The notes beneath the pieces were generated by a model that saw nothing but the letters and a program-made list of their open reading frames with translations, ran no database searches and had not been told where the DNA came from. The translations under genes were made by a program, and so were the position numbers. Of a stretch of DNA of 24,000 nt, positions 1 to 24,000 are shown piece by piece. How positions within the stretch are numbered: the first letter of the stretch is position 1; every line of letters begins with the position of its first letter. The DNA is taken from NCBI GenBank assembly GCA_942492895.1, contig OW818652.1, positions 532,462-556,461 of the forward strand, written 5' to 3'. The stretch comes from Candidatus Electrothrix laxa (GTDB lineage: Bacteria; Desulfobacterota; Desulfobulbia; Desulfobulbales; Desulfobulbaceae).

Positions 1-1
1 G

Positions 2-1561
2 ATCAAAGGAAAGGTGGAGCGGCGTCCGGGCGACATGGCCAATACCAAGCTGCAAACCGGTGAAATAGAGGTGCTGGTGAGTGAGCTGACCATCCTCAAT
101 ACCAGCAAGACCCCGCCGTTCCCCTTGGATGAGATCAGCGAGATCTCGGATAATCTCCGTCTTCAGTACCGCTATCTTGACCTCCGTCGACCGGAAATCG
201 CCAACAATCTGATCATGCGTCATAAGGCGGTTCAGACCGTCCGTAATTATCTCACGGAAAGCGATTTTCTGGAGATCGAGACACCCATGCTCACCCGCTC
301 CACCCCGGAAGGCGCTCGTGATTATTTGGTACCCAGCCGGGTTAATGCAGGCAAGTTTTATGCTCTGCCCCAGTCTCCGCAGCTATTTAAGCAGATGCTG
401 ATGATCGCCGGGATGGAACGCTACTTTCAGGTCGTCAAGTGCTTCCGTGATGAGGATTTGCGTGCTGATCGCCAGCCGGAATTCACCCAGATCGATATGG
501 AGCTGAGTTTTGTCGGTGAGGATGACATCATCCAGATCAGTGAAGGCATGGTCAAGGCCGTGTTCAAGGCGACTCGGGATATAGACCTGGAGCCTCCTTT
601 CCGTCGAATGAAATACGACGAGGCTGTTGCTCGTTACGGAACAGATCGCCCGGATACCCGCTTCGGCCTAGAGCTGACCGACCTGACTGAAACCCTGCGC
701 GGTTGCGGCTTTAAAGTGTTTAACTCCATCATTGAAAAGGGCGGGGCAGTCAAGGCGATCAATGCCAAGGGCTGCGCGACCTTCTCCCGCAAGGATCTGG
801 ACGATTTGACCAACTTTGCTGGCACCTTCGGGGCCAAGGGTATGGCTTGGATCAAGATAAAAGAGGAAGGGTGGCAGTCGCCCATCACCAAGTTTTTTAA
901 CGAGGACGAGCTGGCCGCTATGGGTAAGGCTCTGGATGCTGAGCCGGGCGATCTGATCCTGTTCGGTGCGGACGATGCGTCCACGGTGAATCAAGTCTTG
1001 GCCGAGTTGCGTCTGGAGCTGGCCCGTCGGCTTGATCTCCTGGATAAGAATACCTTTGATTTCCTCTGGATCACCGACTTCCCCTTAGTCGAGTATGATA
1101 GCGAACGGAAACGGTATTCTTCTGTGCATCATCCGTTCACCGCCCCTTTTGAAGAGCATCTTGACATGCTGGAAAGCGATCCGGGCAAGGTGAAGAGTCG
1201 GGCCTACGATCTGGTCCTGAACGGCAATGAGATCGGTGGCGGTTCCATTCGTATCCATCAGCCGGATATCCAGGCACGGGTGCTCAAGGTATTGGGGATT
1301 GATAAGGAAGAGGCTGAGGATAAATTTGGTTTTCTCCTCAATGCTCTGGAGTTCGGGGCACCGCCCCACGGCGGCATTGCCTTTGGTGTGGATCGCCTAC
1401 TGATGATCCTGACCGGTTCGAGCTCCATCCGGGACGTGATCGCTTTTCCTAAAACCCAGAAGGCTACCTGTCCGCTTACCGAGGCTCCGGCTTCGGTTGC
1501 CAGGAAGCAGCTTACTGAGTTGCATTTGCGACCTGATTGGAAAGAGGAGAAGAAAGAGTAG
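2..1561 (+). CDS. aspS: aspartyl-tRNA synthetase, 5'-truncated by the window edge (C-terminal ~520 aa)
   Basis: The frame is open from nt 2 (IKGKVERRPGDMANTKLQTGEIEV, the end of the OB anticodon-binding domain). Class II motifs are present: FRDEDLRADRQPEFTQID and GGIAFGVDRLLM. A GAD-type insertion lies between them. The stop is at 1559-1561, followed by a terminator. Confidence 0.97.
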   Translation: MKGKVERRPGDMANTKLQTGEIEVLVSELTILNTSKTPPFPLDEISEISDNLRLQYRYLDLRRPEIANNLIMRHKAVQTVRNYLTESDFLEIETPMLTRSTPEGARDYLVPSRVNAGKFYALPQSPQLFKQMLMIAGMERYFQVVKCFRDEDLRADRQPEFTQIDMELSFVGEDDIIQISEGMVKAVFKATRDIDLEPPFRRMKYDEAVARYGTDRPDTRFGLELTDLTETLRGCGFKVFNSIIEKGGAVKAINAKGCATFSRKDLDDLTNFAGTFGAKGMAWIKIKEEGWQSPITKFFNEDELAAMGKALDAEPGDLILFGADDASTVNQVLAELRLELARRLDLLDKNTFDFLWITDFPLVEYDSERKRYSSVHHPFTAPFEEHLDMLESDPGKVKSRAYDLVLNGNEIGGGSIRIHQPDIQARVLKVLGIDKEEAEDKFGFLLNALEFGAPPHGGIAFGVDRLLMILTGSSSIRDVIAFPKTQKATCPLTEAPASVARKQLTELHLRPDWKEEKKE

Positions 1562-1586
1562 CCTGACTCTACCGATCCCGCCTGCC

Positions 1587-1626
1587 GATCCCGGTTCCCA
1601 GCACTGCTTGGGCCGGGATTTTTTTG
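1587..1626 (+). terminator. Rho-independent terminator of aspS
   Basis: GATCCCGG...CCGGGATT stem (1587-1594 pairs with 1613-1620) with partly paired inner arms, followed by a T7 run (1619-1625). It lies 26 nt after the aspS stop. Confidence 0.7.
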
Positions 1627-1714
1627 CTTTTCTTGTTACTCTTTTCTCTTTACAGAGTAAATGCTTAGCACAAGATCCTCCAGCGCCCCTATATTGACAC
1701 CATTTTTTTCAACA

Positions 1715-3298
1715 ATGAGGAGTATTCCCCTGAATCTAATAATTAATAATTTGTACATTCCTATTGAAAAAGATGGGATGGATGAATATGTACATGCTGC
1801 TTCTAAAAAGATGGGCATAGGCGAAGGGCTATCCATCTCAAAATTTTTGAGTAAATCTCTAGATTTAAGAAATCAAAATCAATTCTATTACATAATGTCA
1901 CTCGTTGTCAGCGTCAGTGACAGCTATGAAAACAAGCAAAACTTCCCCAAATATAGAGAACAAATAAAAGAAACCAGGAAGGCAGCAAGCGTTAAGGCTA
2001 ACCCTATCATTGTTGGTTTTGGCCCTGCTGGAATATTTGCGGCGCTTGAACTTATAGCTTGTGGGCACAAACCTTTAATCTTCGAACGAGGTGAAAAGTT
2101 AGAGAAACGCTCGATTGATGTTCAAAAATTTATAAAAGAAAAGGTGTTACATCCTGAATCAAATATCCAATTTGGCGAAGGCGGTGCCGGTTCATACTCA
2201 GACGGCAAATTGTTCTCCCGGAGAAATAATAATAAAAGCTCTATAAATCGGGTGTTGAAGACGTTTGTTAAATTTGGTGCGCCCGATGAAATCGGGTACA
2301 TCAGCAAACCACATTTGGGAACGGATGTGTTGTGCAAAATAGTTCGTAATATGAGACGCTATATTCTTGATAGAGGAGGTGAGATACATTACGGCGCAAA
2401 AATGACGGACATCTTGATATCAAAGGGTAAGGCCTCAGGTGTTATAATAAATGGCGAGAAGGAATATCGTTCCTCTCGCATCTATATTGCTTTGGGACAT
2501 TCTGCGCGCGATACAGTTGAGATGATGCATGAAAAAGGTGTTGCTCTTGAGCAGAGGCCGATTTCTGTTGGTGTGAGAATTGAGCATCCTGTCGAGACTA
2601 TAAATCTTATGCGATATGGTGCAAAATATCATAACTTTAAAGAATTAGGCGCTGCCACCTATTCTTTGAATTATACGAACCGAAAAATTAAAAGAGGGGT
2701 TTATACATTCTGCATGTGTCCGGGAGGCGAGGTCGTTAATGCTTCATCCGAGCAAGGCATGTTGGTTTTAAACGGCATGAGCTACTCACGACGATCATCA
2801 CCATTTTCAAATGCAGCGCTGGTTGTACGCTGTCATACTGACGATTATACATCAATCAGTCCATTGGCTGGCATAACATTCCAAAAAGACATTGAGCGAA
2901 AGGCCTTTAACGAAGGAGGGAAAAACTGGAAAGTCCCTGCCCAAAATTTGATGAATTTTTTAGGAGAGAAGGGCTCTGCTGACTTACATGAAAACTCGTA
3001 TAAGATGGGAGTCGTTCCTGCTGATATGAATGACATCTTTCCTGAATTTGTGATTGATCAACTGTTGGCGGCATTTAATAAATGGAAAGAAGAAGTACCC
3101 TTATTTGTTTCAAATCAGGCGATATTATTAGGTGCGGAAACAAGAACGTCATCTCCTGTACGGATTAAACGCAATGACAACTTTGAATCAGTAAATATAA
3201 AAAACTTGTATCCAATAGGCGAAGGTTCAGGTTATACCGGCGGAATAACGAGTTCTGCCGCTGATGCTATAAGGGCTGTTGAACTCCACGAATTGTAA
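1715..3298 (+). CDS. FAD-dependent protein of the COG2509 family (uncharacterised NAD(FAD)-utilising dehydrogenase)
   Basis: Dinucleotide-binding motif IIVGFGPAGIFAALEL, then GEGGAGSYSDGKL and a C-terminal GEGSGYTGGITSSAADA. The N-terminal LIINNLYIPIEKD...SLDLRN resembles the small N-domain of this family. Start chosen at M19 (ATG 1715); the ORF-track start at 1661 lies within about 35 nt of the aspS terminator. No clear SD. AT-rich codon usage. Confidence 0.8.
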   Translation: MRSIPLNLIINNLYIPIEKDGMDEYVHAASKKMGIGEGLSISKFLSKSLDLRNQNQFYYIMSLVVSVSDSYENKQNFPKYREQIKETRKAASVKANPIIVGFGPAGIFAALELIACGHKPLIFERGEKLEKRSIDVQKFIKEKVLHPESNIQFGEGGAGSYSDGKLFSRRNNNKSSINRVLKTFVKFGAPDEIGYISKPHLGTDVLCKIVRNMRRYILDRGGEIHYGAKMTDILISKGKASGVIINGEKEYRSSRIYIALGHSARDTVEMMHEKGVALEQRPISVGVRIEHPVETINLMRYGAKYHNFKELGAATYSLNYTNRKIKRGVYTFCMCPGGEVVNASSEQGMLVLNGMSYSRRSSPFSNAALVVRCHTDDYTSISPLAGITFQKDIERKAFNEGGKNWKVPAQNLMNFLGEKGSADLHENSYKMGVVPADMNDIFPEFVIDQLLAAFNKWKEEVPLFVSNQAILLGAETRTSSPVRIKRNDNFESVNIKNLYPIGEGSGYTGGITSSAADAIRAVELHEL

Positions 3299-3316
3299 GA
3301 AATTGAAGAGAGAAAA

Positions 3317-3793
3317 ATGAAAATACGCAAGCTTACTCCAGAAAATTTTGGCAAAGCCTATGCATTATTGCGTCAGGCGTTTCCTCGTAGCACATATGAA
3401 ATGCAATTAGCTGAAAAATTTCACAAGAATGGAAGGGGAGTTCATGAATGGGTGTGTATTCACACTAACACAGTAATTGGCTATATTGCTTTTTCTCATG
3501 CCTATAATGGCTCTGACATCTGCGGCTTGCATTTGGGGCCGATGGCTGTAAAATCGGATTTTCAACAACAAGGGGTAGGCTCAGAGTTGCTTCGTTTTGC
3601 CTTGAGGCAGCCTGAAATAAAGGATAAAACCATTTTTGTCTTGGGTGAGCCGAATTTTTATAAGAAATTTGGGTTTGAACTTTGTGCAGCACCAATTTGC
3701 CCATTTGACAAAAACAATACCCATTTTTTGGGTATACGCAACAACTCAAATAACCAGTTCACTGTGGGATATGAATCTGAGTTTTATAAATAA
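3317..3793 (+). CDS. GNAT family N-acetyltransferase (YhbS/COG3153-like)
   Basis: 158 aa with the acetyl-CoA motif QQQGVGSELLRFAL and a C-terminal FYKKFGF. It starts 18 nt after the upstream gene, on the same strand, with the same AT-rich composition. Confidence 0.8.
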   Translation: MKIRKLTPENFGKAYALLRQAFPRSTYEMQLAEKFHKNGRGVHEWVCIHTNTVIGYIAFSHAYNGSDICGLHLGPMAVKSDFQQQGVGSELLRFALRQPEIKDKTIFVLGEPNFYKKFGFELCAAPICPFDKNNTHFLGIRNNSNNQFTVGYESEFYK

Positions 3794-3811
3794 TTTATTC
3801 GCAGCATTATA

Positions 3812-3883
3812 TTCCGGGGCACCGCACCCCACGGCGGTATTGCCTTTGGTGTGGATCGTCTGCTTATGTCCTGAAGGATCGAG
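3812..3883 (+). pseudogene. 72-bp relic of the aspS 3' region (homologous to 1352-1422)
   Basis: Direct nucleotide alignment to aspS 1352-1422. The core CACGGCGGTATTGCCTTTGGTGTGGATCGTCTGCTTATG encodes HGGIAFGVDRLLM and differs from aspS at 4 positions, all third-codon and synonymous. Flanks contain indels, and homology ends at TCGAG (3883). Confidence 0.85.
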
Positions 3884-3892
3884 TATTTTGAA

Positions 3893-5218
3893 ATGAAGTC
3901 GTATCCGAAAAAAATATACATATCTGCTTCATGGCATGAAACTGAGGCAGTATTCCCAGCATTTCTGATCGAAAAATTTATTGATCAGAATGTAACAATT
4001 GTCGGAGATCACCCAGATTACAAAGAGGATGATCCTTTTGACAGGTCATGGGTGGCTCGAATTCATAAGTTGATTTCCGACTGTAGCGCATTAGTTGCGG
4101 TGTTTCCAAAACGTACGGATGTTCAAACTACTTCACCATACATGTTTCCAGAAATTATTTCGGCAGCTCTTCATAATATTCCTATCTTGATGTTTTCACA
4201 GAGCGGGGTGTTGATAAAGTCAATAAAGACTAAGTCCGGTTACAATTTGCATTTTGGTGATTCTGATAAAAAAGAAACCCTTAACTCCCTTGATATTGTT
4301 AAAAATAAATTTTGCCTAGATGAAATAGACAGATTTCTTAGTGATATATCGATCTTGAAACTATCTACTGAATCTGAGATAAGTGGACCTTACGAACTTC
4401 TTGGCGATGACAAAATTGAAGATATTGTAGGACGATTTGTAAAAGGTAGTAAAAGGCCTTGTCGAGAATCTTACGTCTTTAACATAATACCCTTTTCTTT
4501 AGTAGGTAGAGAGCACAAAGAAATTTCAAAGGCAGTGTTTGAAGAGACAGGATTGCCTTGTGTTACTGCATTAGATTCTATTGGCGACTCCCAAGATATG
4601 CGCTCGAAGTGGAAGGAGTCTTTATCTAACGCAGAATTTGTAATTGTCGAGCTATCTCAATTAAGAGATGCTTGTATATTTGAAGCAGGTATAGCTGTTG
4701 GGATGGGGACTGATGTGTATGTATTAACTGGAAAAAACAAAATATCAATTCCATATGGCTTAGATGATAAGCCATTAAGAGTTTATTCTTCTCTAAGCCA
4801 GTTAAGAACATTGGTCAAAGAAGTATGCTGTAAGGAATATAAAAGAAAGGTTTACAACCTTGATCCAATATATAATAAGTCTTTGCTAATTGGTGGGGTT
4901 GCCAATGGTGTTCCAGAGTGGTTATATGAAGCAGAAAAAAGATTTACCCCAATTCATGCATATACTGCATCCTCGTGGCTAATTAGTGTATCTATTGCCA
5001 TAATAATATGGATAATATTTTTGAATTATGGCGCATCTGATTCACCCCTGTCGTATGTAAGTATGGGTATAAGCCTAGTATTTGGTATTGTTCCTCATCT
5101 TCGAGGTGTTAGGGAAAGTGTAGAAAATAAAATATTGGAGAGATATAGCAGAATATTTTTTTCTTCATTAGGTGTATTTATTCTATGCGTATCTGCTTTG
5201 GTGTTTTCTTACCTATAA
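3893..5218 (+). CDS. hypothetical membrane protein: two tandem nucleoside 2-deoxyribosyltransferase/TIR-like (SLOG-type Rossmannoid) domains plus 3 C-terminal TM helices
   Basis: Domain 1 (aa 5-105): KKIYISAS..VTIVGD..ISDCSALVAVF..SPYMFPEIISAALHNIPILMF. Domain 2 (aa 192-310): YVFNIIPF..NAEFVIVELS..DACIFEAGIAVGMGTDVYVLT. Both show the strand-helix pattern with an acidic residue before a small-residue helix (E87, E264). The hydrophobic segments are aa ~360-380, 386-403 and 421-441. A strong terminator follows. No SD. Coding confidence is high; the domain assignment comes from pattern recall only. Confidence 0.75.
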   Translation: MKSYPKKIYISASWHETEAVFPAFLIEKFIDQNVTIVGDHPDYKEDDPFDRSWVARIHKLISDCSALVAVFPKRTDVQTTSPYMFPEIISAALHNIPILMFSQSGVLIKSIKTKSGYNLHFGDSDKKETLNSLDIVKNKFCLDEIDRFLSDISILKLSTESEISGPYELLGDDKIEDIVGRFVKGSKRPCRESYVFNIIPFSLVGREHKEISKAVFEETGLPCVTALDSIGDSQDMRSKWKESLSNAEFVIVELSQLRDACIFEAGIAVGMGTDVYVLTGKNKISIPYGLDDKPLRVYSSLSQLRTLVKEVCCKEYKRKVYNLDPIYNKSLLIGGVANGVPEWLYEAEKRFTPIHAYTASSWLISVSIAIIIWIIFLNYGASDSPLSYVSMGISLVFGIVPHLRGVRESVENKILERYSRIFFSSLGVFILCVSALVFSYL

Positions 5219-5297
5219 AACGAACATAACAAAAGAAATTAACACGGATGTTTTTCTGCGGTGTTTGAGCTGTACTAGCTGGTGTAAGTCCGTAAAA

Positions 5298-5348
5298 GGG
5301 GCAGAGCAAAATTAAATAATAATTTTGCTCTGCCCCTCTTTATTCTTT
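5298..5348 (+). terminator. Rho-independent terminator closing the AT-rich island
   Basis: Perfect 16-bp stem: GGGGCAGAGCAAAATT (5298-5313) pairs with AATTTTGCTCTGCCCC (5321-5336). The loop is 7 nt, followed by TCTTTATTCTTT. Confidence 0.8.
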
Positions 5349-5360
5349 GATGCTGTACGG

Positions 5361-5398
5361 AACGGGCGATTTGCTCCTGATCGCCCGTTATATTTTTA
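5361..5398 (+). terminator. second hairpin/terminator
   Basis: 10-bp stem: AACGGGCGAT (5361-5370) pairs with ATCGCCCGTT (5380-5389). The loop is 9 nt, followed by ATATTTTTATA. Confidence 0.5.
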
Positions 5399-5399
5399 T

Positions 5400-5620
5400 A
5401 TGAAAGTGACCAGTACATAGGCATTCAGACCTTCAGCGAAATCCGTGAAGAAGAATACCGCTACGTTGATAAAACAAAAATAGCTTTTGAGCTGATCAAC
5501 AACGGGAAATACTATTTTCTCTCCCGCCCTCGCCGCTTCGGCAAGAGCCTTTTTCTTTCCACCTTGAACAAGACCTTTCCGCAGAGAAAAATGTTAGATT
5601 TTACAGACGGAACAGGCTAG
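5400..5620 (+). pseudogene. 5' relic (~50 codons) of an AAA-ATPase_like/PDDEXK_9 family gene, paralogous to the gene at 6632
   Basis: 5416-5566 aligns without gaps to 6646-6796 with 9 mismatches in 151 nt. It encodes [50 protein letters not shown]. The candidate ATG at 5400 is out of frame with this stretch. Homology stops at 5566 and the frame ends at TAG 5618-5620. Confidence 0.85.
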
Positions 5621-5741
5621 ACTAAATAAAGGATAAAGAAAACGTGGAATAAATCACCGGAGGAATCGCTTAACTTTTGGGCGTAAAATTATCGCATCCC
5701 CTTGACCCCTCGGAAATATGTTTATTCAAACGAGGAAATAA

Positions 5742-6032
5742 ATGAAAAAAAACAAAGAACAGCATACAACATCGCTGGCAAGGATTCTTCCGCTTGTTGA
5801 ATCGTTGCCGCAGGCGGATAAATTCCAGCTCATGCAGTCGTTGCTCACCCAACTTGCTTGGGAGCAGGGGCTTTCTCTGCAAAGGTGGAACAAAGTCAAG
5901 AGCAGTCAGGGGAAGCGCATGGCGGCTGTTTTGCAACGGATGGCGGACAGACACGCTTTGTCGCATATTGATGATCCGGCAGCTTGGCAGCGGGAAATTC
6001 GAAAAGACCGGCCATTGCCGGGCAGGGAGTAG
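5742..6032 (+). CDS. putative antitoxin (partner of the downstream PIN/VapC toxin)
   Basis: 96 aa with an SD (GAGGA) 5 nt upstream of the ATG. Its stop lies 3 nt before the vapC ATG, with GGGAG as the SD for vapC. The C-terminal tail DPAAWQREIRKDRPLPGRE looks like tails I recall on antitoxins paired with PIN toxins. Family not firmly recognised. Confidence 0.6.
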   Translation: MKKNKEQHTTSLARILPLVESLPQADKFQLMQSLLTQLAWEQGLSLQRWNKVKSSQGKRMAAVLQRMADRHALSHIDDPAAWQREIRKDRPLPGRE

Positions 6033-6035
6033 GTT

Positions 6036-6510
6036 ATGCTTCTAGACAGCAATGCGATCATCTATTCCATCAAACCTGAATCTGATGCATTGCGTCAACT
6101 GATAGCGGAACATAATCCTTGATGGTTTCGTAAAAAGCCCCATTTTGCGAAAAGTCGCACCGTAACTCATTGAGTTGTCGTTAGCGAATTGCCATTTTCT
6201 GACTTTTTACCAGATCATCAATCCTTCGGTATCGGCTGTCAGTTATGTGGAGGTGCTGGGGTATCATCAATTGACGGTATCGGATAGAGAAGACTTTATT
6301 GAATTTTTCAAGACAGCGCAGATTATTTCTGTTTCACAGCCGGTTTTGGAGCAGGCGGTGGCGTTACGACAGCAGCGCAAAATATCTTTGGGAGATTCCA
6401 TTATTGCGGCAACCGCACTCTTGAACGATTTGACTTTGGTGACGGCAAATGTCTCTGACTTTCGTTGGATTGACAATATCAAGCTGAAGAACCCGTTGAC
6501 TGAATTGTAA
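6036..6510 (+). pseudogene. vapC: PIN-domain VapC toxin gene interrupted by a 99-bp insertion
   Basis: The 5' part encodes MLLDSNAIIYSIKPESDALRQLIAEHNP and then hits a TGA created at the insertion junction. The 3' part (the ORF-track 6175-6510 ORF, in another frame) encodes SVSAVSYVEVLGYHQL...LGDSIIAATALLNDLTLVTANVSDFRWI. Deleting 6121-6226 restores one continuous 122-codon PIN ORF (AEHNPSVSAVSYVEV). Confidence 0.85.
6121..6219. mobile_element. 99-bp MITE-like insertion with imperfect ~17-bp terminal inverted repeats and a 7-bp target site duplication
   Basis: The TSD AATCCTT occurs at 6114-6120 and 6220-6226. The left end is GATGGTTTCGTAAAAAG and the reverse complement of the right end is GATGATCTGGTAAAAAG (14/17 match). 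It has no coding capacity. Its removal restores the vapC frame. Confidence 0.75.
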
Positions 6511-6631
6511 ATTTGACAGATTAAGGCAAGGGAGCCATGCCGCAAAATAACATCCCCGAACAAATCGTCCAACTTCTGGGTGTGGAATTCCTCCCCAATA
6601 ACATCTTACCCCGACACGACATAAAGGAGAG

Positions 6632-8161
6632 ATGCGAAAATTACCCATAGGTATTCAAACCTTCAGTGAAATCCGTGAAGAGGAATACCGCTACGTTGAT
6701 AAAACAAAAATCGCTTTTGAGCTGATCAACAACGGGAAATATTACTTCCTCTCCCGCCCCCGCCGCTTCGGCAAGAGCCTTTTTCTTTCCACCTTGCAGG
6801 CTGTGTTCGAGGGCCGGAATGAGCTGTTTCACGGCCTGTATATCTATGACATCTGGGATTGGCAGACAACCTATCCGGTCGTCAAAATCAGCTTTGCCGG
6901 AGTGGCCCGAAATGTTGCTGCTATGCAGCAGGATATCAGGAATATCCTCAAGGATAACCGGGAGCGCCTGAACATTGACTGCCTGCACGAAGAAGATACA
7001 GGTGGGTGCTTACGGGAGCTGATCAGGAAGTCATTTGAAAAATATCAGCAGAAAGTCGTTATCCTGGTGGATGAGTACGACAAGCTGATACTTGATAATC
7101 TGGATCAGCTGGAGGTCGCTCAAGAGGCAAGGGAAATCCTCAAAGACCTGTACGCAACCATCAAGGACTGCGACGAGTATATCAAGTTCGCCTTTTTTAC
7201 CGGCGTCAGTAAATTTGCCAAGGTCTCTGTGTTCAGCGGCCTGAATAACCTTTCGGATATCTCCCTTGATCCTCGTTACGCGACCATCTGTGGTTATACC
7301 CAGAATGATCTGGAAAGCGTTTTTATCGATCTTCTGCAAGACGCTGATATGGACAGGGTGCGGGAGTGGTACAACGGCTATAATTTTCTGGGGGAAAAAG
7401 TTTATAATCCCTTTGATATCCTGCTTTTCATCGACAAGGGACTCATTTTTAATAATTATTGGTTCGAGACCGGCACGCCGACCTTTTTACTGAAGCTTAT
7501 CCGGCAGAACAATTATTTCCTCCCCCGTCTTTCCGACCTGCGGGTTGACAGCTCGCTTCTCGACGGTTTTGATATCGACCACATCAGACTTGAATCTATC
7601 CTGTTTCAGGCCGGTTACCTGACGATCAAAGAGGTTCATGAACTAGAGTTCGGAGGGTTTGAATATACCCTGCACTACCCGAACAGAGAGGTCGCCCTTT
7701 CCTTTAATGACGCGCTTATCCGTTTTCTGACGGACGCGACAACATACACCCCCATCAAAACCGGCTTATTTTCCGCATTAAAATCCGGGGATGTCGAAGC
7801 ATTGAAAGATGTGCTCATCTCCCTGTTCGCCTCGATTCCGTATAATAATTATGTCAAAAACACAGTTGCCGAGTATGAGGGCTATTATGCCAGTGTGATT
7901 TATGCCTATCTCGCAAGCCTGGGCATACGCATTATCGCAGAGGATGTGACTAATACCGGGCGTGTCGACTTAACGCTTTTCCTGGGTGATAACATATATA
8001 TTGTCGAGTTTAAAGTTGACGGCAATGCTGATCCCCTTGAGCAGATTAAAGACCGAAAGTATGCGCAGAAGTATACAGGCCAGGGGATAGTGTATTTGGT
8101 CGGTATCCTTTTCAGCAGTACAAAGAAAAATATTGCGGCGTTTTCTTGGGAAAGGGTATGA
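6632..8161 (+). CDS. AAA-ATPase_like (PF09820-type) N-domain plus PD-(D/E)xK nuclease (PDDEXK_9-type) C-domain protein
   Basis: Signature N-terminus [55 protein letters not shown] (GKS P-loop). Walker B is VVILVDEYDKL. The C-terminus TGRVDLTLF..IYIVEFKVDG fits a D...E-x-K nuclease core. SD (AAGGAGAG) upstream. Confidence 0.85.
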   Translation: MRKLPIGIQTFSEIREEEYRYVDKTKIAFELINNGKYYFLSRPRRFGKSLFLSTLQAVFEGRNELFHGLYIYDIWDWQTTYPVVKISFAGVARNVAAMQQDIRNILKDNRERLNIDCLHEEDTGGCLRELIRKSFEKYQQKVVILVDEYDKLILDNLDQLEVAQEAREILKDLYATIKDCDEYIKFAFFTGVSKFAKVSVFSGLNNLSDISLDPRYATICGYTQNDLESVFIDLLQDADMDRVREWYNGYNFLGEKVYNPFDILLFIDKGLIFNNYWFETGTPTFLLKLIRQNNYFLPRLSDLRVDSSLLDGFDIDHIRLESILFQAGYLTIKEVHELEFGGFEYTLHYPNREVALSFNDALIRFLTDATTYTPIKTGLFSALKSGDVEALKDVLISLFASIPYNNYVKNTVAEYEGYYASVIYAYLASLGIRIIAEDVTNTGRVDLTLFLGDNIYIVEFKVDGNADPLEQIKDRKYAQKYTGQGIVYLVGILFSSTKKNIAAFSWERV

Positions 8162-8350
8162 TGGGCAGAGTTTCTCCGCCTTCGAGATGTGACCATCGCT
8201 CTCTCACTTATCCCCTCAGCAACGATCGTTTCGACTACACCGCTGAAGAAATTGCACCGATCTATTAAAATTCGTAATTTCGTTAGGATACTCTGGAAAT
8301 TTCTCAGATAATTTAAGCGGTTACCTCGGGCCTCTTAAGGGATTTTATCC

Positions 8351-8380
8351 TTGACGGTCAGCGGGTTAACTGTTTATATA
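8351..8380 (+). promoter_or_regulatory. candidate sigma70-type promoter upstream of tatBC
   Basis: TTGACG (8351-8356), an 18-nt spacer, then TATATA (8375-8380). It lies ~195 nt upstream of the tatB ATG. Sequence match only. Confidence 0.3.
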
Positions 8381-8412
8381 GAGGGCTCTATTTATGGTGT
8401 AAGTAAAGATAA

Positions 8413-8448
8413 AGGGGCGATTGACATACGTGTTCGTCCTTTTATGCC
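8413..8448. repeat. degenerate half-copy of the GTAGGGGC palindromic repeat family
   Basis: AGGGGCGATTGACATACGTGTTCGTCCTTTTATGCC compares with GTAGGGGCGAACCTATGTGTTCGCCCTTTTATGCC at 22513. The second hairpin module is absent. Confidence 0.5.
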
Positions 8449-8575
8449 AGATATGGTTTGAGTGAATTGACTAATAATCCTATGGTGTTGATTTCTCCTA
8501 GATACAAAGGCGGGAAAAAGTTGCTGCCGCAGAATGACACCGAGAAAATATTTACAACTGTCTCCCTGAAATAAT

Positions 8576-9088
8576 ATGTTTGGAATAGGTTTGCCGGAAA
8601 TGATTGTGATTCTGGCTGTGGCATTGATTGTGGTCGGCCCGGATAAACTCCCAGAGTTGGCCCGCTCGCTGGCAAAAGGTGTTAATGAACTGAAAAACAC
8701 CATGAATCAGGTGAAAGACAGTCTGAACGAAGAAACAAAGATCGTCAGCTCGGTGCAGCAGGATATTCAGAAGACAGCTGGCCAAATGAAGACGCACCTG
8801 CTGGAAGATGTAACAAAAAATCCCAATCAGTGGAAGCGGGAAGGGGAGAAAGGTCCTGCTTCAGATATTGTAGAAGGGGATGAGGTCATTGAAGCTGAAG
8901 TAAAACCTCTGGCTCCGCGTTCATGGGAGGAGGAAACAGAGCCTGTTTTTCAAAAAAAGAGCGCTTCTGATCAGCAGCCTGAGCTTGCTGAAGGTGGTCC
9001 TGATAATGAACCGGAACAGCATGAGGCCGAGGACGATAATACCCCTGATGATGATACCTCAGCGCCGCATCCTTCTTCTGTTGTATGA
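8576..9088 (+). CDS. tatB: twin-arginine translocase subunit TatB
   Basis: N-terminus MFGIGLPEMIVILAVALIVVGPDKLPELARSLAKGVNELKN (TM plus amphipathic helix), then a long acidic tail. The stop overlaps the tatC start (GTATGA). Confidence 0.85.
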   Translation: MFGIGLPEMIVILAVALIVVGPDKLPELARSLAKGVNELKNTMNQVKDSLNEETKIVSSVQQDIQKTAGQMKTHLLEDVTKNPNQWKREGEKGPASDIVEGDEVIEAEVKPLAPRSWEEETEPVFQKKSASDQQPELAEGGPDNEPEQHEAEDDNTPDDDTSAPHPSSVV

Positions 9089-9834
9089 GTACTGCCGCAC
9101 TTTTAGAGCGTTTTCGCCCCCATCATCAGGAGTTGCGAAAACGGCTCCTTAAATCGTTTGCAGCTATCGCACTGAGCACAGCTCTTGCCTATTTTTTTAT
9201 TGATCATCTTGCAGCATTCTGTACTCAACCGCTGTTTTTGGCAGCTCCAACCTTGGAGAAACTGGTCTACACCAAGCTGACCGATGCCTTTGTGTCGTAC
9301 ATTAAACTTGCCCTTCTTTCAGGGATTATAGTCAGTTTTCCTTATCTACTATATCAATGCTGGATGTTTATTGCTCCGGGGTTACTGAGTAAGGAGCGGG
9401 TCGTAGCCCGCAGGATTATTTTGTGGTCGACCGGCCTGTTTATAGGAGGAGCTCTGTTTGGTTTTTTTATTGTTCTTCCGAAAACCTTGTCTTTTTTTAT
9501 GAGCTATGCCGGAGAGAATCTGGAGCCTATGCCCAAGCTGGGTCTTTATCTGACCTTTGTTGCCCGCATGGTGCTCGCCTTTGCCATCTCCTTTGAAATC
9601 CCCTTTCTTATGGTTATGACCACGGTCGTCGGGCTCGTTACTCATGAGCACTTCAAGGAAAAACGTAAATATTTTTATATTGCTATCGTTGTTCTTTCCT
9701 TCTTGCTCACCGCCGGTGAGGTGACTGCGACTGTGTTACTCGCCTTTCCTTTGTTTGCCCTTTATGAAGCCGGGATTATTGCCGGAAGAATTTTTATCAA
9801 GCAGAAAGACGACGGAGAATTTCAATCTGTTTAG
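9085..9834 (+). CDS. tatC: twin-arginine translocase subunit TatC
   Basis: 249 aa polytopic membrane protein with an N-terminal HHQELRKRLLKS motif and a 6-TM pattern. Translationally coupled to tatB. Confidence 0.92.
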   Translation: MSTAALLERFRPHHQELRKRLLKSFAAIALSTALAYFFIDHLAAFCTQPLFLAAPTLEKLVYTKLTDAFVSYIKLALLSGIIVSFPYLLYQCWMFIAPGLLSKERVVARRIILWSTGLFIGGALFGFFIVLPKTLSFFMSYAGENLEPMPKLGLYLTFVARMVLAFAISFEIPFLMVMTTVVGLVTHEHFKEKRKYFYIAIVVLSFLLTAGEVTATVLLAFPLFALYEAGIIAGRIFIKQKDDGEFQSV

Positions 9835-9840
9835 GCCCTT

Positions 9841-11160
9841 TTAGCTTCGTTCCAACAGAACAACAGATTCGATGTGACTGGTCTGGGGGAACATATCTAC
9901 AGGGATAACACGGGTAATAATATATCCGTGAGGGCTGAGAAGATTCAAATCTCGGGCTAGGGTAGCTGGGTCGCAGGAGACGTAAATGATTTTTTCTGGC
10001 TCAAGGCGCGGAAGCAAGGTGATGTCTTTCCCGACCCCGCTTCGTGGTGGATCAAGGAGAATGCAGTCGCCTTTTTCTCCTTGATCAACAAGCTGCTTTA
10101 GGGCAGCGCGTACATCGGCGACAAGAAAACGGGCGGAAATCCCGGCCTGCTGAGCATTTTCCTCTGCCCAATGGATGCTTTCTTTGTTTCCCTCAATGCC
10201 GGTAACGGTCCCGCCGCAGAGTCCAAGAGGAATGGAGAAATTTCCCATGCCGCAGTAGAGATCAAGGACGGTTTTGCCACTCAGATCTCCGGCAAGATCG
10301 CAGACCAGTTGAATAAGCTGCTCGTTCTGGCGAGGATTGACTTGGGAAAAACAGCCTCCAGACCAAGACAAGGCACAAGTTTTTTTACCCAACCGAACAT
10401 GCTGGATCAACGGATCTGCTTGTGGAAAAAAATATTGAAATCCTTTCCGTGAAGTCCATTCCACCTGGTTAATATAAGGGCTTGTGGCAAGGGCCTGAAG
10501 TGCTGCGGATGATGGCTTCTGCTTTTCTCCTCGAAGAACGAGAGTGATTTTTCCGTCAGCAGGAGACTCGATCAGTTCAATTTCTGGGTAGAGGCTGGCT
10601 AACGGCTGGAGAATCCCTGTCTCACTCAACCCGGCCAAAGTGGAGTTGATGCCCTGTACTGCCACCGGACAGTGGCTGATAGGAAAAAAATCGTTACTTC
10701 TTTTTTTGAAGAAACCGAGCTGGCCTGTCGCGCTGATCTTGAGGCGAAGGCGATAACGGTAGCCCCATTGGGCTGGTGAGGCCACCGCGTCTTGCACATG
10801 ATTTTGCAGATGCTTTTGTACATGTTCAATGGATACCTTGGCACGGTACAGTGATTCAGCAACAATCTCCCTTTTGATTCTGAGCTGTTCAGCATAGCTG
10901 CCGTGCTGCAAGTCACAGCCGCCGCATTCCCCGTATAAAGGGCAGGGCGGTTCGATTCGTGCAGAAGAGGGAGAGAGTATTTGCTCAATGCTCCCTTCAA
11001 TGTACCCTGATTTTTTTCTGTCTTCTTTGACCAGTACGATCTCGTCCGGCAAAGTGAAAGGGGTCATGACGACCTGTCCGTCAGCTGTTCGGGCCAGTCC
11101 TTTCCCGCCAGGGATAATTTTTTCAATAGTGACACTATGCTTTGTGACTGTATGCTTCAT
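9841..11160 (-). CDS. rlmD: 23S rRNA (uracil-C5)-methyltransferase, RlmD/RumA family (TRAM plus Fe-S plus SAM-MTase)
   Basis: N-terminal TRAM-like domain, cluster cysteines CPLYGECGGCDLQH...CP, the SAM motif VLDLYCGMGNFSIPL, and C-terminal YVSCDPATLARD. Confidence 0.88.
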   Translation of the reverse strand: MKHTVTKHSVTIEKIIPGGKGLARTADGQVVMTPFTLPDEIVLVKEDRKKSGYIEGSIEQILSPSSARIEPPCPLYGECGGCDLQHGSYAEQLRIKREIVAESLYRAKVSIEHVQKHLQNHVQDAVASPAQWGYRYRLRLKISATGQLGFFKKRSNDFFPISHCPVAVQGINSTLAGLSETGILQPLASLYPEIELIESPADGKITLVLRGEKQKPSSAALQALATSPYINQVEWTSRKGFQYFFPQADPLIQHVRLGKKTCALSWSGGCFSQVNPRQNEQLIQLVCDLAGDLSGKTVLDLYCGMGNFSIPLGLCGGTVTGIEGNKESIHWAEENAQQAGISARFLVADVRAALKQLVDQGEKGDCILLDPPRSGVGKDITLLPRLEPEKIIYVSCDPATLARDLNLLSPHGYIITRVIPVDMFPQTSHIESVVLLERS

Positions 11161-11250
11161 GGGGGATCCGGGAATAACCGTTGAGGTGGTGAGGACATAG
11201 AAAAATCTCGGTGATGTTGCTTGAAAAGTACCGTGACAGGCTCTTGTTTA

Positions 11251-11280
11251 TTGACAGGAAATACTTCTTGGTGCTACACT
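11251..11280 (+). promoter_or_regulatory. candidate sigma70-type promoter for the tatA pair
   Basis: TTGACA (11251-11256), an 18-nt spacer, then TACACT (11275-11280). It lies ~75 nt upstream of the first tatA ATG. Confidence 0.35.
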
Positions 11281-11355
11281 GACGTACCGTCCTGTTGCGT
11301 GCAGTGCGGATCATTTTTACTACTTACGGAACAAACTGTAAAGAGGTGAGAGAGT

Positions 11356-11541
11356 ATGTTCGGACTCGGAATGCCTGAACTGATTATCATCCTGGTTATT
11401 ATCGTTATTATTTTCGGCGCAGGAAAACTGCCTGAAATCGGCTCTGGTATCGGAAAAGGTATCAGGAATTTTAAAGATGCCACAAAAAGCGATGATGACC
11501 CGAAACCCATAGAAGACAAGGACAACAGCAAAGAAAGCTGA
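11356..11541 (+). CDS. tatA: twin-arginine translocase subunit TatA/E (paralogue 1)
   Basis: [44 protein letters not shown] (GAGGTGAGAG) upstream. Confidence 0.9.
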
Positions 11542-11575
11542 AAAACTCGTCCTTTGATAAGGAGAATGAACCGTT

Positions 11576-11830
11576 ATGTTCGGACTCGGAACCCCTGAAC
11601 TTGTTGTTATCCTGGCTATAGCTTTCCTCCTCTTTGGTGGAAAAAAATTACCAGAGATCGGCTCCGGCCTTGGCAAGGCCATAAGTTCCTTTAAAAAAGG
11701 CCTTGGTGAGGTCGAGGATACTGCTGGTCTCGGAGAGATGACCAAGAAACTTCCCGGTGTTCGGGAGGTCGCAGCTGTGCAGGAGAAAATTGATAAAGCA
11801 AAAGATATCGGTAAAGTGCTGACCAAATAG
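11576..11830 (+). CDS. tatA: twin-arginine translocase subunit TatA/E (paralogue 2)
   Basis: [44 protein letters not shown] (AAGGAGA) upstream. The first 17 nt are identical to paralogue 1. Confidence 0.9.
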   Translation: MFGLGTPELVVILAIAFLLFGGKKLPEIGSGLGKAISSFKKGLGEVEDTAGLGEMTKKLPGVREVAAVQEKIDKAKDIGKVLTK

Positions 11831-11838
11831 CCTGCCGT

Positions 11839-11899
11839 GTAGGGGCAGACCTCTGTGTCCGCCCGGTATCAAAGGGCGAACACACAGGTTCGCCCCTAC
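11839..11899. repeat. GTAGGGGC double-hairpin palindromic repeat, copy a
   Basis: GTAGGGGCAGACCTCTGTGTCCGCCC-GGTATCAAA-GGGCGAACACACAGGTTCGCCCCTAC. It sits between the convergent stops of tatA2 (11830) and trpS (11937). Confidence 0.9.
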
Positions 11900-11936
11900 A
11901 TCCCGCATCAAATAGAGGCTTGTCTCCTGGTAAATC

Positions 11937-12905
11937 CTAATACCGCAAGCCAACCCTGTCTCGCACCACATCCAAGGTCTCAACCGCTTTTGCTCGGGCC
12001 TTATCTGCGCCTTTTCGTAATACTTCTCGTAAATAATCCTGGTTGTTCAGTAATTCTTTCTTTTTGCTTCGGGCATCTGCATAATAATCGCGGATCAGCT
12101 CAAAGAGATCCTGCTTCAGATAGCCATAGGCTGCGCCCCCGTTGACATAGAGGGCGTGGACCTCTGACATTTTTTCCTCAGAGGCAAAGAGCTTGAGTAG
12201 GGCGTAGAGGTTACATTGCTCTGGATTTTTCGGGTCTTCCACCGGGGTTGAATCGGTCTGAACAGTCATAACTCGCTTGCGCAAGGGTTTATCATCCAGG
12301 AAGATGGGAATGGTGTTGTCGTAGGATTTGGACATCTTCTGACCGTCCAGCCCTGGAATGATCGCTGTGCTCTCGTTAATTGCCGGTTCCGGGATCACAA
12401 AGGTTTCCCCATAGGTATTATTGAACTTGATGGCAATATCTCGGGCCACCTCCAGATGCTGTTTTTGGTCCTTACCCACCGGTACGATGTCCGACTGATA
12501 AAGAAGAATGTCTGCGGCCATGAGCACGGGATAGGCAAACAAACCGTGATTCGCGGCAATGCCCTTGGCTACCTTGTCCTTATAAGAATGGCAACGCTCC
12601 AGTAGGCCCATGGGGGTCATGTTTGACAAAATCCAGGAGAGCTCACAGACTTCCGGTACATCGGACTGGACCCAGAAAGTGCATTTTTCCGGGTCAAGCC
12701 CCAGGGCGAGGAAGTCTGCTGCTGCCTCCAGAGTGCCAACAGAGAGTCTTTTACGATCCTGCACTGAGGTAAGAGCGTGAAGATCGACAATGAAAACGAA
12801 GAGATCCGAGGTCTCCATGTTGGCGATCATAGTTTTCATCATGCCGAAATAATTGCCAATATGGAGCTGTCCAGAAGGTTGGATGCCGGAGAGTATACGT
12901 TGCAT
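11937..12905 (-). CDS. trpS: tryptophanyl-tRNA synthetase
   Basis: 322 aa with the class I motifs SGIQPSGQLHIGNYFG (HIGH variant) and KMSKS. Confidence 0.97.
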   Translation of the reverse strand: MQRILSGIQPSGQLHIGNYFGMMKTMIANMETSDLFVFIVDLHALTSVQDRKRLSVGTLEAAADFLALGLDPEKCTFWVQSDVPEVCELSWILSNMTPMGLLERCHSYKDKVAKGIAANHGLFAYPVLMAADILLYQSDIVPVGKDQKQHLEVARDIAIKFNNTYGETFVIPEPAINESTAIIPGLDGQKMSKSYDNTIPIFLDDKPLRKRVMTVQTDSTPVEDPKNPEQCNLYALLKLFASEEKMSEVHALYVNGGAAYGYLKQDLFELIRDYYADARSKKKELLNNQDYLREVLRKGADKARAKAVETLDVVRDRVGLRY

Positions 12906-12957
12906 AGTATTTGCTGATGGAATTGAAGAAATTGAAGATTAACGAATGAATCAAGAG

Positions 12958-12986
12958 AATATACCAGTAAATTTTTTCCCACGCAA
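12958..12986 (-). promoter_or_regulatory. candidate sigma70-type promoter of trpS
   Basis: On the minus strand: TTGCGT (12986-12981), a 17-nt spacer, then TATATT (12963-12958). It lies ~50 nt upstream of the trpS ATG. Confidence 0.4.
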
Positions 12987-13013
12987 CAAGCAGGTCTCAA
13001 GGCTGTTTTTCAG

Positions 13014-13042
13014 TTTCCATATTGTACTGTCCCTGCTATGAT
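13014..13042 (+). promoter_or_regulatory. candidate sigma70-type promoter of the 5'-nucleotidase gene
   Basis: TTTCCA (13014-13019), a 17-nt spacer, then TATGAT (13037-13042). If real, it excludes the ORF-track start at 13038. Confidence 0.3.
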
Positions 13043-13139
13043 GGGTCGGCACGGCGGAAAAATGCTTTTCCGCCTGTTTTTTTCAGCGTATCGTCTTTCA
13101 TTTCTACGGAAAAAATTCTCAAAACAAACGAGCCGAGCC

Positions 13140-14630
13140 ATGTTTATTAAAAAGATCTTTCCCTTGTTCGTCCCCCTATTTTTATGTTGCTGTGTTGCTT
13201 TGCCATCAGTAGAGAAAATAGAGAACAGCGACGAGGTCCGTATAACTGTTTTGCAGATGAATGACGTTTATGAAATTGATCCTGTCAATGGAGGCAAAGA
13301 AGGAGGGCTTGCTCGGGTTGCTAGCCTTCGGGATTCGCTTCTACGAAGCAACCCGGATACTCTCACCGTGCTGGCCGGTGATCTGTTCAGTCCCTCGGCT
13401 CTGGGAACGGCACCTTATCAAGACGGGCGCCTGAATGGCAAACAGATAGTCGCGGCCATGAACGCCTTGGGGCTTGATTACATCACCTTTGGTAATCATG
13501 AGTTTGATTTGAAAAAAGGACCTTTTTATGATCGACTCAAAGAATCAGAATTTACCTGGATTTCCAGTAACTGTTTTGCGAAAAACGGCAAAGCCTTTCC
13601 AGGGGTTGCTGAGGATAAGATCGTTGATATCAAAGGAGTGAAAGTTGGCATCTTTGCTGTTACGTTGACCAAAAAAAAGACTGGTTACGTAACTTATAAA
13701 GAGCCCTTTGCAATCGCGAAAAAAAAGGTTGCTGAATTGCGCCCGAAGGTGGATATCCTTATCGCCCTGACTCATTTGAGTAAGGATGATGATATCCAGC
13801 TGGCGAGCAGATTTCCGGAGATTGATCTCATTATGGGGGGGCATGAACATGAAAACATGCAACTCTGGCGAGGGAAAGATTTCACCCCGATATTCAAGGC
13901 CGATGCCAATGCCCGAACCGTGTATGTTCACAACCTTTATTATAATAAAAACGCTGCGAAAAAATTGACCATTACCTCCAAGTTGCAACGGATTACTGAT
14001 GCTCTGCCTGATCAGCCAAAGACAGCTGAGGTTGTGAAAAAATGGCGGGAGATCGGGTATGCCGGATTCCGTAGGGATGGTTTTCAGCCTGAACAGGTTG
14101 TGGCCACAACCGATGTAGAGCTGGATGGACGGGAGGCGAGTGTACGTAATTTCTCCACCAAACTCACGGAGCTGATTGCACAATCTCTGCTTACAGCAGC
14201 GGATAAGGCCCAGCTCTCGATGTATAATAGCGGTTCTGTGCGCATTGACGACATCCTCCCTGCCGGAGATATCACAGAATATGATATCATCAGAATTCTC
14301 CCCTTTGGCGGTAATGTTGTCACTGTCACCATGCAGGGCACTGTACTTGAAAGGGCGCTGAATTTGGGAAAGGCGAGTAAAGGCGAGGGCGGTTTTCTCC
14401 AGACCGGCAATGTCAGCGGCGGGGAAGAAGGTGTTCCTTGGTCGATTGGCGGTCAACAGCTTGATCAGGATGCTGAATACACTGTGGCAATACTCGATTA
14501 CCTGGTCAAGGTTGGTGACGATAAACTGCAATTTCTTGTGAGTAATCCTCAGGTTCCTATCATTGCAGATAACGGGGATATCAGAAAGGCTTTGATCGCA
14601 GAATTGAAAAAGACCTTCTCTGCCCAATAG
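13140..14630 (+). CDS. bifunctional metallophosphatase/5'-nucleotidase family lipoprotein
   Basis: Signal/lipobox MFIKKIFPLFVPLFLCCCVA. Calcineurin-like motifs LAGDLFS, GNHEFD, ALTHL and GGHEHE, followed by a 5'-nucleotidase C-terminal domain. Start chosen at M35 of the ORF (ATG 13140). Alternative starts are 13038 and 13062. Confidence 0.85.
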   Translation: MFIKKIFPLFVPLFLCCCVALPSVEKIENSDEVRITVLQMNDVYEIDPVNGGKEGGLARVASLRDSLLRSNPDTLTVLAGDLFSPSALGTAPYQDGRLNGKQIVAAMNALGLDYITFGNHEFDLKKGPFYDRLKESEFTWISSNCFAKNGKAFPGVAEDKIVDIKGVKVGIFAVTLTKKKTGYVTYKEPFAIAKKKVAELRPKVDILIALTHLSKDDDIQLASRFPEIDLIMGGHEHENMQLWRGKDFTPIFKADANARTVYVHNLYYNKNAAKKLTITSKLQRITDALPDQPKTAEVVKKWREIGYAGFRRDGFQPEQVVATTDVELDGREASVRNFSTKLTELIAQSLLTAADKAQLSMYNSGSVRIDDILPAGDITEYDIIRILPFGGNVVTVTMQGTVLERALNLGKASKGEGGFLQTGNVSGGEEGVPWSIGGQQLDQDAEYTVAILDYLVKVGDDKLQFLVSNPQVPIIADNGDIRKALIAELKKTFSAQ

Positions 14631-14649
14631 GCCTTACCCGAGCTTATTC

Positions 14650-16395
14650 ATGCCCCCCATTATTACCTTCATAGGCTGGCACGATTCTGGAAAAACCACC
14701 CTAGCTGCCCAGGTTGTCCGTTTGCTGAAAGAACGCGGCTATTCCGTGGCAGTGATTAAATCTACCAAAGAAATCGGGCTGCTGCCGAACCAAGAGGGAA
14801 CGGACACCGGTGCCTACAGCAAGGCTGGGGCTGATGCTGTCACCTTGGTTGCGCCAGACCAGCTGGTTATGACCGCTGCCCACCCGGAAAAGAATCTCCC
14901 TGCCTTGGCTCACCGCTTTTTTTCCGATGTCGACGTGGTCATTGGTGAGGGCTTTAAAAAGGCAGATAAGGTGGCCAAAATTGAGGTTTTCAGGGGGCAG
15001 GGGACTCGCCTGTGCGATCAGGTCAGCGGTGTCATTGCTCTGGCAACAGATCAGGAAATTTATTGTGATATTAATCAGAAGATATCCAGCCCTTTGGTTT
15101 TCCCCCTGAATCAACCGGAAAAAATAGCAGACTTTCTAGAAAAAAAATATATTCGAGTACACCCTGCGCACGATCGCAAGGTCCATTTGATCAAAACAAG
15201 ACAAGGTAAAACCATGAATAGTATGCAACCCTTCACCGTGACCCAGCCCACTCGTCTTCACTTTGGTGCAGGCACGGTTAAAGATCTCGGCAAGACCGTC
15301 AAGGATTTCAACGGCAGTAAGGTTCTGCTGGTGGTTGACCCCGGCTTGGTAAAGGCAGATCTGCTTGATCGCTTGACTGCTCCTTTGGAACAGGAGAGTA
15401 TACCCTTTATTGTGTACGATGAGATTGATCCAGAACCGGGTCTGAAACTGGCTGATAAAGGCTGTGCCATCGCCAAAGAGGCTGGCTGTGACTGTCTTGT
15501 CGGAGCAGGAGGCGGTTCAGCAATGGACGTGGCCAAGGCCATTGCCATCCTTTTGACCAACGGCGGTAAGGCGGTGGATTATCTTGGACTGGGCCTGATC
15601 AAAAAGCCGGGCGTACCCAAGATTATGATCCCCACCTCTGCTGGAACCGGTGCTGAGGTGACTTTTACTGCCGTGTTCATCAACGAGGAAACCGGTTCCA
15701 AGGGCGGAATGAACGGCGATCCCCTCTACCCGGATGCAGCCATCCTTGACCCGGAGCTGACCCTCAGCCTGCCTGCCAAGGTCACCGCCTATACCGGTAT
15801 TGATGCCCTGACCCATGCCTTGGAGGCCTACACCTCCACCCAAGCCCATCTCATCTCGGAGATGTATTCCTTGGAGGCCATTGATCTGATTGCCCGCAAC
15901 CTGCCTGCGGCCTGTGCCAATGGGGGCAATCTTGAAGCCCGGTCTGCCATGCTCATGGGTGCTCTGCTGGGCGGCAAGGCCCTGGCCACTGCCGGGGTTG
16001 GCCTGGTCCATGCTATGGCCTATCCTATGGGCGGGATGTTCGGGGTTCCGCACGGACTGGCTAATGCGGTTCTTCTACCCTATGTGGTACAGTATAATCT
16101 CCCAGGAAATTACGAGAAATTTGCTCTGCTCGCAGAAGTTCTCGGCCAAAACACTGAGGGACTTTCTCGACGCGATGCTGCCTCTCTCTGTGTCGAGGCT
16201 CTGTATGACCTGAATGCCGATGTCGGCATCCCGGCTACTTTGAAAGATTTGGATATTCCTTTTGATCAGATCCCCAAGATGGCCGAGATCGCCCTAACAG
16301 TGACCCGGCCGGTGGAAAATAATCCCCGTCAGCCTTCTCTTGCCGATGTTATTGCCGTGTATGAGCGGGCCTACCGGCATGAGATTATGTTGTAG
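14650..16395 (+). CDS. MobB-like P-loop domain (aa 1-188) fused in frame to an iron-containing alcohol dehydrogenase (aa 189-581)
   Basis: N-terminus: ITFIGWHDSGKTTLAAQVVRLLKERGYSVAVIK...DVVIGEGFKKADKVAKIEVFR (MobB pattern). C-terminus: Fe-ADH motifs GGGSAMDVAKA, and histidines in DALTHALE and HAMAYPMGGMFGVPHG. No stop codon separates the two parts. The internal ATG at 15214 lacks a convincing SD. Confidence 0.8.
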   Translation: MPPIITFIGWHDSGKTTLAAQVVRLLKERGYSVAVIKSTKEIGLLPNQEGTDTGAYSKAGADAVTLVAPDQLVMTAAHPEKNLPALAHRFFSDVDVVIGEGFKKADKVAKIEVFRGQGTRLCDQVSGVIALATDQEIYCDINQKISSPLVFPLNQPEKIADFLEKKYIRVHPAHDRKVHLIKTRQGKTMNSMQPFTVTQPTRLHFGAGTVKDLGKTVKDFNGSKVLLVVDPGLVKADLLDRLTAPLEQESIPFIVYDEIDPEPGLKLADKGCAIAKEAGCDCLVGAGGGSAMDVAKAIAILLTNGGKAVDYLGLGLIKKPGVPKIMIPTSAGTGAEVTFTAVFINEETGSKGGMNGDPLYPDAAILDPELTLSLPAKVTAYTGIDALTHALEAYTSTQAHLISEMYSLEAIDLIARNLPAACANGGNLEARSAMLMGALLGGKALATAGVGLVHAMAYPMGGMFGVPHGLANAVLLPYVVQYNLPGNYEKFALLAEVLGQNTEGLSRRDAASLCVEALYDLNADVGIPATLKDLDIPFDQIPKMAEIALTVTRPVENNPRQPSLADVIAVYERAYRHEIML

Positions 16396-16419
16396 ACCAT
16401 CTTGTTATTGCAGGATGCC

Positions 16420-16480
16420 GTAGAGGCAGACCTATGTGTCTGCCCGGTATGAAAGGGCGAGCACACAGGTTCGCCCCTAC
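16420..16480. repeat. GTAGGGGC double-hairpin palindromic repeat, copy b
   Basis: GTAGAGGCAGACCTATGTGTCTGCCC-GGTATGAAA-GGGCGAGCACACAGGTTCGCCCCTAC. It lies 25 nt after the ADH stop. Confidence 0.9.
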
Positions 16481-16538
16481 AAACATGAACCAACGGTTTT
16501 TCTCTACCACTCAAAAATGATCAGGTCTGGAGATCCTT

Positions 16539-17624
16539 ATGCTCTTAGAATTGACTGTTGCTGTCAGCTTAGCGATCTTGGTTTCAGCTATGTGTAGTGT
16601 ACTTGAGGCAGTGCTCTATTCCCTGCCCATGAGTCGCATTGAGATGATGGCTGAGAGTCGTCCTGCCACCACAGCTGTTCTGAAAGAATTGAAAGGCAAT
16701 ATTGATCAGCCCATTACTGCCATTCTCACGCTGAACACTATTGCTCACACTATGGGGGCTTCAGTGGCCGGAGCAGCTGCAGCCTCGGTGCTGGGAGAAA
16801 GTAATCTGATCTGGTTTTCCGTCTTTTTTACTCTGGCTATCCTCCTGCTCTCGGAGATTTTGCCCAAAACAGTGGGAGTGGAGTTCAGCAGTCCCTTAGC
16901 ACCCTATATAGCCCGTCCCCTCCAGGTGATGGTGTTCATTTTAAAACCGATCATCCTGATCTGTCAGGCCGTGACCAATCTTATTCCCAAGTCGTCTGGC
17001 TCGCAGGTCTCAGCAGAGGAGTTGAGCACCATTGCCCGGCTCAGCCGAAAATCCGGTGAAATAGAAAGGGATCAGGAAAAGGTGATCACCAATATTATTG
17101 ATCTTCGCAATAAAACGGTACGCCAGGTCATGACCCCGAGAACAGTGACTTTTACCCTGAGCAGAGAGATGACTGTGGCTCAGGCTGCTTTACTGACTGA
17201 ACAATGGCGTATTCACAGTCGAGTTCCGGTCTACGGCAGGGACAGCAATGACGTGGTTGGTGTTGTGCTCAGTTATGAGGTCATGCAGGCAGCAGCAGAG
17301 GGCAATATGGAGTGCAGGCTGGAGGAGATTATGCAGCCGGTCCATTTTGTTCCGGAAATTGCACCGCTCAATAAGGTGATGCTGGAGTTTTTTGAAGAGA
17401 GTCAGCATCTTTTTGTGGTTGTGGATGAATATGGTTCTGTGACCGGGGTGATCAGTCTGGAGGATATTCTGGAAGAGATTATAGGGAGGGAGATTGTTGA
17501 TGAGTCGGACAGAACCCAGAACATGCGGGCCTTAGCTCGGGCCGCCCGAAAGGATCCTGTCAACGATAAAACCTCGAAGGGGCAGGAGTCGATGAATTTG
17601 AACAGAGAAGAAGGCCGCAGATAG
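16539..17624 (+). CDS. CNNM/DUF21 transmembrane domain plus CBS-pair protein (hemolysin/CorB-like)
   Basis: The N-terminal 4-TM DUF21 pattern (VLEAVLYSLP...LSEILPKT) is followed by a CBS pair (VRQVMTPR...; GVISLEDILEEIIG). No CorC_HlyC C-terminal domain is present. Confidence 0.85.
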   Translation: MLLELTVAVSLAILVSAMCSVLEAVLYSLPMSRIEMMAESRPATTAVLKELKGNIDQPITAILTLNTIAHTMGASVAGAAAASVLGESNLIWFSVFFTLAILLLSEILPKTVGVEFSSPLAPYIARPLQVMVFILKPIILICQAVTNLIPKSSGSQVSAEELSTIARLSRKSGEIERDQEKVITNIIDLRNKTVRQVMTPRTVTFTLSREMTVAQAALLTEQWRIHSRVPVYGRDSNDVVGVVLSYEVMQAAAEGNMECRLEEIMQPVHFVPEIAPLNKVMLEFFEESQHLFVVVDEYGSVTGVISLEDILEEIIGREIVDESDRTQNMRALARAARKDPVNDKTSKGQESMNLNREEGRR

Positions 17625-17643
17625 AAACCGGAGAAAAAATATT

Positions 17644-18144
17644 ATGGGAAACCCTCTTCAGGACCAGCTCCTCAAGGCAGGGCTGGTCAGTAAAAAGCAG
17701 GCTAGTAAGGTAAAGCAGGAGCAGTACGTTCAAAGTAAGAAGAAAAAAGGCAAGTCTGTCAGAAAAAATGCCAGGAAACCGATCAGTCAGGCTGAAGTGG
17801 CACGGGCTGCCGAGGTGGTCCGTAATAAGGAGATCAGCCGCAAACAAGCTGAGGAAAGGCAGCAGCGCGAGAAGCAGGCCCAAATTAAACAACTTGTCAT
17901 GCAGAATCGCGTGAAACTGGACGAGAAGAACGGACAAGCCTATCATTTTGCCTTGGGAAAAAAGATTCACCGCATTTTTGTGGCTGAGGAGATGATTGAT
18001 CGTCTCTGTCAGGGGCAGTTAGGCATTGTTCAGCTTGCTGACAGCTTTGAGGTAGTGCCTGCCAAGGTGGTCCGGCAGGTCGCAGAGCGTGATAAAGGGG
18101 CTGTGATTTCCCTGCGGGAACCGAGCGAGGAAGAAGACTGGTGA
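17644..18144 (+). CDS. DUF2058 (YaiL-like) family protein
   Basis: The N-terminus MGNPLQDQLLKAGLVSKKQ and the Lys/Gln/Glu-rich central region are typical of DUF2058. SD (GGAGA) upstream. Confidence 0.75.
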   Translation: MGNPLQDQLLKAGLVSKKQASKVKQEQYVQSKKKKGKSVRKNARKPISQAEVARAAEVVRNKEISRKQAEERQQREKQAQIKQLVMQNRVKLDEKNGQAYHFALGKKIHRIFVAEEMIDRLCQGQLGIVQLADSFEVVPAKVVRQVAERDKGAVISLREPSEEEDW

Positions 18145-18175
18145 TAATCTGTTGATGTTATTTTGCAGCGTGATT

Positions 18176-18251
18176 GGAGGGGCGAATCCCTGTGTTCGCT
18201 CTGAATATCCGTGCAGGATATAAACGGGCAGGCACAGGGACCTGCCCCTAC
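18176..18251. repeat. GTAGGGGC-family repeat, copy c (degenerate, long spacer, opposite orientation to a and b)
   Basis: GGAGGGGCGAATCCCTGTGTTCGCTC, then a 24-nt spacer with its own ATATCC/GGATAT hairpin, then GGGCAGGCACAGGGACCTGCCCCTAC. The stem GGGCAGG/CCTGCCC is preserved. Confidence 0.75.
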
Positions 18252-18352
18252 AGCGTTCGATTCATCGGGTTATTTGACAACCCCGTCCCTTGGGGCGGGG
18301 TTTCTTTGTTTTGTGAGGGATTCAATAAAAAATATCGCTTATGTTGGGTGTC

Positions 18353-18426
18353 GTAGGGGTAAACCTGTGTGTTGACCCTTGCCGCCACTCGGACAACAAA
18401 GGGCAGACACATAGGTCTGCCCCTAC
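18353..18426. repeat. GTAGGGGC-family repeat, copy d
   Basis: GTAGGGGTAAACCTGTGTGTTGACCC, a 22-nt spacer, then GGGCAGACACATAGGTCTGCCCCTAC. Confidence 0.8.
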
Positions 18427-18533
18427 AATACTGCGTTTGAAAAGAGGATTTTGTTTTTTTGAAGAATTCCTCAGAAAAGATAACGTCCTTGTTTATAAGG
18501 GCTCATTGATATTACAGAGGAAAAATACAGATT

Positions 18534-19838
18534 ATGACCATTCGTATTGAAAGCTATGCAACAGATCAGGGCAAAAAAAGCATGGACGGGTTGCGGGATC
18601 GCTTTGCCCTTGCAGACAGCAAGTGCGCTCAGACAGTAACCGATATCTTGGAGCAGGTGCGCAATCGGGGCGATGAAGCTGTGTTGGAGTATACCCGCCG
18701 TTTTGATGCGCCGGAGTTGAGCTTGGAAGAATTCAAGGTCAGTGAGGAAGAATTTTCCCAGGCAGCCAAGGTGGTTGATGAAGACTTCATGACAACCCTT
18801 GCCTTTGCAGCAGAGCGGATTCGCCTTTTTCATGAGCGAGAAATGGAAGACTCCTGGATGATGACCCGCGATGACGGCACCATTACCGGACGTTTGGTTC
18901 GACCGGTGGATTCAGCAGGATTGTATGTGCCGGGAGGGCAGGGCGGCTCCACCCCCTTGGTCTCGTCGGTGTTGATGAACGCCATTCCCGCAGGCATTGC
19001 CGGGGTGCAGCAGCGAATTATGATGACCCCGCCGAATAAGGAAGGCAAGATTGCTCCGGCCCTGCTTATGGCAGCCAAGGAAGTGGGAGTCACCGAGGTC
19101 TATAAGGCCGGATCAGCTTGGGCCATCGCGGCCCTGGCCTTTGGCACCGAATCTGTACCAGCGGTTGATGTCATTGTCGGGCCGGGCAACCAGTTTGTCA
19201 CTGAGGCCAAACGCCAGGTCATGGGACGGGTTCGTATTGATATGATCGCCGGTCCCAGCGAGGTGCTCATCGTTGCCGATCATGCGGCAAACCCGGCCTA
19301 TATTGCTGCTGACATGCTAGCCCAAGCCGAGCATGACCCGATGGCTCTTGCCCTGTTACTCACCACAGAAACCAGCGTTGCCGAGGCGGTCAAGGTGGAG
19401 CTGGAAAAGCAGCTGCCTAACTTGAGTCGGGAGGATATTGCCAGAACCTCTTTACAGCAGCGGGGCCTGATTCTGATGGTGGACAGCGTGGAAAAGGGTA
19501 TTGCCCTAGCCAATGATATCGCCATTGAGCATCTGGAGCTTCAGGTGGAAGAGCCTTGGCAGTGGTTGCCCATGATCAAGCATGCTGGTGCGATTTTCCT
19601 TGGCCCCCATACCCCGGAGGCTGCTGGCGATTATGTGGCCGGTCCCAACCATGTTTTGCCGACAATGGGCACGGCCCGCATTTCCTCTGCCCTTGGGGTG
19701 GAGACCTTTCTCAAGAAGAGCTCTATTATCTCCTATTCCCGTCAGGCGTTGCTTAATGATGCTGAGCATATTCAGCGGTTGGCGAAGCTGGAAGGGTTGA
19801 GTGCTCATGCCAATTCTGTGGCTGTTCGGATAAAATAA
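18534..19838 (+). CDS. hisD: histidinol dehydrogenase
   Basis: 434 aa. The overall HisD pattern is present, including GPGNQFVTEAKRQV, IDMIAGPSEVLIVAD, AQAEHD and the C-terminal EGLSAHANSV. Confidence 0.96.
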   Translation: MTIRIESYATDQGKKSMDGLRDRFALADSKCAQTVTDILEQVRNRGDEAVLEYTRRFDAPELSLEEFKVSEEEFSQAAKVVDEDFMTTLAFAAERIRLFHEREMEDSWMMTRDDGTITGRLVRPVDSAGLYVPGGQGGSTPLVSSVLMNAIPAGIAGVQQRIMMTPPNKEGKIAPALLMAAKEVGVTEVYKAGSAWAIAALAFGTESVPAVDVIVGPGNQFVTEAKRQVMGRVRIDMIAGPSEVLIVADHAANPAYIAADMLAQAEHDPMALALLLTTETSVAEAVKVELEKQLPNLSREDIARTSLQQRGLILMVDSVEKGIALANDIAIEHLELQVEEPWQWLPMIKHAGAIFLGPHTPEAAGDYVAGPNHVLPTMGTARISSALGVETFLKKSSIISYSRQALLNDAEHIQRLAKLEGLSAHANSVAVRIK

Positions 19839-19855
19839 TAGACCGGTGTGGTTTG

Positions 19856-19945
19856 CCTGGGGTGTTCCCCAGGCTGGATAAATAGAGCCCTTTTAGGGCA
19901 GAAGGGCAAATCGGGAGAATAGAGTACACGGCGTGCCGTGTACGT
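19856..19945 (+). repeat. family-2 composite intergenic repeat, copy 1
   Basis: CCTGGGGTGTTCCCCAGG hairpin, then ATAGAGCCCTTTTAGGGCAGAAGGGCAAATCGGGAGAATAGAGTACACGGCGTGCCGTGTACG. About 90% identical to 21570-21633. Confidence 0.8.
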
Positions 19946-20025
19946 CTTTTTTCGGAGTGTTAGAAGTTCAATACCAAGCTCAACACAACTTGAGCTGCTT
20001 TGAAATTAAAACAGGGAGCTGTACG

Positions 20026-20586
20026 ATGAAAGCGCAGGCGGTACAAGAGGGAGTAAGTCTTCAGGAATATCTTACCGGAGAGCAGCAGACCGAGATCCGA
20101 CATGAATACATCAACGGCACCACCCATGCTATGGGCGGGGCAAGTGCGGCCCATAATCTGATTGCTGGCAATGTATTTGCTGTCCTTCATGCAGCGGCCC
20201 GCAACAGTTCGTGTCAGGTCTTTATGGCGGATATGAAGGTGTATCTCAAAATTGCGGGAGAAGATGTCTTTTACTACCCGGATCTGCTGGTCAGCTGTGA
20301 CCCGAAGGATAACGAAAAATATTACCGAACCCATCCCTGCCTGATCGTTGAGGTGCTTTCCCCGACAACCGAACGTATTGATCGACGGGAAAAATTCATG
20401 GCCTACACCTCGCTCCCCTCATTGCAGGAGTATGTCCTTATTGCCCAGGATCGGCAGGCGGTCATGGTCTTTCGGAGAAAAAAGAGCTGGAAGCCGGAGC
20501 TGTTCCGCAGCGGGGACCGGTTTTCTTCTGACTGTTTGGAATGTACGCTTCCGCTTGCTGAGGTTTATAACCGGGTGGAACTTTGA
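20026..20586 (+). CDS. Uma2 (DUF820) family PD-(D/E)xK endonuclease
   Basis: HEYINGTTHAMGGASAAHNLIAGNVF...YYPDLLVSC...PCLIVEVLSPTTERIDRREKFMAYTSLPSLQEYVLI matches the Uma2 pattern (D...E-V-x-S core). Start chosen at ATG 20026, which has a GGGAG SD. The ORF-track GTG start at 19933 lies inside the repeat. Confidence 0.85.
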   Translation: MKAQAVQEGVSLQEYLTGEQQTEIRHEYINGTTHAMGGASAAHNLIAGNVFAVLHAAARNSSCQVFMADMKVYLKIAGEDVFYYPDLLVSCDPKDNEKYYRTHPCLIVEVLSPTTERIDRREKFMAYTSLPSLQEYVLIAQDRQAVMVFRRKKSWKPELFRSGDRFSSDCLECTLPLAEVYNRVEL

Positions 20587-20649
20587 GGGGACATTTCTTT
20601 GCCTGTGTGGGTGCCAGGGGTGTTAGTCCACGGCTGATATTGCGATCTT

Positions 20650-20676
20650 TCAGGGCAGAACCCTGAGTTGTTTTTT
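20650..20676 (+). terminator. candidate terminator after the Uma2 gene
   Basis: TCAGGG-CAGAA-CCCTGA hairpin followed by GTTGTTTTTT. Confidence 0.45.
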
Positions 20677-20772
20677 AGGAAATCATCACATGTGCATGTT
20701 CGCCAGTCGCCTCGCTCTGTGGAGAAACGGAAGGTGCCAGCGGATCATAGGGGAAAAGGGACAATAAGGCGG

Positions 20773-21066
20773 CTATATCTTTTTCAGACGTTTGATCATC
20801 TGTTTGTAGACCTCTTGATCACGACGAATGCCGACCTTGACAACAAAAATTCTAATATCATCATTTTCTATTTTATAAACAACTCGATAACCGGATATTT
20901 TCAATTTCCACAGCCCTTTTAATTCATGACGCAGCGGAGCGCCGTACTCCTTTGGTGCTGTACTGAGTTTTTTGTAGATAGTTTTGAGGATAAGAGATTG
21001 GTCTTTCTTGCTTACTTTCTTGAAATCTTCATCAAGGACAAGGCGATGTATTTTTATCTGCCACAT
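20773..21066 (-). CDS. relE: RelE/ParE (StbE-like) family type II toxin
   Basis: 97 aa. LKGLWKLKISGYRVVYKIENDDIRIFVVKVGIRRDQEVY fits the RelE/StbE core. Paired with an upstream antitoxin gene. Confidence 0.85.
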   Translation of the reverse strand: MWQIKIHRLVLDEDFKKVSKKDQSLILKTIYKKLSTAPKEYGAPLRHELKGLWKLKISGYRVVYKIENDDIRIFVVKVGIRRDQEVYKQMIKRLKKI

Positions 21067-21082
21067 GTTGAGTGGGTTCCTT

Positions 21083-21352
21083 TCAGGCCAACAGGGATTC
21101 TATGTCCACGTAGTCGGATTTCTGGCTGTTTTCCAGGCGCTCCTTTGCTATAAAACCCAGCACTAAATCCTCGGCCAGATCCAACATGGCTGTTATGGAT
21201 TCGTACTCTTCATTGGACATTAAAACCGCCTGCGGTTTATGTCTCTTTTCTATGATAACAAGGCCTTTTCGGGCCTTTTCAAGAATTTTGTCGATCCCTG
21301 AACGCAGTTCGGATACACCAATGAGCGTTGTATTTTCTTTTACTGTAAGCAT
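21083..21352 (-). CDS. Phd/YefM-type antitoxin of the RelE-like toxin
   Basis: MLTVKENTTLIGVSELRSGIDKILEKARKGLVIIEKRHKPQAVLMSNEEYESI (Phd/YefM N-domain). Strong SD (GGGAGGAAAAATG) for the ATG at 21352. A 16-nt gap separates it from the toxin. Confidence 0.8.
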   Translation of the reverse strand: MLTVKENTTLIGVSELRSGIDKILEKARKGLVIIEKRHKPQAVLMSNEEYESITAMLDLAEDLVLGFIAKERLENSQKSDYVDIESLLA

Positions 21353-21569
21353 TTTTCCTCCCATTCCTCTCTAGCAAATAAACACCCATCCCTGCGGCCC
21401 GAGACAACGAGACATGAAGTAGGATGGGCGAAACTCTAAGTGGTTAGTCGGCGCTTTCATATAAGCTGTCCGTATAGACAGAGTAATTTATGTCGATTGT
21501 ATTGTCAATTTAATAGTCGTTTGAAACGACATTTAGACCTTTTTAAGGTCTGGCGGTGCAGCAGCTCTT

Positions 21570-21633
21570 ATAGAGCCCTTTCAGGGCAGAAGGGCAAATC
21601 GGGAGAAGTAGGGTACACGGCGTGCCGTGTCCG
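21570..21633 (+). repeat. family-2 intergenic repeat, copy 2
   Basis: ATAGAGCCCTTTCAGGGCAGAAGGGCAAATCGGGAGAAGTAGGGTACACGGCGTGCCGTGTCCG. It abuts the yoeB stop codon. Confidence 0.8.
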
Positions 21634-21634
21634 T

Positions 21635-21907
21635 TTATCTGATGTTATCGTAATGTCCACCAATGGCGAAAATAGAGATGCTCTGCTCATCAAAGGTGTA
21701 AATCAGGCGATCTTTATGAGAGATCCTTCGTGACCACAGGCCGGTTAGGTTGTGTTTCAGCGGCTCCGGTTTTCCAAGGCCCTGAGCAGGATCGTTTCGT
21801 TGCATTTCCTGAAGAATACGACAGAGATTCTTATGCACCCTCTTGTCCTTGCTCCGCAGTTGTTCGTACTCGGCCCAAGTCTTGCCTTCAAATATTATTG
21901 ATCTCAT
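21635..21907 (-). CDS. yoeB: YoeB/Txe family type II toxin (mRNA interferase)
   Basis: MRSIIFEGKTWAEYEQLRSKDKRVHKNLCRILQEMQRNDPAQGLGKPEPLKHNLTGLWSRRISHKDRLIY. This contains the GKPEPLKHNL.G.WSRRI signature. Start taken at M13 of the ORF. Confidence 0.9.
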   Translation of the reverse strand: MRSIIFEGKTWAEYEQLRSKDKRVHKNLCRILQEMQRNDPAQGLGKPEPLKHNLTGLWSRRISHKDRLIYTFDEQSISIFAIGGHYDNIR

Positions 21908-22160
21908 CAAGCTGCTCCTTGGTCGGAGAATAGCCCTTTCCACTTCGATGGGTTACCAGAGATTGTTTGATCTGTTGCATGAGTGAGGTGTTTTGGAGAA
22001 CGTACAGGGTTTCCTGAATCTGTTCCCAATCTTCCGCCCCGATAATCACAAAGTCTTTGCCGCGTTTACGGGTTACCCGCAGGGGCTCGTGATTAGTGAT
22101 ACTTTGGTCTGCGCAACTTTTTAAAGAGGCTCGGAATTTATTTGCTGTAATTTCACGCAT
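21888..22160 (-). CDS. yefM: YefM family antitoxin
   Basis: MREITANKFRASLKSCADQSITNHEPLRVTRKRGKDFVIIGAEDWEQIQETLYVLQN (YefM/Phd fold pattern). Overlaps yoeB by 20 nt. Confidence 0.88.
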   Translation of the reverse strand: MREITANKFRASLKSCADQSITNHEPLRVTRKRGKDFVIIGAEDWEQIQETLYVLQNTSLMQQIKQSLVTHRSGKGYSPTKEQLDEINNI

Positions 22161-22512
22161 GGTTACTCACCGATTGGTTAATAATCTAGTAATTGAATTA
22201 ATTGTTTTACATGAAAAAACAAAACCTTGAAATCTTAGTAAGTGAAATCAACATATTGGATGATTGCTTGTGAAAATAGGCTGTTGAGAAGTTTCCTGTT
22301 TAGGAATACTTATTATCTGGCCCAATATAGCGCTTAAAGGACATCTCTGCAAATACGGTCAAAATACCGGCATCTCTTATAACGTTATGATTTGTTTATG
22401 TTTAGTCAATTAATTATATACACTTTTTATTGACCAATCGATGAGTGGTTATGTACCATAATTGACAGTTAGGGATTCAAAAAGAAATATTCTACCCATT
22501 ATGTCGAGTACT

Positions 22513-22573
22513 GTAGGGGCGAACCTATGTGTTCGCCCTTTTATGCCGGGCAGACACGCAGGTCTGCCCCTAC
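22513..22573. repeat. GTAGGGGC double-hairpin palindromic repeat, copy e
   Basis: GTAGGGGCGAACCTATGTGTTCGCCC-TTTTATGCC-GGGCAGACACGCAGGTCTGCCCCTAC. This is the reverse-complement orientation of copies a and b. Confidence 0.9.
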
Positions 22574-22626
22574 AATTCAGCACCTAAAAGCGGGGAGTTT
22601 ATTTTTTGTTGGTTTCCTTAATATTG

Positions 22627-22658
22627 TTTACATGTACTGTGTTACCGTACCATATAAT
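22627..22658 (+). promoter_or_regulatory. possible promoter of the FGE-like gene
   Basis: Perfect -10 TATAAT at 22653-22658. The best -35-like hexamer, TTTACA (22627-22632), has a non-optimal 20-nt spacer. Confidence 0.25.
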
Positions 22659-22684
22659 GAACCGTGGAGCAAGGGCGGAAAACT

Positions 22685-23419
22685 ATGATCGACGAATCCA
22701 AACGTTGGCCGGAATCCTTTCCTGATATTTGGGCCTCGGAATGGGGCGAGGATGAATACGGCCTCTGGATGGCCTTTCATTATAAGAAGATCCGCCATGT
22801 CATGCGCTGGATTGAGCCGGGTACCTTTATGATGGGGTCGCCTGAGGATGAGGCGGAGCGTGGGTCTTGGGGAGCAGATGAGACTCTGCATCAGGTGACC
22901 TTGAGTGAGGGCTTTTGGCTTGGAGCGACAACGGTAACTCATGAGTTATGGGAAGCAGTTACGGGAGAAAACCCCAGCGAGTTTAAAGGAGCGCAACGTC
23001 CGGTGGAACAAGTGAGTTGGGAGGGTACGCAAAAGTTTATGGCCCGGCTCAATAAGGAGATTCCCGGTCTTGAGCTCGACCTTCCCACGGAGGCGCAGTG
23101 GGAATATGCTTCTGAAAAGGGCAAATATTGCGGGAAAACTTTTTTTGATATTGAGGAGTTGTCCAGCAATACTTGGGGGTTGCACCAGATGCATGGGGAT
23201 ATGGAAGAGTGGTGCCGGGACTGGTTGGGTGATTATCCATCTGGTCCTGTTGTCAACCCTGTAGGACCGTCTGAGGGTCGTTTCCGTGTGTGTCGCGGCG
23301 GCTCTTGGTACAGCCGCGGCAGGCTTTACCTTTATACTTACCGCTATGGGAATACGCCGGATTACTGCGGTAACGATCTCGGTTTTCGCCTTTCCCGAGG
23401 TCGAACAGGCACGAGGTAG
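22685..23419 (+). CDS. formylglycine-generating-enzyme-like (FGE-sulfatase/SUMF1 fold) protein lacking the catalytic cysteine pair
   Basis: WIEPGTFMMGSP...HQVTLSEGFWLGATTVTHELWEAV...PVEQVSWEGTQKFMARLN...GDMEEWCRDW...RVCRGGSWYSRGRLYLYTYRYGNTPDYCGNDLGFRLSR. ATG 22685 is preceded by AAGGGCGG. The alternative GTG start is at 22664. Confidence 0.85.
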   Translation: MIDESKRWPESFPDIWASEWGEDEYGLWMAFHYKKIRHVMRWIEPGTFMMGSPEDEAERGSWGADETLHQVTLSEGFWLGATTVTHELWEAVTGENPSEFKGAQRPVEQVSWEGTQKFMARLNKEIPGLELDLPTEAQWEYASEKGKYCGKTFFDIEELSSNTWGLHQMHGDMEEWCRDWLGDYPSGPVVNPVGPSEGRFRVCRGGSWYSRGRLYLYTYRYGNTPDYCGNDLGFRLSRGRTGTR

Positions 23420-23508
23420 GGCGCACGGCGTGCCGTGCCCGTTTGCCACCTACCCTACCCCAGGCTGGCTAAATACAGCCCCGTTGGGGCTGGGGAGCCC
23501 TGAAGGGG
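23416..23508 (+). repeat. family-2 composite repeat, copy 3 (modules in a different order)
   Basis: GTAGGGCGCACGGCGTGCCGTGCCCGTTT matches the 3' module of copies 1 and 2. It is followed by CCCCAGGCTGGCTAAATACAGCCCC, which matches the 5' module of copy 1, and a CAGCCCC-GTT-GGGGCTG hairpin. It lies between the FGE-like and Trypco2-like genes. Confidence 0.7.
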
Positions 23509-23536
23509 TTCAATATGTTAATCCAAGGAGGCAGTA

Positions 23537-23944
23537 ATGAGTAAATCAGTCCAATCCATTGAGTTGAAAAACGGCGTTCAGCTTTGGGTAGAGGTGGAAG
23601 ATGTTGATCTCCCAGCAGAGTTGACTACTAGCGGAAAAGAGCAAGAACTTCCTTCAAATATGCCGCCCGGTACCGAGGAGATCGGTTTCAAGGAAAAGGT
23701 AAAGGAGGTCGGAGATAAGGTCAGAGATGTTAATGAGATACTTCGGCAGAGCCTGAGCAGCATCTTTGAGACCGTTGCTGAATCGGTCAAAGAGAAGCAG
23801 CCGGATGAATGGGGTGTGGAGGTGAACATCGGTTTTAAGGGGAAGACTAATCCGATCCCGGTTATCTTGAGCGGTGAGGCTAATGCCTCAATCAAGGTTC
23901 ACGCCAAATGGAGCAAGGATAAACCGGAAGCGCAAAATGGCTGA
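23537..23944 (+). CDS. Trypco2-like (trypsin-co-occurring domain 2; CU044_2847-family-like) protein
   Basis: 135 aa with a strong SD (AAGGAGG). The pattern IELKNGVQLWVEVEDV...helical middle...PDEWGVEVNIGFKGKTN..ILSGEANASIKVHAKW matches my recollection of this family: an N-terminal beta-hairpin (x-dG-v-x-vEv) and a C-terminal (EfG-lk...a-l-V-l-W). No HMM was run. Confidence 0.65.
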   Translation: MSKSVQSIELKNGVQLWVEVEDVDLPAELTTSGKEQELPSNMPPGTEEIGFKEKVKEVGDKVRDVNEILRQSLSSIFETVAESVKEKQPDEWGVEVNIGFKGKTNPIPVILSGEANASIKVHAKWSKDKPEAQNG

Positions 23945-24000
23945 TTGGAAGCGAGCAGTGGCTCGCCTTTACCAGGGGAGGCGGGATGAAGGCGGAGTAT
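23937..24000 (+). CDS. 5' end of an unknown gene translationally coupled to the Trypco2-like gene (runs off the window)
   Basis: ATG 23937 overlaps the upstream stop (ATGGCTGA). It encodes MADWKRAVARLYQGRRDEGGV. Only 21 codons are visible, so function is not assignable. A trypsin-like peptidase would be the expected partner. Confidence 0.5.
   Translation, partial: MADWKRAVARLYQGRRDEGGV

What the first reader, a model, noticed from the sequence alone, without database searches (positions are those of the whole stretch)
3893..5218. Orphan 441-aa protein: two deoxyribosyltransferase/TIR-like Rossmannoid domains fused to a 3-TM C-terminus
Seen in sequence: two internally similar modules (aa ~5-105 and ~192-310) each show a strand (IYISAS / VFNIIPF) and a later strand ending a hydrophobic run (ALVAVF / FVIVEL). 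Each then has an acidic residue at a helix start (FPEIISAALHNIPILMF / IFEAGIAVGMGTDVYVLT). This is the layout I associate with nucleoside 2-deoxyribosyltransferase-like/TIR-like (SLOG superfamily) folds, in which that Glu is catalytic or ligand-contacting. The C-terminal 80 aa contain three strongly hydrophobic helices. Nucleotide-binding or nucleotide-processing Rossmannoid domains fused to small TM modules are the architecture of several abortive-infection effectors, for example the SLOG/TIR plus 2TM or SLATT types predicted in nucleotide-signalling defence systems. The gene is AT-rich and lacks an SD. It sits in an island beside a housekeeping gene and is closed by a perfect 16-bp-stem terminator. 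I could not place it in a named family from the sequence alone.
Basis: inference. Interest (0 to 1): 0.7.

Follow-up and report, generated by a model that had tools for sequence, protein, structure and literature searches.

The report
TIR-like/NDT-like membrane-anchored conflict protein
This horizontally acquired cable-bacterium gene encodes a membrane protein whose cytoplasmic head pairs a TIR-like domain with a nucleoside-deoxyribosyltransferase-like domain; the same two-domain head occurs in about 1,900 other proteins fused to known immune killing domains, so it is probably an undescribed single-gene anti-phage or suicide switch, though no function has been tested.

Summary
The ORF (3893-5218, +, 441 aa) is real. 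It equals a hypothetical protein of Candidatus Electrothrix laxa and has 13 homologues. Structure models, profile comparisons and weak Pfam/PDB hits show four parts: D1 (aa 1-105), a divergent TIR-like domain; a beta-rich linker; D2 (aa 191-330), a nucleoside 2-deoxyribosyltransferase/DNPH1-like domain; and three C-terminal hydrophobic helices. Both domains keep the active-site Glu (E87, E264).

D1 and D2 share a fold class but show no significant sequence similarity to each other. The protein is not an orphan. The D1-D2 pair recurs in about 1,900 proteins, joined to a canonical TIR, a CAP12/Pycsar-type TIR, CHAT, patatin, an alpha/beta-hydrolase or transmembrane bundles.

The gene has 36% GC, against 54% in the neighbouring aspS. 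It travels alone, with no adjacent cyclase or TIR partner in eight contexts. It often sits beside restriction-modification, toxin-antitoxin or transposase genes.

Best reading (confidence about 0.42): a stand-alone conflict protein in which the D1-D2 head binds or processes an NAD+/nucleotide-derived ligand and controls a membrane-damaging tail.

Main rival: a membrane-anchored N-glycosidase.

It is not a member of SLATT, Thoeris, CBASS or Pycsar. I rate it a new variant of a known kind.

The parts
3893..5218 (+). ORF of 441 aa (stop codon included). Predicted membrane protein with its head domains in the cytoplasm.
   Evidence: Identical to an Electrothrix laxa hypothetical protein, with 13 homologues. 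AF2 pLDDT 82.
3893..4207 (+). D1 (aa 1-105): divergent TIR-like alpha/beta domain. Conserved constellation S11, S13, W14, D39, R56, T80, S81, E87.
   Evidence: DSSP layout. Deep-profile hhalign against canonical TIR: 95.5%, E 1.6e-8, with E87 aligned to the Glu of the TIR W-x-x-E motif. REC controls below 1%. Foldseek hits to NDT, ThsB and TIR-STING. Residue conservation of 119-126 out of 126 for W14, D39, R56 and E87.
4151..4153 (+). Codon of E87 (GAA), the predicted active-site or ligand-contacting Glu of D1.
4208..4462 (+). Beta-rich linker/insert (aa 106-190) between D1 and D2. It is longer than in the TIR-D1-D2 relatives.
   Evidence: Strands E108-112, E117-121, E152-157, E163-168 and helices H142-150, H175-185 in the D1-only model, with near-identical elements in the full model. 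Domain spacing in relatives.
4463..4882 (+). D2 (aa 191-330): nucleoside 2-deoxyribosyltransferase/DNPH1-like ('DrHyd') domain. Motifs are FVFNIIPFS (beta1) and LRDACIFEAGIAVG (E264), with the C-terminal signature CCKEYKRKVYN.
   Evidence: PF05014 sub-threshold in 14 of 14 members, best E 1.7e-6. PDB profile hit to T. brucei NDT 2a0k, E 0.026, plus DNPH1 and SfSTING TIR. D2 of relatives matches PADLOC CBASS 'Effector TIR' model PDLC00733, positions 266-377. Foldseek hits to DNPH1 and NDT.
4682..4684 (+). Codon of E264 (GAA), aligned with the Glu of the conserved FE-G motif of NDT (taken to be the catalytic nucleophile).
4883..4948 (+). Juxtamembrane segment (aa 331-352) with the invariant G339-x-P341-x-W343 motif.
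   Evidence: Invariant columns in A1.
4949..5215 (+). C-terminal membrane module (aa 353-441). It has TM1 (~354-378), a short outside loop, TM2 (~384-403, weaker), a basic cytoplasmic loop (404-420; 5 K/R; invariant E411) and TM3 (421-441). Predicted topology is N-in, C-out.
   Evidence: AF2 helices H353-378, H385-416, H418-440. Hydropathy and charge counts. E411 invariant. No SLATT or other Pfam hit.
5297..5337 (+). Intrinsic-terminator-like hairpin: 18-bp perfect stem, 5-nt loop, T-rich tail.
   Evidence: RNAfold -31.9 kcal/mol for the 60-nt stretch 5291-5350 that contains it.
5361..5389 (+). Second terminator-like hairpin (11 pairs) followed by a T-rich tail.
3815..3883 (+). Left boundary of the gene unit: a degraded, frame-broken copy of aspS-internal sequence 1354-1422 (86% identity).
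   Evidence: blastn and tblastn. Ungapped core 3827-3868 against 1364-1405 at 90%. DNA homology to other copies of the gene starts at 3891.
5416..5566 (+). Right boundary of the gene unit: a 94% copy of 6646-6796, the 5' end of the AAA-ATPase_like/PDDEXK_9 gene.

Best explanation
The gene encodes a stand-alone, horizontally mobile conflict protein, most likely of the anti-phage abortive-infection type, embedded in the inner membrane.

**Shown**
- The cytoplasmic head has a divergent TIR-like domain (D1), a beta-rich linker and an NDT/DNPH1-like domain (D2).
- The tail has a Gly-x-Pro-x-Trp juxtamembrane motif and three hydrophobic helices. The loop between the second and third helix is basic, has an invariant Glu, and is inferred to face the cytoplasm.
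- The D1-D2 pair is a conserved cassette. In relatives it is combined with alternative output domains: canonical TIR, CAP12/Pycsar-type TIR, CHAT, patatin, alpha/beta-hydrolase plus TM, and other TM bundles.

**Inferred**
- The D1-D2 head acts as the sensing and regulatory unit. It binds, and possibly cleaves, an NAD+- or (deoxy)nucleotide-derived small molecule that appears during infection.
- Ligand binding drives self-association.
- The clustered transmembrane tails then breach or depolarise the membrane, killing or arresting the cell before phage release.
- No signal-producing enzyme is encoded next to the gene. The ligand would therefore come from the infection itself, from D1's own TIR-like chemistry, or from an unlinked gene.
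For: **Fold and site**
- AF2 models with pLDDT 82 and 84.
- Foldseek hits to DNPH1, NDT and TIR.
- PF05014 hits in 14 of 14 members.
- The NDT motif Glu aligns to E264.
- D1 against TIR gives hhalign 95.5%, with negative REC controls.
- E87 is Glu in 126 of 126 D1 domains; D39 and R56 are conserved in at least 124 of 126; E264 is Glu in 126 of 141 D2 domains; G266 is Gly in 141 of 141.

**Constant head, variable output**
- Among the top 150 representative hits there are 49 TIR_2+D1+D2 proteins, about 38 D1+D2+TM proteins and about 11 bare D1-D2 proteins. The rest include fusions with CHAT, patatin, EAD7, PCTIR-TIR, or hydrolase plus TM.
- The same alternation of TIR, patatin and TM outputs on a sensor domain is reported for SLOG-containing Thoeris effectors ('SLOG and 4TM', 'SLOG Patatin', 'TIR and SLOG'). 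Source: bioRxiv 10.64898/2025.12.03.692087, Table S2.

**Link to NAD/ADPR chemistry**
- TIR-D1-D2 genes lie next to TPR-S proteins, a SLATT_1+TPR-S protein, and Macro plus NUDIX genes.

**Mobility and accessory context**
- GC is 36% against 54% in aspS.
- DNA homology between two Electrothrix copies is confined to the ORF.
- The gene is flanked by gene-fragment repeats.
- Neighbours of homologues include a type II R-M pair, GmrSD_N plus IS91, an MTase-HNH gene, a PIN toxin-antitoxin pair, and a tyrosine recombinase.

**Topology**
- Five K/R residues sit in the TM2-TM3 loop and none in the TM1-TM2 loop.
Against: - No experiment has been done, and neither ligand nor oligomer was modelled.
- Both Glu residues and the surrounding constellation are as conserved as in active enzymes. 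The head could therefore be catalytic rather than sensory.
- The Aravind group treats DrHyd/NDT-like domains in conflict systems as NADase effectors or signal generators, not sensors (PMC9503650, PMC7159879).
- In the sister REC-D2-D2-EAD proteins, D2 sits in the effector position.
- No signal-generating partner is adjacent in any of eight contexts. This differs from all characterised sensor-TM effectors.
- The TM module matches no known pore-forming family, and its second helix is only moderately hydrophobic.
- Foldseek E-values are marginal (about 1e-3), and generic flavodoxin folds score similarly for D1.
- The defence-island association is anecdotal (8 contexts), not statistical.
- No hit in PADLOC, in phage or plasmid records, or in viral contigs.
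Confidence: 0.42

Rival explanations
1. Membrane-anchored N-glycosidase. D1 (TIR-like) and/or D2 (NDT/DNPH1-like) are active enzymes that hydrolyse NAD+ or a (deoxy)nucleotide. That would deplete NAD+ or the nucleotide pool, or make an ADPR-type signal. The three helices only tether the enzyme, or act as the sensor of envelope or membrane perturbation that switches it on.
For: - The catalytic-position Glu is strictly conserved in both domains, with a conserved polar constellation around E87.
- E264 aligns to the Glu of the conserved FE-G motif of NDT.
- D2 of relatives matches a CBASS TIR-effector model.
- NDT-like 'CMP hydrolase' domains are effectors of type VIII Thoeris (bioRxiv 10.64898/2025.12.03.692087).
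- DrHyd and TIR are classed as NADase effectors or signal generators (PMC9503650).
- Bare D1-D2 proteins of about 300 aa exist.
- The REC-D2-D2-EAD architecture puts D2 in the effector slot.
Against: - If the head were the effector, one would expect fusions to sensor domains such as STING, SAVED, cNMP-binding or NLR. The observed fusions are to other effectors.
- The TM module has its own invariant residues (G339, P341, W343, E411) and is replaced in relatives by enzymatic killing domains. That is the behaviour of an output module rather than a passive anchor.
Confidence: 0.3
2. Toxin or effector of another kind of conflict, not triggered by phage. Examples would be an addiction or stabilisation module of a mobile island, or an inter-bacterial or within-filament competition factor.
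For: - The gene has a single-gene mobile character and atypical GC, and it sits amid decayed toxin-antitoxin genes and gene-fragment repeats.
- Conflict systems with TIR, DrHyd and EAD domains are reported as enriched in multicellular prokaryotes (PMC7159879). The host here is a filamentous cable bacterium.
Against: - No adjacent antitoxin or immunity gene is conserved across contexts.
- There is no secretion signal or secretion-system neighbourhood.
- The fusion partners in relatives are typical of anti-phage systems.
Confidence: 0.12
3. Housekeeping or metabolic enzyme: a membrane-associated nucleoside 2-deoxyribosyltransferase or nucleotide N-hydrolase acting in nucleoside salvage or in modified-nucleoside or cell-envelope metabolism.
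For: - D2 resembles NDT, DNPH1 and BcmB, which are metabolic enzymes.
- Some homologues have only metabolic neighbours (L001, L063).
Against: - The family is extremely sparse and patchy. There are 14 close homologues among 5.8 billion clusters, spread over unrelated lineages.
- Composition is foreign.
- No conserved operon partner was found.
- Relatives are fused to TIR, CHAT, patatin and EAD domains.
- None of the members passes the PF05014 cut-off for the window protein (13.6 bits against 28.8 bits).
Confidence: 0.06

Closest known systems
Thoeris effectors built from a TDS-class sensor plus an output domain. Examples are ThsA SIR2-SLOG and the predicted 'SLOG and 4TM', 'SLOG Patatin' and 'TIR and SLOG' (type IX) effectors (bioRxiv 10.64898/2025.12.03.692087).
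   Same: A Rossmannoid domain of the TIR-DrHyd-SLOG class sits next to interchangeable killing modules (TM bundle, patatin, TIR). The logic is nucleotide-derived ligand, then oligomerisation, then cell death. Relatives have TPR-S, SLATT, Macro and NUDIX neighbours, which are ADPR-linked.
   Different: No thsB-type TIR gene is adjacent in any of eight contexts. The head is a TIR-like plus NDT-like pair, not a SLOG domain, and no SLOG Pfam model matches. The gene travels alone.
Nucleoside 2-deoxyribosyltransferase / DNPH1 (Rcl) / BcmB CMP N-glycosidase family (Pfam PF05014; 'DrHyd' of Aravind and colleagues)
   Same: D2 shares the fold, the beta1 P-F motif, and the Glu at the N-terminus of the helix after strand 3, in a D/N-x-x-x-x-E-x-G context. 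The tandem arrangement recalls the obligate dimer of these enzymes; that comparison is my inference.
   Different: The match is below the Pfam gathering score. D2 is fused to a TIR-like domain and a membrane tail. Its distribution and composition are those of an accessory, mobile gene. Activity is untested.
CBASS and Pycsar effectors with a TIR or TM output (Cap12 TIR-STING, PycTIR, PycTM, TM-STING; PADLOC 'Effector TIR' models PDLC00730-00733)
   Same: D2 of close relatives matches PDLC00733. One relative (P0027) carries a genuine CAP12/Pycsar TIR (PF10137, E 7e-33) after D1-D2. Another (P0024) has a TM region matching PDLC00730. TIR and TM outputs alternate on a constant head.
   Different: No CD-NTase or pyrimidine cyclase neighbour is present. 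There is no STING, SAVED or cNMP-binding domain. The window protein itself has no PADLOC hit.
SLATT-domain 2TM effectors (SMODS- and SLOG-associating 2TM; ThsH of type VII Thoeris)
   Same: A small C-terminal helical membrane module is attached to, or working with, nucleotide-binding Rossmannoid domains. A SLATT_1+TPR-S gene lies next to one TIR-D1-D2 relative (L015).
   Different: No SLATT Pfam model matches any of the 14 family members. The module has three helices with its own motifs (GxPxW, E411).
EAD/bDLD-linked conflict systems of multicellular prokaryotes (Kaur, Burroughs, Iyer, Aravind; eLife 2020 and 2021)
   Same: Relatives carry EAD7, EAD8, bDLD1, CHAT and trypsin next to D2 or D1-D2. 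The hosts are largely filamentous lineages: cable bacteria, cyanobacteria and Chloroflexi.
   Different: The window protein has no EAD or death-like adaptor. No NTPase core (STAND, MoxR-vWA) lies nearby.

Membership tests
Nucleoside 2-deoxyribosyltransferase/DNPH1 superfamily (PF05014, DrHyd), applied to D2 | Sequence match to the family profile above the curated cut-off | tested here: not met
   The window protein scores 13.6 bits (E 0.075) against a 28.8-bit cut-off. All 14 members hit below or near threshold, best E 1.7e-6. The PDB profile hit to T. brucei NDT has E 0.026.
Nucleoside 2-deoxyribosyltransferase/DNPH1 superfamily (PF05014, DrHyd), applied to D2 | Three-layer alpha/beta (flavodoxin-like) fold with the catalytic Glu at the start of the helix after strand 3 | tested here: met
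   AF2 layout E249-253 then H259-270 carrying E264. Foldseek hits to DNPH1 (TM-score on target up to 0.74) and NDT at probability 1.0. E264 aligns to the Glu of 'AFEVG' in 2a0k. The position is Glu in 126 of 141 D2 domains.
Nucleoside 2-deoxyribosyltransferase/DNPH1 superfamily (PF05014, DrHyd), applied to D2 | N-glycosidic bond cleavage or transfer activity; dimeric composite active site | not testable with these tools
   This needs enzyme assays and a multimer or ligand model.
TIR domain, applied to D1 | Profile-level homology to canonical TIR domains | tested here: inconclusive
   A deep D1 profile (126 domains) against 47 canonical TIR_2 domains gives hhalign 95.5%, E 1.6e-8 over 122 columns; REC controls give 0.2-6%. 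The profile of the 12 TM-family D1s alone gives only 27%. No Pfam TIR model hits the window protein.
TIR domain, applied to D1 | Catalytic Glu in the helix after strand C (the W-x-x-E context) | tested here: met
   E87 in 'TSPYMFPEI' aligns to the Glu of 'SGWV-EEY'. The position is Glu in 126 of 126 D1 domains.
TIR domain, applied to D1 | NAD+ cleavage or cyclisation activity and BB-loop-mediated self-association | not testable with these tools
   This needs biochemistry or multimer modelling.
SLATT (SMODS- and SLOG-associating 2TM effector domain) | Match to SLATT_1-6 or DUF4231 profiles; two-TM core | tested here: not met
   No SLATT or DUF4231 hit at E<=1 in any of the 14 members. Three helices are predicted rather than two.
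SLOG superfamily (LOG/DprA/YpsA/ThsA-SLOG) | Match to SLOG-type profiles | tested here: not met
   No LOG, DprA or SLOG-cluster Pfam family at E<=1. No SLOG structure appears among the top 50 Foldseek hits.
Thoeris / CBASS / Pycsar effector | Operon partner that makes the signal (ThsB TIR, CD-NTase, pyrimidine cyclase) | tested here: not met
   None is present within the window. None is present in L001, L002, L003, L004, L010, L063 or L064.
Thoeris / CBASS / Pycsar effector | Recognised by defence-system profile libraries | tested here: not met
   PADLOC gives 0 families for the window protein at E<=0.1. Only relatives hit PDLC00733, PDLC00730 or PycTIR, and they do so through D2 or their extra domains.
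Anti-phage defence gene (generic) | Enrichment in defence islands; protection phenotype | tested here: inconclusive
   Five of eight contexts contain R-M, GmrSD, toxin-antitoxin, MTase-HNH or recombinase/IS genes. No statistical test was done and no phenotype is known.

The most novel reading that the evidence does not exclude
The protein would be a complete Thoeris-like immune pathway in one polypeptide. D1, a catalytically competent TIR-like domain, would make an ADPR-derived product when infection is sensed. D2, the NDT/SLOG-like domain next to it, would bind or remodel that product. The three-helix tail would execute membrane damage. More broadly, the D1-D2 pair would define a large, undescribed class (about 1,900 proteins at 50% clustering) of single-gene TIR-family immune switches that plug into TIR, TM, patatin, CHAT or hydrolase outputs without any separate signal-producing gene. 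This class appears especially in filamentous or multicellular bacteria.
Probability: 0.15. Interest if true: 0.8.

Novelty: new variant of a known kind. Interest (0 to 1): 0.6.

Why it matters
Systems built from TIR, NDT-like (DrHyd) and SLOG domains are the core of nucleotide-signal immunity in bacteria, plants and animals. Recent surveys of bacterial TIR signalling deliberately set aside stand-alone proteins (bioRxiv 10.64898/2025.12.03.692087).

This finding points to a conserved TIR-like plus NDT-like two-domain head. No Pfam, NCBIfam or PADLOC model captures it. It recurs in roughly 1,900 representative proteins and is wired to at least six different killing modules, usually as a single gene.

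If the head is a sensor, its ligand would be a new infection cue, or a TIR product sensed in cis. If it is an enzyme, it would be a new membrane-bound NAD+/nucleotide-degrading effector.

Either result would extend the catalogue of single-gene abortive-infection systems. It would also give a tractable 441-aa test case with two obvious point mutants (E87A, E264A) and a deletable tail. The occurrence in a cable bacterium fits the proposal that suicide-type immunity is favoured in multicellular prokaryotes.

Tried and rejected
1. **Internal duplication of D1 and D2.** hhalign probability is 0.5% with family profiles and 11% with deep profiles. I rejected a detectable duplication; only the fold class and the Glu position are shared.
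2. **Named-family assignment.** NCBIfam, PADLOC and a single-sequence PDB search found nothing. Pfam gave only a sub-threshold PF05014 hit.
3. **SLATT or SLOG membership.** No profile hit.
4. **Phage, prophage or plasmid origin.** No relatives in IMG/VR viral contigs, INPHARED phages or PLSDB plasmids, including a search with the D1-D2 part of a TIR relative.
5. **A conserved operon partner for the TM family.** None across eight contexts. The upstream small ORFs differ: an aspS remnant here, a 63-aa ORF in L004, a RyR-domain gene in L010.
6. **Functional link to the upstream FAD-dependent protein and GNAT genes.** These are absent from all homologue contexts, and a broken aspS fragment separates them from the gene, so I treat them as unrelated.
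7. **Integron cassette idea for L010 and the window hairpin.** L010 does have a tyrosine recombinase followed by same-strand small genes. However, the window hairpin has no attC-like R'/R'' motifs on inspection, and I did not pursue this further.
9. **First genome scan.** The scan with the 18-sequence TIR-D1-D2 alignment failed for lack of a conserved stretch. It succeeded with 8 sequences.
Full report
**1. What is at the coordinates**

The ORF at 3893-5218 (+) encodes 441 aa. It is identical to 'hypothetical protein KKHLCK_02170' of Candidatus Electrothrix laxa, a cable bacterium. A search of 5.8 billion protein clusters found 13 further homologues at 30-75% identity. They include one from another Electrothrix species and a partial one from Vreelandella neptunia. 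The N-terminus (MK-Y-P-K-K-V-Y) is conserved, so the start codon is right.

The gene has 35.8% GC (GC3 27.8%). The adjacent aspS gene has 54.5% (GC3 65%), and the window as a whole has 47%. No GGAGG-like motif precedes the ATG. An 18-bp perfect hairpin with a T-rich tail lies at 5297-5337, and a second terminator-like site lies at 5361-5389.

**2. Anatomy**

An AlphaFold2 model built on the 14-sequence alignment has mean pLDDT 82 and pTM 0.75. It shows four parts:
- **D1 (aa 1-105).** An alpha/beta domain with strands at 7-11, 35-39, 66-71 and 98-102, and helices that include 82-93.
- **Linker (aa 106-190).** A beta-rich insert.
- **D2 (aa 191-330).** A second alpha/beta domain with strands at 195-198, 223-225, 249-253 and 274-279, and a helix at 259-270.
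- **Tail.** Three long helices at 353-378, 385-416 and 418-440.

E87 and E264 each sit near the start of the helix that follows the third strand of their domain.

Hydropathy and charge suggest an N-in, C-out topology:
- TM1 lies at about 354-378 (mean Kyte-Doolittle 1.7).
- The five-residue outside loop has no K/R.
- TM2 lies at about 384-403 (1.3).
- The loop at 404-420 has five K/R and the invariant E411.
- TM3 lies at 421-441 (2.3).

A G339-x-P341-x-W343 motif before TM1 is invariant.

**3. What the two domains are**

*D2.* The window protein gives a weak PF05014 (nucleoside 2-deoxyribosyltransferase) hit at aa 233-282 (E 0.075). All 14 family members hit this model, best E 1.7e-6. A family profile searched against PDB sequences finds T. 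brucei NDT (E 0.026). Weaker matches go to DNPH1/Rcl and the TIR domain of SfSTING. E264 aligns with the Glu of the conserved 'AFEVG' motif, which I take to be the catalytic nucleophile. Foldseek of the full model finds DNPH1 (TM-score on target up to 0.74), cyanobacterial NDT, and TIR domains of SPARTA, SARM1 and SfSTING. All are at probability 1.0, but E-values are only about 1e-3.

*D1.* A separate model of aa 1-190 (pLDDT 84) hits NDT (2a0k; 20% identity, rmsd 3.5 Å), BcmB, DNPH1, ThsB and TIR-STING. These are mixed with generic flavodoxin-fold proteins. D1 (126 domains) aligns to the canonical TIR_2 domains of related proteins at 95.5% probability (E 1.6e-8, 122 columns). This alignment places 'TSPYMFPE87I' on the TIR 'SGWV-EEY' motif. 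Controls against REC domains give 0.2-6%. With only the 12 TM-family sequences, the probability falls to 27%.

*D1 against D2.* hhalign gives 0.5% with family profiles and 11% with deep profiles. They are not a detectable duplication.

I therefore call D1 TIR-like and D2 NDT/DNPH1-like. Both belong to the TIR-DrHyd-SLOG class as defined by Aravind and colleagues (PMC9503650).

*Conservation.* Conservation is striking. In D1, the E87 position is Glu in 126 of 126 domains, D39 is conserved in 124, R56 in 125 and W14 in 119. In D2, E264 is Glu in 126 of 141 domains and G266 is Gly in 141 of 141.

**4. The gene is not an orphan: the D1-D2 head is a recurrent cassette**

A profile search of 1.84 billion representatives found 1,882 proteins at E<=1e-3, 169 at E<=1e-10 and 29 at E<=1e-30. 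The architectures among the best 150 are:
- 49 proteins of about 430 aa with an N-terminal canonical TIR_2 domain followed by D1-D2.
- About 38 with D1-D2 followed by one to three hydrophobic helices; the family of the window gene belongs here.
- About 11 bare D1-D2 proteins of 300-350 aa.
- Individual proteins with other fusions:
  - D1-D2 plus a CAP12/Pycsar-type TIR (P0027; PF10137, E 7e-33).
  - CHAT+TIR+D1-D2 (P0053).
  - EAD7+TIR+D1-D2 (P0044).
  - patatin+D1-D2 (P0093).
  - D1-D2 plus an alpha/beta-hydrolase-like domain and a TM helix (P0025, P0035).
  - D1-D2 plus a different multi-TM region (P0024).

D2 of several relatives matches the C-terminal part of the PADLOC CBASS 'Effector TIR' model PDLC00733. 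P0024's TM region matches PDLC00730.

A sister family has REC (or three GAF domains) followed by two D2-like domains, then EAD7, EAD8, bDLD1, trypsin or CHAT.

**5. Genomic context**

*The TM family.* In the window, the upstream genes are a FAD-dependent protein and a GNAT. Downstream lie a fragment of an AAA-ATPase_like gene, a decayed PIN-type toxin-antitoxin pair, the intact AAA-ATPase_like/PDDEXK_9 gene, and then tatB/tatC. The rest of the window is housekeeping.

Homologue contexts differ completely from one another:
- L001: a lytic-transglycosylase-like (SLT_4) gene and an Smr gene.
- L002: a PIN toxin-antitoxin pair nearby.
- L003: an MTase-HNH gene immediately downstream.
- L004: a type II restriction enzyme (E 7e-68) and methyltransferase immediately upstream of the 75%-identical Electrothrix copy.
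- L010: a tyrosine recombinase, plus a RyR-domain gene 4 nt upstream.
- L063: metabolic genes.
- L064: GmrSD_N, IS91 transposases and group II intron fragments.

No cyclase, CD-NTase or separate TIR gene is adjacent in any of them.

DNA similarity between the window and the two closest copies runs from 3891, to 5211 for L004 and to the contig end for L008. Only the ORF is shared.

No relatives were found in viral contigs, phage genomes or plasmids.

*The TIR-D1-D2 family.* This family gave 49 genome loci across Cyanobacteria, Chloroflexi, Acidobacteria, Bacteroidota, Proteobacteria, Planctomycetia and one archaeon. Most have no conserved neighbour. The exceptions are:
- Three loci have an adjacent TPR-S/MAP3K_TRAF_bd protein.
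- One locus has a DUF4231/SLATT_1+TPR-S protein.
- A clade of six Anaerolineales loci has divergently oriented Macro and NUDIX genes.

TPR-S, SLATT and Macro are the sensor or effector parts of TIR-signal (Thoeris-type) systems. NDT-like 'CMP hydrolase'+TPR is the effector of type VIII Thoeris (bioRxiv 10.64898/2025.12.03.692087).

**6. Mechanism**

*Shown:* fold class, conserved Glu-centred sites in both domains, a conserved three-helix tail, a constant head with swappable outputs, solitary and mobile genomic behaviour, and recurrent proximity to defence or mobile genes.

*Inferred:* everything about ligand, trigger and killing.

The output domains that replace the tail are all recognised killing modules: TIR, PCTIR-TIR, CHAT, patatin and hydrolase. 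The same TIR/patatin/TM alternation is seen on SLOG sensors in predicted Thoeris effectors (Table S2). It is also seen on STING, SAVED and cNMP-binding sensors in CBASS and Pycsar; that last point is from my own knowledge. This favours reading D1-D2 as the sensing and regulatory unit and the tail as a membrane-damaging output (confidence 0.42).

The strongest rival (0.30) reads the head as an active N-glycosidase: an NADase, a nucleotide-depleting enzyme or a signal-making enzyme. In that reading the tail is an anchor or a membrane-stress sensor. The evidence for it is:
- The enzyme-grade conservation of both Glu residues.
- The literature's treatment of DrHyd and TIR as effectors or signal generators.
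- The REC-D2-D2-EAD architectures.

The two readings are not exclusive. D1 could make a product that D2 senses; this is the novel case, at 0.15. Other conflict roles (0.12) and a metabolic role (0.06) are less likely, given the patchy distribution, foreign composition and fusion partners.

**7. Comparison with known families**

The protein works like a sensor-TM effector of Thoeris, CBASS or Pycsar. It fails the membership tests for those systems because it has no adjacent signal-generating enzyme and no PADLOC hit. It also fails for SLATT and SLOG because no profile matches.

D2 meets the structural and catalytic-residue criteria of the NDT/DNPH1 superfamily, but not the Pfam score cut-off. 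D1 meets the TIR criteria only at deep-profile level.

I found no description of the TIR-like plus NDT-like pair as a unit in the papers I could read. The recent systematic TIR survey explicitly excluded stand-alone proteins. Burroughs et al. 2015 could not be consulted, so prior mention there cannot be excluded.

**8. Verdict**

Novelty: a new variant of a known kind. Interest: 0.6.

Noticed in passing
window 1354-1422 and 3815-3883: A 69-bp internal segment of aspS (encoding GAPPHGGIAFGVDRLLM) is repeated 2.46 kb downstream at 86% identity, with indels that break the frame. It ends 10 nt before the target ATG. The FAD-dependent protein and GNAT genes lie between the two copies. This looks like an old integration scar at the 3' part of aspS, but no integrase is present.
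   Followed up: partly
window 5416-5566 and 6646-6796: A 151-nt direct repeat at 94% identity. The first copy is a truncated 5' fragment of the AAA-ATPase_like/PDDEXK_9 gene (6632-8161). The target gene plus its terminators (3884-5415) therefore sits exactly between two gene-fragment repeats, which suggests nested insertions between aspS and tatBC. The order of events is unresolved.
   Followed up: partly
window 5742-6032, 6037-6122 and 6175-6510: A small antitoxin-like ORF is followed by a PIN/VapC-like reading frame. The PIN assignment is from reading the translation only. The PIN frame is split by a stop and about 50 nt of unrelated sequence, so this is a decayed toxin-antitoxin module inside the repeat-bounded segment.
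   Followed up: partly
window 1661-3298 and 3317-3793: Two genes at about 40% GC lie between aspS and the aspS remnant. One is a FAD-dependent protein (PF21688, E 2e-67) and the other is a GNAT acetyltransferase. They are absent from all homologue contexts of the target gene, so they are probably a separate acquired unit.
   Followed up: partly
L010 5770-6780, 7701-7997, 8001-9392: In a 129-kb metagenome contig, the homologue is preceded by a tyrosine recombinase and, 4 nt upstream, by a 98-aa RyR-domain gene (PF02026, E 1.5e-33). Several same-strand small ORFs without Pfam hits follow it. This may be a cassette-like array or a functional RyR partner.
   Followed up: no
L004 1669-4371 and 4722-6056: The closest homologue (75% identity, Electrothrix sp. 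AUS1_2) lies directly downstream of a type II restriction enzyme (PADLOC REase_II, E 7e-68) and a methyltransferase that appears split or duplicated.
   Followed up: partly
L016 9345-10670, L022 6603-7970, L034 9255-10652, L015 4711-8004: TIR-D1-D2 genes lie adjacent to TPR-S/MAP3K_TRAF_bd proteins, and in L015 to a 1,097-aa DUF4231/SLATT_1+TPR-S protein. This is a possible two-gene Thoeris-like configuration in which the NDT-like domains sit on the TIR protein rather than on the TPR protein. That arrangement is the converse of type VIII ThsI.
   Followed up: partly
L042, L048, L049, L051, L052, L057 (for example L048 960-2135 and 2148-2828, minus strand): In six Anaerolineales loci, the TIR-D1-D2 gene is preceded divergently by a Macro-domain protein and a NUDIX hydrolase, and in most of them followed by a GT28-family glycosyltransferase. 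These are ADP-ribose-processing neighbours. The pattern may simply reflect vertical inheritance within one clade.
   Followed up: partly
proteins P0068, P0098, P0112, P0114, P0116, P0117, P0129, P0130, P0135: A sister architecture has REC (or three GAF domains) followed by two tandem D2-like NDT-like domains, often ending in EAD7, EAD8, bDLD1, trypsin or CHAT. Tandem pairs of these Rossmannoid domains seem to be a recurring design, possibly a fused pseudo-dimer.
   Followed up: partly
window 19933-20586: A Uma2-family putative restriction endonuclease gene (PF05685, E 8e-33) sits among housekeeping genes (hisD upstream).
   Followed up: no

Follow-up and report, generated by a model that had tools for sequence, protein, structure and literature searches.

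In their comparative genomic survey, Kaur, Burroughs, Iyer and Aravind (2020, eLife, PMC7159879) found that iSTAND systems predominate in proteobacteria, with FGS as the most frequent effector of these systems. The same work described the MoxR-vWA ternary systems of multicellular hosts, in which a Trypco1 gene adjoins a trypsin-like peptidase that makes up the N-terminal part of a tripartite third component, and a MoxR AAA+ gene is followed by a large protein with a terminal FGS domain. Furthermore, cable bacteria are the type of organism for which Kaur et al. predicted heavily regulated suicide or immunity systems (PMC7159879). For the sister family Trypco2, Evans et al. [quoted passage not shown] The "Pepco" label covers both Trypco1 and Trypco2, and FGE domains are among the associated sensors (bioRxiv 10.1101/2025.11.14.688446). 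An earlier note on the DNA analysed here had stated that no mechanism has been shown for such proteins, and this statement is outdated for Trypco2. In addition, Dore et al. (bioRxiv 10.1101/2023.09.22.558884) reported loci in which a short CLec-only protein and a long CLec protein lie beside Trypco1, TIR and trypsin, and the Esr MoxR-vWA pathway of Actinomycetales was shown to sense threats (bioRxiv 10.64898/2026.09.08.750141).

We analysed a stretch of 24,000 nucleotides from Candidatus Electrothrix laxa (hereafter the window), and we consider it likely that its end is the 5' part of a multi-gene NTP-dependent conflict system, serving immunity or cell suicide. This kind of system is already known from comparative genomics; the cable-bacterium locus is a new example, not a new kind. 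hisD, a Uma2 nuclease and two toxin-antitoxin pairs lie upstream of a three-gene module, which agrees with the earlier description of a toxin-antitoxin and nuclease patch downstream of hisD. Gene 1 (22685..23419, + strand; E. laxa CAK8713228.1, Pfam PF03781) encodes an FGS protein of 244 aa. Gene 2 (23537..23944, + strand; KKHLCK_02270, CAK8713233.1, Pfam PF19493 and NCBIfam CU044_2847) encodes a Trypco1 protein of 135 aa. Gene 3 (23937..24000, + strand; KKHLCK_02275, CAK8713238.1) is represented by the first 21 codons of a trypsin-like peptidase and runs past the window. The ATG of gene 3 at 23937 overlaps the TGA of gene 2 at 23942-23944 (ATGGCTGA) by 8 nt, as the earlier note had pointed out, and the two genes are translationally coupled. 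In addition, the core dN/dS was 0.09-0.17 for the FGE gene and 0.06-0.14 for Trypco1. Thus, genes 1 and 2 are real genes under purifying selection. None of the three window proteins matched a model of PADLOC-DB 2.0 and PADLOC calls no system here; the components of orthologous loci matched PADLOC-DB 2.0 at the protease-domain or P-loop level only. Rfam and tRNA scans returned nothing.

The gene order beyond the window could be followed in related genomes. In the complete genome of E. scaldis, the syntenic locus consists of hisD, Uma2, FGE, Trypco1, a trypsin gene split by an IS, MoxR (AAA_5) and a 972-aa protein ending in FGE, followed by serS. The Electrothrix locus is thus a compact example that is well delimited by hisD and serS. 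The triplet of FGE, Trypco1 and trypsin is also kept in L017/L018 and L019/L020, and the conservation that had been asked about is thus found in several Electrothrix genomes. MoxR follows the peptidase in five loci (L022, L008, L007, L019 and L005), and an AAA_5 protein comes directly after the peptidase gene in seven (L022, L008, L029, L010, L011, L012 and L016). Furthermore, loci of Rubripirellula and Methylococcales contain Trypco1, Trypsin(-TIR), MoxR and a large protein with terminal FGE domain(s). In a sister Electrothrix lineage, the partner of the Trypco1-trypsin pair is a STAND-TPR NTPase encoded in linkage with it, and the protease and the NTPase are fused in L024, which is similar to Avs. 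The search for an ATPase suggested by the earlier note therefore ended in MoxR AAA+ proteins in the orthologous loci and a STAND-TPR NTPase in the sister lineage. In L022/L023, Uma2 is followed by Trypco1, trypsin and MoxR, and there is no upstream FGE gene, which makes the short FGS protein dispensable or accessory. These natural variants of Electrothrix (short sensor present or absent, MoxR or STAND linkage, protease fused or separate) could be useful to work out which parts are needed.

In E. laxa itself, the protein accessions rise by five from the FGE protein (..228) to Trypco1 (..233) and the peptidase (..238). A second FGE protein of 270 aa is found at accession ..253, with space for two genes between the peptidase and this protein. 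Electrothrix synteny and this accession spacing suggest a MoxR protein and a large protein in the two places, and a second short FGS protein is probably present at the end of the operon. With good but not full confidence, which applies to the whole reading as a conflict system, we propose the order of short FGS, Trypco1, peptidase, MoxR AAA+ ATPase and large protein with a terminal second FGS for E. laxa. The arrangement of Trypco1 next to the peptidase, the MoxR gene followed by a large protein with a terminal FGS, and the multicellular host are shared with the ternary systems of Kaur et al. (PMC7159879). However, no VMAP-C, iSTAND or vWA/MIDAS was detected in Electrothrix by Pfam or by eye, the operon is flanked by extra stand-alone short FGS genes, and the host belongs to the cable bacteria (Desulfobulbaceae). 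The large protein with its terminal FGE domain(s) occupies the position expected for the vWA component. It gave no Pfam match to a vWA domain at E ≤ 10 and had no DxSxS/MIDAS motif by eye, and a PDB sequence search with its N-terminal 676 residues was empty. Across Pfam (E ≤ 10), NCBIfam and PADLOC, the third component and the large protein matched nothing except Trypsin_2, AAA_5 and FGE.

The N-terminus of gene 3, MADWKRAVARLYQGRRDEGGV, is identical at 21 of 21 residues to E. laxa KKHLCK_02275 (484 aa), so gene 3 is KKHLCK_02275. This protein matches Pfam Trypsin_2, its His, Asp and Ser align to the triad of DegQ, and judged by this alignment the catalytic triad is intact. The earlier note had named a trypsin-like peptidase among the genes to look for next, and this is what was found. 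An AF2 model gave a layout of peptidase, all-alpha helical middle and alpha+beta C-terminal region; the model can be relied on for residues 1-316 only, and the C-terminal 170 residues are poor (pLDDT below 50). The order of peptidase, all-alpha and alpha+beta regions resembles the VMAP layout, with the C-terminus at pLDDT below 50. Searches with Pfam (E ≤ 10), NCBIfam and PADLOC found Trypsin_2 in this protein and neither VMAP-C nor iSTAND, and a Foldseek search with the peptidase model returned trypsin-fold proteases only.

The protein of gene 2 matches Pfam Trypco1 (PF19493) with 48.2 bits (cut-off 24.6, E = 1.7e-12) and NCBIfam CU044_2847 with 40.9 bits (cut-off 23, E = 2.4e-10), and it carries the GFKGK...VHAKW pattern. 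The earlier note had called it Trypco2-like on the basis of an N-terminal hairpin and this GF...AKW pattern. The pattern and the CU044_2847 match stand, and the Trypco2 identity does not: Pfam Trypco2 (PF19631) gave no match at E ≤ 10, whereas SsPepco matches PF19631 at 5e-18, and hhalign gave a probability of 0.2% for a relation between Trypco1 and Trypco2 (SsPepco). Thus, unlike SsPepco, which is a Trypco2 protein, the window protein belongs to Trypco1, and no sequence relation between them was detected. The Trypco1 family comprises 283 clusters, and a Trypsin_2 gene lies directly after Trypco1 in the window and in every related locus with enough sequence. The SsPepco-SsAvs4 pair is similar in this respect, since the gene of the small protein directly precedes that of a trypsin-like serine protease attached to a sensor/NTPase; the NTPase is MoxR in the Electrothrix system and Avs4 in the SsPepco system. 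In addition, according to a low-confidence monomer model (pLDDT 51), Trypco1 would start with a beta-hairpin, to which a disordered linker, an amphipathic helix (muH about 0.55) and another beta-hairpin are joined. The N-terminal hairpin and the linker are extra relative to SsPepco, and the predicted helix and hairpins are at most a weak hint of a pore-type mechanism. SsPepco is cut after Ile97 and so loses a 20-residue C-terminal tail. However, Trypco1 has a median of 5 residues after the invariant W125 and no conserved Ile near its C-terminus. With a tail of only about 5 residues, the published cleavage of the C-terminal tail is not applicable as such to Trypco1. We regard gene 2 as a predicted protease substrate and effector, and the SsPepco mechanism is carried over to Trypco1 by inference only. 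The experimental support for "Pepco" rests on Trypco2 only, and Trypco1 is without the tail that is cleaved there.

The protein of gene 1, a 100%-identical copy of which is present in E. laxa, matches Pfam FGE-sulfatase (PF03781) with 100.9 bits (cut-off 23.3, E = 1.2e-28) and contains exactly GGSWYSRGRLYLYTYRY, so the FGE-fold ORF of the earlier note is real. In a HMMER alignment to solved FGEs, both catalytic Cys positions are non-Cys ('GGSYLCHDSYCNRY' of 6MUJ/2Q17 against 'GGSWYSRG---RLY'), which confirms that the catalytic cysteines are missing. The family consensus at these positions is a hypervariable patch, and the absence of the cysteines is normal for the FGS/C-type-lectin class. The best PDB match is TvpA (2Y3C, 6e-18), the variable protein of a diversity-generating retroelement (DGR). 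[quoted passage not shown] The protein is without 30 aa that are present in the family members of about 270 aa. This 30-aa deletion is common to gene 1 and P0031/L030, and the L030 pair has a dS of 0.59 and a core dN/dS of 0.17.

The C-terminal part of gene 1 (23297..23392, + strand; residues 205-236, GGSW...LGFRL) resembles the variable region (VR) of a DGR target. Across the FGS family, hypervariable codons alternate with an invariant scaffold, and among 113 homologues an entropy of at least 3 bits was reached only at 13-14 positions (209-211, 214, 219, 221-224, 227 and 229-231). Residues that cannot be encoded by NNC made up 1.1% at the ten NNC-type hypervariable sites and 31% at other variable columns. 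Furthermore, the third codon positions are fixed in the VR, and synonymous conservation was 0.76 at scaffold codons and 0.57 elsewhere (p = 0.003). At the family level, these codon patterns amount to the C-terminal variable-region signature of DGR targets, in which only codons that are AAY in the template vary. The GGSW...CRSA...LGFRL scaffold of the family with its interleaved hypervariable NNC codons is a likeness to the DGR-diversified C-type-lectin/FGE-fold proteins, the class of TvpA (2Y3C). The short and the long FGS proteins beside Trypco1 and the peptidase also resemble the loci of Dore et al. Unlike in DGR systems, the search of the window and of every Electrothrix locus examined gave no reverse transcriptase or accessory gene, and neither a second VR copy nor a template repeat turned up in the 24-kb window, L017, L019, L027, L028 or L029. 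A template for the family scaffold would be predicted to resemble GGCGGCTCNTGG-AAC-AAC-AAC-...-TGCCGTTCTGCC-AAC-CGC-AAC. The scaffold-based template-like pattern matched at least 120 metagenome stretches, 83 of those with a DGR-type RT; they were many generic DGR templates with none near Electrothrix, the best reaching 77% identity over about 110 nt. The related Rubripirellula locus has a complete DGR, in which 35 of 38 TR-VR differences are at template adenines. We found no report of DGRs in cable bacteria in the literature.

Genes 1 and 2 are separated by 117 nt, and this gap holds a dispersed repeat, a mosaic of REP-like hairpins (23413..23528, unstranded) with GTAGGGCGCACGGCGTGCCGTGCCCGT first and then CCCCAGGCTGG...CAGCCCCGTTGGGGCTG; further copies are at 19867-19947 and 21570-21636. 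The GTAG head of the hairpin GTAGGGCGCACGGCGTGCCGTGCCCGT includes the stop codon of gene 1. The earlier note was right about the repeat, and its view that the repeat had landed there does not hold: the same GTAG-headed hairpin starts at the short-FGE stop codon in at least six other Electrothrix loci (L017, L019, L029, L030, L027 and L028), so the repeat is no recent arrival. As judged from these loci, it is an old and conserved part of the 3' end of the short-FGE gene.

The sequences show the domains, the catalytic triad, the coupling, the linkage, the purifying selection and the hypervariability of the family, and every step of the following mechanism is inferred. The FGS domains would be non-catalytic ligand binders, whose C-terminal hypervariable patch would recognise a molecule of the invader. 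Two intermediates, the large protein and the MoxR ATPase, would carry the binding signal to the third component bearing the peptidase, and the activated peptidase would cut its dedicated small partner, Trypco1. Trypco1 would then kill or arrest the infected cell, most likely by membrane damage, and the rest of the filament would be spared. Cable bacteria form long multicellular filaments, in which the infection of a single cell puts thousands of connected cells at risk. Esr is comparable in that a conserved MoxR (plus vWA) pair receives its input from a variable sensor domain and gives a defensive output. However, the sensor of Esr is a surface beta-propeller, and Esr acts by kinase/FHA signalling and Esx secretion and is without a protease-Trypco pair. 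A more specific version, which we put forward as a long shot, joins two further proposals. In the first, Trypco1 would be a second, structurally distinct protease-gated toxin, licensed by a cut in the internal disordered linker and not by the C-terminal trimming known from Trypco2. A semi-conserved motif, D-L-P-x-G-A-E-P-[T/V/I]|[G/S], is the candidate for this cut; in the window protein the cut would be after Ile49 (...TEEI|GF...), and it would free the N-terminal beta-hairpin from the core of amphipathic helix and hairpin. In the second, short soluble and long tethered sensors with a lectin fold would drive the system, and their binding patches would be diversified in trans by a retroelement at another place in the genome, with the GTAG hairpin at the stop codon possibly acting as the target-site hairpin.

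Other explanations of the locus were weighed against the conflict-system reading. The FGE-like protein could be a metabolic enzyme, either a formylglycine-generating enzyme or an EgtB/PvdO-like oxidase, as suggested by the source annotation "Formylglycine-generating enzyme" and by weak NCBIfam matches to PvdO, GldK and EgtB. However, every NCBIfam score was far under the cut-off (e.g. 38 vs 500 bits), the would-be catalytic site is the hypervariable patch without the Cys pair, a sulfatase or ergothioneine context is absent, and the best structural relative, TvpA, is non-enzymatic; we consider this extremely improbable. It is also conceivable that the FGE-like gene is an independent passenger, such as a stray DGR target or a paralogue, beside a Trypco1-trypsin operon of which it is no working part. 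The loci L022/L023 with Uma2 directly before Trypco1-trypsin-MoxR and the sister lineage (L001, L006 and L024) without any FGE are in line with this, as are the repeat-rich FGE-Trypco1 spacer of 91-325 nt, in place of the overlap seen between the Trypco1 and peptidase genes, and a sigma-70-like site inside gene 1. We nevertheless judge a passenger improbable, since the same-strand adjacency of FGE and Trypco1 is kept in the window, L017/18, L019/20/21, L029 and probably L005, the large protein of the operon carries a fused domain of this FGE family and has a further short copy after it, distant Trypco1 systems have FGE domains fused to the large protein, and a terminator scan found no terminator-like site between genes 1 and 2.

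Another possibility is that the E. laxa copy is decaying and the module is a relic, in which the function of the short FGS was lost through the 30-aa deletion and the destroyed VR scaffold. In comparison with 113 homologues, gene 1 departs from near-invariant residues (CRSA to YLYT, R228C, Q86H and C143S) that are changed only in this copy, and these include scaffold changes at positions that a DGR would leave alone. The stretch replaced by YLYT is a hexamer-like repeat (CTTTAC CTTTAT ACTTAC). A frameshift origin of YLYT was rejected by eye, as the frame-shifted codons show no likeness to the family scaffold. Related loci also contain damage, with an IS in the E. scaldis peptidase gene, MoxR deleted in L005 and genes fragmented in L009 and L027. 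Judged from its sequence, the E. laxa FGS copy may be impaired because of the loss of the invariant CRSA scaffold and the 30 residues. However, gene 1 has an intact ORF, L030 carries the same deletion variant at the dS and core dN/dS given above, and Trypco1 and the peptidase are likewise undamaged, with their motifs conserved and the triad of the peptidase complete, so we think it quite improbable that the module as a whole is a relic. Finally, the system might not be directed against phages and might instead sense another threat or self and non-self (epibionts, predators), or control the death of filament cells. The related MoxR-vWA pathway detects Patescibacteria epibionts and triggers secretion, not suicide (bioRxiv 10.64898/2026.09.08.750141), Kaur et al. 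tied multicellularity in general to such systems (PMC7159879), and the window yielded no phage-related genes. We regard this as unlikely on balance, because Avs4-fused trypsin-Trypco2 pairs respond to phage portal proteins (bioRxiv 10.1101/2025.11.14.688446), the protease domain resembles anti-phage models of the HamA, RT-protease and Avs1b types, and the locus lies among toxin-antitoxin and nuclease genes.

Upstream of gene 1, there is a REP-like paired palindrome (22512..22574, unstranded), GTAGGGGCGAACC...GGTCTGCCCCTAC. It belongs to the repeat families D2/D3 and I1/I2, which have further copies at 11838-11900, 16420-16481 and 18216-18427. This palindrome, on which the earlier note had set the start of the module, is outside the protein system.

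The cable bacterium Candidatus Electrothrix laxa has a chromosome of 4.08 Mb, from which the DNA studied here was taken. Three consecutive plus-strand genes lie at the 3′ end of the window. Gene 1 (ATG at 22685 to TAG at 23419) encodes a 244-aa FGE-sulfatase-fold (FGS) protein (Pfam PF03781, E = 1.2e-28). After a spacer of 117 nt, gene 2 (23537-23944) encodes a 135-aa Trypco1 protein (Pfam PF19493, 1.7e-12; NCBIfam CU044_2847, 2.4e-10). E. laxa records 100% identical to both products were found (P0030 for gene 1; P0001, KKHLCK_02270, for gene 2). Gene 3, the start of a trypsin-like peptidase ORF, begins at 23937 with its ATG inside ATGGCTGA; it overlaps the stop of gene 2 by 8 nt, and the two genes are translationally coupled. 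The region 5′ of gene 1 contains hisD, a Uma2 nuclease and two toxin-antitoxin pairs, one with a ParE/RelE-type toxin and the other with YoeB, each with a Phd/YefM antitoxin. The earlier note had read both the overlap and the toxin-antitoxin/nuclease patch downstream of hisD correctly. However, it had called the 135-aa protein Trypco2-like. Among the profiles it named, FGE-sulfatase and CU044_2847 matched, whereas Trypco2 gave no Pfam match to the gene 2 product even at E ≤ 10. Judged from core dN/dS (gene 1, 0.09-0.17; gene 2, 0.06-0.14; hisD for comparison, 0.05-0.06), genes 1 and 2, both complete, evolve under purifying selection.

A protein search with an orthologue from a syntenic locus identified gene 3 as KKHLCK_02275 (P0155, 484 aa) of E. 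laxa, whose N-terminal 21 residues are exactly those encoded by the ORF cut off at the window edge. This protein carries a Trypsin_2 domain, and in the family profile its His40, Asp74 and Ser145 align with the catalytic triad of DegQ. Furthermore, in its AlphaFold model the trypsin fold is confident and resembles solved serine proteases; behind it come an all-helical part (residues 207-316, pLDDT 70-86) and an alpha+beta C-terminus that is modelled poorly. The next gene is thus a trypsin-like peptidase, one of the candidates that the earlier note had named.

The whole system is most clearly seen in Ca. E. scaldis, whose complete genome contains a syntenic locus (L029). There, Fe-ADH, CNNM, DUF2058, hisD and Uma2 are followed by an FGE gene (270 aa), Trypco1, an IS-split trypsin peptidase, a MoxR-type AAA+ gene (AAA_5) and a 972-aa protein with an FGE domain at its C-terminus; serS comes next on the opposite strand. 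A MoxR gene also lies 3′ of the peptidase in five other loci (L022, L008, L007, L019 and L005). A sister lineage within Electrothrix, in which Trypco1 is about 70% identical, has the Trypco1-trypsin pair linked to a STAND-TPR NTPase, which is separate from the trypsin in L001/L006 and fused to it in L024. Among the relatives, both MoxR and STAND partners were thus found, as looked for in the earlier note. In more distant relatives, including Rubripirellula (L010) and Methylococcales (L011), Trypco1, Trypsin(-TIR) and MoxR occur together with a large protein that carries one or two FGE domains at its C-terminus. In E. laxa, protein accessions increase by five from one gene to the next (CAK8713228 for FGE; Trypco1 and peptidase ending in 233 and 238) and a second short FGE protein (P0059, 270 aa) ends in 253, which leaves room for two genes between the peptidase and P0059. 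This gap would fit L027/L028, where MoxR and the large protein stand 5′ of a 270-aa FGE gene.

Kaur et al. 2020 (PMC7159879) described MoxR-vWA-centred ternary conflict systems, and the layout found here matches theirs. In those systems, which are enriched in multicellular bacteria, the third component has an N-terminal trypsin-like peptidase, Trypco1 and Trypco2 genes are mutually exclusive companions of that peptidase, and the vWA protein bears FGS domains as effectors, which are often diversified by diversity-generating retroelements (DGRs). In addition, loci of the same arrangement, in which a short CLec-only protein and a long CLec protein have Trypco1, TIR and trypsin as neighbours, were described by Dore et al. 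(bioRxiv 10.1101/2023.09.22.558884). The peptidase component and the large protein gave no Pfam match to VMAP-C, iSTAND or vWA, a MIDAS motif was not seen in the large protein of the relatives' loci, and PADLOC, run on the window proteins and orthologue components as the earlier note had proposed, does not list the system. Taken together, it is well supported that the locus is a genuine instance of this computationally described kind in a new host lineage. The activation of Trypco1 and a possible diversification of the lectin-fold sensors are its points of moderate interest.

Among solved structures, the closest to the gene 1 product (E = 6e-18) is 2Y3C, TvpA of Treponema denticola, which is a DGR variable protein and not an enzyme. 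The string GGSWYSRGRLYLYTYRY quoted in the earlier note is present in gene 1, and its statement that both catalytic cysteines are absent agrees with the HMMER alignment of GGSYLCHDSYCNRY of 6MUJ/2Q17 to GGSWYSRG---RLY. It is very unlikely that the protein is an enzyme. Among 113 homologues, conservation is high throughout apart from positions 209-211, 214, 219, 221-224, 227 and 229-231 (entropy about 3.0-3.6 bits), which alternate with the invariant scaffold GGSW...GR.CRSA.R....P..R...LGFRL. Such a pattern is the hallmark of a DGR that mutates the adenines of AAC codons: K/E/Q/M/W, which NNC cannot encode, make up 1.1% at the ten most variable sites versus 31% at other variable columns; the third base of the variable codons is fixed while the first two range over all four bases; synonymous-site conservation is higher in scaffold codons than in the rest of the gene (0.76 vs 0.57, permutation p = 0.003); and dN/dS is raised in the variable region (0.28-0.71 vs 0.09-0.17 in the core). 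Neither a reverse transcriptase nor a template repeat was found in the window or the Electrothrix loci examined. The Rubripirellula locus holds a complete DGR (HRDC gene, RVT_1 reverse transcriptase, template repeat and three variable regions), with 35 of 38 template-variable differences at template adenines. A template-like pattern built from the Electrothrix scaffold matched at least 120 metagenome stretches, 83 of which have a DGR-type reverse transcriptase on the same contig.

Three other readings of the locus were weighed. The system might sense something other than phage, which we consider unlikely; the related MoxR-vWA pathway of Actinomycetales acts as a threat sensor (bioRxiv 10.64898/2026.09.08.750141). 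A mere passenger role of the short FGS gene beside a Trypco1-trypsin operon is quite unlikely. It would fit L022/L023, which lack this gene and keep the remaining ones; against it, the FGE-Trypco1-trypsin triplet, whose conservation the earlier note had proposed to check, recurs in L029, L017/L018 and L019/L020. Decay of the E. laxa copy is likewise quite unlikely. Its gene 1 lacks 30 residues (RAGTTTPFFFG...), and this deletion variant, common to the metagenomic relative L030, is maintained under purifying selection. Only the E. laxa copy has R228C, Q86H, C143S and YLYT for the near-invariant CRSA; these changes may stem from decay, from slippage or conversion at the site, or from another template. 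At 23324-23347 (codons 214-221), the scaffold codons TGC CGT TCN GCC, invariant elsewhere, are replaced by a hexamer-like run, CTTTAC CTTTAT ACTTAC (L-Y-L-Y-T-Y), with length unchanged, and the changes are not of the adenine type.

For the conflict system, we infer the functional steps as follows. The FGS domains would bind an invader-derived ligand via the variable patch, the large protein and MoxR ATPase would turn this binding into activation of the peptidase component, and the activated peptidase would cleave Trypco1, which would then disable the infected cell of the filament. A recent preprint reported that 'Pepco', equated there with Trypco1 and Trypco2, is a stable beta-barrel that loses a 2-kDa C-terminal tail when SsAvs4, its serine protease partner, cleaves it after Ile97; truncated Pepco kills E. 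coli, with features consistent with a membrane pore (Evans et al. 2025, bioRxiv 10.1101/2025.11.14.688446). However, the protein tested (WP_069919158.1) is Trypco2 by Pfam (5e-18), and no sequence relation between it and the Trypco1 family of the window was found (hhalign probability 0.2%). Moreover, the C-terminal Trp is invariant across 283 Trypco1 clusters and is followed by a median of 5 residues. Thus, the published cleavage is not simply transferable to Trypco1. Trypco1 is predicted to begin with a hairpin, which a disordered linker joins to an amphipathic helix and a second hairpin, and the linker bears a semi-conserved D-L-P-x-G-A-E-P-[T/V/I]-[G/S] motif. A cut in this linker is a reasonable candidate for an alternative activation.

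The hisD-serS interval is a variable hotspot in Electrothrix, because its content differs among relatives. Uma2 and Trypco1 are about 2.9 kb farther apart in the window than in the closely related locus L022 (20656-23525 vs 4311-4420), owing to the two toxin-antitoxin pairs and the FGE gene, and L017 has a CitMHS transporter there. Damaged systems were also seen, with an IS (DDE_Tnp_1) inside the E. scaldis peptidase gene (L029, 8574-9920), an internal MoxR deletion in L005 (2152-2458) and fragmented FGE genes in L009 (14583-16714), which suggests frequent turnover or inactivation. Within loci, the short FGE gene is 76-84% identical in DNA to the large-protein FGE domain or a second short copy (L029 6436-7131 vs 14192-14893; L027 2601-3427 vs 10240-11054; L028 5433-6244 vs 6736-7572). 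These values are close to or above the 73-81% identity of the FGE gene in the window to that in L029, and may point to gene conversion or duplication inside a locus.

The spacer between genes 1 and 2 contains a REP-like repeat with a GTAG head and GC-rich hairpin (GTAGGG-YR-CACGGCGTGCCGTG-YCCGT). Copies of this modular family occur at 19867-19947, 21564-21636 and 23413-23528 (hairpin at 19916-19947 and 21605-21636) and in L029 (6207-6278 and 7129-7170), with two further small hairpins per element in differing order. The earlier note held that a dispersed repeat had landed there. However, the element starts exactly at the short-FGE stop codon in at least six Electrothrix loci (L017, L019, L029, L030, L027 and L028), with the TAG stop falling within the GTAG head, so it is an old conserved 3′-end feature of gene 1 rather than a recent arrival. 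The stop-codon hairpin recalls the hairpin 3′ of DGR variable regions, but the element is also present away from FGE genes. A different REP-like family, whose GC-rich palindromes come in pairs with a GTAGGGG head (GTAGGGGCAGACC...GGTCTGCCCCTAC), lies intergenically in both orientations at 11838-11900, 16420-16481, 18216-18252, 18342-18427 and 22512-22574; the module of the earlier note began at the last of these.

Two other duplications were observed. A 69-nt segment from the 3′ part, around 1364-1405, of an aspS-like class II tRNA-synthetase gene occurs at 1354-1422 and, at 86% identity, at 3815-3883, just 5′ of a 441-aa ORF without Pfam match (3893-5218). A 151-nt direct repeat (94% identity) occupies 5416-5566 and 6646-6796; the second copy spans the start of a 509-aa AAA-ATPase_like/PDDEXK_9 gene (6632-8161), and the first therefore looks like a duplicated 5′ fragment.
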